Part shown: positions 1 to 64,000 of the stretch, one piece after another | Layout of the letters: every line of letters begins with the position of its first letter | How positions within the stretch are numbered: the first letter of the stretch is position 1 | Assembly (NCBI RefSeq): GCF_001447785.1 | Contig: NW_015174925.1 | Location: forward strand, 112,229-176,228 | Reading direction: 5' to 3' | Source of the DNA: Gekko japonicus | Lineage: Eukaryota | DNA length: 64,000 bases | Translations under genes and position numbers: made by a program | Notes under the pieces: generated by a model | Seen by the model: only the letters and a program-made list of their open reading frames with translations | Databases searched by the model: none | What the model was told of the DNA's origin: nothing

Positions 1-329
1 GGGCAGCTCAATTTGTCACGGCGGCAAGCACCTATCAGCAACCCTGGAGGGGGAAGGGGTCTGTCAGGGGCAGACTGCCTTTTGGAGTGCCTTTGATGGA
101 TACTCAGCACAGGCCGTGCGGCGGTGGATGAAGGATCGTCATGGCATGTTCCAATGCTGGGTTGCCCGGGTGTGAGCCACTTACAGCGGGCTACGTCCTG
201 GGGGCCAGGTGCATTGCCCGTCTTGGCAAGGCTGGGGTTTGAGTTTGAGTGACCCCAGGCCTTGGGCCTTGACCATGCTGCTCATACTGATAGGTCTTGT
301 CATTGTTTTATTAATGAATAAAGGGGCCT

Positions 330-860
330 TTAAAGGTTGGATTGGGCCACTACTTGCCTCACCCCCAGATTCGGCTTGATTTTCCGGACCTGTACAGAGG
401 GGATGGCGTGCACCTTTCCGAGAAGGGAAATTACATCTTCCTTCTGGATTTGCAGCAAGGGCTTAAGCTAATTTTAGGGGTTTGAGTGGGCGCAGGGGCC
501 TAAGCAGAGGCTTATCAACCCTGCAGCCGTGCGGCCGGGGATGAGGCTTGCAGACTGCCTATGGGGATGGCCACAAAGGAGACTCAGCGCTGTCCATGCG
601 GTGGTGTTTGAGGGCTCCTGAAGGCACATCCCAATCATTGGCCCGGCTGGGTTTGCAAGCGACTTACAGTTGGCTCCAACCCGGGGCCATGGTGTCTTGC
701 CGTTTATATGGTTAAGGATGGTGGTCAAAGCGACTCCAGGCCTTGCCGTGCCGCTGTTTTCATTTATGCCCTTTGCCGTTAAGTTAATACTTTAATAAAG
801 TGGCCTTATTTCATCCAACGTCGTTGTCTGACTGTTTCTTCCGTCTGGGGGGGCAAAGAC
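330..860 (+). mobile_element. 3' remnant of a probable Ngaro-type tyrosine-recombinase retrotransposon (SGNH/GDSL hydrolase C-terminus plus downstream terminal region)
   Basis: Frame 339-485 reads GLGHYLPHPQIRLDFPDLYRGDGVHLSEKGNYIFLLDLQQGLKLILGV*, with the DGxH catalytic block of SGNH hydrolases. It is followed by non-coding GC-rich sequence with AATAAAG(T/G)GGCC at about 795 and a similar motif at about 317. No LINE ORF2 follows, which favours Ngaro over a CR1/L2 ORF1 esterase. Confidence 0.55.
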
Positions 861-880
861 AGGTTCTCACAGTTTGGTGT

Positions 881-1078
881 AGCCAGTTTGGTGTAGTGGT
901 TAAGTGTGCGGACTCTAATCTGGGAGAACCGGGTTTCATTCCCCACTCCTCCACTTGCACCTGGCTGGATGACCTTGGGTCGGTCACAAGCTCTGGCACA
1001 GCTGTCCTTGAAAAAGAGCAGTTTGTGTCAGAGTTCTCTCAGCCCCACCCACCTCACAGGGTGTCTGTTGTGGGGAGG
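881..1078 (+). mobile_element. Squam3-like tRNA-derived SINE, 3'-truncated
   Basis: Head AGCCAGTTTGGTGTAGTGGTTAAG...GGGTTTCATTCCCC (A/B boxes); body nearly identical to the copy at 39466-39745. Confidence 0.9.
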
Positions 1079-1361
1079 GTGTCTGTTGTTTATTAACAGC
1101 TTTTTTCCCCCCATTAACAGTAGTTTAACAGGGAATGATCTCCTAACCTTGGGTTTTTAGTTTAGTGTGGGTTGCCTTTCCTTTATCCTTAATTGTAGTT
1201 CCCCTATCCCTATTTTTTCTTGGTAGTTTTTGTAGTATTTTAAAAAAATCCCCTCCGGGGGCTTAAAAAGAAAAAGACATATTTTACCAAGGGTTATCTT
1301 TGAGCTGAGGCTCTGCCCACCTTTAAATCCTCCCCTGCTTCTCTCCCAGCACATGCTACAT

Positions 1362-1740
1362 TTTCGAAGAAAAAGCCCAGCAGGAACTCATTAGCATAAT
1401 AGGCCATACTCAACAGCAGAAACTCATAAGCATATTAGGCCACACCCCCACACCTTCCCTTGGCTTGCCCAGGCGCTCCACGGGCAAGCCCCCCCTTGAA
1501 GGGAACTGCCTTCCCTTGGCCTGTCCGGGTGACCCGCAGCTCCGGCAAGCCAGCCCTTGGACATTTAAATGCCTCCCCAATCCTTCCAGGGCCTGCCTGC
1601 CTCGGAGTCGCCGGGGGTGTCGCTCTCCAGGCCTTCCCTCTGTAGCCACGCACGCAGAGGTTTTGGCTGTAGTGGGCGTGGCCAACTCTGAAGCCAGCCG
1701 GAACTCTGTTCCTGTGCGTTCCTGCTCCAAAATAGCCCTG
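1362..1740. mobile_element. Non-autonomous hAT-type MITE, left TIR eroded
   Basis: Ends GTTCCTGCTCCAAAATAGCCCTG; shares the GAACTCATTAGCATA block with the MITE at 10802-11141; flanked by GCTACAT(T/C). Confidence 0.6.
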
Positions 1741-4020
1741 GCTACATCTGTCAAGAGAGAAGACATCTTGGAAGAAAATTCCAGCTAAAACTCTCATCTT
1801 CCGGCACTCTGACTGCTTGCAGGTATCAGCCAGTCCCCTCAACTGATTGGTTATTTGACAAGGTCATCTTGAGAGCCTGTTAATTACGTAGTTCACCCAG
1901 TTCAGCTGTGAATCTGGTAGGGGAGGGGGGAATTTACTCTCATCCCAGAAATTTCTATGGAGACAGCCCTGTGATTGGTTGGGGAGGTTAGAGGGTTATG
2001 GCTGGTGTTGTCTACATTACACAGTATAGTTCCCCTTCTTACCCCCTTTCCTCCACCCACCACCCTTGCTGCTTGAAGATACTCTGTGTAAGCTCTGGAA
2101 CATCATGCTTCAGCTGTAACAACCAGCACTGCCGCCCCTGGAATAAATAAGTGGCATGGTCAATTAGTCTTTGTTATTTATTTTTTTGGTGCCTTATGAC
2201 TCCACTGAACTATATGTTTTGCTTTTAATTACTTTTCTTGAATTTCTTCACTAAAGCTTTTCTGATTCCTTACAAGACTTCTTCTCTTCCCTAAACAGAG
2301 ATTCCATATGATTCAGGGAAACAATACAGAACTTACCCAGGCCAAAGCATGGATGCATTACTGCCCCAAGGCAGGGTCAGCCGTGACAACATCTCCTTCC
2401 CATTCCCTACGACAGAACTTTCAGGTTCTCTTCAAAATCTACACAAACTTTCCAGGGCCCACATTCATAAAGGGCATCTGGAAAGGTAATAACTGGGAAC
2501 TATAGCAGAGTGAAACCTCTTACACTTTTCTGGATATGAATCCTTTCTGTCTTACAAACGTTTCTGAGGCACTCTGATTCCAGTTAGGGCTTAGCTCCAT
2601 CAATTGGACTGCTTCCTTAAGAGGTTCTTAAGAACACCCTTGACAACAGAATTTACATACATTCATGGTGTTTCAGAATTGTATCGGTCGAACAATCTCA
2701 GGCCTAAAATGGCTACTTACCTGGAAACAGATGTGTTGATTGACCTTGTACCCCCAAGAACTGCTAAAATTCACGATCTTACCACAACTTGTCTACTTAA
2801 TTTTACTTTGTGAGGACTGAGCTTCCATTATCTCAGACTCAAAGACTTGGGACCACTGCCAGGTACTCATAAAGGAACATTCTAATGGTTCCAAAAAAAA
2901 AAAGATGATAGGGCTAGCGTACTGCCTCATTCCAAAAGGAGCAGGACTCTACATATAATCTCTCAGGCAGCAAAGAAATAACACTAACCCTAAAAGGGAA
3001 AAATAAGAGGGGGGAAACAGAAAAGGAGCCAGTTTCAGAAACTGATCAGCATGTAAAAAATTGTCAACAGTTCAAAGAGAACCAGCACGCACTGCAATTG
3101 GTTCAGTGAGAATTTCCCAGTAGGAATTTATTGCTATTAGAATTTCACAGTATGAACTAGTTTCTGTGAAAGGGCAGAGGCAGAATTTTTTTTTTTGAAA
3201 AAACAATCCTCCAGTATTATTTTATTGTTTTAAATTAGTGCCAGTTTAAATATTATCCCAGCAGCATGGAAGCTGCTAGGAAATAACACTTCCCTATGAC
3301 TACGGCTCCATGCAGCATACGTTTGCCTGCATCTTGCCAAAATGCTTACAGTACTCTTCTGATTCCTTACGAGACTTCTTCTCTTCCCTAAACAGAGATT
3401 CCATATGATTCAGGGAAACAATACAGAAGAACTTCTATATATTAATGTCTCCCATGTGGATCCAGCCCACACAGAGAAGCCATTTCCCAGTGGTTTCTGC
3501 GTAACTGGGGCAACATGTTAATGGACCTCTAATGAGTGCCCTGTCCCATAGTTCCACATGGCCTATAATATCTGCATGATAAACTAATAATAAAACTGCT
3601 GAAACAGCCCTTCAATTACCCATGAGCCACATATTATAATTTTTCTCTCTCTCAGCATTGAGATGGAAAGATCAAAAAGCCTTTAAAGTTAAATTGCATA
3701 GCTAAACCCCTCAAATACCCATCTTGGCCAACTGGCCCAGAAAAGTACCAGGGCTAATAGTATCAAAAGCCACCAAGAAGTGGGAAAAGGGGGTAGTGAA
3801 GGACTGGGTGCTGTCCCTTCTCTCAGCCTCCAGACTACGTGGCAAGAGAGTCAGATAGCTAGATAGTCACACTAAGCTTCCTTCCTGTGTTTACTATACA
3901 TCCTCTGTATTTTAGTGTATTTCTTTTACAGAATAGTATATTAGAATACTGAATGTAATGCAAGGAATACTGGAATGTTTTGCTGACATACCACTGTACC
4001 CACCTCAAAAAAGAAAGAAA

Positions 4021-4295
4021 AAAGAGAAGAGAGAGAAGAGACGAGATTGAATTTATACTCCGCCCTTCACGGAGTCTCAGAGTAATTTACAAACTCCCAT
4101 CCCTTCCTCTCCCCACAACACACACCCTGCAATGTAGGTGGGGCTGAGAGAACTCTTTCAAGAACTGTCCTTGAGAGAACAGCTCTGACAGAACTATGGC
4201 TTGCCCAAGGCCATCCAGCAGCTGCAAGTGGAGGAGTGGGGAATCAAACCCGGTTCTCCCAGATTAGAGTCCGCACACTTAACCACTACACCAAA
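4021..4295 (-). mobile_element. Squam3-like SINE
   Basis: Reverse complement of the Squam3 head (...CACTTAACCACTACACCAAA) with a purine-rich tail at the left. Confidence 0.9.
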
Positions 4296-4575
4296 ATGTT
4301 GTTAAGTTACCTCCACGCCTGAGAGGAGACGAATGGAGAATCCCAGTTTACTCTCCACAATTAGAAAAGATAACTTTACACATTTATCCCGTTTTGACAT
4401 ATTTATTGCTTTGCTGTCCTTTTCCACCCTTAATTAAATCAAAACAACTGTTGACTTTATAACCTTACCTTGTTATTTAGTTTTGTCTTTGCATCTCTTA
4501 AAACATCTTCATCATGTTACATGCTAATTTGCTGTTCAGCCTTTGTCTATAAATTCCACCTCTACGAGTTTGGTA

Positions 4576-5066
4576 GAGCCACTTTGGTGTAGAAGAAGAA
4601 GAAGAAGAGATTGGATTTAGACACTGCCCTTCACTCAGAGTCTCAGAGCGACTTACAAACTCCTTTCCCTTCCCCTCCCCACAACAGACACCCTGTGAGG
4701 TAGGTTGGGCTGAGAGAGCTCTTTCCAGAACTGCTCTTTCAAGAACAGCTCTGACAGAATTATGCCTTGCCCAAGGTTACCCAGTAGCTGCAAGTGGAGG
4801 AGTGGGGTTAGAAGCATGGACTCTAATCTGGGAGAAGCAGGTTTGATTCTCCACTCCTCCACATGCAGCTGCTGGTGCGACCTTGGTTTAGTCATAAGTT
4901 ATTTCAGAGCTATTCTCTCACAAACAGCTCTGGAAAGAGCTCTCTCAGCCACACCTACCTCACACGGTGTCTGTTGTGGGGAAGGGAAGGAAAAGGGATT
5001 GTAAGCCGCTCTGAGACGCCTTCAGGTAGTGAAGGGTAGGGTACAAATCCAATGTCTTCCTCTTCC
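4576..5066. mobile_element. Nested Squam3-like SINEs: minus copy (about 4593-4802) inserted into the A-box of a plus copy (4576-4592 joined to 4803-5066)
   Basis: GAGCCACTTTGGTGTAG is interrupted by (GAA)n and an antisense body; the plus copy resumes TGGGGTTAGAAGCATGGACTCTAATC and runs to a TCTTCC tail. Confidence 0.8.
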
Positions 5067-5071
5067 ATTCT

Positions 5072-5202
5072 AATGTATTTGAAAAAGTGTGCATGCACAA
5101 GAAAGCTCATACTTTGAATAAACCTTTGTTGGTCATAAAGGTGCCACTGGACTCTAAAGTTGTTCTACTCCTTCAGACCAACACAGCTGACCACCTGGAA
5201 CT
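5072..5202 (+). mobile_element. Penelope-like pseudo-LTR fragment with minimal hammerhead-like motif (5075-5112)
   Basis: GTAT-TTGAAAA-A-GTGTGCATGCACAA-GAAA-GCTC-ATAC followed by TTGTTGGTCATAAAGGTGCCACTGGACTC, the pLTR block also present at 37.3 kb and 40.9 kb. Confidence 0.7.
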
Positions 5203-5394
5203 TTCTTCTGCCACTGTCCCTTTGAAACGTAGAATGCTATTCTCAGGGAAATTGCCTCTCCTTCCTTCTGTTCCATCCTCTCCAACAACACACATCTCCT
5301 TGCAGACAACAAGAGGGACAACACACTGTCTCCATCTTGACACCATGATGCAGATGGCCCTCTCACCATCTGCATCCATCCTTAGTAAGTTAGA

Positions 5395-6057
5395 GGGAGC
5401 GGTGGCGCAGGTGGTTAAACGCCTGCATGTAACATCTACAAACAGCTGCTACAGCTGTTCAACTCCCGCTGCGGCTAGAGTGAGCACCTGGCCCCACTCC
5501 CGCTAACCCAGCGGTTTGAAAGCACGATGTAACATCAAAAATGTGTGAGTAGATCAATGGGTACCTACCTTAGATGGTAGGGGGCACCCTCCCCCCATCG
5601 AGGGGGTCTGCGGAGTGGCGACGATGAGCGGTGAGGCGGCGAGCGGCAGACGGAGAGCGACGGAAAAATGGCGACTGAGGCGCAACATCTACGAGGGTCC
5701 GGACGTTGGTGGAAGGCGGAGCCAGGAAGACGCCGGGAGCGTGAAAGGCACAGGCGCGGCGGGACCTCAATGAACGGAGCTGGAACCGCACCGGAAGCGC
5801 GCCGAGCGCCTGAGAGGCCCGCTGAAACCGCCACCGGAAAGATCACAGATAGCAGGAGAAGAGGCCAGAAAGAAGCCGAGCCGACGAGCCGTTCCAGAAG
5901 GAAGAAGATCGAATAATGTCCCTCCACTGGGTGCTGTTAGGACAGTCCCCACACCAGTATATATGTGGCCATAGGTAAGGGATAACGGTTAACTGTAAGC
6001 CGCTCAGAGACCCCCTGGGGGGTTCGAGCGGGGTAGCAAGTTGAAAGAAGAAAGAAG
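5395..6057 (+). mobile_element. Composite SINE-like element: Sauria/tRNA head, CpG-rich body, L2-like tail
   Basis: A box TGGCGCAGGTGG, B box GTTCAACTC, Sauria-type CCCAGCGGTTTGAAAGCA...GAGTAGAT..ATGGGTACC, 3' TGTAAGCCGCTCAGAG...GAGCGGG plus (GAAA/GAA) tail. No TTTT terminator inside. Confidence 0.7.
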
Positions 6058-7308
6058 ATCCCTGTTCCTAAGCTCTCTTATCTAGAATGTAGTTCCAAAA
6101 TAAAGAGTCTTCAAACGGAAGAGTGGCTCTGTGTAGCCTTGTAAGTTAGCTTTGGTACCTGGAACAAAGACGCCGTTGCGTGTGTGCTAAAAGCACTCTG
6201 CTAAATTAGGCAGTGGGGACTGGACTAACTATACCAGCTAACCCAATGGGGGGATCAACACAGTTGCATTCCAGCTGCACTTCTATCAGCAAAGGCTGTC
6301 CATTTGAGCAACCAAGGTGGTTTTAGTCTCCAAACCAGGACAGAAGCTCTTCTAAAGTGGGTCCAGATAATCCCCCTCACTCAAGAATGCCAAATATGTA
6401 TACCATTTTCCATTTGTATACTAGGTCTTTATAAGTTATTTTAAAAATCTTTAGTGAGCAACGGGGTAGGGATACAGTGTGCAAATGACAACTTTTTAAG
6501 CCATGGACAAAACAATAAATAAGACTTTTTGTTAAATAATAAGATAGGCCTTCTGAATAAAATACCTTTTACTGTAGCCATTACTGGGTTGATTTTTTGT
6601 TCGTTTGTTTTCCATTTTTGCAAGCTATATTGCGTATTCTTTGCATAGAAGGTAGAGAGATTGACATAATGTTTTCCTTGTTCACTTTCACTTATATTGC
6701 CATAGACCTTACTATAGCCTGCTTGGTCACCCAGTATTATTATCGCTATATTGCATGTGGGAAGGCTGAGAAAAAAATGTCTTGCCTCCAGGTCACCTAC
6801 TGAGTTCATGGCATAGGTGAACTTTGAACTAAGGAGCATTGAATCACAGTGGCTAATTGTGCCACCCCAGCTCTTAAAAATTTCCTTGCCATTCCAAAAA
6901 CTTGCTTGCCACTGTGCCATATGCACAGAATTTAATAATTTCTTCCCGCTAAAAATCAGCACCAGACTTGTCAATAAAGCGTTCCGCCACGTTTTCAGCT
7001 TGGGTCCTGCTTCTAAGCTTATCCTGTCTTCTGCTCCCCCACTTCCTCCCATATCCTGCAAAACCATCTTTTACAATAGAGCCAAGCAGAGAGCCTAATC
7101 CACAGCTCTTTGTATCAAGCATTAGGCTGCATGTGTGCAACTGCATGCAAGGGTCTCTGCAAGCTGCTCTGCTGTGGAATAGATGGTTGGTACTGGAAGG
7201 ACAAGAAGTAGAAGTTTAGGTGTCTGGTCCATGCTCAAGAAGGTGGATTGGGGCACCCATGTTCTGGGCCGCTGTCAGAAAGAGGTCAAAAGCAACCCAT
7301 ACCTAAGT

Positions 7309-7488
7309 CAAGCCCGTAGCTACAGTGGAGCATCTCGGGGCTAGCCCCCCCAACTTGCTGGAAAGGCCCCCTGACTTCCCATCTAGCCCAGGGCATCATG
7401 GCCTTTTCCTCCTGATTAATTTGATTAGCCAGTGCCCCCTGAGAAATTGAAATGCCCCCTGACTTAAAAAATTCTGGCTACGGGCCTG
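7309..7488. mobile_element. hAT MITE (180 bp)
   Basis: TIRs CAAGCCCGTAGC / GCTACGGGCCTG; perfect 8-bp TSD ACCTAAGT (7301-7308, 7489-7496). Confidence 0.9.
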
Positions 7489-7673
7489 ACCTAAGTGTTC
7501 TTATATCTGCACACCGGAATGCACCACTAGAACAAACCAACAGCTCTTCTGCAATCAAGTTGGAATGATGGGCCAAGTTGAGGAGGTAGTCAACTCACAA
7601 ATCTAAGCAGGCTTCTCTGTTATTTCAACCACCCAAAACAATCTATGTGATGGAGAGGGAAGTATCCACAGCA

Positions 7674-7985
7674 TGGGGTTGCCAGTCCCCAGGTCCCAGC
7701 GGGGGTTCCCTTGCTTTTTGAGGCTTCTGTCCACTGCTGGAAACCCCACCCCCAAACAGCCACGTACAGGCATGATGTCCCCAACACAATGACGTCACCC
7801 AGAAGTGACATCATCACATCAGGGACATCGCACATGATGCTCTGGCTTGAGAGCAAAACTTTATGGTAAATTTGGCCTAAAACCATAGAATTTTGCCTTT
7901 AAACCAGAGCATTGTCAACACAATGACGTCACTTCCAGGTGGTGTCATCGCATCAGTGACGTCCTGGAACGCCCCTCCAACCCTT
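7674..7985. mobile_element. hAT-type palindromic MITE (TAGGGTTGCCA family), partial
   Basis: GGGGTTGCCAG start and an internal inverted repeat with TGACGTCA motifs; same family as 31218-31601 and 48461-49692. Confidence 0.65.
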
Positions 7986-8124
7986 GATCCACCTGTCTTG
8001 GGATGCTCTCCCACCCTTCCCTAGAACTTTTGCAGCCTTTCCCAAAGTAAGAGCTGAGTGCTTCAGTGTCTTAGAACATCTCGTATATGCTTTGTGACAT
8101 ATATCAACAATTTACAAAGACTAG

Positions 8125-8460
8125 CATTTATTTAATTGGAAAATTTGTATGCCGCTTCTCCAAATCTGCTAGAGGCAGCTCACAACAACAATACAAAGAC
8201 AAGCATACAATAAAAACAACTCATAACAAAGAAATCATAAAGTAATCCAAATTAATAATAAAAGGACACCCGTGAAAACCATCACTAAAAGCAAGCCAAG
8301 GTATAAAATGGAGCAGTCTAAAGTGAAATTGGGAAAAAAGTGTTCAGGACAGGAGCAGACCATAGAACAGCTAAAAAAAGATGGAACCCCTCAGTTCAAT
8401 GCGTGGGTAAAGTGAAATGTTTTGGCCTGGCATTTAAAACAAAGTAAGCAACAGGCAAGC
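8125..8460 (-). mobile_element. Old L2 3'-end fragment
   Basis: TTTATTTAA...GTATGCCGC...GGCAGCTCACAAC tail pattern, resembling the L2 3' end at 32200. Confidence 0.45.
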
Positions 8461-10801
8461 CTCCAGTGTGAGACAGAAGTAGGGTGAAACAGAACTAATA
8501 GGGCTGTGCACCAGACCTGATGTCATCTGAATCACTTTACTTCAGATTAAACCAGTTTAAACAAGCAACTATCCCCTGCTAACTCCCTTCTCCTTGCCCC
8601 TGGCACACCACCATTTTGAATTTAGCAATGGGTGCTAATGAGAGAGAAACATCATGATGGCCCTTGAAATGGCAGCAACAGACAGGAATGTTGACGGCTG
8701 GAAACTTTAACAACAAGGGGAAGAAAAGGAAATGGCAGGTTATAAGATCAGTAGAATGTTACAGGCAAAACAGGTAGGAACCTGCCCCACCCACCCCTAT
8801 TCTCACCCCTCTTAGACCCCAAAGCAGGGTCCACGTGCTTAGTTGTAAAAATGAATTAAACTGCCATACTTAAAATAAACAAGCAAAATAAGTCTTTCCC
8901 CCTAACCTTTGTATGCCCTTTGAGGCCGGAGGTACCTGGAAGCAGTATCAATGTTCCCATATGCAGAGCATCAGATGCTGAAGCGGCAAGGCTTGAAAGG
9001 AAGTGGAAAACTCTGGTGACACCTGGTGAACATTAAAGCCAGCTTTGTTTCAAAGTCAGAGACTCCTGAGAAAAACAGGGGTCACCCTTGTCAAAGCACT
9101 TCTTCCTTTCCAAACGCAATTCTCCTTCCCCCCTCCCTTTTCTTTCATGTTTTGACTAACATTACTAATCCTGGAAAATATTTTTCTTTCCTTTGAGTCT
9201 TCCCCGATGCCTAAGCCAGCCTGTCCTGCTCCTTTTTCCACATGCAGAAGTTGAGTAGTCGAGATAACTGAGTTGTTCAAGGCAGCAGCAAAACAGGCCA
9301 GCCGTTCAGTGACCCCCAAATGACCATCAATATATTTTGTGCTTAATGCCAGACTCGGCACACATATAGGAAGTTACTAGGACCATATGGTCACCATAAG
9401 TTACTGTTCAGTTAGTGTAATCAGAACCCACTTTTCATCATAACTGTAGCTTTGTACTACAAAGCAGGAGACACAAATCTACCCTCAAGTACAGAAACAG
9501 ATAATTGAATTCAGAGTCCAAAACAATAATTCAGCCAGCTGACTATTCGGTCTCCCACAGTGGCCCCCAATCCAACCCTTAAGAAAAAAAAATTGCCTGC
9601 AGACAGAGTTTATTGGCTATCTACAGCCAACCCATTCAGACAGAGCAACAGGGTCATTCTGCCTTCGCCCGCCAAAGACATGTAAACTGATTCCACTCTA
9701 GCCATGCAGTTTTGTCATTAGTGATTCTGCTCCATCTCAGTGCAACATTGTTTGTGTTGCTTCCTCTCACCTCCTCTTTCGTTTTTTTCTTAATGGAACA
9801 CTACATTTTGACCCACGGGGTGTAAAGACTGCCCCTGTGCTCATTAAGATGTCAAGGAGGGTCATTCTTTCAACACCGAAAAGAAACCTCAGAGAAAAGA
9901 CCATGAAGAGCTCATACAATTCAGTGAGAGGGTCACATGACAAAAGCGGGAACTCTCATGCACCTGCTCCAACGGCACACAAGCTGAGGGTTTCCCCTGA
10001 CTGATGTCCTTGCACCTGCTTCATACATAAGCTGTTTGGGCAGAGGATGTGGGCTGGTAGGAAGCAGTGTGCTATTCAAACTTACACATGATATAAAGAG
10101 GCAAGAGACAGGTATACACCCACACAGACACATATACATAAATACTTGACCTCAAATGTCAACACACCAGAAAACAGACAGGAAGCAATTTCTCATAAGC
10201 CCACATAACAGGCAAACTCTTAAAACCACCACCACAGATTTAGAGAAAACACAGACACACGCACACATATATATTCTAAAAAGCAGTTTTTAAAAATATT
10301 GTAGCTGTTGCAAAAATATTTAGGCACCATCTCTCCTTATATATAATTGAATAGTGGGTGCCAAAGTTCTAATTCTAAAATACACTCCCTTAGTGTATGG
10401 CTGATGGCACTGCTCCTCAGCATATATCACCACCAATCAGAAGGCAAAGCCCGGGTCCCGCCCACACCACAACTGCTGCGACAACCTGGTCTTTTGCATA
10501 TGGAAGCTGATTGGACTTCACTCCATTCCACACCTCAAACTCCCCCCCCCGCAAGGCAGTTGGAATGTCAGTTGCATATGGAACCTGCTGTATTCTGGTG
10601 GTGTGCAGGTCCCAGGTTCATGTTTTAAAAGCAGACTAACACTGTTTGCCCAAAGCCAGAGCACTCTCCCAGAGCCTCTTTCTAGATCTCGTTGTATTTA
10701 TTTCCACAACGGGCCTTATTTCTAGTATATATATACATACACACACACACACACCAAAAAATGGAGATTTCATACTATATGGATCCTGCCATACTCAACA
10801 A

Positions 10802-11141
10802 CAGAGGTCATTTCAGGGGGGAACGCGGGGGAACACAGTTCCCCCAGGTGAGGTACAGGGGGCGGGGCACATGATGAAGCCCCCCCCCTGCTTCCAGCCG
10901 CCCAGCTTCCAGCCCTCATTCAGCCAGGAGGAGGCAGGAGAAAAGGGAGGGTAAGTTGCTTCCTCCCCGCCTCTCCCCACCCCTGCCTGCCTGGGGCCAG
11001 GGAGGGCCTTGGCGGGGCTTCCTCGCACTCCCGCTGGCCTTGCAGGTCCACCGCCAGGCCCCTGATGTCAGGGGGTGTGGCATATGCTAATGAGTTATGC
11101 TAATGAGTTCCCCTAGCTCTTTTTCTACGAAATGACCCCTG
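10802..11141. mobile_element. hAT MITE
   Basis: TIRs CAGAGGTCATTTC / GAAATGACCCCTG; 8-bp TSD CTCAACAA / CTCAACAT. Confidence 0.85.
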
Positions 11142-11622
11142 CTCAACATATAAACATGTTTTAAGCATATTTTCCTCACTACAGGACCTAACCTCCTTTT
11201 TTTTTAATTTCTGGAAGGCAAATGTCTCTTCCAAATATCACTTTCTCTGTTTTTGTTTCTACTTTTTGTACTCAGCTGTAGCCTGGCACAAAGCTCTGGT
11301 GATAACATAAACTCTGGTGAATTTTAAAAAAGGAAGACTGAAGGCAAGCATTTTTAACAAATACAGAGACATCTAAATGTTTCCTACATGAATTTCAGGG
11401 AACAGCAGAAGCTCTTCCGTTCAGAACACAAGGGCTATTATTGCTCTGAAGCACCAATCACCCAAAACAGGAGAGCAGACAGGAAAAGAGCCAAGTGCAT
11501 TTTCCCCCCTGCGAGGCAAAGATCGGGGGAGCTGATTTTTATGGAGAAAACAAGGTGGGCAAAACTGTTTACACACATCCTTCCCCCAAAGGAATAAGTT
11601 GTCAACCTAGCAAATGTATTTA

Positions 11623-11672
11623 GGAAGGAAGGAAGGAAGGAAGGAAGGAAGGAAGGAAGGAAGGAAGGAAGG
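11623..11672. repeat. (GGAA)n microsatellite abutting assembly gap 11673-11874
   Basis: Direct reading of the sequence. Confidence 0.95.
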
Positions 11673-11961
11673 NNNNNNNNNNNNNNNNNNNNNNNNNNNN
11701 NNNNNNNNNNNNNNNNNNNNNNNNNNNNNNNNNNNNNNNNNNNNNNNNNNNNNNNNNNNNNNNNNNNNNNNNNNNNNNNNNNNNNNNNNNNNNNNNNNNN
11801 NNNNNNNNNNNNNNNNNNNNNNNNNNNNNNNNNNNNNNNNNNNNNNNNNNNNNNNNNNNNNNNNNNNNNNNNNNTTCTTCTCTGTTCTCTACACATCTGC
11901 TTGTCTTTCCACCCTGGGATTTGTTCTCTGCTCTTCTGCATCTACATCAAGCAGGGCTCCT

Positions 11962-12270
11962 AGGAGGAGGAGGAGGAGGAAGAAGAAGAGGAGGAGGAGG
12001 AGGAGAATGGATTTATACCCAGCCCTTTACTACCCAAAGATGTCTCAGAGTGGCTTACAAACTCCTTTCCCTTCCCCTCCCCACAACAGGCACCCTGTGA
12101 GGTAGGTGGTGCTGAGAGAGCTCTGACAGAAACTGCTCTTTTTCAAGAACAGCCTTTATAAGAACTATGGCTTGCCCAAGGTCATCCGGTCAGGTGCAAG
12201 TGGAGGAGTGGGGAATCAAACCCGGTTCTCCCAGATTAGAGTCTGCACACTTAACCACTACACCAAACTG
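11962..12270 (-). mobile_element. Squam3-like SINE
   Basis: Full antisense body with (GGA/GAA)n tail. Confidence 0.9.
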
Positions 12271-13540
12271 ACAGGAAGTTGTCTTGGGGCTGGTTTCACT
12301 GTATTTACAGACCCATACAGACAAACTAATTTCACAAGACTTTTTTAACTGCAGTCTTCTTTACTTCTTTAGAAGATAATACAATAAAAAGGTGTGATAC
12401 ATACAACAATCTCCACCACAAAAGTCCCAACTGATGCCAAGTGTGACATCATAGCTGATTCTCTGGGAACTTCTGATACCTTTGAAAATCAGGCTGATGT
12501 TTCAAATACAGGTTTGAAAAGAACTGACCTTTCTACAATATTGATTTGTGTACAATCCCTTTGATTGGAATCTTGTTTACTTTTAGTGCTTTGCTAGAAA
12601 AGAAAGCGAGAGCTTTATTTTGCACTCAGGTGCTATCAGCAAACTTCTAATAAAAGTATGTGACGATCATCCCAGGACAAGTGAGCCTCTGGTTACTACC
12701 ACAGCAGTGCTTAAGAAATGTGGCTTTCTTTTCTCACACTGACCTCAGCTGAGCTTAAGATGTACTGATCCCCAGACATGGAAGTTACACTAAATCCAGA
12801 CCCTCACAACTTCCTCTACAAACCATGACAGAAGTTCAAAGAGCAAATGCTGGCGGCCTTCTCCAGTAATAAATTTTTATTTGTTGATTGTTACTGGGAA
12901 ACTATTACACTTAATTCCTGGTGAATGGCTCTGTCCTCAGAAAACCTGACTGCTTTAGAAACATTACATCCTGAAGGCTCCTAAATGTTGTATTAACCAT
13001 TTAGAATATGAAAGTTCTCAGTTGGAGGGAAAAGGTAGCAGAAATAACTGGAAATGGAATAGGCAAGTGAAGGATTCAAGAATGTTGCTCCACATGATAG
13101 GAGTGGGTTCATCTTTCAAACAAACCATAGGTGTTATTTAGCAACGCTGCAATATGATAACAGGAAAAAAGTGAAAATGTCATGCCATTTCTATCATGTA
13201 TGCAGATTATAAACATACAGACATATTTCTTTTTAACTGGAAAATGGCCAGGTATATTGCAATGCAGGCACACCAGTCCACTACACATGTGTTAGTCCTT
13301 AAGGTGCCCATGAGCATGGGTCGCAGCAGGCTGGGAGGANNNNNNNNNNNNNNNNNNNNNNNNNNNNNNNNNNNNNNNNNNNNNNNNNNNNNNNNNNNNN
13401 NNNNNNNNNNNNNNNNNNNNNNNNNNNNNNNNNNNNNNNNNNNNNNNNNNNNNNNNNNNNNNNNNNNNNNNNNNNNNNNNNNNNNNNNNNNNNNNNNNNN
13501 NNNNNNNNNNNNNNNNNNNNNNNNNNNNNNNNNNNNNNNN

Positions 13541-13793
13541 CCCCACCCTTCACTCCCAAAGGAGTCTCAGAGCGGCTTACAAACTCCTTTCCCTTCCCCT
13601 CCCCACCACAGACACCCTGTGAGGTAGGTGGGGCTGAGAGAGCTCTTGACAGAAACGGCTCTTTTTCAAGGACAGCTCTTATGAGAGCTACGGCTTGCCC
13701 AAGGTCATCCAGCCAGGTGCAAGTGGAGGAGTGGGGAATCAAACCCGGTTCTCCCAGATTAGAGTCCGCGCACTTAACCACTACACCAAACTG
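13541..13793 (-). mobile_element. Squam3-like SINE (tail runs into gap 13340-13540)
   Basis: Antisense head ...CACTTAACCACTACACCAAACTG. Confidence 0.9.
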
Positions 13794-16774
13794 AAATACA
13801 AATAAGGGTGAGTGGTCACAACCCAATAGACTGTACAGATATTGATCCAACAGACTGCTCATAACTAAACACAGTTTTAAAAAAGAACATATTCAAAACC
13901 AACAGTAGGCTCCTCTGTAATTCCATACATAGGTAGTGACCATAGACCTCCAAAGAGAAAGTAACTGCAGCAGAAGATGCCCACTGTGGAAAAAATAAAA
14001 GCCGGATGCTTCTCCCAGGTATATATCAAGCATTTCAATGATGTACCAATGTAGGTAAACCTCTGGAACTGTGAGGTGCTTGACAATGGTTTTCCTGATG
14101 CCGATTTGCTTTTTCAACCAAACAGCTCATCTCCAAAGCAAAGAAACAGTCTCAGCTGTCCTCTACTTTGTTGGAGTAGGACATACTTCAGAAGAACCCA
14201 GGACGCATCGCCAGAGGGTCTGTAGAAAGGATTCAGAAACAGGTCATTCAATGATAGGAGGATGCTTGGCTTGTAGATTCTCAGCATTTTGTGATTGGCC
14301 TCAGTACTCCCATGGCAGCTCCCTATGACCTCCATTTTGTAGTGACACCCACTTCCCATCCTTGCCCAAGACCTCAACAAGACTGAGGATCCCTGCTCTG
14401 TAAGATACTTTTGAGTCCTTCTGCTTTTGATTCCTTACCCAACTATATGCTGTGGAAGCTGCACAGGGCATTGGGATATGAAACGCTGCCAAAATCTGTT
14501 TTCCAAAAAGATAATCATAATATAAAAATGGGTGAAGTACTGAGAAGCTGCCTCTTTTCTACCAGTCTGTCAGGAATCCTTAGCCATTGGCTGAGTTGCC
14601 ATGATATCACAGAAGACTGGAAGCCAGAATTAACCCATGCTGTCATTTCAGTTTATGAAAGGAATGTGGCAGGTGCCCTTGAAACAAACCTCAAGAACTA
14701 GTTCAAAAATGAAAACTGGGTCTCCAGGTTCTGAGAGAATCCGGGAAGAAGAAAAAATCCGGACATTCCATTAAAATAACTGGGGGGGGGGGATTCCACG
14801 CACTGTGTTTCCAGGTGCCAGACAGAGATGATTGAAGGCATAAAGATTCAAGAGCAGATGGTAAACATGGCTCTGGCCAGATGGAAGCAAAAATGGACGA
14901 CTGGGCAGAGGGCAAGGCCCAGCAGCTTAAATGGGGACAGCAAGTCGTCACCAACTTTTTTCAGTTATGCAAAACATACCATAATCCCTCAGGAAATGTT
15001 GGAACAGAATCCAATATACTACCTGCTGTTCTGCTGGCTGGGCGACTTTATAGAACTACACATACACATATACCCCCAAAGCTGCTAGAGGGGACTGGGC
15101 TCCTCTTTAACAAGGACAAAATCTTTACTTTGTTATGCCCCTTTAAACAGTGTTGGTGCCACTCCATATTCTCCCCTATTGCCCTCCACCAAGATTCTCT
15201 ACTAAGCAGAGACCACGAATGAAGTCGTAACCTTCAATATATTCCTTCACCTTGACTAACTGCTGCTCCTCTGAGTCATCCTCTACGAGCAGATTTTGAC
15301 TGAACCGTTTTCAGGAAGATCAAGGCTGAAAACAAATCTGTGACTTCACAGCCTTGTTCCTTAGGAAGGAAATGTGATCTGCTTTGTCAGGAAAGGGAAA
15401 TTGTTTGGAAGTCTAGACTGTCCCCTTCCTCTCCAGGCCTCTCCTCCTCCAGGGTATTTTCATTTATTGTTACAGAGAAACGAAGGAAGAGGAGAAAGGG
15501 GAAACAGCAGGGGCCACAGTTTCCAACTCTACTTGTCACCCAAAACAAAAATAAGCTCTGATGCTCATGTAGCTCTTGTACAGCCAAAGCTCAAACAAAG
15601 AAAATAAGAAACAACAGAATTAAGGAATTGATCTGAAATGAATGGAATTTAAAGGCAGATAATTTAAGAAATCAAACCACAAAGAATCACTAAGGAGATC
15701 AAAAGGAGAAAGAAGCAAGATGGAAGAGCCAAAACAGGAAGCCGGTTAGCTCGCAAACTGCCTAATACTATATCAACTTGGTTCATGTTTACAAGACAAA
15801 CAAAACAATCAGCCTTCTGGAATGGTACTAGCCAGTGAGGAAGAAAGTATAAGAATATTTAGTAAACCAACATTAAATTTAACTTTAGTAAAACAGTGAG
15901 GTCTGCCAATAGTAGCCCCTTAAAACAGCACTGTAAGGTAGGCCAGCTATTACCCATAATGCATTTTGGGAACAAAAGCTAAAATGCCTCCCCTGAGACA
16001 GTGAGACTGAAGCAAAATCTGACCTGGAATTGTACTCTTTTGCTACTCTGCTGTATAAGCTCTCATATCCAAGTACAGTAAAGAAAGGGATGCTTGATGT
16101 TGCTGAAAGAGAGAGAGAGAGGATCGATAAAATGGATTTAGCAGAGCTTATGAAAAATCCAAAGGAGGAATAGAAGGCCAGAGAGAGACCTGAAGGCCCA
16201 GAAGAAGGGGAGAAAAACAGAAAAGTCTGAAAATGCTGAAAGAAACACACAGGAGAGAAGGCTAATAAATGAATCCACTAAATGGTGGTAGGTGCATACA
16301 TACATATCACTGAGGGGAGTCATTCCTTTTGCAGTAAACAAGCTTGGGGAAATCTAAAAGTCAAAGTCCCAAACAGAGCATCAAAGCAACTGAGCTAACA
16401 AGCAGAGTCAGTCTGCCTTAGAAACATCCAGTGTTTAGTAGTTGGTGTGGGGTTATCTAAAAGTTAAAAATGCATTTTGCTTTATGGCAGAACTCAGCAA
16501 AATCCTCAGACCCAGTATCAAAAGTGTGTGTGTGTTTTAAGTAAGAAATACAGTAATAGATTAATTTTTTTCTGGCATCACTTTCCTTTAATCATTTCTG
16601 CAATTACCTAAACAGAAGACTGAACTGCAAATATCATGTGCCTGTGGACTGCGAGCCTCAAAAAGCAACATGGATCACAGCATCCATATTACAGACTAGG
16701 CTACCAACGTTAACATGCCCTGCCAGACTGGCAAGCTTAGACTTACAGCAATTTCTAAGTATTCACTATCTCCT

Positions 16775-17655
16775 TAGATGTCTTGCAAACTGAGGGCTCT
16801 CGTGGCTTCCTTGATTGAGTCAGTCCATCTCATGTTGGGTCTTCCTCTTTACCTTCAACTTTTCCTAGCATTATTGTCTTTTCCAGTGACTCTAGTCTTC
16901 ACATAATGTGACCAAAGTATGATAGCTTCAGGTTAGTTATTTTAGCTTCTATTGAGAGTTCAGGCTTGATTTGATCTAGAACCCCCTGATTTGTCTTTTT
17001 GGCAGTCCACTGTAGCCATAAAACTCTCCTCCAACACTACACTTCAAATTAATCAGCCTTCTCCTTTTCAGCTTTCCTCATTGTCTAACTTTCACACCTG
17101 TACATAGTAATGAGGAATACTGTGGCATGAATTATCTTGAATTGTTAATGTTTCACTCCACCTTCATCTAAATCTAATCCAGCTTTCCTTATGATGTGTT
17201 CTTTATACAGATTGAAGAGATAGGGAGATAAAACTTTAACCTTAATAGATAAAAAAATAAAATACACCCGTATCTGACATCTTTGCCAATTGGAAACCAT
17301 TCTGTTTCTTCCATATTTTGTCCTAACAGTAGCCTCTTGTCCAGAGTGAAGGTTGTGCATCAAAACAATCAGATGTCACCCTGAACAGGGATAGCCCAGG
17401 CAAGCCCAATCTCATCAGATCTCAGAAGCTAAGCAGGGCCAGCCCTGGCAAGTACTTGGATGGGAGACCTCCAGAGAATACCAGGGCTGGGAGGCCAGAG
17501 GAAGGCTCTCAAGCCACTTCTCTGAATGTCCTTCATGCCCCAGTAGGAGATGCCAGAGGTCTCCATGACTTCCAGGCACAGGCACACACACACACAAAAT
17601 ACCAAAATACAAAAAAAAAAAACCACACAATCAGATGTCGTGGCACACCATTTCA
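16775..17655 (-). mobile_element. RTE-BovB LINE fragment (RT C-terminal region), interrupted by a 5S SINE
   Basis: Minus-strand translation has HNLHSGQEATVRT and LSPYLFNLYKEHIIRKAGL, and the DNA block TTCCTAGCATTATTGTCTTTTCCAGTGA is typical of BovB/RTE. Confidence 0.85.
17378..17626 (+). mobile_element. 5S rRNA-derived SINE (SINE3 / 5S-Sauria-like) with A-rich tail
   Basis: ACCCTGAAC...GCCCAATCTCATCAGATCTCAGAAGCTAAGCAGGG...GTACTTGGATGGGAGACC follows vertebrate 5S rRNA including its internal promoter boxes. 13-bp TSD ACAATCAGATGTC (17365-17377, 17627-17639). Confidence 0.85.
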
Positions 17656-18620
17656 TAGTAGCATTACCATGATGGTTACTGTTTGGTATACAGTGCAGGA
17701 TCAAGCAGACCATTATTAAATGCTGTATCAGGTGGCGTACACTGAGAGTCACCAAGTGCGTTTATTATCTTGAAAATGAATCTAATAGCAATTTAATTAA
17801 TTGTTCCTGATTCGTTGCCAGACACCAGTGAGATGATGGTGCAAGAGCAGACTGTGTATCAGTGGACACGACCCAACTTCTACATGGACAGACTTTTCTC
17901 CCTGCCATGCAAGTATATGTTGAGAAACAGCTTAAATTAGTGGGCAGGTGAGGGGAACCACCTGGCTCTGTTCTTTCAGTGTGAATGGACAGCTAATGCA
18001 ACTTCTCTTCCGCCTTCTCCAAATCTGACTTTATGCTGAGCAGCTATTTCTCTCCCTTTTTGGATTGACTTGGCATAGTAATCAAGCACATGCTTCATAT
18101 GCAGAGAGGTGCAGTCTCAGGCACCGGCAGGATGAATTTCATGTTGTGGAGATCACAACCCCCCAGGGAACAGCAAGGAATCTGGGCAACGGTTGCTGAA
18201 CAGCCATTTATCCAAGATGTTGGACAGCCATTACCAGTTACAGCATACAGTGCTGAGTTTAGTGGACCAATGGCATGTCTAAGCATAAAGTAGCTTCATA
18301 GGTCAATAAAGAAACTGCAACTCTTCTTGTCCATGTGTATTGAGCACCTGAAGAAAGTGACAGAGAGCTGACTGAAAGGGTAGAGGGGAGACAGATATCC
18401 AATGAAAGCCACAGTCTTTGGGGATTCACCCATTCCTGAGGCATGGAGACAGAAACTCTGCCAAAGACCCCAAGTAATCTCACTTCATGGATGGGATCTT
18501 GGGAAAGCCAAGGATGTGGAACCACCTCCACAGAGATCTCCGGAGCCACCTCTCTGTCACCCGAAGCTTTGAGGGGGGGCTTTCATTTGCCACCTCTCCA
18601 TTGCTCAAAGCAAAAGGGGG

Positions 18621-19900
18621 GTGCATAGAAATATTGATTTCTAAAAGTTTCATGCCTTCTCCTGTGATGTCTTTCTGATAACATGCTGTGTCTTGTTTCC
18701 TGTTGCAAGCCAAATGGTGAGGCCAAATGACCTCAATAGCCATGCCATATAACCACACATTCTTTCACACCTCTAAGTGGAAGAGCCAGACCTGATGGCT
18801 CCTGGCTCTAGCCCACATGCAAAAAGTCATATAGGCAATGGAGAAGCTGGAGTTTGGGTCATGTGACTGCAGGCGTGGTCTCCAAACTTCTAGCCTATCC
18901 CCACACGCAGCTATGACAACCAACAATTGGGCACATCCCATGCCCACTCACAATTGGCTGATGGCCACGGCTGATTGTGACTGGAATTGGGCTATAATTG
19001 ATCGATCCCGATGGGAATGAGCTCTTGCTCTTAGGTCTCTCTTAGCTCTCTCCCTTCTTGTCAGTGTCGGTTTATTGCACCTGGAAATGCTGTCTCTTGG
19101 GAGACAAAGAACTGCTTTGTAAATTGGACCACATGGTTGAGCAAAGATGGAATTTTCCTTCAAAATCCCTTGGACTGTTTGGATGTTCCTGAACTTGGTA
19201 AATATGTATCTTTTACTGTGTAGTTAAAACAAATCGCCTTAGGCTTGTTATTTTAGTAATCTCTTATATAGTCTGTGTTATGCTCTGTACTGAATAAAAA
19301 TAATTCTTATTTCTAATGGGTCTCTGATGTTGTAACTTGCATTCCAAGCCTAAATCTTGTGGCCTAAACGCTCACCATATACACTACCATTGGAGAGTAA
19401 AGTGTGCATCTCTAGATTGAGTTGCTAGTGTGCTCTGTTCCAGATGCCAACTAAGGGTTTGAAATCTCTCCCTTTGGAAAGGCAGGGACTAGTGCAAAGA
19501 GGTTCTGGTGGCATATTGTTCTGAAAACCTGAGAGGGTATAGCCTACCTCTGGGTTTGTTGTTTAATGTACTGAAAAAGTACAGGATTCCCTCCCATTCC
19601 TGGACTGGCTTGGGTGGGCTAAACCTGTACAGGGGGCTTTCCTTGGCTTCCTTCCACTTCTTCGCTGCTGTGGCTGATTCCTCATCTTGCTGCCGCGGGT
19701 GCTCCAGCTGTGCCTAGGTTATGCTCCACAGCTTGCTAAGCCTGTTGTTTTTTTGATTTCCAACATTTTGGCGTTGAACAGAGCTTGAGCCTCCTACTTG
19801 AGCAGTAGAGCTTTCTAAACTGGAGGGTCAGCCTACGGAGCTCTCCAATAGGGGTCCTTGCAAAATTTGCATAGCCCTACCTGAGTGAGCGGAGGTGTAA
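18621..19900 (+). mobile_element. Probable decayed long LTR
   Basis: Polypurine tract AAAAGGGGGG immediately before TG; TATAA at about 18993; AATAAA at about 19293. The 3' block recurs inverted at 61265-61315. Boundaries are uncertain and no TSD was found. Confidence 0.35.
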
Positions 19901-20504
19901 CCTGACCAGTTTAGGTGACTTCCCCACTGAAAGAGAACAGAGCTTTGCAAAAGTCACTGAAGAACCCCCTGCAGCCCACTGTGTCCATAACCTTTTCGTT
20001 TAAAAAGAAAATGTTAGAAAGCTGGCATAGGGCCCTCGTGAGGCTTATGAGGCCAATTTTGTTTGGTAAACAAGGTTAGCAAATTGCTGTGAAGCTGCCC
20101 TAACTCCAGTAATCAGCATCTTGGTAATGACAGTCACTCACTCTCTCTTTTGACAGGCCAGAAATAGCTATTTAACTGAATCTCCTATTGAACAACTGAT
20201 TTCAGCAAATGCAAATGTAATTTAGGCCGCTATTAAGCCATTTCATAAGGTTGAAAGCACAGCATATGTGGGGGCAACTTAAGGGGGGGGAAGATGCAAC
20301 CTGCTAGCATTTGCACTTTCAAACTTGGGGCTGTTTCACACATTCCTGCACAGAAATTGCTTCCATATGTGGAACTGTGTAATTCCCACATGTACATCTT
20401 AAGGGGAGGCAACACTGCATGCACATAAATAGGGGAGGCAACACTGCATGCACATATACTCACAGTGGGAAGTCACAATTGTCAAGTGAAAAAAACCATG
20501 AACA

Positions 20505-20694
20505 CATGAAGCTCCCTTAAACTGAATCAGACCACTTATCTACCAAGTTCAACAGTGTCCACTCAGCCTGGCACCAGTTCTCCAGGGTCTTTCACGTCAC
20601 TTACCAACTGATCCTTTCAACTGGAGATACAGGGATCAAACCTAGGACCTTCTGCATGCCAAGCAGATGCTCTATCATGGATCCACAGCTCCTT
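20505..20694 (-). mobile_element. tRNA-derived SINE with CR1-like tail (Squam2-like), old
   Basis: Antisense head ...TAGAGCATCTGCTTGGCATGCAGAAGGTCCTAGGTTTGATCCC and tail GGTCTGATTCAGT...GCTTCAT. Confidence 0.7.
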
Positions 20695-23098
20695 TCTAAA
20701 CATTATGACCTATACATGGAAAATGCTTTTCTTCTTGCAAAGAAATGACTTCCATGATAGTCTCCATTGCAGTTGAGACTGAAACATGGCAAAAGGAGGG
20801 ATAGCTGATAACATGACCTTTACCACTAAATGTTATATCTGCAGGTTAAAACTTGAAGGAGAACAAGGATGGGCTGCCCTAAGAACACAAAGAGATAGCT
20901 CCAAGGAAATTCCAAGGAACTAATTATCACTGCCCTCTAGGACCTTTCTGCTGGGAATTCCTATGAGTTCATTACCAACTGTATGAAAAGGTCTATTGTG
21001 ATCAAAAAGGTGCAGTTGTCCCTACTGGATAGGTTCACAAATGAATGCCACAAACGCAGTACCATGCATAAACCAATAGTTGTACTGGCAGAGGCCCCAA
21101 GGCAGATAGATCTAAAAAATGAGAATGACCATTCACTCAACAACTTCTCCCCAAAAAGGAAAGGGTGATAACCAGTTCGGAAGTCTTTATTTCTTGTACA
21201 AGGGATAAATGTCACATTTTTGCAGCCATACAAGACTTACCAGCAACAACTAACAACAGCCCTTGTACTCACTGACGTACTAGGCTCATAACCTCCCAAG
21301 AACACCTTCCTCTTTGGTAAGTCTGAGGAGCTGAAACGCCTCCAAATGAAACTTACAAGACTGAGTCTGTAAGGCCTCATTGTGCATGAGTATTCACGCA
21401 GTTCAGTATCAGTATCACTGACAAGTATGCAGTGGAAAAGTAGAAATAAAATTTGTCTTGTAACTACACTCCGTGTACGTGTGTGTGCACAAATGAATGG
21501 TAAAACCAATTTAACAGATATTCAATATGAGATGAAAGGCCCTTTAGACAAGTCATGGGTAACACAATTTTAAAAATCAGGGAAAAAAGGTTTTCTAAAC
21601 TTCCTTGTACGTTAAAAAAATCAATCCTTTTCCAGATATAATGCAACAAGAAAAAGGACTGAAAGATTTGTGTTTGGGGATCATTAAGGTCACTGAAAAG
21701 TTCTAATCAGGTTATGATTCAGTACATGTTTAAGCAATTGCTTGGCTGAACTCAAGGAAGGTCAATCTAAAGACCAAATACCTAGAAGGAAACTCAGACT
21801 GTTGTTGACTGCAAAACCTTAGGTTTCACGTCAAGGTTTGTAAGAGGTTATGCCTTTTCTGAGCAGTTCTGACAAACTATCAAAGGCTGATGGCTCTTTG
21901 TGCAGTAAGCTGAAATATTTCTTGGGCAAACATATATCGCTCTGCAATATAATTCTGGGAATGCTCTGAACACATGAGATTTATTGGCTGCATGTACACA
22001 CTCACCACTCTGAAATGAAATTTTAAAATCCCTGTATTTAGGGTTACACAAAGCAATCCTCTACTCATGGTCAAGGAATATAGAAGCCAATAAATGTCTT
22101 TACAGCTGGTTAAATACTGAAAAAGGATAAGGCATCTGGTTATTGTAAAGGCAGCATTAAAGGCAAGCACTCCATCACTGTGAGCATTCTTATGACACAA
22201 AAGAACATTTTACTGCTCCTCTACTGTTACTTCTAGCTTTAGTGCTCTACAAATCTGAGATTTACCCCCCCCCCAAAAAAAAAACAACCAACAAAACAGG
22301 AATATGAAGTTTGCAAGAAATCAAGTGAACAAAACATTGATCTGAGGGAAGTCTTAAATCTGAAGATGTTTTTGCAGAGGACAAGTGTTCCAAAACAGGC
22401 TTATGAGCAATAAGAAGGCTCATGTCAACTCTCATTCTAACTTGGCCGTTAAAAATCTTAACTGTGCAACTTGTCAGTAGGATCCCAATGATGGTGTTTG
22501 CTAATGGGGAAAAATGCTGCTCCTGAGAGTCAAGGAAGAATACAAAGCGTGCATCTGAAATATGCAGCAGTAGAGATTTTTAAAAATTACCTTCTGTTAA
22601 CAGGTAATTTAGTCAGGATCCAACCCTAAGTATATGCAACATAGAAATTAGTGCTATACTGTAGAACATATTTTAAGGGTCTACCTTTGGGAAGATCTGT
22701 CCCACAGAGCCAACACCAAAATGAATGCAGATTTAATAAATGTTCTTTGCTTCGAGGATACGTTTGGCTAGAGCTGATCAATGTGTATAATCATAGTCCT
22801 GTTGAATGGATTTTATTTCTGTATATAAATTTCTGCCTCCACGGGAAATTGCAATGACCTTTGGCTGATGTGATGAAATGTTTGGCTGGCTATAAGGTTT
22901 CTCCTGTAATGGTTCGGGGGGGGGGGCTCCTTTGACTGTTCCATTCTAAAATACTGAAAATTTAATCTCTTTGGGTTTTGTACGAGAACTTCAACTGAAA
23001 GCCAAATGTACAAAAATGAAATGTTAAAAATTTCCACAGCTATCCTTCAAAGGGATTTCAAAGAGCTGGCCAAAGCAATTACTATTTTGTCGCATGGG

Positions 23099-23125
23099 GT
23101 GTGTGTGTGTGTGTGTGTGTGTGTG
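23099..23125. repeat. (GT)n microsatellite
   Basis: Direct reading of the sequence. Confidence 0.95.
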
Positions 23126-24949
23126 CTTCCAGATGGAAGCTTGGCCACATTGATTCTATGCACTTGACCATCACAAGGCAGATGGAAGCTGACTATCCTA
23201 TGCTCTTCACTGCTAGTCTAAACAGACAAGCAGCATTAATACAGGTGGCACAGTCAAATTGGAGAACCGTCAAATTAGAACTCTTGTGCTACTGAGTCCT
23301 TCTTTCCCAGTGCTGCAGTGTGGAATTCAAAGAAGGTAAAGACAACCAATGCAGAGCTTGACACGGGTCAATACAACCACCACCGGAGATGACTCCCTGA
23401 CTTGATCACAGGCCCTTTCCATCTTATGCAGCTGACATCACATCCTTTCAAACACTAAGGAAGTAGTTTGTAACATCAAACTGTGACTAACATAAAATGG
23501 CTCCCATGGCCCACCCAGTGAGGTCTGCATCCAAGCTCTAAGTGGCCAGATGTCTCCTTTCATTCTATTAAGCAATCTGAAAAGCACAGCCTCTAGTGAA
23601 AACTTCTAAAACACACACAATTAGAGTTGGTTGGGGTTTTTGGAAAAAGTCAACTGAAACAGCAAACAGCTTTTCAGAATGTAAAAAGAAGTGGATTTAA
23701 AAACTCCTCTGCTGCAGAACTTCTCTGTACTGTGTATATTTTGAACTGTCAAATTGCTTCACTGGAGACATTATCTTCTGTAGACCCATCCAGGAGAACT
23801 GTGGAAAAAGGGAACTGCAATTTTGTTTCCTTGGCAATGGTAGTTTGACTATCTTTTGGTGCTGATAAGCGTCTAGGAAAATGTGGCTTCATTTCTAAGA
23901 ACAAATATTATAGAAAACTGACAGAGAAGCAAGTTGAGAGTTGTTTTCATATGTTACGAAGTGGTAACTAATGCTTCCCCCCCTCTCTTTCTCTGTAATG
24001 CAGAGAGATTGGAGCATCACCAATAGCTTCTGGAGTTCAAGGATATCAGTCTTTAATGAAATCCTTAAGTCTTGCTTCTCTATCACAGAAAACAAGAGTA
24101 AAGTGCTTTTTTCCCATTTCAAATGTTGTGCAAATGAGATCCCCAAACAATAAGAATGTGCTGCCTCATTTTTGATGTACAATGAAAATCAGTGTTCTAA
24201 GAACCTGGGATGGATGTAATCAGCTTTTCTACCGATGAAAAGGGAGAAAGGCGGTCCCCCCTTTGACCACCCAAAAAGGTTATGCTGGAGATCAAAGGAC
24301 CTGTAAGTCTACTAGCCATGAAGTCCATAGGAAGGAGGAGAATGTGATGAGACTGAGTGAAAAAGCCGGCTGAATCCAGCTCCATAAGCTTGATATTTGA
24401 CTGTCACCATTCAATATTTGACTGTCACCAGTCAGCTGTAAATAATGTTCTCTGTTCTGTGTATATTTTGAACTGTCAAAGTGCTACACTGGAGACATTA
24501 TGCAGGGAACTTTTCAAAGCCCTTCTTTTTGGCAATTGTGAACGTGTCCCCTAAATGGCATTTCAGGCTGAGGAAAGAGCCCTCTACTTTTTTCTCACCA
24601 CAATATTTAGATTCCTACTCTGAGATGCAAACAAAGCTTGAGAGACTGAACTCAAACCAAGTTTATGAACCTGTGGCTTTGCTAACTCCACAAACCAAAG
24701 CACCACCCCTTCAAATGATCATCTCCACAAGGACAATGATCTTTCCTTCTTCTAAAACTTCAGCTTTTCTCTTCCTGTCAATTTACAATTGTGTGAACAA
24801 AAAATCAAATGTAAAGTGAAACTGGCATCCTTCACATGTCAACTTTGCACTCAGTGTTTTAACAGAACACTTTATAGTGCTGGTATTTTTAATGAGGCTG
24901 GGATATATTTTGTTAGTCTTTAAGGTACTACCGGACTCCTATTTTATTT

Positions 24950-25153
24950 GGGGTTGAATCCAGTGGAGGATTTTGGAAGATGGAGCAGGGCAATTTTCAC
25001 TTATTTCTCCTTCCACTATAGACCTCAGATTGTTCAAGGGTTCCCTGTCCCTAGGGAACACATTGGGCTGCACCAGGAGGGAGAGGCAAGAAAGTCACAT
25101 TCTGAAGATGGAATTCTTTTCTGTCAGCAGAAATTAACCCTGGATTCAAGCCA
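24950..25153. mobile_element. Old MITE-like element
   Basis: Inverted termini GGTTGAATCCAG / CTGGATTCAAGCC. Confidence 0.45.
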
Positions 25154-25467
25154 TGGTTCATATGCAGTTGTCATTTGTGTGCATGTTTTTTTCTAAGTCT
25201 GCACCAGCATACCTTGTGTTCTCACATTTCTCTGTTCAACAGGAACTAACACAAACTTCAAGAACCTCCACCTGTAAGGATGATTCACATGCAGAAATCC
25301 ATTCCCATCAGTCCTCTAAGCATGTCTACTTCTGAGGCTGAGAAGAGATGTCCCCATTGTGCATGAAATAAACTGTGCAAGAGTCTTGTGGAGGAAAGAA
25401 ATGAGTGTAGTAATGGCTAGCAGAGGAACTTCTGCTGGGCAAGCTAGAGGACTGGGCTAGTAAACAC

Positions 25468-26209
25468 TGTCAAGCCCGTCCTGCGCCCCTGCCGCCACCC
25501 CTCCTGTGTCTGTGGTGGGTCTAAGCAAAGAGGATCTGTTGTTCCTGGGAGCTGAGACTCGTTAAAGAAGAGGGGGAGTGTCGGGGCCTCAGGCAGGGGA
25601 CAGGGTTAACGGCACCCCGTAAGTCCCTCTGCCTCCATGCGTCGGTACCTGGGTTTCTCAGCATCCCCACGGACTATCCTTCTCACTGTCTCCGCCTGGT
25701 TGTTTCGAGCACATTCCTCCTCCCCAGCCCCTTTGCCTTCCCTCTGCTTTATACCCGGCCCTGCTCCCAACACCTTCCGCTGTCCCTGCCTCTTTCCTCA
25801 TCCTCCCAGCCCTGCCCCCTGTGATAAGCTCAAACGCTGTCCCAATGCCCAGGGTGGGGCCGGGACTGTGCTGCCGGCAGTTCTGTCAGCCTAGGGCTGC
25901 ACTGCTAGCGCCAGCATGCAGATTATCCTGCACCCGCACGCCTGTTGTCAGCCTCTCCTTGGAGGTGTCAGCTTCTCCCGCAGCTCCCCAGGGCCCTCTG
26001 CTCTATGCTTAGGCTCGCCTAGATTGCCACGCCTCGCTGGCAGTGCTGGGGGTTGGTGCTGCGTGGCTCTCTCATGGGCTACGACATCCTGGTTAGGCCT
26101 TCTGACTCGGCGTGGGTGCTGCCCAATCCGGGGGTCTTCTGGGTAAGTTGGCGAACGTTGGCACCCCTGAGGGGTGTGGGCTACATCCCGGAGCTGCAGA
26201 ACTGGGACA
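25468..26209 (-). mobile_element. Solo LTR (742 bp)
   Basis: TGTC...GACA termini and 4-bp TSD ACAC; GC-rich; TATAAA on the minus strand at about 25750. Confidence 0.8.
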
Positions 26210-27180
26210 ACACACACTATCTACAAATTGCATGAGATTACTTCTATTCCTTTCTCAACAAACAAGAGAGCTATTTAGAACAGGAGACAAACAACTGGTA
26301 CTATGCAGCTATCAGTTGCCTTCACCCCACTGACTGCCACCAATCTTTTAAAATTACTTAAGGAGCAAAACATGATTTAATTAAGAATTTTATTCCTTAA
26401 AAATAAACCCTGTACATAAAGGGTACAGTGGTAAGTGTTGGGACATTAGTGACCCAATACACATGGACTTTCACACACTAAAAACAAGATGTTTGGTAAC
26501 TGAGCAAAGCAAAAAAACTCTTGTTCCAAGGGGGAATTGTGAGGATGATTTTCAGTTAGTTTTAAAAGCAAAATGGAATGAAGGAATCTAAATTCCAAAG
26601 TTTCACCACATCAAAACAGAGCAAGGGATTACATATATACTTGGCATGGTGCTTACATCACTGTTTCAATGGTTTAGATCGTTGACCTCATGGCAATTAT
26701 CTCATCCCACTGAATGAGAATACGGGCATGCGGTCAGTTTGGGTGCAGTCATGTAAGAGACCCTGTAATGCTGCCAGCTCACCCTAAAATTATCACTTCT
26801 TCGTCACATGATGGGGGCAGGAGGCAGCCTAGAACTGTTGTCAACAAAACTGGGATGCCTCAGCCCTTTCTAAAGGATTTGGCCTCTGAGTTCTATTCAC
26901 CAAAGACTCTACTCACCCCCACTGTGGGTGAGGTGAGGGCACTGGAACCAATGATGTGTGAGCATTGCTAAGTTACCAACATCAGGATCTAACTGTGGAG
27001 TCTACATAGACAACTGACTAAATAACAATGAGCTCATCATGACTTCACTTTAGGATGCTGATTGTCTTCAACCTATGGAGTCTACAAATCTGGTTTCACA
27101 GCCAAAGTAAAGAAACAACCAGGACACCCCCACACCTAACTAATTATCAGGTCTCCCATCTGTGATAGGACCAAGCATTC

Positions 27181-27623
27181 TGTCAGCAAGCTGCCATAAG
27201 ATGCTGTATTCATATTCTGTGTTACTTTGCACCCTGCCCATCCCCCGTGTATTTTCCTGTGTAGGTGTTTACTATCTTTTGCTGCTACATCTGCGGAACT
27301 GCTCAAGGTCAACCAGCTGGAGGTGGGATGGAGTGATGGCATTGCTTGGCTTATTATGTATATCATGCCTGTGAACTGAACTGGTGTTTATGTTACAGAA
27401 CCGTTGTGTTCCCAAGGAATTGGGCGCTCGTTTTATCTGTCTTCCCGCCAGCGGGAAGTGGGCTCATTGGTCCTCACCTGGTTCAAAGTTCCTTTATTAT
27501 GTTCCCTTAGGGGGCTTGTAGTTATTCCTAACAATGCTTGTGTTCTGATCTATCATCGCTTTATAATAAACTCTACTTTGTTCTTCAAACGTGGATTTAT
27601 TTGAATGCATGGGGAATCGGACA
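27181..27623 (+). mobile_element. Solo LTR (443 bp)
   Basis: TGTC...GACA termini, perfect 5-bp TSD CATTC, AATAAA at about 27566. Confidence 0.85.
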
Positions 27624-27875
27624 CATTCTTGGAGTTGTATCATTCCAGCTTAATTTAGAGGGCAGCACTTTAGTTAAGAGCATGAAAGTCCAACTGGTTT
27701 CCTGATGCTCAACTACAATAAACTTTATCCAGCTCATAATTAGTGTTGCAGAGTTTTTAACAGTAGATGTTTTAAATGAAATGTTTCCATTAACTATTTT
27801 CTATTCACAGATGTTAGGGGTTTCACCAACCCCTTCCCAACCAACCATTAATTTCTGATTATCATCAGTTTTAGG

Positions 27876-28506
27876 TATGGGTGTACATTTGGCTATACCC
27901 AAGCTGAAAAAATAGCTGGAAAATACCTTATCAGTATTTTCCAGCTATTCTTTCAGCTGAATATACATTTGAGTACCTTTTCGGCTATCCAAAACAGCAA
28001 AGCCCCCCAAATCACAAAAATATTTGGGATTTTTTTTGGGACCGCCAGACAGATAAAGTTAAAGGGCTTTTAAAGGGCTCTTTAAACACCTTCCAGGTGA
28101 ACTTGTGGCTTGGAGAAGGTGTTTAAAGGGACCGTGATCCCTTTAAACACCTTTCTCCCCTTCATTGGGGGCCCATAGAATTGGACCTCTTGGTCCAATC
28201 TTTTTGAAACTTGGGGGGGGGGGTGTTGAGGAGAGACACCAGCAGCTATGCTGCAAATTTGGTGCCTCTATCTAAAAAAACCCAGCCCCCTCCCCAGCCC
28301 CCCAGTTTGATTCTCCATTATACCCTATGGGGACCATTAGCTATAATGGTCCCCATAGAGTACAATGGAGCCTTAAAAAGTCAGGATTTCTGAAAAATCC
28401 TGAATCCAAATATAATACCAGTATTGGGATTCAGGAATATCAGAAAACACCAATATTTTTCAGGTTCAATTTATACCCCCCCAAAAATTTTTTTTCGCAC
28501 ACCCTA
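27876..28506. mobile_element. Non-autonomous hAT-type DNA element
   Basis: 8-bp TSD GTTTTAGG on both sides; imperfect TIR TATGGGTGTAC / GCACACCCTA; internal inverted TTTAAACACCTT blocks. Confidence 0.75.
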
Positions 28507-28891
28507 GTTTTAGGAGCACCTGGGAAATAAACCTGGGAAAGTGTAAGGCCAGCTGGGATGAATGGCAGCCTTCAACGTCTGTGTCTTCTCACTTGGACAC
28601 AAATCAGGTTTCCATAATGATGAAACTACACAGCAAAGAGCTGACACAGTCCTAGTAAAGGTACATCAACTAGCCTGCTAACAAAGAGTCTCACTGCAAC
28701 AGGAAGAAAAACTTAAAGGCATGTTTAGTCACTCATTTCCCATTACCCCCACCACCACCCTCTGCATGTAACCTGGTACTTCCCTTTGTCATGACAAAAG
28801 TATGCTTGATACATGGATAGCTGGACACAGCTCTGTCATTCAATCCTCTCAAAATCTTGCACAAGCTAAGGCAGCAAATGGAATGAGTAAC

Positions 28892-29338
28892 ATGCAGTGC
28901 AACCCTAAGCAGAATTATTAGCTTCTAAGGCCCACTGACTTAAATAAGACTTAGAAGGGTGCAAATTTTGTGGCCGTTGTTTTAGTTTTTCACTAAGAGT
29001 AATTAAAAGGCATAAAATAATATAGTTAAGATACATGAGAAACAGCTTGGGATACATTTAAAAAATCTCTTTATTAATTATGTATTATTTGGGCACGAGT
29101 TCAAGGAGAAGGAATAAAATAGTTTCTTAAGCTACCACTGGTAATGACGAAGGAAATTCTTTTTGTTCTTAACACTTATAATGTAAGCAGACATTGCCAG
29201 TGGTATGGTGTATTAGAGAATGTATTAATTTGTATAGCACTTTAAAATGTATGATTTGTGTTGCAATCATGTTATTTGGAAAATAATAAAATATTAAAAA
29301 AAAAGAAGGGTGCAACTCTGCTCAGGATTGCACTGTTA
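28892..29338. mobile_element. About 90-bp palindromic MITE-like repeat split by an L1-type 3'-end insertion (about 28964-29303, +)
   Basis: CAGTGCAACCCTAAGCAGA...TCTGCTCAGGATTGCACTG arms. The insert ends in AATAATAAA and an A-run and is flanked by the TSD AGAAGGGTGCAA. Confidence 0.7.
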
Positions 29339-29827
29339 AAGCACTTAAAAAAAATAAGAGGCTATGATTCAGCCTTTATATATGGAAGCAGTGTAGTGCA
29401 CATGCTGCATACCAATGCAACAGCCCCATTGCTAAATCAGCCCAGAGGGAGAATGAGGCTCATAGGGCTTCCAATTGTCGACTCATGTTCTCTGTAGGCA
29501 CAGTCCTTATAGGCTGCATATAGGAATGGATTACAGATGCATGTAGAATGTCTGTACTTTGCCCACTGTGTGCCTAAACACGGGGTGGATTATGCTTGCA
29601 CGCATTCCCCATCCACTACAGTGACAACTGCACCAACTACACTACACTTTGAAAAATATTTGTATTGTCTGTACATGGTCTACAAGGTTAGTGCTCAGAA
29701 GGTCACTAATTATGTAGAGCGACAATTCAAAAGGCTCTGATACAAGATCCAATAAGTTTCTCCCCTTGATTGGCACTGGGGGCAGCAAGAAACTTCCTCC
29801 ACTCAGCAGCAGCACCAGCAGCAAAAT

Positions 29828-30081
29828 AAGAAGGTGTGATCTATATTCCGCCCTTCACGCAGAGTCTCAGAGTGGCTTACAATCTCCTTTCCTTCCTCTT
29901 CCCACAACAGACACCCTGGGAGGTAGGTGGGGCTGAGAGAGCTCTGAAAGAACTGCTCTTGAGTGAACAGCTCTGAGAGAACTGTGACTGACCCAAGGTC
30001 ACCCAGCTGGCTGCATGTGGGGAATCAAACCCGGTTCTCCAGATCAGACTCCACTGCTCTTAACCATTACACCAAACTGGC
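29828..30081 (-). mobile_element. Squam3-like SINE
   Basis: Antisense body and head. Confidence 0.88.
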
Positions 30082-31217
30082 AGGAAAACTCACTAAACAT
30101 CTGAAAATAATCGTTCAACCTAACCCCTCTCACAGAGTAGTGGTGATAACAGAAGAAACCATACACACATTGAGTTCCACGGAGAAAGGAGGGCATGAAA
30201 AAGGCCACAAGATTATTTTAAAAGCAAGATTTCAAGTTGCAGAGAACTCTTCTGCCTAAATAAGAGCTCTGTGTAAGTGAATAGCCTACCCCCACAGCCA
30301 GTTCAGTACAAAAGACATCACCTGAACTATTTTATTTTATCTCAATTGAGTAAGGACGTCACACGGGGCTTCTGGCACTGCATGAAGCTGTGACTTACTG
30401 TTTCCAAATTGTAAAAAGGCTGAAAGCAATCAACAAGTGGAAAGAAATCTGTTGTTTTTCCTGATCTCCAGCAGTTCTCTTGACTCATATCAATATGATC
30501 ACTGTACTATTGAAGCTGACAGGTATTAGCAAGAAAATGAGACTATGGAAAGCCATTGGATCGTGCCTGATTTGATATGCCTTTTCTTCTGTTGGGTGGG
30601 AAAGCACAGTGTAGTGCTGCTCAGCATTGTTCGACAGCAAGCCACCCATCTGAAAACAATTTCAAAAAGAATACCTGCCCTTTGTTTTCCACATTAGGAA
30701 ATAATGGTACAGATTTCCATGCCACAGCTTCCTACCTTTATTCCAGGCAACTATAAATATTCACTGTAAACAAGAAGTGGGCAAAATTTAGTAATGATTA
30801 TTCAGGGAAGCCCCACTCCAGCCCTCTCATCAATTTAAAAACTTTTCCTGTTGCCTTGAATCATGATACAGAAAAAAAGTGTAAAAGATTTCAGCAGCAG
30901 GAAAAAACAAAAATAAAACAGGAGTCTTCCTTTGCCAGCATTGCATATGCAGAATTCGCTCTTCCCTTCTCTGCACCCAAAATACTTTTGCATATCCTGC
31001 CCACAGTGTGGGAACTCTCCCGCAGCTGCAACTCTGCTACCTCCAGGACCTCACTCACAGTACTGAGTTTTGACAATTGACATCACCCTAAAAGGCATAC
31101 AAGGTAGCAGAAAGTACAGATGCACAGCAGCTTTTCATTGACACCTGAATGTTCAGGCACCTTCTAGAGTACACACTGAGGATCTTTACACAATTTTTAT
31201 TTTCCATTCTGCAGGGG

Positions 31218-31601
31218 AAGGGTTGGCAGGTCCTCTTCGCTCCGCAGCGGGGGGTGGGAGGGATGGGGGTCAGAGGGAGGGATGGGGCAACGTCACCATG
31301 TGTGCTGTCCCCAGCGTGATGACGTCACGTGGAAGTGATGTCATCACGCTGGGGATGCTGCACAACAATGCTCTAGTATTTTGGCCAAACTCTATGGTTA
31401 CATAGAGTTTTGCCCAAAATACTAGACCGTCACCACGTGGCATCCCCAGCATGATGACGTCACTTCCACATGGCATCATCACACTGGGGATATTGTGGTA
31501 GGTGTTGGGGAGGGGCTTCGCCCAGGCCAGCTGCTCGCTGGCAGATTAGAGCCCACCAAATTGGAAGATCCCTCACTCCCACCTGGGGGCTAGCCACCCT
31601 A
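31218..31601. mobile_element. hAT palindromic MITE
   Basis: TIRs AAGGGTTGGCA / TAGCCACCCTA; perfect 8-bp TSD TGCAGGGG; long internal inverted repeat centred near 31400. Confidence 0.88.
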
Positions 31602-33311
31602 TGCAGGGGTTTCCTCCTTGGAACACCTCTGATTTTTTTTGTCCCAGTCACCTCTCACCTCTGCCTCTAATACTGCAATCCTGTGCAGAGTGGCTCCAGT
31701 TTAAGCTCATTGAACAGCCTTGACCTAAAGCAAATTTGCATAGGACCGCAGCGCTGTCAGCCTCCTGCCTCCAAATGTGCCCTTGGCAATGGATTTCAGT
31801 TGTACATCTAGAAGGGGCCATGCTCATTTGGATCTGCATGGGACTAGAAATTCCAGCCTGACAGCCTTTTATTTCCTTTCCCCTCACTTGCTCAGAGTCC
31901 CATCATCTCCATTGCTAGCTCTCGTCAGCGCCATTTTTAAAGCCTTAACTGAAAGTGACAGCTAGCAGGGAAATAACGGGAGAATCAACTTCCTTCTGTT
32001 TGCATTACCCTCCTGAATTCTCTCAAGGAGCAAAATACCTCCAGGGACACAGCTAAATGGTTTTTCAACTGGGAAAATAAATAGGGGGGCAAACTCAACT
32101 CAAGAGAAAGCAAATAGATCCAACCCTTCTCTTGATAGGCCTAACTGGAGTTCCTTCCTTTCCCGCAAAAGCAGAACAGGTTGTAAATGCAACAATTCAT
32201 ATTTATTTATTTATTTCTTATATTTATACCCTGCCCATCCTGCGAGCAGGCTCAGGGCGGCTAACAAAGCGGTACAATGTACCTAATTGGCATACCCATA
32301 AAAGTCTTAAAACTATATAAAACCACATAAAACATACTCATTCAAAACATAAATTAACAATTAACAGTAAAGTGCATACAGTACTGAAGATTAGATGGCG
32401 TGCTTCCAGATCTCAATCCGCGTTATTCATCTAATCATCATCCCTCGTGCCGATGAGCTTAGCGATATATCTGGGCCAGGCCTAGGATCCAAACATTCAC
32501 TAGGATCATTGGTGGTAACAGCAGTGGCGGCTCCTATTGAAAGGCCTGGCGGAAGAGCTCCGTCTTACAGGCCCTGCAGAATTGTAGAAGGTCCCACAGG
32601 GCCCTGATCTCCTCTGGGAGCTCGTTCCACCAGTAAGGAGCCGCCACAGAAAAGGCTCTGGTCCTGGTACTGGTGAGCCTTGCATCCTTGGGGCCCGGAA
32701 TAGTCAATTGATGTTGGGCCCCAGGCCGTAGTGCTCTCTGGGGTATATATGGGGAAAGGCGGTCCCTCAGGTAGGTCGGTCCCTGGTCATGTAGGGCTTT
32801 AAAGGTAAGCACCAGCACCTTGAAATGAATCCGGTATGCTATAGGCAGCCAGTGCAGTAACCTAAGCGCTGGCTGGATGTGCTCCCACCGTGGGAGGTCC
32901 ATCAACAGCCTGGCCGCGGTGCTTTGCACTAGCTGCAGCTTCTGAATTTGAGACAAGGGCAGCCCCATGTAGAGAGCATTGCAGTAGTCAAGTCGCGAGG
33001 TGACCATCGCATGGATCACCATCGCCAGGTCATGCCGGTCAAGGAAGGGAACCAACTACCGAACCAGACGAAGATGATAAAAGGCCGATTTAGCAGTGGC
33101 CGCTACCTGGGGCTCCATTGTCAGGGAGGCATCCAAAAAAAAGATCTGGAATCCGACTGGCCACCCAACATCAGATAGAGCTGGGTGTCATCAGCGTACT
33201 GATGGCAACCCAACCCATACCTCTGAGCCACCTGGGCGAGGGGGCACATAAAGATATTAAACAACATCGGGGACAGTACTGCGCCCTGGGGTACGCCACA
33301 CTCAAGAGGGC

Positions 33312-34452
33312 CGCAGGATTTAAACGACCTCATGACCTAATAGACAAAGGGGCAATGCGAGACAAACTTTATTTTGATCAGAAAATAGGGAAACAGATAC
33401 CCTGGTTTCAATATTTACAGTTAAAAAGCCTCATCGATCATCTCACTGACTTAGGCACATTCCGGAGAGAACTGACGAGCTTGGAGAAAATCATTAAACT
33501 GTATCCCATGCATCCAAAAGGCACGCTATCAAAAATATATAATGCGATCATTTTGGAAGAAGGCCATCCGAAGCTCAAATATCAACTTCAATGGGATGAA
33601 GATCTGTCAGTTTGTTGGAACGATGCAGATTGGGGTAGTGTGTGGTCCTCCCCAGCCAATCAATCTAACATCTTCAATATTCGGCTACAATTTTTTAAAC
33701 TTTACTCCAGATGGTATTTTACCCCGCACAAATTACGGAAAATAAACCGAAATAATGATCCGCGCTGTTGGAAGGGGTGTGGGAAGATTGGTACCTGCCT
33801 ACATTGTTGGTGGGAATGTCCTAAACTCAGCAAATTCTGGGAAGAGATCCGAAAAGTGATCACGAAAATAACCTCACTTAATCTCAATTTCAAACCTGAA
33901 GTATTTCTACTAAACCACTGGAATTCCGACATAGATGCAAGAAATAAGGAAATACTTGCTTTACTCCTTGCAACAGCACGCCTGACTATAGCTTCGTGTT
34001 GGAAATCTCCGTCACCTCCAACGTAAACTGCCTGGTATGAAAAAGTGTGGGAGCAATTCGTGATGGCAAAGATCACTGATAAGATACATAGAGCCCAAAC
34101 CTCACAGTCTTCCTATTCCAAATTTGAATCTACCTGGTTCCCAATTTTTTCTTATCTTACTACATGTGATATTACCTACTAACATTCATTTTCATAAGTG
34201 GGTCTTGATGTGAACATTATTATTATGCTCGATGGGTGAAGTCCTCATTCCTTTATTTATACAGTCTAATGACCTGGAGTATTATAGAGGATCTCTCTGT
34301 GGGAATGTTGAGTTATTTCTGATGTAGTCTGTTTATGTCACTGGAGTGCATCTGTTTGTTTATGTATTTTTACGGTTAGTAACTATTTGGCAAAAGTTAT
34401 TTTGAAAAATAATAATAAAAATATATTATTTTTAAAAACATACGTAAAAAAA
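33312..34452 (+). mobile_element. 5'-truncated L1-clade LINE (ORF2 C-terminus with CCHC zinc knuckle, 3' UTR, poly-A)
   Basis: WFQYLQL...SKIY...RWYFTP...CWKGCGKIGTCLHCWWECPKLSKFW; A-tail; TSD AAGAGGGC (33304-33311, 34453-34460). Removing the insert restores the L2 reading GEQQSGRRPLECGVPQG. Confidence 0.92.
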
Positions 34453-34805
34453 AAGAGGGCGTCTCCCGGACTGCTGTTCCCCAAGCACCACCCTTTGTTC
34501 CCGACCTTGGAGAAACGAGCANNNNNNNNNNNNNNNNNNNNNNNNNNNNNNNNNNNNNNNNNNNNNNNNNNNNNNNNNNNNNNNNNNNNNNNNNNNNNNN
34601 NNNNNNNNNNNNNNNNNNNNNNNNNNNNNNNNNNNNNNNNNNNNNNNNNNNNNNNNNNNNNNNNNNNNNNNNNNNNNNNNNNNNNNNNNNNNNNNNNNNN
34701 NNNNNNNNNNNNNNNNNNNNNNNNNNNNNNNNNNNNNNNNNNNNNNNNNNNNNNNNNNNNNNNNNNNNNNNNNNNNNNNNNNNNNNNNNNNNNNNNNNNN
34801 NNNNN

Positions 34806-35132
34806 GCCTTGGCTCCGTCCAATAGGCTCTGCCGCGACGGGAGATGATGTCATCCACACCTTCTGCTGCTCGCGCCGGCCGCTTTCTGTTGGAACGCCGC
34901 AGGCCACCAGAGATCGCTCCACTGGCTCTCGATGTTCCGCCGCGCCACCTCGTCTCTGCCGCCAGGATCCGCCGTCACTGCCGCCGTCGCCACCATTGTT
35001 GTTGTTCCTTCGCTGCTGCCGCCACCGCACACCACACTCCTCGGACGAGGGGGGTGCCCCTACCCTACTAAGGGTAGGTTCCCATTCATCTACTCGCCCT
35101 TTAACGGGCTTTTGAACCGCTGGGTGGGCGGG
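34806..35132 (-). mobile_element. Second copy of the composite Sauria-head/CpG-body element (5'-truncated; 3' part lost in gap 34522-34805)
   Basis: Reverse complement CCCAGCGGTTCAAAAGC...GAGTAGATGAATGGGAACCTACCCTTAGTAGGGTAGGGGCACCC aligns with 5507-5590. Confidence 0.75.
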
Positions 35133-36840
35133 ATCTGTCAACTTCCTCAAGACTGAGCAGGTCAAAATGATCCAAAACCGACACAGACGTGCAAGGGGCC
35201 TCGAGTTCACTCACTGTTTCAAGCGTGGCGGGGAGGTCACAGCGAAGTGTCAAGACTTTATCCACAAAATAGCTCGCAAAGACCTCACAGCCAATCTCCA
35301 ATTCCCTCTCTTTTGGGCTGCCCTGAGGCAGAACTGTTATAGATCGACTTGTTCTAAATAATTGGACTAGGCGTGAGCTAGCGGACGCAATCTCCTCTGC
35401 AAAGAACGTCCTCTTTGCAGCCTTGACTGCCATCTCATAGGATCTCATAAACGTCCTATAGGATGCTCTTGTGGCTCCGTCGTGAACTCGTCGCCACCGT
35501 CTCTCCAACCGTCTTAACTCCCGCTTCACACTCCTCAGCTCCTGAGTATACCATGGAGCGAGTTTGGCACTGGAGCACAGAGGGCGCCGGGGAGCGATCT
35601 CGTCGATGGCAGTAGAGAGTCGGCTACACCAATCCTCAACCAACTCATCTAATGAGCCGCCGGGGGGCATTGGATCCTGCAGAACCCTCTGAAGCCGCAA
35701 TGGGTCCATTAGGCTATGCGGGCAAGCTAAAATGCGCTCGCCGCCTAAACAGGGTCAGGGTGGAACATTCAGACAGGTCTTCAGGGCATGGTGGTCCGAC
35801 CATGGTACTGCCAAGGCAGTAATCCGGTCCACTGTAACCCCAGCCGCAAAGACCAAATCGAGCGTGTGACCGGCCCGGTGAGTGGGAGTCGTTATAAATT
35901 GGGAGAGTCCCAGTGCTGCCATGGCCGACACCAGGTCCGCAGCCTGTTTGGAGGTCGTGTCATCAGCATGGGCATTGAAGTCACCCAAGACTATTAGCCT
36001 AGGGTGCTCCAGCGCCCAGCCTGATACGGCCTCCAACAGGGACGGTAAGCTATTGGCTGGCATGTTAGGCGGTCGGTACACTAGCCAAATCGCCACACTC
36101 TCCCCGGCTTCCCATACTAGGCCGACACACTCCATGCCCGAGATCACGACTTCAGCATGGAGAGTTACGACCAAGCTGCAAGGGATGCAAGCCACTGGTG
36201 GTTTGCTTCTGCTAACTGCCCCTCTTATAATGTTTCCACCTCAAACCATTTTGCAGTTTTATCAACCATCTCTGAGGCCTCCCAGAATAATACTCTGCTT
36301 GTAGATCAATGTAGAGACTCAGCCCCCTTTATTACAGGAAGATGCAGAAAATGCCACATTTGTTGACAACACACCAAGAGATCTTTCTTTCCTAACTGCT
36401 AAAACAGTGGGAAGTATTTTTGAACAGCCTCATAAGGTTTGTCTGAACATCCAACAATTTAATAGATATACCCCTTTTTGGAATGATAAATTCCATGCTG
36501 AGCAGCACCTGAGAAATTTGTTTTCCCACTGAATTAGGTCTTCTGAGTTGAAATCAGTTGAGCTCCTTAATCGTTCTTGCCAGGCTCATAGAGTATCAGC
36601 CGTCCCCTTATTATTAATCCAATGGAAAGACTTCCTAAATTCAAAGGGAATTTTCCCAACACGGGTTTTTATGAATGCAAAACAATCTCCTCTTTTTAAC
36701 TGGAAACTCCATGCCACTTCAATGTTACAACAGAAGACAAGCACCTGAAGGGAGGACCAGCTAGCATTTCACACCATGAGCTAATTGGTCAGGATGACGC
36801 TCCTGTTTGCCTGGAGACCAATGCTGAAAACAACATAGTG

Positions 36841-36910
36841 CAGGGGCATCAAACTTATGGCCCGCGGGCCAGATCCGGCCCCTGCAGGACTCTTATCCAG
36901 CCTGTGAGCA
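36841..36910. mobile_element. hAT-Charlie-type terminal fragment
   Basis: CAGGGGCATCAAACTTATGGCCCGCGGGCCAGATCCGGCCC is a typical Charlie-family end. Confidence 0.6.
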
Positions 36911-37089
36911 AGTGGCTGTCTGCTGCTTCCTGTTCCTGTTTCCTTCATCACAGCTGCTTTTGGCCAGTCTCTCCTATTTCCTGCTTTGCAGAGGAGATAA
37001 AGAAATCCAGGCCTCCCTTCCCTTGACTGGCTAAAGGCTCCTCCCTCTCCCCCTGTGGGGGGGGGAAAGGAAAGAGGGAGGGGGAATGG

Positions 37090-37343
37090 AGTCTCGTGGC
37101 TCTTTTATGACTAACAACCTTTTATTCCAGGTATAAGTTTGTGTGTGTGTGCAGACTTCTTCAGAGAGAGAGAGAGCGCCACGGCATTTGGAGAGATTTC
37201 CTTTTCCATTTCTAACAGATGGGGGGTGAGAAACCTAAGAGCACAGCTTGCATTCTTTATTACTGGCAACAAGAGTCCAGTAGCACCTTAACAACTAACA
37301 AAATTTGTGGCCGGGCATGAGCTTTTATGAGTCACTGCTCACT
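37090..37343 (-). mobile_element. Penelope pseudo-LTR remnants; the second is split by the element at 37344-40550
   Basis: GACTAACAACCTTTATTCCAGGTATAAG...ACTTCTTCAGA, and GAGTCCAGTAGCACCTTAACAACTAACAAAATTTG...TGAGCTTTTATGAGTCACTGCTCACT. Confidence 0.7.
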
Positions 37344-38747
37344 ACTTCTTCTTCTTCTTTTTTTTAAATATATTTTTATTGAGTTTTGCCATTATACATC
37401 TAAATTTTACATATATACATAGTAGGTAACAAAAAATACACCCAAAATTTCTAAATATCACTTTCTTTCCCAACAACACAGAAAAGTCTTACCCTTTGGT
37501 TAGCTTACAAGTAAGAAGAAAAAAGAGAAAAAATATTCTCTTATGTTTATTTAAACTCCTATCCTATCTGGATTAGAGAATATTTCAATTATCTTTAACC
37601 TTTTTTTTTTAAATCTTCAAATCCTACTAGTGTTGTATAACCTTATTCTAGCTTCTCAAGCCATTTACCTTCTTTATTCAACTCCCAACCTCCCTCTTGC
37701 ATCCTGTTGGTTTAGTTTTTTATTTTTTATTTTATTGTACCTAAATAAATGCATAGAAACACCATAGCAAGAAGCACCTAATTTTTCCCATTTTCCTACT
37801 TTCCATATATCCTTCTTTTAGCAATACACATCTGTTTCTTAATACAAAAACAGACCTTCTAACATCTCTTCACAGCCTTTCCTTTTACATCACCCTCCTT
37901 TATTTTTTACTTTTCTTTTAAACATTTTCCTACAGTGGCTTGTCCATCTTTTAGTATATGACTGTAAGTTCTTTGGACTAGTAACTCTCTCTTACAGGTC
38001 CAGCTCGAGGCCTTACATTCCTTCAGTTCTCTTTAAATTATTACTGCATTCATTATCTTATTAATACCCCAATTAATTGGTTTACAACCTACTTATTCAA
38101 AATACATCCAATTTCAATAACTATTACTTAGCATTTGTACCATTTAATTTACCCCTTACAAATTTATAATTTAATCGCCACACTCATTCTTCCAAGCATA
38201 CAAAATTCATCTTTCCACCTTCCATTTCTACCTCCTCCTAATTAATTATCCATCACCTCACATTCCAAATACTTTACTAGTTACTCCCAATTCTCATTTA
38301 TGTCTCAATTAATTAATTTTCCCCTACCAATCAACCCTTTCATTCATACTTCTACCAAGTTCATTAATTGCCCCAAACATTCACATCACATTATATAAAT
38401 TTCTTTTCCCCTTTAATAAATTGACATTTTGGTGTTCATTCTCATTCTTGTAATCATATTATCCACCATATGCATAACTTTAACCCTATAACGTCATTAC
38501 AAATGAAAATATAGATTTACAGTATTTTTCAAGAGCTTTTTTCCAAACACACCCACATTCCCCGTCTTAAACACTCATTCTTCCAATCAAACCCTATAAA
38601 TTTACTAGGAAAGCAAATAGCAATACTAGTAAGTAACTCTAACTACCACCACTGCCAAAGAAAATTCACTTTTAAAATAATTATGTTGGGTCTTTTTCCA
38701 AATAATCCTGCATCTAACAAACACCAAACTTTATGGTTTTGTACAAT

Positions 38748-39293
38748 TTATTTTTCTCTTTCCTCCTCCATCTTCTGTTCTTCTGTCTCAAACCTTCTAC
38801 TACTTCTGTGGTCTTTGCACAACCTTAGAATTCCTAAACTTTCTTTTCTATATCTCCATCTTTCCTCTTTCCAAACTTTACAACCTTCTTTCTCCTTCTT
38901 CTGCCTCTTTCTATGTCTTTCAATCCTTCCCTCTCTCTTACTTCTAGGCTTTTGTCTCCATTTCTTCCCTTTTAACAGTCCTTTCAACAGTCTGTTTACA
39001 TCTCTAGCCACTTGGTTATTAAGTCTCTCTCTTTTTCTTCCATAGGGTAAGCTGTCTGTAGTTTGTACGGTTTCTGGTTGTTCTACTGTGAAAATGTCCC
39101 TTTCTTCGTGTTGATCTTCCTCGGGAATCTCTTTGGGCAAATTTTGTCCCTGATTTTCTCTTCCTCCCACTCCATTCTCCGTGCCTCCAAATTTTTCTAG
39201 TATTTCTCTGCATGCCTCCTTGCGGCATCTCTGAACAGCCTCTTGGACAGCCTCTTGGATTGTTTCTCTTAGGGCTTTCAAAAAATCTTCCAT
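38748..39293 (-). CDS. 181-aa charged helical ORF of the non-autonomous L1-like element (ORF1-like N-terminus)
   Basis: MEDFLKALRETIQEAVQEAVQRCRKEACREILEKFG aligns by eye with MEQFIRAIREAVRRGCEEACVELRKEYG in 56762-57139. Confidence 0.5.
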   Translation of the reverse strand: MEDFLKALRETIQEAVQEAVQRCRKEACREILEKFGGTENGVGGRENQGQNLPKEIPEEDQHEERDIFTVEQPETVQTTDSLPYGRKRERLNNQVARDVNRLLKGLLKGKKWRQKPRSKREGRIERHRKRQKKEKEGCKVWKEERWRYRKESLGILRLCKDHRSSRRFETEEQKMEEEREK

Positions 39294-39465
39294 CTTTATT
39301 TAACAGTCTATGCCCCTTTCTTCTCTGCCAAAGTCTGAACCAACCCGATGCAATGCCTCTCCTCTTCCCCTCAGAACAATAGAGCAACTTACAATTTGTC
39401 CGTTTCTTTTCCCGGCTGCTCTTTCTTCCATGAAGGACGAATTTCTTTTTATAAGGAGAGGTAAG

Positions 39466-39745
39466 AGAGCCAGTTTGGTGTAGTGGTTAAGTGTGCGGAC
39501 TCTAATCTGGGAGAACCGGGTTTGATTCCCCACTCCTCCACTTGCACCTGCTGATGTGACCTTGGGTCAGTCACAAGCTCTGGCACAGCTGTCCTTGAAA
39601 AAGAGCAGTTTGTGTCAGAGTTCTCTCAGCCCCACCCACCTCACAGGGTGTCTGTTGTGGGGAGGGGAAGGGAAAGGAGTTTGTAAGCCACTCTGAGACT
39701 CCAAGTGAAGGGCGGGGTATAAATCCAATCTCTTCTTCTTCTTCT
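39466..39745 (+). mobile_element. Young full-length Squam3-like SINE
   Basis: Intact A/B boxes, L2-like tail and (TTC)n; near-identical to the copy at 54734-55135. Confidence 0.93.
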
Positions 39746-40550
39746 AATTTCTCTTTCTCTTTTTAGCTTCTTTTCTGTGCTCCTGGGTAGCTGCCAATTG
39801 TTACCAATTGTAATCCTTTAGATGTGGAGATAAAAGCAACGGATGGCCGCGTTTGGTAGAACATGGCTGGTGGCCATGTTCCTCCTTTCGATTGCCTCGG
39901 CGTCGGGGCTGGAACTGGACACCCCCCACCNNNNNNNNNNNNNNNNNNNNNNNNNNNNNNNNNNNNNNNNNNNNNNNNNNNNNNNNNNNNNNNNNNNNNN
40001 NNNNNNNNNNNNNNNNNNNNNNNNNNNNNNNNNNNNNNNNNNNNNNNNNNNNNNNNNNNNNNNNNNNNNNNNNNNNNNNNNNNNNNNNNNNNNNNNNNNN
40101 NNNNNNNNNNNNNNNNNNNNNNNNNNNNNNNNNNNNNNNNNNNNNNNNNNNNNNNNNNNNNNNNNNNNNNNNNNNNNNNNNNNNNNNNNNNNNNNNNNNN
40201 NNNNNNNNNNNNNNNNNNNNNNNNNNNNNNNNNNNNNNNNNNNNNNNNNNNNNNNNNNNNNNNNNNNNNNNNNNNNNNNNNNNNNNNNNNNNNNNNNNNN
40301 NNNNNNNNNNNNNNNNNNNNNNNNNNNNNNNNNNNNNNNNNNNNNNNNNNNNNNNNNNNNNNNNNNNNNNNNNNNCTGCCGAAGGCGGGGGCCCCAGAAC
40401 GAACGCCCCCTACTCCAGCTCCCACCACCAGGTCACTGGCCGGGCTCCCCTGACAAGCAGGGGGCTCGGCCGAGGCAAAAGTGGTGTGGGCGGGGGCGGA
40501 GCTCAGCACGCTCCCACCCGCCCGTCAACGCGCCGTACCGGAAGTTGCTC

Positions 40551-40958
40551 GAGTCACTCCTCACTTCTTCAGATACTAGAAAGTGAGTCCATCTGTCCTT
40601 ATATATTAGAGAGTGAAGTGATTTCAGACAGCAAATAACAATAGCAGGCATGGGTAATGAGAGAAGAAACCTAGGTCTCAATTCAGTCCAGGAACATGCA
40701 TTGTCTTGAGGTTCATTATCAGTTGCAATTCAGCAGTCTCTCTTTCTAATCTCCCTTTCAAATTCCTTTGTAAGATAATTGCTAATCTTAGGTCAGTAAC
40801 TGAATGTCATGGAAGGTTAAAATGTCCCTCCACTAGTTCTTTAATATTGTGGTTTCTAATAGCAATAGAAAAAGTAAAAGTCCAGTAGCACCTAAAAGAC
40901 TAACAAAATTTATGGTAGGGTATGTGCTTTCATGAGTCATTGCTCATTTCTTCAGACA
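40551..40958 (-). mobile_element. Penelope-like element fragment: GIY-YIG endonuclease C-terminus flanked by pLTR/hammerhead motifs
   Basis: Minus strand 40860-40680 reads IRNHNIKELVEGHFNLP*HSVTDLRLAIILQRNLKGRLERETAELQLIMNLKTMHVPGLN. The motif CTGAAGA-A-ATGAG-caatga-CTCAT-GAAA lies at about 40955-40928. Confidence 0.85.
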
Positions 40959-41204
40959 TTTCCATTTATTCTTTGCATCCTCCTGGACTGGATCCTCCTG
41001 TACCAAACCGAGACCTATGTTTCCTGTCTCATTACCAGTGCTGATCTCTCCATGCCTACTATCCCACTGCATATCACACCTAATCCAATCACACCTGCTA
41101 TTGCCATTTGCATTTGAAATCATCTTTATAAAGTACCTCTTATTACATTTTATGGCACACATGGCCCAGCCCAACAAAATGACATTTATGTCAGAACTGG
41201 CATC

Positions 41205-41510
41205 ATGAGTGCCACAGGAGGTGGCGGTGGCTACAAGCATGGATGGCTTCAAAAGGGAATTAGATAAGCATATGGAGCAGAGGTCCATCAGTGGCTATTA
41301 GCCACAAGGTATGGATAGGGGCTCTGGGGTAAGTGATGCTCTGTCTTCTTGGTGCTTGGGGGGGTCAACAGTGGGAGGGCTTCTAATGTCCTGGACCCAC
41401 TGGTGGACCTCCTGATGGCACCTAGTATTTCTGGCCACTGTGTGACACAGAGTGTTGGACTGGATGGGCCTTTGGCCTGATCCAACATTGGCATCTCTTA
41501 TGTTCTTATG
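41205..41510 (+). mobile_element. CR1 LINE 3' end
   Basis: GATGGCTTCAAAAGGGAATTAGATAAGCATATGGAG...GGACTGGATGGGCCTTTGGCCTGATCC and (TTCTTATG)n tail. Confidence 0.88.
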
Positions 41511-42149
41511 ACAAATGAGTACAACACCTCTGATGTAGAGAGCTCTTCTTTTAATGATACTCTGGAGGAAGACTTAAGTTCTTATGTTGCTTTCTCAGCT
41601 TCAGAGCAGACAGCAATCACTGATAGTTTGGATCAACTGAGATCTAGACTTCTGGTAATTAAGAAGGGTTGCTCAGCATTAACGGCCCAGATCTCCCTTT
41701 CCCAAAAGGTGGGTGCTGAAGTGGTTTTTGGTAAAGCCAGCTCTAGCCCAAACTTCCTCTGGCTTATTCAACCCTCCAGAGGTACCTTCTGAAGACAAAG
41801 TGCTTCCCCCATCCAATGAATGTATTTATATTCATCCCGCTAATGCAGGTGAGGGAAATGAGGTAATACCCAAGTGCTGCACTGAGGATTTTGAATTGGG
41901 AGCAACAGGGACTTTGACACAGAATGTAGTGGATAACTCCCCCAACCCCACATAAAGTGTCTTCCCTCAAAAATGGATGTATTTTTGTAGACTCAGAGTG
42001 TCAAATTCTATTTGGATAGAATTGGTTCAATTGACAACTACAATGATTGTCCTGGAACCTTGTAGGGGGGGAACAGGTGTCCAGGAGTGCTTCCTCACTG
42101 ACCATGTTGTGTCCTGCTGGCTGGGATATTCTTGTAAAATGGGAAGTGA

Positions 42150-44411
42150 TTAGTTCCATGAAGGGTGACGAGATACGGAAATGCTCGGACCCCTTCTAAT
42201 CTCCATCCCGTCCCAAGGAATGACAGTGTGCAGGCCCAGTTAATTCCCTTCTCTTCTACTGTGATGCTGTGTAATGCCAGGTCAGTAAGAAATAAGACCA
42301 CAATTCTCCAGGAGACTATCTTGGAGAGATGCCTTGACTTGGCATGCTTGACTGAGACCTGGGTGGGTGAGGTAGTTCCCCCAGGATACTCAATCCTCCA
42401 TCAACACCTGAGGGATTGGGGGGGGGCTCAGAGTGGTAATATTCACCCAGGCCTGTTTTCCCTTCCAGAGGATCCCTGCACCAAACATCACTGCCCTTGA
42501 ATGTGTTGGCCTGGCTTGGGGTGTCATGGAGAGGTTGGGAGCCCTGCTGGTGTACCAGTCACCCAGCTCACCAGCAGACTCCCTTCTGAGGCTATCAGAG
42601 GCAATAGCTGAATGGACACTACATTTCCCTGGACTGTTGATCTTGGGGGACTTTAACGACCATGCAGAGACTTACTTACGTGGTGCAGCCTCAGACTTCA
42701 TGGCTGCTATGACAACATTCGGACTCTCCCAGGTTGTATCAACCCCCACACGTTAAACAGGACGTATGCTAGATTTTATCTTTTGCACAAGGCTTGATCT
42801 AAATAGTGCAATTGGTTGTGAACCACTGCCATGGTCAGGCCACATCCTTGTAAGGGTTGGTTTGGGGATGGCCATTCCCCCCTACAGGGGCAATGAATGC
42901 TTGCTCGCGGAGACTAACAGACCCTGATGGTTTCCAAAACGCTGTCAGATTTATCTGGACCTGCCAGAAGTTCCCTCAATGAGCTGACTGAGATTTGGAA
43001 CAGAGGTCTTCAGGAAGCTATCAATCGGATTGATCCCCTGCACCCTCATGTCTCTGAGGCTCCTTGGTATAATGAGAGTCTAAGAGATTTTAAGACGTTC
43101 AGATGGCTAGAGCAGAATTGGCAATAAACACAGGATGGAGCTGTGAGAACACACTACAGAGCCCAACTGAAGGCCTATGAGGTGTCAGTGAAAGTGGCGA
43201 AAAGATTATTTTGTCGCCTCCATTGCATCCACTAGCTGGCAACCAGCTCAGTTATTCAGATTGGTTTAACAACTGACCACCTCTTTGGCTGCTGAATTTG
43301 ATAACAGTAGTGGGATGGGGGCTCCGCTTGCAGTCTGGTTCTTTTTTGGACTCCTTCAGCCTTGCGGATCTTGACAGGATCCTGACAGCTGTGAAGCCAA
43401 CTACCTGCTCCTTGGATCCTTGTCCCTCGTGGCTGGTAAAATCATGCCACGAAGTGGTAAGTGGCCCTTTGAGACAGATTATTAATTTGTCTCTCTCACA
43501 GTACTGTTTCCCCAGCCCTCTTAAGGAAGCAATTGTTAGACCTTTGCTAAAGAAACCCTCCTTAAATAAAAAGGAGCTGGCCAATTACCGCCCAATGTCT
43601 AATCTGCCTTTTCTGAGGAAGGTAACTGAGTGAGCAGTAGCCGAACAGCTCCAGGTTTTACTGGATGAGACATCTGCCCTGGGCCCTTTTCAATCAGGCT
43701 TCAGGCCTGGCTTTGGGACTGAAACAGCACTGGTTGACGATCTCCGTTTACATCTGGATAAAGGCATGCCAGCCCTTTTGATTCTTCTGGATCTATCAGC
43801 AGCCTTTGATACAGCTGACCATTTGGGGGTAAGGGCCTCCCTGTGGGTAAGGGGCACTGCCTTTAGTTGGTTCTCCTTGTTTCTCCAGGGATGCTCTAAG
43901 AGGGTCACTACTGGGGAGGAGATGTCTTCCCAATGAGACCTGAACTGTGGGGTCGCACAGGGTTCTATCCTTTCTCTGATGTTATTTAACATATACGAGA
44001 TTGTCAGGAGGTTTGGAGTTGGGTGCCACCAATATGCTAATGACACTCAGTTCTTTCTCCTGCTGCATAAGTAGCTGGCAGCAGGACTCTTGGCACTATT
44101 CCAGTGCCTAGATGCAGTAGTCCAATGATTAAGAGGAAGCAGGCTGAAGTTGAATCCATCCAAGATGGAGGTCATGTGGCTGGGAAAGACTGAAATGCTA
44201 GCTAGAGAGTCACTCCCAAGACTCAGACTTAAATAAAGCTTTATGTGTGTGTGTGTAGACTCTGTAAAGAGCCTCGCAGTAACTTTATGTGTGTGTGTGT
44301 GTGTGTGTAGACTCTGTAAAGAGCCTCGCAGTGTGGTTGGGCTCTGCGCTAACACTAGATAGTAGCATGGTCAGCATTTTTTCACCTATGCCAGGCCCAC
44401 CAGCTGGCTCC

Positions 44412-44442
<31 letters not shown>

Positions 44443-45340
44443 TACCTTCAATTTCTAGACCGTTCATCCCCGAAGGGCTCTGAGTGGTTTACATAGTAGT
44501 ACAATTTAATTATCTTACTAGGGCCACAAACAATGGGGGGGAAAGTGATTACCTAACAGGCACCCCGCGGTAGGGTTTCTTGATCGTTGTTTTTCCTGCG
44601 GAGGTTCTTTCCAAGTCCTAGGTGGCAGCGTCTGGGTCTTATTTGTCTGGGTCGGACCTTGCCACATTGATCCATGCAATAGTAACCTTCAGACAGGACT
44701 ACCACAATTCACTCTATGTAGGGCTACCCATGAAAATGCTTCGGAAACTTCAGGTGGTCCAGAATACAGCTGCCAGGTTGCTGACTGGAACATCATGGTC
44801 AGCTCATATTACTCCAGTTCTGCGGCAGCTGCACTAGCTACCAATTAGTCTCTGAATCCATTTCAAGGTGTTGATGTTAACTTTTAAAGCCCTTAACGGT
44901 TTGGGACCCTCATACCTATGGGACCACTTCTCCCATTACAACCTCCCATACTCCGTTCAGAAATCTTCTATGGGCCTCTTGCAGGTGCCTGGCCCCAGAA
45001 TGGCTTGGTTAGCTGCCACTAGGGGAAGGGCTTTCTCAGTTGTGTCCCCTACCATGTGGAATGCACTCTCGGATTACACCTGTGCCCTGACACACTTGCT
45101 TAGTTCCTGCAAGGCATGGAAAGCTGAATTATTTAGGTTGGCCTTTGGAGGCCATGTTTTATGTTTGAGATGTTTTAATGGTGGTATGGTGATAGCCACA
45201 TATTTTAATATTTGAATGTTAATATGTTATATTTGTTATTTATTTTAGGGGGGGTTGGTTGTTTTTACCTTATTGGTTTTAATGTTGTAAGTCGCCACAA
45301 GACCCTTTGGGTGAGTGGCAACTTTAAAAATCTAATAATT
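42150..45340 (+). mobile_element. Decayed L2-clade LINE (APE, RT, tail)
   Basis: CNARSVRNK...LTETW; LILGDFNDH; TTCSLDPCPSWLVK...NYRPMSNLPFL; LIHAIVTFRQDY...LRQLH. Multiple stops and frameshifts. Confidence 0.9.
44418..44637 (-). mobile_element. 3' fragment of the composite SINE-like family (third copy) inserted into L2
   Basis: Reverse complement shares GGGTGC(C)TGTTAGG, TGTGGCC.TAG.TAAG and TGTAA.CC.CTCAGAG with 5928-6010; (TAAA)n tail; TSD CTTATTT. Confidence 0.6.
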
Positions 45341-45372
45341 TTTTTTTAAGACAGAAATCAAAATCCCAATGA

Positions 45373-45591
45373 TAGGGTTGCCAGCTCCAGATTGGGAAAT
45401 GCCTGGAGGTTTTGGGGGTGGAGCCTGAGGAGGGCAGGGTTTCAGGAGGGGAGGGACTTCAGTGGGGTATAATACCATAGAGTCCACCTTCCAATGCGGC
45501 CATTTTCTTCAGGTGAACTCATCTCCATTGCCTGGAGATCATTTGTAATCCCAGGAGATCTCCAGCCTCTACTTGGAGGTTGGCAGCCCTG
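45373..45591. mobile_element. hAT-type MITE (TAGGGTTGCCA termini)
   Basis: TAGGGTTGCCAG...TTGGCAGCCCTG. Confidence 0.75.
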
Positions 45592-48460
45592 CCTATGGAG
45601 GTGGTCTCTGTAAGGGACAGGATCAAACCTCTTAAGACAAAGAGAAAGAACATGCACATGTGGGCATGTAGCAGCTCTTGCTGGTCAACCTGGAAGGCAC
45701 ACAATAGGCATCCCTCTGGAACACCTCACACCCTATCACCAACACTTCTCTCTTCTGCTTATTATCTTGTCATGATGCAACTTCTTCTGTCTCCATGTGG
45801 TATATCAAAGTCATATTTTTCAACACATCCCCCCTCGAAATAAAACACATCAGCAGTTTGCTGTAAAGTCTTGTATGGTGACCTTCTTCACTACTGGCAC
45901 TGCTTCAAAGCAGATCACATTGCGTTTATTGTGCAAAATTCCTAATTTCAGGGAGAAGAGATAGTTGCAGTTTTATGGAAATCATAAGCCTCTATAAATA
46001 TCAAAACAAGGCACTGTTTCTGGTAAACTTGCTCAGTGTAATTTGTGTCTGTGGTTATGTGAGAGGAAGCGAGTAGCATTCCCACAACAGTCATATCACC
46101 CTTTTGCACTCTGAATAATATTTGCCAAAGTCTTTTCCGTCCCCACCGCAACATTTGCCACCCAAAATAAATTAGCACAGCTCACAATAAATAAATATAC
46201 CATAAACGCTGCCCGTAAATAGGTTCTCTTTTTAATAATAACCCTGTGAACTCTCAGACTATGAGCAAATTACAAACTCTGTATTTTATTTACCATGAAT
46301 ATTATTTTTCATTTTAAAAAAGCCCCAGCAACTGCATAAATAAATTTCCTTTCCAAAATAAGTTGGACATCATGGACAAGGATCCTACTTTACTATAAGT
46401 CAGAAACAAAATTTTGTTAGCAAAGATTCTGCTGAATATATTAGGCAAAAATGATATATGTTGGGTAGATCCTACGCAGTTATTTGTTATAATAACCTGA
46501 ATGGGCTATCTATTTATTCACATTCCACCTTTCTCCTTTCTTGGATCTCAAGGTGACATACAGCCCTCCAATCCGGGCGCTAACCCAATCCAAATGTGTT
46601 CAACTTCCAAGCAAAGTTGCTGTATGACGTGCCTTCTTATCATATGTAAATTTCATTTAGTATTAGTAGAAATGGTAAAAATGGTAACAATTTGCCTCAG
46701 ACTAGAAGTGACCTTTCTAGACCCAGGTCCCACATTTAACCTCATGGGACCTACTGAACTACAACTGCAATGACAGGAAGTCATGTGACATCACAGTCAT
46801 GTGATGACAAGAAGAGGAGCCAAAGTGCTCTTCTGTGTTCTGGTTAGTTATGGAATTCCATTTGATTGGTCGCAATGTTGTAGACAGAAGACCACCTCTG
46901 GCTGCAAATGTTTAAGTATTGTACATCCTACAAGTATCGGAGGACTTACTGGGCAGGTTGAAGAGACAGCAGGAAAGTATTTGCATATGCTGAAAAGGAA
47001 GTTTCATCACTACTGAATGACATTACCTTGCCGTCCTGCTGCTCCTCCCATGGTATGTTAGTTATGGAGTTTCATTTGCTTGGTTGCAATGTTGTAGTGC
47101 TTTAGAAGCCCCGATTTTGCTGTTTTAGGGAAGGACTTGAGAACAAGTGAACCAAAGGTCATGAATCTCAGGTTAAAGACTCAGACACAACCATAGCAGG
47201 AACATGGGAAATAGAATGATAGGGATAGTTGGCAAGGCCAACAAAGATCTATTCATTTTACGGACTTAAAACCCCAGATAAATCTGTCCTGAAATTTAAT
47301 TCATGGCATAAACACAGCCAAGGAAGGAAGGAAGGAAAGAAGGAAGGATGGATGGATTCATTTTTTGGTCACTTTACAAATGTTTACATTGGATTCAGCT
47401 GCATTTAAGCATCTGAGTTCATGGTACTGCACATGAGCTACTGTAAGACAGAGCAAGGGGTGGTGGCAATGCATTTCTGGGTAGGGTTGCCAAGCACAGC
47501 ACTGGCTACCAGCAGAAGTTTGGCCGGAGGAGCAACTTTACTTCCAGCACTGGAACACTTCTGTGAGTATGCTCAGAGCATATGGGTTGCTGGGAGTTGT
47601 CGTTTGTATCTGAGACAGAATCTGTTGCTGAAATTAAGGGTCTAATAAGGGGCCATGATAGCAGTGTTTGTTCTTTCTAACTGGTAGCAGTGTGTGAGTG
47701 CATGTGGAAGGAGGAGACAGTGAGGCTTGTGAGAATGTTGGAAATTCTCCAGGCACCAGTTGGAAAGGGAACAAGACCTGGACCGCAAAATGAGTCCAAA
47801 CTTCAAATATGTTAATTCACACATGAATCAAATAAAGTCCAAAACAGCCATTAAACAAACCCATTGTGAACTCAGCACAGAGCAGTTTGACTGTCACTAA
47901 AGAAAGGGGCCTTGTCTATATGCAGCAGAATGAGATGCTATAGTCAGTCCTAAAATGGGTGAACATAGAGTGGACAAGGAGCTCTAACTTCTGTTTCATT
48001 ACCATGCATGTAAGGGGGAGAGGCATCCTTTCACTACGTTGAGAGATCATGGGAAAATATTAACTCCCCCCCCCTTTTATTCATAATATTAACAAGGGTT
48101 TGCTGCTATACTACTATTAAATACTTTTAAGTTGCCAACCAGGATAGGGATGAGGAGTTGAAACCAAAACTGATAGCTCGGAGAAGGGGTAGTTAGAAGG
48201 AGGGAGAGAGAGATGATGGGATATCATGAAAGAAAGAGAGCAAAATGGAGAAAAGGAAGAGAAAGAAAACAGGAAAGGTTGTTTTATTTTCTACAACACA
48301 CTAAGGAAGATCTGACTGAACATAAAAACTACGGAGCTGGTGGAAGAAAAGGAAGAGAGAAACAGACTGCTGGAAACAACAACCTTGTTAGGAGGCTGCA
48401 GTCTAGCAATGACTGTTGCAGCCATAAGCTGCACAGGCTGGTCTTGTCTTGCTTCAGTGC

Positions 48461-49692
48461 TAGGGTTGCCATTTGCCTGGTGGGGGCAGGGGATCCTGAT
48501 CTTCCAGGGTCTGGCCAGCTGGCCAGCGGGAGGAAATCCCTCCAACAGCGACATTGTATGCGATGTGCCTGCATCACCTAGCACATCAGCAACATCAAGG
48601 GTGATGCCCTGGATTTTGGGCAAAAATCTATAGTTTGATGCCGATTTTACCATAGAGTTTTCCCCAAATCCACAGCATCACCCCAATGACATGTTGTACA
48701 GGATCCTGCCCCCACGCCTGACTAGGAATGAGGGGAGAACTCCTGTATTTTTACAATACAATAGCAACAACAATACCCAGCTCTGGCACCTCCTCAGAGA
48801 TACACTCTTTTAAGGCTCAATGGTAGCGTGTAGCCCAGCTAGGCACACAAGAATCTAGGCTTAGAGTCCAGTTACTCATCAGCAGACAGTATCTATGAAC
48901 AAGAGTAAGGTTTATTTAGCACAGAACTTGCAATCAGAACTAGAATAGATTATAAAATAATAACCTGGCAATGTTTTGCCTAACTACACGATAGAGCATA
49001 TTTACCAACAGCAAGGTGGGTCAATAGTCCATAGTAAGAGTCCAATATCTTGAGAAAGAATAGCTGCATCCTTGTGGGCCCAGAGCCATGTGCTTCAGCC
49101 CACAAAGAATCCTTTGTCTGCCTCAACCCATAGCAGAGACAACATTCCAGGGTACAGGCAGGAAAAAAGAGAGAGCAAGCCAAAAAAGTGAGCTCCTCTC
49201 TAAGGCTTAGCCAATTTGAACCCCAATCTCATTATGACCGGCCCTGGCCAGTAGCCAACCACAATGAGACAGGTACTTTCCAAATTTGGGGTTGTCATGG
49301 TAAATGGGTGGGAATAGGTTGGGTTCAGAGACCAGCCCCTGCAGAAAGCTGATCCTCTGACCCCCTCCCATCCAGGAGCCTACGTGCATCTCTGCCATGC
49401 TTCAGCAGAGGCATTTGGTTTATGGGGGCACTTTGAGCAAATGGTCAGCCATCTGGCTTCGAGAGGAAATCAAACCAACAGGGGGTACATTCCAAAGGGG
49501 AAACATGAGCTCCAAGAGAGAAACATGAGCCTACTGAACATTCAAAGGGAGACATAAGGCCTACAGGAATTAATATTTCTATACGCATGTCACATGTGAC
49601 ATCACTGTTTGGAGGGGGGTGGCATCACTTCCCACTCCCAGAGCGTCCCCCCCATCCCCCCACCAGTGGACAAAAGGGACCTGGCAACCCTA
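48461..49692. mobile_element. hAT palindromic MITE interrupted by a solo LTR
   Basis: TIRs TAGGGTTGCCA / TGGCAACCCTA; TSD TTCAGTGC / TTTAGTGC. Confidence 0.85.
48695..49585 (-). mobile_element. Solo LTR (891 bp)
   Basis: TGTA...TACG termini (terminal CA altered); 5-bp TSD CATGT; AATAAA on the minus strand at about 48912. Confidence 0.7.
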
Positions 49693-51849
49693 TTTAGTGC
49701 TGGCTTGGCTTGCTTCCCTGTAGTAAACTTTGCAAAACAGCATGGGGGACAGAAAGCAGAACTATTGCTGTTTATATTCTGCCTTTCCTGTGCCCTAGTG
49801 GCTGCCATGTGGAACCACATTAGAAGTAAAATAAACTAGGATGCATTCTGCACATAGCATGACACTGGCTTCAGGGGCCCTCCAGCTAAACTGGGCCCCA
49901 GGAATTTTACACACACTTTCTTTTCTTTTTTTCTAGGAAACCTTCAGCTCTGTGATCCTCCACCTATGTAGTACTGTCCGGTCTACAATCTGAAGTCTCC
50001 AGAACCTTAATCTCACTTCATTCTGGTGCATTTGTAGACAAGGCAGGGTTTCATTCAAATGTATAGCCAACATCCACAAGTCAACGTATTTGGGTGTAAG
50101 TCAGTTTAGTTCCAACTGTCTTAAGACCAAGTATTTCAGCTTAACAGGGGGTGTGAATCAAACTGCCTCTGTCCATTATGGTAAATATTTAACCATTTTC
50201 GTAAATAGGGCTGTCAACAAAAAGGTCATCTTTTGTATTCAATGAGATTACTCTTATTTGCCTTTGTTTCTCACCCCTTGTTGGAAAGCACAAGGCCCTG
50301 CTGACATAAACCTCAACCGGTCAGAGGGAATTCACCAGAGGCACAGTGACTGTGATGGATGGCAGCAGGCAGTGGAAGGAATCCTGATCTTAAGTATGTT
50401 AATGCTTGACAGTCACTGGCTTGACAGTGAATCCTGATCTTAAGTATGTTAATGCTTGTCACTGGCTTGACAGCGATTGCTATTTTTAGAAGACGCATAT
50501 ATTCTGTACCAAATAATATACAGGGGCACAGAACACCCCATTAAATACTACGCACTGTCGCGACTAAATGCTACTTTTTTGTTGTTTGTTTCTCTCACGC
50601 CGCTGTATGCTGAATAGCAAGCACAATTAAGATTCTCTAATCCTATTTGACTGCAAGAGAAAGGGTGGGGATTGCAGCTATTGACTTGGGGTGCTCTTTT
50701 TGAACCTTGGAATCACAATGGTGTTAACGGTATTCTCCTGCACTAGAAGCTTGCAACCAAAGAACTGGCTGGCAAATTCAGATTGGTAGGTATGAGTCCA
50801 CTCCCCCACATTCTTCGGTCTAATTGCTCCCTCGTGGCCAAGTCAGAAGGGTGCACTGATGATAGTGTCTAAACTTTATATCTCCTTGGCTATACAGCTG
50901 CACCACCACCCCTCAATACATCCCATGTTTCTACTGCCTCCCTGTCCCTATACCCAGCATCAGGTTTCAGTTTTTCCTTAACTCCTCCAGGTCTAGTCCA
51001 ACATTCAAACCACTATGCATTCCCACAGTCTTTTTTTGTGCCAGAGTAACCAGATTTTCTTGCATAATAAAATGGATCTTATGCCTACAAAAATCACAAT
51101 GCACGGTCACCATAATATAATATTGCTTTCTGCAGTACACAAACTGCATAATGCAGTACAACCAGGAACAACCAGCATACACATGCAAAACTGAGACCTG
51201 GTGTTTTTCCCCTCCACATTACTTACTACAACTAAAACAACTGCAAATATCAGAGTACTCTTAGAGACTTCCAACAATACATTTTGAATATCATAAGCAA
51301 ATCAGAGTTTTGGCAAGGTAATTTTAAGTTACAAAGCTGTAGTAAAGCTGATCACACCTCTGCAAGACTCAGCAATTTTCAGGCCCCTGAGTACATCTAC
51401 CTTGCGCCTTATCGATTATGCTCCCCAGGCTCCGCAGCTCCTTGTAATAAATATTGCCAGTATCAAGAAGCCCAACTAAAATACAGTGACCAAGAAAAAC
51501 AGAAAAGAGTAGAAATTGTAAATACAAACTGATCTGTCAATCTAATGCTTCCAACAATCTCGTTTTTGTAACAATCTTTGTAAGAAGTACCATACATCAT
51601 GGATTAGGATTTTGTATATTACCCTGTTTGGAAAAGATTGTAATCTATGAAAATAGGAGAGACAGTTTTTGACTTTCAGAAGAAGTTTTCTACAAAACGG
51701 AAGATTACTCCGGAGAATTTCGTCATCCAATTTGTTCTTCTGAGGACTTCTTTTTCCTAGAAGGAAATATTTATGAGAATTGCTGATCACTATATCTTTA
51801 TACTTACCTTATATTGTTATGAATTATAAGCACATTTTGTACAGTTTCC

Positions 51850-54150
51850 TTTGGGTCTTCCTTTGTGGGTTTAACACCAGCAAGGTAATGTCCTGGTTCA
51901 AGTGAAACCTTGATGTAACTTTAGGTAAAAACTGGAGTGAAGTGCAAAGTACTTAACCTGGTGTTGAATACTTTCAGAAAAGGAGGGTCGTGTCTCAGTG
52001 CCTATAGCTCGCAGACCTTTCTAGCTGACGTGATGGCTATTAGGAATATTGTTTCATGATAAGAAAACGCAGAGAGTAAGAGGCCATGGGTTCAAATGGT
52101 TTCCCCAACTGTTGTGAGATAACAAGTGACAAGCTCCACTAAGAGACTGGTGGAGGAACCAGAGAGAATTGGTTGACTAGACCCCTTGACTAACAGCTTG
52201 GATTCCTTCTGAGCAAACAGAAACTTCACTCAGATTTGAATATGGAAACATGTGGTGGCAGTGAACTCTGATGAAGGCAGAGAAGAGACCTCCCTGTACT
52301 AGGCTGAGCAAGTATTTAAAAACCTTTTCTATCCGGCACAATATGGGATCCAGATCTTGTGCCATGGCCCATGCACAGAAACATTCCTATTCAGCCAAAT
52401 GTGAGTGCCAAGTGGTTGGATTTCTGTCATTAAGTAAAACCTCTCCTGAGGGGCGGCTGGTCCCTGAATGAACCATGCTATTAAATGCAGGCTGCCAATG
52501 TTTGGATGTAGAAACAGGCTGTGTGGAAGGAGATGGGTGTTCCTGGGGGGGGGAGATTTATACCCCACCCTTCAGTACTCGAAGGAGTCTCACAGCAGCT
52601 TACAATCCCTTTCCCTTCTTCTCCCCACAACAGGCACCCTGTGAGGTAGGTGGGGCTGGGAGAGCTCTCTTGAGGACTGCTTGTGAGAGAACAGCTCTGA
52701 GAGAACTTGTGGCTGACCCAAGATCACACCAGCAGCTGCATGTGAAGGCATGGGGAATCAAACCCGGTTCTCCCAGATTAGAGTCCACACTCTTAAACAC
52801 TACAACAAACTGGCAAAAGGGAATGTATCTGCCATGGGACATGCTTAGCAGTCTAGGGAACCATGTTTGCCTCGGCCTGAAAGGATCTGTTTAAATGGCC
52901 AATGTGCATTCTTGTCTCATTTGTAAAGGACTCTTGAGATCAGTGGTAGGGAAGGAAAAGCATACAGCAGGTTTCCTGTCCAATGAATTTGGAATGCGTC
53001 TCCCAGAGACTGTGGGTCTCATATGCCCCGGAAACAAAAGAATGCATTTCTTGTTCTAATTTGTAGCAAACAAGTCTACTGCTGGTTGTCCCCAGTACCT
53101 GAAGATCAGGGCGAGAAAGACCCAGTTGGTTTGCCATTTATGAGAGTCTAAAGGCATGCAGCCGACAAAGCCCGCTAGATGGTTGTTGACTCCAGGCTTG
53201 AATTATGGCCTCATTGGAGATCACCCATTCCCAGATGAGTGTGGAAAGATGGCAGAGGGTGTAGGTGCGAGTGCCATCCTGTCTGTCTATGTAGGACATA
53301 AAGGTGATACTGTCTGTGGCTATTTGTATATTCTTGCCTGAGATGTGTTTGTGTAGGGCTACTAAAACTGTTGTGCAGCTCTTTGAGTTCTAGCATGTTG
53401 ACATGGAGGCATGCTTCTCAGGTGGACCATGTCCCACTGACTGACACATGCCCAATCTGGGTGCCTCAGCCTAACAGGGAAGCATCCATAGTCAGTACAA
53501 CTTCTTGAACAGGGGAGTGAAACAGGATCCCTTTTAGGAGGTCTCATTACACTGCAAGGGTAGACCAAATGCCTCAAAATGCATTGGCCAGACAAAGGGG
53601 GGGGGAATACCCGTGATTGTTTCTCTACAGCGATACCCTTCTTTCAGCCACTGTTAGGACAACACAAGATATCTTGGCCCGAGCAAAGAAAAAGAGCATA
53701 AAAGCACGGCTCATATTAATCCTCTTTCTCTGAACTAAACGTGAGTATTCCAAAGGACCTGTGTCCCATGTGCAATTATTGTTAACCAAATGAGTGTGAC
53801 TCAGCAGATACGGGAAGCCAAACAAAACCGTTTCAGATAGCAAAACTGGAGCGAGGGACAATAGCTGCCACCTCCAGAAAGGGAGAGATCTGCGGCCACC
53901 CATGTTTAATGCAGATAAATGAGAACGTGCACTACTGCTCTCTGACCATGGAGAGGCCCTGTCAAGGGCTCCAGCTGCTCCGGCAAAGAACTGGGTGGCC
54001 CTTCCTTTTCACGGCAGCTCCTTAGAGTTTAAAATTGAAAACATTAGGGCGGAAAGAGAAGTGGGCTTGGGCTCCCCTTGAATGAAAGGGAGAGATTAAC
54101 GAGGAGGGTGGGCTCCGTCCCCGCCAAACACATTCTCTACTCGAGCTAGG
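51850..54150 (-). mobile_element. Decayed DIRS1-type retrotransposon (RNase H, methyltransferase-like and tyrosine recombinase domains)
   Basis: RNase H: LTMDASLLG*G...GTWS...LHVNMLELK. MT-like: WGQPAVDLFA...SLGDAFQIHW...LLYAFP. YR: WSLSLVISQQLGKPFEPMA...IFLIAITSARKVCEL...FLPKVTSRFHLNQDI. Confidence 0.88.
52542..52814 (-). mobile_element. Squam3-like SINE inserted in DIRS
   Basis: Antisense body and head. Confidence 0.88.
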
Positions 54151-54474
54151 AAAATCCTCTCCAATGTTCAGGCTAAGTTTATTAGAGGGCCTCCTGTCAC
54201 AGAACAGTACACTTGCACAAACACAAACAAGAACAGTGAAGAGGAGCAGCAGCTTGGCACCTTAGAGTTGCTGCAGAAGGCAAAAGGGCTGCTTCCCCAG
54301 GTTCCCCAATGCAAATATCTAAAGATACATGGGTGCACACATGGGGGATCCCCATGGTTTGTGGGCTTACTGCGGTTTGTTAACAGCAAAGCAATTTTTA
54401 TGCGTGGAGCTCCTCTTGGTTCCCCCTAATACCTAGCTCTCTTGTGAACGTTTGTCCCACCCTTGCTCCCTAGA

Positions 54475-54636
54475 GCTCAGGAGCTCTCCCTTCCCCATTT
54501 TATCTTGACAACAACCCTGCAATGTAGGTTGACTAACAGAGTGTGGTTGACCCAACGTTGCCCTGAGTGGAAATTTGGGAATGTGAACCGAGCTTTTCCA
54601 GATCCTAGTCCAATGCTAGAACCATTGTTCCACAAT
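54475..54636 (-). mobile_element. Old CORE/Squam3-related SINE remnant
   Basis: CCCATTTTATCTTGACAACAACCCTG...TAGGTT...GACCCAA pattern. Confidence 0.5.
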
Positions 54637-54674
54637 GTACTAGTTCACTGTGTCAGCACAGCTCTGAATACTGG

Positions 54675-55360
54675 AAGGAGGAGGAGGAGGGGATTGGATC
54701 TATACCCCTCCCCCAAAGGAGTCTCAAAGTGGCGAAGAAGAAGAAGAAGAAGAAGAAGAAGAAGAAGAAGAAGAAGAAGAAGAAGAAGAAGAAGAAGAAG
54801 AAGAAGAAGAAGAAGAAGAAGAAGAAGANNNNNNNNNNNNNNNNNNGGAGGAGGAGGAGGAGGAGGAGGAGGAGATTGGCTTTATATCCCGCCCTTCACT
54901 TGGAGTCTCAGAGCGGCTTACAAACTCCTTTCCCTTCCCCTCCCCACAACAGACACCCTGTGAGGTGGGTGGGGCTGAGAGAACTCTGACACAAACTGCT
55001 CTTTTTCAAGGACAGCTGTGCCAGAGCTTGTGACTGACCCAAGGTCACATTAGCAGGTGCAAGTGGAGGAGTGGGGAATCAAACCCGGTTCTCCCAGATT
55101 AGAGTCCGCACACTTAACCGCTACACCAAACTGGCACCAAACTTACAATCCCTTTCTCTTCCCGTCCCCACAACAGACACCCTGTGAGGTAGGTGGGGCT
55201 GAGAGAGCTCTTTCCAGAGCTGTTTGTGAGAGAATAGTTCTGAAAAAACTTATGACTGAACCAAGGTCGCACTAGTAGCTGCATGTGGAGGAGTGGAGAA
55301 TCAAACCTGGTTCTCCCAGATTAGAGTCCGCGTTCCTAACCACTACACCAAACTGGCTCT
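54675..55360 (-). mobile_element. Older Squam3-like SINE (54675-54733 joined to 55141-55360) split by a young copy (54734-55135) with a long (GAA)n/(GGA)n tail
   Basis: The older copy breaks at GTCTCAAAGTGGC and resumes at CTTACAATCCC; the young copy is intact; small gap at 54829-54846. Confidence 0.88.
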
Positions 55361-56177
55361 CCAAGACTGCCGTGCAGTGAAGGCAGATATTATATTCAAA
55401 ATACTAGCAACTATGATTTCCTACAAGTTATAATTGTCATGTCATGTGAAATCACTTCCTGAACCAAATCTAATCAATTCACTAATGGAAGCAAAATCAG
55501 ATGAGTCATTTGTAGAAAGGATTCTAATTTTGCTCCCCCCACACCAGCTTTTATACCATCCTTCTTCACCTACCCCTCATAAAGGAAAAATAAATTATAA
55601 AAGTCCCTTGAAGAACAAGATCCTTTGTATGTCAGAGAACAATGCTATAACACAAAAAAAGACACATGGTTCTAATTTATTAATGAACATATGTTGTCTG
55701 TAATTTTTCTGCACTTATTCCATTACTGCTTGACATTTCCTATTGTCACTGCTGGCATTTGTAAACAGTTCCACATGACTAAAGCCAATCTCTGCAACCC
55801 ATTGAAGATGAATGATAAAAGAATACAAGGCTCACTCCTCAGTAGGAAAAAAAATCCCTTTTTCAGATTTGTTATAAAGTTTCATACTTTTTAAAATGAC
55901 CAGTTTTACAGATACATACTAAACATCACACAAATATACACCCCAAATCATATTTCACTCACACACAATGCATACTTAGAAGGCAAGACAGAGAGAGAAA
56001 TAATGTTCTTTTCTTCAGTCACAAATGAGAAGGCCTTGCCTGAAGCAAAGGGGTTGGTGGGACATATAGAAAATTCAGTTTCTGGAACTGTTTTCAAAAA
56101 GATCTTGCACTCCTGGTAAAGTGGGCTAATGTGTAGAGCTCTTCTGAAAGAAATCACCTCGGAAATACACAAGCCTT

Positions 56178-58284
56178 GGTTCCATTTCCGGTATGGTGCG
56201 ACGACGGGCGGGTTTCAGCAAGCGCTGAACCTCCCGACCGCGTTAGCTTCCTTTCGGGGATCCTGGGTGCCGGGAATACCCGACCAGCGAGCCTGGAGTG
56301 GCAAGCTGGAGCAGGGGGCTTTTGTTTTTGGCCCTTCCCTCAACCAGCAAGGCAGGGGGGGGCAGAAGCCGCCCCGAAGCAGAAGCATCCGACGGAGCAG
56401 AACATGGCCGCCATGCTTCTGCCTAGTCACAGCCACCCAGTATTTTTAACTTTTCGCACAAAGAAGGAGAATGAGAAGTTTGGAAAGACAAATTGGCTGA
56501 AACTTGGAAAAGGAAATGAGGACTATAATTACCCGAAAAAGGGGAAAACACCCCAAACGTTGGCGTCCAACTAAGAGTGTTAGCAGTAAAATGGCCGAGG
56601 AAATAAACGGGACTGAACTTTAAACTGAAACCTCGGTGGGGGAAAAGAAAGACAAAGGTTGGTGCTGTGTTTTGTACTGGTTTTGGCAAAGATATGAGGT
56701 ACTAGGGGATAAAAAGACTGTGATAAGACAATTTTGTGTGTGGTGCCTGAATTTGAAAGAGATGGCGTGCAATCAGAGCAATGAGGAGGAACGGGCTGAA
56801 GAGCTGGAAGTTGGGGAGATAAATATGGAGCAATTTATTAGAGCAATAAGAGAAGCGGTGAGGAGAGGTTGTGAAGAGGCATGTGTAGAATTAAGGAAGG
56901 AGTATGGTTTGCAAGTGGAAACAGCAGGAAAGGAAAAGCAGGGGTCAATTGCCGTGGAGAAGATTCTTGAGGAGGAACTGATAGAAAATGGAGACTGTGT
57001 TAAGAAAGAAAATTTGGATGATGGTGTGGACTTGCTAAGGGAAGTAGCAGAACCTAAAGGAAAGTTGCCTGGACGTTCAGAAGGAAAATTAAGCGATATG
57101 AAAAGGAGAACTTTGTGCTTCCCTCCTCTTGAGATATAAACTGGAAGACTGACCCGAAATTTATTGGCTTATGATCTGAAATATTAGTATTTGTATTTAT
57201 ACCTACTTACTTATAAATGTATGTTTTTGTACTGGATTTTGTTGGGACAATTAGTGGTGATTAGAAGGGGTTGTTTTAAGATATAAGGGAAATAATAAGG
57301 GTGAATGAATAATTGTTTAAATATAGTGATTATGAGGAAATTAATTGGTAATATGATGAGTAATCCAAAATGATCATAACGGTTACTAGTGATTTGGTAC
57401 TAAATGAATTAAGTAAAAATATTATAAGGGTTTTAAAGTATATTTATGTGACTAGAAATGGATTAGAAATTGATTTTGTGTATTGGCTTATGAATTGAAG
57501 TATTAGTGTTTGAATTTAAACTTATTTATTCATAAATCTATGCAGTTGTAATTGATTTAGCAGGGATATGTTTAAAAAAAAGAAAAAAAGAATGAAATTG
57601 ATTATAGTTAAGAAAAATGAATTGGTAATTGTTGAGGGGAATTATTGTATATTTATATTTATGTGATTAGAAACTGATTAGAAATTGATGTGGACACTGG
57701 TTGGTAGACAGGGATGAGTTGTAAGTAGGTTTAATGTTGTTTATTGCAATAAATGTGAGGAGGATTGACTTAAGGTAGGTCTGGGCCTGGAAAACTATAA
57801 ACGGATAATGTTGAGGAAATGAAAGGGAAAAGGGATACCTCAAAGAAGAAATTTAAAGCTGTAAGCTAAATATTAATAGAACATTAAAGCTCTAAAAAGT
57901 GAGGAGAAAAGGTAAAAGGATAAGAAGGGAACAAGGGAAAAAATTAAAAATAAATAAAAAAATAATTATGAACTTAAACCCCTATATTGATTGCACAAAA
58001 CTGGCTAGACATGGGAGTTGGGATAAGAAGTGTTGAATAGTCAATAATAAACCTCAAAAGACTATAGAAATATAAACTTTTAGTCAACACAGATTAGATA
58101 TGAAGATTGGAAAGAAGGGAAAATTAGCTTCTGAAAGTATGTTGGGAATGTCATTTTGTGTCTTCTAGAAAATAAGTGTGGTTCAAGGTACGGATGTATA
58201 CGTAATTTTGTCAATGATCTTGTTTATGTTTATGTGTACAATATAGGCTTATAAAACTCAATAAATAAATTATTATTTTTTAAA
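56178..58284 (+). mobile_element. Non-autonomous L1-like retroelement with short ORF (copy A, 2107 bp)
   Basis: Perfect 17-bp TSD GGAAATACACAAGCCTT (56161-56177, 58285-58301); CpG-rich 5' end TTTCCGGTATGGTGCGACGACGGGCGGGT with YY1-like ACATGGCCGCCAT; 3' AAAACTCAATAAA. No RT or endonuclease motifs. Confidence 0.85.
56762..57139 (+). CDS. 125-aa acidic helical ORF of the non-autonomous L1-like element
   Basis: ATG in strong context (GAGATGG), open to TAA; related to the ORF at 38748-39293. Confidence 0.5.
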   Translation: MACNQSNEEERAEELEVGEINMEQFIRAIREAVRRGCEEACVELRKEYGLQVETAGKEKQGSIAVEKILEEELIENGDCVKKENLDDGVDLLREVAEPKGKLPGRSEGKLSDMKRRTLCFPPLEI

Positions 58285-58744
58285 GGAAATACACAAGCCT
58301 TTGTGGTTTTAGGCGAACAGATACCGTCCCTGGTACTAGATTCATTGGATCACTCTGGATCTATGTACACTAGCTTTATGCCTGCTTTACACTTACTGTG
58401 AGTTTGCATAAGCCAGATATCTTTGAACTATTTTCTCTCAGTGTGAACACACAAGTAATTTTCGCTCCTGAATGGATGCAACACACAGGTTTTTCATCAG
58501 TATACAAGACACCTGATTGCGAAGAACTTCAGTTCCCAAGGTAAAAATATCACATATCAAAGCAAGTAGTAGTTTGACTAAAAACCTTAGAAGGTGCGTT
58601 GAAGGAAGGGCTGATTCACATCATCAATGCTCTCAGGTCCTCTGACAATATTTTTAAATGTCTAAAACTAAGCCTGTTTTCCTAGCCTTGTGCTGTAAGT
58701 CACACTCTCCTGTCTGTAAGTCACACGTGCCCTGTATGACCTAT

Positions 58745-59040
58745 TAAAGTTTCGCAGGGAATGTAAGGCAGAGATGTTCTGCCAGGCCTTTGGCTGAGAC
58801 CAGTGATGGTTCTTTACATCTGCCTGGCACCCCCCCTCCTCCCCCATGACTGAATGCTAGATATGCCATCTCATCCTTAAAATGTCTTCAAATACTTAAA
58901 TGGTAGAATGTTTTTAATATTGAATTTTTATGGTTTTAATCAGTTTTATAATGTGTTGAATTATTTTGTTGTAAACCGCTCTGAGCCCCATGCAAGCAGG
59001 GAAGGGCAGTCAAGAAATCTAATGAAATAAATAAACAAAT
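58745..59040 (+). mobile_element. L2 3' end fragment
   Basis: ...KAEMFCQAFG-like ORF end, TGTAAACCGCTCTGAGCC...GGGCAG and (AAAT)n tail. Confidence 0.75.
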
Positions 59041-59256
59041 TTGGAGTGGGCCGTGCATGCGCCCTACAGCCGGTCGCCACCATGAGCCAGCTGGGGAGTT
59101 TTGTGAGGGGAAGACGCGAGGCGGGCCGGTGGGGAGGCCACCCCTGGAGAGCCCCGCGGAGGGGCGAGAAGCAGAGCCATTGCGAAACCAGCCACAAGCC
59201 ATTGCCTGGGAGACCCGTCGGAAGCTGCAGAAAAGCCAGGGGGTGCTAGGGCCTGA

Positions 59257-60181
<925 letters not shown>

Positions 60182-60977
60182 TGATTACTTAAACAATTTT
60201 ATGCATACACGGACACAAAATTCATGTTATTTTTCCTTAGAGTTATTATCTCTGCTCAGTATTTCTCTGTTTAAGTGATTTGATGGTTTCACAGGCCTGC
60301 AGAAAATGCAAACCTCTGCCATGGAAAGGACTGCTAAACCAACTGACCAGCCCCAACTTCTAAAGGGTTAACTAGCAAAACAGAATATACAGATCTCATG
60401 GGTTGTCAAAGCAATCATATGACCACTACCCACAACATAAATATGAAAACGGTTTTTTTAAGTTCCCAGACCCTTTTCAGACCTAATTAAATCATGTTTT
60501 CCAATAAACACAATACTGTTTGACTGTACAGTACCACACACATAAATAAGAAAAAGAACAAACAATGCTGAATAAATTACACAGTTATTTACCTGCACAT
60601 ATTTGATTATGAATGTTGAATCCCATCAATTCTTCTGAATATGATAACTTTGATTAGATCTTCATCATCTGCAGTAACCAGAAATTCTCAAGAGAGTGAT
60701 GCTGTTGATGCTGTCTTGGGTTCAACAGCTGATTGGAGAGATATCCTAAAAGTTCAGAAGACAGTTACACTCCTGAAACTATCAAAAATCAACACAAAAA
60801 TGAAATTTCCAAGCTTCTTTCTAAAGGAAAAAGTTGTTGGTTTAACTGTGCACGGCACTAATAGCAGCATCAGATTTACAACAAAGACTACTGCTTCCCT
60901 GCTTTCATATTCCCATAACACATGCCCTTTCTAGATTCAAAAATCATTCATAAATTCAAAAGCTAGTTGAATCCAAC

Positions 60978-61265
60978 TCTAGGAGGCGGTGCTCATCTGT
61001 TTCCAAGCCGAAGAGCCAGAGCTGTCCAAAGATGTTTCTGTGGCCATGAGGCTGGCATGATTAAATGATGAGGCACATAGAACGCTGTTACCTTCCCACC
61101 GAAGTGGTACCTATTTATCTACTTGCAATTTCTTGCTTTCAAACTGCTAGGTTGACAAGAGATGGGAGCCCACTCCATCACACGGCACTAGGGTCTCGAA
61201 CTGCTGAACTACCGACCTTCCAGTCTGCAGCTCAGCATCTTAACCTCTGAGCCACCACAGCCCCT
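60978..61265 (-). mobile_element. Sauria SINE, 3'-truncated
   Basis: GTTACCTTCCCACCGAAGTGGTACCTATTTATCTACTTGC...TTTCAAACTGCTAGG and antisense head CTGAGCCACCACAGCCCC. Confidence 0.88.
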
Positions 61266-62026
61266 GCTCACTCTGGTAGGGCTATGCAAATTTTGGTGTG
61301 GCTCCTATTGGAGAGATGCCAGGCTTACCCTCCAGTTCTGGATATTTCATCAGCAGCCTCTAGTTTTATGACTGGGTAAACATATCCAGTGGCATGTTTA
61401 CAAACAGAATTTCCCCATGGTGCCAAAATGAAGATCTTCAACTGTAACCCACTAGAATAACCACCTGGTTGTACCGAGCTGCAGGGAGCCAGAACTTTCA
61501 GAAAACATTGAATTACTCACTGAATTACATATGCAACAAAAACCATGCAGCAATGTTGATCTGCATTTGAAGTCAGAAAAAAATGCTAATGCTGAAGGGG
61601 GGGGGGGATGCCAATTTGATTCCAGGGTTTACGTTGAGGCCAAATAGTTCATTGCATGTTTTGAAAATATGACAAACAGGCTTTTTAAAATGCTGTTTTC
61701 GACAGCCTCTCACTCCTGCATCCCTGAGTATGCACCAAAAATACATGATCATCTCCAATATCTTCTGAGCAATTTTAATACCCAATGGTATTCCAGTGTC
61801 ATCTACTTCTCTCGTTGCATATTTAAGATCTATGGGACAAGTTACACACTATACATGAACAGGCATAATTGTCTAAAGAAACCAGCTTTGGAAAGAGGTA
61901 CTTTTCAGAGAGAACTAGCAAGGCGAGGGACATTCCCCCCCCCACTTTTCCCACTGCCAGTCCCCACCCTAGCTGTTTTCCCCCACAGCTTCTAGACATG
62001 CATTTACAAAAGTAAACATCCATGCT

Positions 62027-62106
62027 CTAGGGCTGATCCTGCATTGAGCAGGGGGTTGGATTAGATGGCCTGTATGGCCCCTCCCCAAATCTGTGATTCT
62101 ATGATT
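62027..62106 (+). mobile_element. CR1 extreme 3' end
   Basis: GATCCTGCATTGAGCAGGGGGTTGGATTAGATGGCC...GTGATTCTATGATT. Confidence 0.85.
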
Positions 62107-64000
62107 TGGAAACCTGCAGAGAAACATGTCTAAATAAAAAATAAATTAAAACACTCTGGGATACTGTTAGCAGCACTTGCATACCACCTTTGGCAGTGAG
62201 GGCCCAATCCTTGACAACAGGGATCACACTGGCAAGACACCGTGTCTGCCTAAGTACTGACTGTGCTGTTCCTCCAAGGGATTGTTGCAAATGCAAAGAA
62301 TCCCCCTTCCTCTCCATCCCAGCGATGGGGATTGTGTTAGCTTTCTATGGCATGCAGATATTGAATCATAAGACAAAATAAGGTTGTATTTGACAAGAAA
62401 GAGAAAAAAAAGAAACCATTTCAATGGATGTGCTATAATTCTATAGATTTTTTTACCACGCCTTTAACAATACAAAGCTACAATGGAAACCTATTACGCT
62501 AACTATGTACGCACAGCAGATACTCCATTATGTGCCTCAAAAAGCCACTACGGTGTATGCTGAGAATGCATCTTAAGTAGAGATGATAATGCATAAGGGC
62601 CTGTATTTAATTCTTCTCCCTCATACTGAATAAAGGAGGTTCAGAATGCTACCTGAGAGCAGCCTCTTCAGCACTGCAGACCATTTACTATATAACTGTA
62701 TTTCTAATAGTTGGCAGCCATTCTCTTTTAACAATAAGTTGAGTTCTATGCACAAGTAAACAATGGAACGGTATGCTTTACCATGGCTACCTGGCATTTT
62801 TTTATTTTTAAACTCTGCATCTTTGTGGAGAAAGACTGTCATTACTGACCAGCTCTCCTATTTTACCAGCTTTGTATGCCACATGCTTCCCTCCAAGAAA
62901 TGGAAGAATTATTGCAATCTGAAATGCACTGGCACACCAATAGGCTCCATTAATGGGCTTTTGCAATAATTCGTCAAGATGTGCTCCATGGCTAGAAACT
63001 GCCCAACGAGATATACCTTCATCCCTTGTCCTATACATGCAATATTTTAAAATACGGAAGGCATTTTAGAAATTATTCTATACCTGCCCCTTGGATTTGT
63101 CCAATGCACAGGCAATGCCAAATGACAGTCCAATTGTAACTAGAGTCAATAGGCTCAGAGGCATGTAACTCTGTTTAGGATTGCACTGTCAGTCAACCAA
63201 AGAGAACATCAGGCACACACAGCCACCTCTACATAAATCATAAATATGAGTCCAAAAAGAAAAAAGGAGAAAATGATGACCAAGAGAACTGTTCAAAAGG
63301 CCAAGTGTAATCAATGGGTGTTCAATTAATTACTGGATTAGCAAAAGGCAAGAGAGCATGGCTACTCCCATGCTGAAGCCCTTGCCAGCTTTTAAAGCAA
63401 AACAGTGCAAGATCCCTCATGTTGATACTGACTATGCATCTCATTCCGGGTCTCCTCTCGAAGATGGAGCCTTGCATTCTGTACATGCCTGAATCCACAG
63501 CTGTTGTTGTTTTAAAAATGCTGTATACAAACATGATAGGCTCATTCTCTGGACAGAGAGAGAAATGCCCATGAAACCTCAGAGTCTTCATTAAGAACAA
63601 TTCCAGTGACTGTTAGCAAATTGATGCAAAAATAAGTGTTGCATCACTTTGGAGACTGAGTGGCTATATTCAAATGTATTACTAGAGGAACTAAGATCAT
63701 CAGCTACAGCATCCTGGAGTTTCTCATTCTCCAGTGTGATATAGGCAAACACGCATCAGTAATGTCCTTTTGCTCTTTACATAGGACAATCACTAAGCAA
63801 AAAAAAAAAAGGACATAAATCTGACATTAAAAATAGCAAAATTATGATACCCGTAGGAGAACATTTCAGCCTTCCAGGAGAAGTTGGATTAGATGGCAGT
63901 GCAGTGCAACTCTAAAGTGAGGCTCCAGCATGCAACTGCTGAAATTAGAATTCATCAAGGAATCTGATACCATCTACTGAGGACTTAAGATGGACCTTGG

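Follow-up and report, generated by a model that had tools for sequence, protein, structure and literature searches.

The 64-kb window, by which we mean the whole stretch of DNA analysed here, comes from a genome of 2.49 Gb and carries at positions 5395-6057 a unit that a sequence-only reading had put forward as a composite SINE: a Sauria/tRNA head that had switched to an L2 partner and gained a new central module. Does such an element exist as a family, and if so, how did its parts come together? Our analysis, which rests on comparison and folding of its copies, suggests with a probability of about 85% that the unit is a long non-coding SINE whose first 190 bases are of Sauria type and whose end is an L2-type stem-loop. 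This element is likely transcribed by Pol III and, given a tail like that of the L2 LINE, likely copied by the L2 reverse transcriptase.

Limits and parts of the window copy

The unit is a full copy of the long SINE (subfamily A, plus strand), in a family whose members range from approximately 616 to 730 nt. Its proposed limits were upheld by paralogues of the host repeat, which bracket the insert. This host (5290-5394 and 6058-6250) is an older interspersed repeat, with 40/40 scored matches at 74-85%, and comparison with its paralogues revealed that roughly 10 host bases were replaced without target duplication; as the paralogues have about 10 nt at the element's site, the event amounts to an insert of 5395-6057 together with a small target deletion. 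An empty allele was also considered, since a joint lacking the element appears in contigs from one DNA run. The flank is however a repeat with 80% paralogues bearing a similar 10-nt filler, so that such a joint is no evidence of an empty allele.

Much of the anatomy first proposed was borne out (Table 1). The window copy has no internal TTTT, and its body is as CpG-dense and purine-rich as claimed (CpG observed/expected ratio of 1.07 versus 0.28 for the window; 65% purines). Of the two Pol III boxes assigned to the head, the A box stands, whilst the B box is mutated in this copy and intact in most aligned copies. The tail is indeed of L2 type, with the amendment that the family ends in (AAAT)n, of which the window copy carries a GAAA/GAA variant. 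Across three raw RNA runs, the unit was covered at low depth on both strands by reads of mostly less than 95% identity, as from other copies, with no common start or end.

Table 1 Features of the long SINE and its relatives in the window.
Feature	Position	Strand	Remarks
Full-length long SINE, subfamily A	5395..6057	+	Sits in older repeat, ~10 target bases lost
tRNA-like head	5395..5475	+	A box 5403-5414; B box 5457-5466, mutated in window copy
Structured domain common with Sauria-type SINE	5476..5581	+	
Variable body, CpG-rich, T-poor	5582..5934	+	
Conserved 3' block	5929..5993	+	
L2-type terminal stem-loop and simple-repeat tail	5994..6057	+	
5'-truncated subfamily B copy	34806..35133	-	Consensus 710 nt; best matches 94-97%; inside L2-like ORF2
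5'-truncated 3' end, subfamily C	44418..44633	-	Inside L2-like ORF2, imperfect 13-14-nt duplication
Sauria-type SINE copy, short relative sharing head	60945..61264	-	Ends approximate, tail missing

Two further pieces of the window had been described as homologous to the unit. Their homology was upheld, both by alignment to the unit (scores of 123 for the 34806 piece and 77 for the 44418 piece, against shuffle maxima of 49 and 35 over 300 shuffles) and by the family profile (E 4e-38 and 5e-31, respectively), but the three window pieces prove to be members of three different subfamilies. Both lie inside L2-like ORF2 sequence, as claimed, with an endonuclease Pfam match at 35758-36240 and an RVT_1 match at 43634-43933. 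The 34806 piece, formerly read as head and body, has lost the tRNA head, beginning at unit position ~104; it abuts an N gap (34522-34805) in which its 3' part lies. The target site duplication (TSD) said to flank the 44418 piece exists as a repeat, although an imperfect one.

Between this N gap and the rest of an L2-like element (32200-36240) we also observed a LINE-like 3' fragment, rich in T and A and ending in poly(A) (~33330-34450, plus strand); together with the SINE piece, this gives the L2-like element two nested inserts. Elsewhere, directly after an L2-type tail at ~58970-59040, lies an intronless ARF-family copy (59654-60184, plus strand; Pfam Arf, E 2e-22). It is frameshifted early, has a GC-rich leader, resembles ARF6 and is likely a processed pseudogene. 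The commonest repeat of the window is a SINE of 260-290 nt that by eye fits the supplementary Squam3B consensus of PMC7983390, and Squam3B-like copies fill the window; a 267-271-nt form of Squam3B is reported there for Gekkonidae.

Family size and subfamilies

By searching the genome with the unit and scoring 40 of 3,923 candidates, we obtained 43 rows, of which 33 span at least 590 nt at 81-93% identity (the unit itself, at 100%, included). The aligned copies begin at the same G run and finish in (AAAT)n. Head, body and tail co-occur as had been claimed, with 29 of 30 head-selected loci running through body and tail, many of these loci overlapping those of the unit search. In a sample of head-motif matches (90 in all: of 100 listed, the first 30 were taken without selection and 60 came from the remaining 70, those left out being mostly Sauria-like motif variants), 73 were of the long type, 7 were Sauria and 10 were other.

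Exact matches to the long-type head motif number 1,757 genome-wide, and those to a motif of the 3' block 5,342 (control, 0). As 32 of 54 copies match the latter motif exactly, about 9,000 copies are suggested. Of 30 loci selected through the 3' block, every one extends into the profile's tail region and 13 are intact at the 5' end; this frequent 5' truncation, together with the surplus of 3' block over head matches, is what one would expect target-primed reverse transcription to leave. The elements are thus interspersed, shorter than 1 kb, present in at least 100 copies, non-coding, 5'-truncated and equipped with a simple-repeat tail, as is characteristic of SINEs. In metagenomes, eight matches to the 3' motif were seen; none of them had a profile match, and they are put down to chance.

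A working set of 54 copies containing all marker motifs (616-730 nt) resolves into 40 clusters when cut at 85% identity and into 26 when cut at 78%, and its CpGs are largely kept (median CpG observed/expected ratio 0.77). For one singleton that was tested, 39 of 40 scored matches were additional copies at 86-92%, so that it stands for a family of at least 40, while subfamily B yielded 40/40 scored matches at 94-100%. Head, body, 3' block and tail are laid out in full-length B and C copies as they are in subfamily A; pairwise identities between the three are 69-79% in heads, 51-55% in bodies and 58-62% in 3' parts, and body length varies from 270 to 390 nt across the family. Module shuffling among subfamilies was considered and rejected: head, body and tail identities correlate among 42 copies (r 0.45-0.76), with three discordant pairs, two of them involving one short-body copy. 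Four copies (L131, L214, L212 and L260) end soon after the shared head domain, three of them at or just past its last hairpin; these are possibly tailless insertions.

The suggestion that several subfamilies were recently active agrees with our estimates, in that many are fairly young: mean non-CpG divergence from the consensus is 2.0% for A, 0.8% for B and 2.4% for C, calculated from 23, 20 and 17 best matches respectively and hence biased young. At a rate of 0.0013 per site per million years (PMC13295347), this corresponds very roughly to 6-18 million years, subject to the same bias. The many low-copy subfamilies of the long SINE seem to mirror the LINEs of lizards, for which many concurrent low-copy families, 17 of them L2, are reported (PMC5389967).

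A head shared with Sauria

The head is tRNA-related, with A- and B-box-like motifs, assigned by what we take to be the box consensus, conserved across subfamilies. Its predicted fold comprises two hairpins inside a closing stem, and neither ARAGORN nor Rfam called a tRNA in it. The likeness to Sauria reflects homology: subfamilies A, B and C align with a 345-nt Sauria-type SINE of the same genome over approximately 190 nt, covering the tRNA-like head and the structured domain, and not convincingly beyond. Within the structured domain, both sides of the helix 5506-5510 with 5558-5562 are changed in Sauria; this is accompanied by a variable inner hairpin and by a hairpin at 5564-5581 with compensatory changes. 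A search with a degenerate motif from the post-tRNA domain gave 11,029 exact matches (control, 0), and in 17 of the first 30 loci an (ACCTTT)n end follows at the expected distance, giving an element of ~345 nt. From its length and this end we presume the shorter SINE to be Sauria, also called Squam1, which is said to go back to Piskurek in 2006. Sauria is described in PMC13295347, PMC10702118 and PMC10058329, the first of which reports its length, its (ACCTTT)n end and its TSDs.

The long SINE therefore has the 5' region of Sauria, ~190 nt with 74% identity over the structured domain, yet is twice as long and lacks the Bov-B/Vingi-related 3' half with its (ACCTTT)n, the overall length of ~330-360 nt and the TSDs, ending instead in an L2-type tail. 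It also comprises dozens of subfamilies, whereas the sampled Sauria copies form one star-like group.

An L2-type tail

The claim of an L2-type tail was well founded. The last ~55 nt, including the stem-loop, match the ends of the genome's L2-like LINEs, as in an L2-dependent SINE, as well as the L2-derived region of Squam3B. Across 42 loci of these LINEs, which we presume from their ends to be L2, this is the only part in common: their T-rich 3' UTR is absent from the SINE, and the conserved 3' block is absent from the 3' UTRs of the sampled L2 copies. The terminal stem is changed on both sides between variants. TSDs occur at chance family-wide (at least 7 nt in 1/51 copies; control, 0.86), and in 61% of 70 copies an A immediately precedes the element. 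Rare TSDs are likewise reported for the L2-dependent Squam3 (PMC7983390), whereas Sauria SINEs bear them (PMC13295347).

An L2 with the exact tail variant of the SINE was not found among 26 matches in which a T run precedes the tail, 15 of which were SINE copies; two of the 26 have a sense-strand L2-like match further upstream. At one locus (L329), an L2-like ORF2 match of 40% identity precedes a SINE-type tail by ~580 nt and may point to the partner LINE.

Direction of the tail exchange

With two SINEs of the same head and different LINE partners in one genome, partner switching becomes directly testable. The switch from Sauria to an L2 partner envisaged by the sequence-only reading is plausible, and we see about an even chance that a Sauria-type head gained the body and the L2 tail. 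The separate head groups in an unrooted tree, together with an SP6-like stem variant, mean that the reverse direction or a common ancestor is also possible. A tentative case can be made for the reverse, in which the head of the L2-tailed lineage would be the older one, akin to the 3' end of CORE SINEs, and Sauria would have arisen when such a head acquired a Bov-B/Vingi-type 3' half. Of the 70 head domains in the unrooted tree, the 17 from Sauria fall on one side of a long branch (100/100) and neither group nests in the other, with head-domain identity reaching just 74% between the types, as opposed to 84% within the long type and 87% within Sauria. An 8-nt and an 11-nt block of the long-type helix both occur, by eye and in order, at the CORE end of SP6 in the supplement of PMC7983390, a match that could be due to chance, since the search was made with this motif already in mind; Sauria differs at both helix arms, and most CORE SINEs in the alignment of that paper are L2-tailed.

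This likeness to CORE is however limited to the two blocks at the SP6 3' end, the conserved 5' half of CORE being absent from the long SINE. Furthermore, Sauria is documented across squamates and a lacertid fragment has Sauria-type arms (both in the supplement of PMC13295347), whilst the long type has so far been seen in one genome only. That both SINEs took their head from a third element seems improbable to us. The same supplement of PMC13295347 contains a lacertid Bov-B insertion that starts with a Sauria-like 5' piece, a joint that suggests head-to-LINE template switches.

Comparison with known SINEs

The L2-derived terminal stem-loop, (TAAA)n tail and rare TSDs of the CORE SINEs Squam3, tuaMIR and Ther1 (PMC7983390) recur in the long SINE, which differs from them in its head, in lacking the CORE 5' half, in its low copy number per subfamily and in its length (620-730 nt versus 218-271 nt; PMC7983390). 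Anolis SINE 2 (Squam2) is also a lizard SINE paired with an L2 LINE (PMC3747384), but its reported length of at most 350 nt sets it apart, and its origin is given as independent of Squam1 (PMC10702118). Tail exchange between SINEs is documented in PMC5786205 (Kojima 2018), where ERE4B and WALLSI2 similarly join the 5' part of one SINE to the tail of another LINE by module exchange; in contrast to these, the long SINE has a middle of 270-390 nt that is CpG-rich, fast-diverging and helix-clamped, with no LINE source found in L2 loci.

A family of ~9,000 copies would presumably be caught, at least partly, by de novo repeat finders, and might therefore already be listed, under a name assigned automatically or for the species, in Repbase or Dfam. 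We regard this as rather unlikely: squamate SINEs, those of geckos included, are given in PMC10702118 as three families of 190-350 nt, the longest SINE consensus cited for SINEBase in 2012 is 662 nt, and our comparison with the published literature, Dfam, Repbase and SINEBase standing outside it, found no description of a long, L2-tailed, Sauria-headed SINE. The long SINE forms a real composite superfamily that is probably undescribed.

A variable body between conserved helices

In a consensus fold of 35 representatives, the head hairpins show compensatory changes and the body is closed by a near-invariant helix (5584-5589 with 5929-5934). An inner helix (~5610-5618 with 5920-5927) covaries between subfamilies, and the top MI-APC pair of 74,601 is a long-range G-C/A-T pair within it, with the qualification that the subfamilies are related and covariation counts overstate independent events. 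Cognate 5' and 3' strands pair at -14.8 kcal/mol versus -12.8 kcal/mol when swapped (28 copies), with none of 10,000 permutations as low; the cognate strand is best-ranked in just 2/28 rows. The whole body is weakly more stable than shuffled sequence (z -0.4 to -2.0). Rfam gave no match on the unit and two sub-threshold matches in 10 further loci. A ribozyme was considered by mapping HDV-like and hammerhead topologies, in the form we take them to have, onto the unit by hand; neither fitted, Rfam offered no family match, and the candidate was dropped.

TTTT is found in 0/54 copies where 10.7-12.9 would be expected, and AAAA in 52/54. Such strict avoidance points, if indirectly, to Pol III. It correspondingly disfavours another view of the body, whose composition is CpG-island-like and in which YY1-like and ETS-like motifs, as we presume them to be defined, occur in 19/54 and 22/54 copies versus 1.7 and 3.8 in shuffles, the copies not being independent. 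These features would suit a captured Pol II promoter or LINE 5' UTR, making the element a bipartite non-autonomous LINE with a tRNA head on the model of Kojima 2018, and LINE 5' parts are documented as SINE bodies (PMC5786205). The donors listed in that source are however RTE and Vingi only, and among 42 L2 loci (12 of 8 kb; RTE, Vingi, CR1 and L1 5' UTRs lay outside this sample) there was no body-only profile match, the three matches touching the body or 3' block all including the 3' block. We consider this origin quite unlikely. Peptide coding by the body, for which the 82-codon frame from an ATG in the window copy could speak, is largely refuted: the frame recurs in 6/23 subfamily A copies, the remaining 17 being shifted, stopped or without the searched motif, the longest frames of the 54 copies range from 25 to 139 codons with unrelated starts, stops are scarce in T-poor sequence anyway, and the one frame tested over the body (minus strand) had no Pfam match.

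Proposed mechanism and significance

The repeated composite build, the 5'-truncated copies that keep the 3' end, the lack of target duplications and the avoidance of TTTT are established, as are the dozens of low-copy subfamilies whose bodies differ by ~45% while the flanking helices are kept. For a long SINE of Sauria-type head and L2-type end, we propose that Pol III would read from the A and B boxes on, as far as the flank's first T run, and that L2 ORF2 would bind the terminal stem-loop and prime reverse transcription at A/T-rich targets. The body may loop out as a separately folded domain, and could in that case drift while promoter and tail stay unaffected. Numerous masters would have been active in parallel, as reported for lizard L2 families.

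A more far-reaching claim would make this an undescribed SINE superfamily near the upper SINE length limit, with dozens of masters and a hypervariable 300-nt CpG-rich cargo in a repeatedly selected long-range helix, its head being the ancestral state from which the squamate-wide Sauria arose as the L2 tail was swapped for Bov-B/Vingi. Taken as a whole, we judge this unlikely.

The origin and role of SINE bodies are an open question, and the diverged versions of this one form a natural mutagenesis series from which the helices indispensable to a SINE can be read. Gecko methylation and annotation studies could mistake ~9,000 CpG-rich inserts for CpG islands, and the young low-copy subfamilies would serve well as phylogenetic markers.
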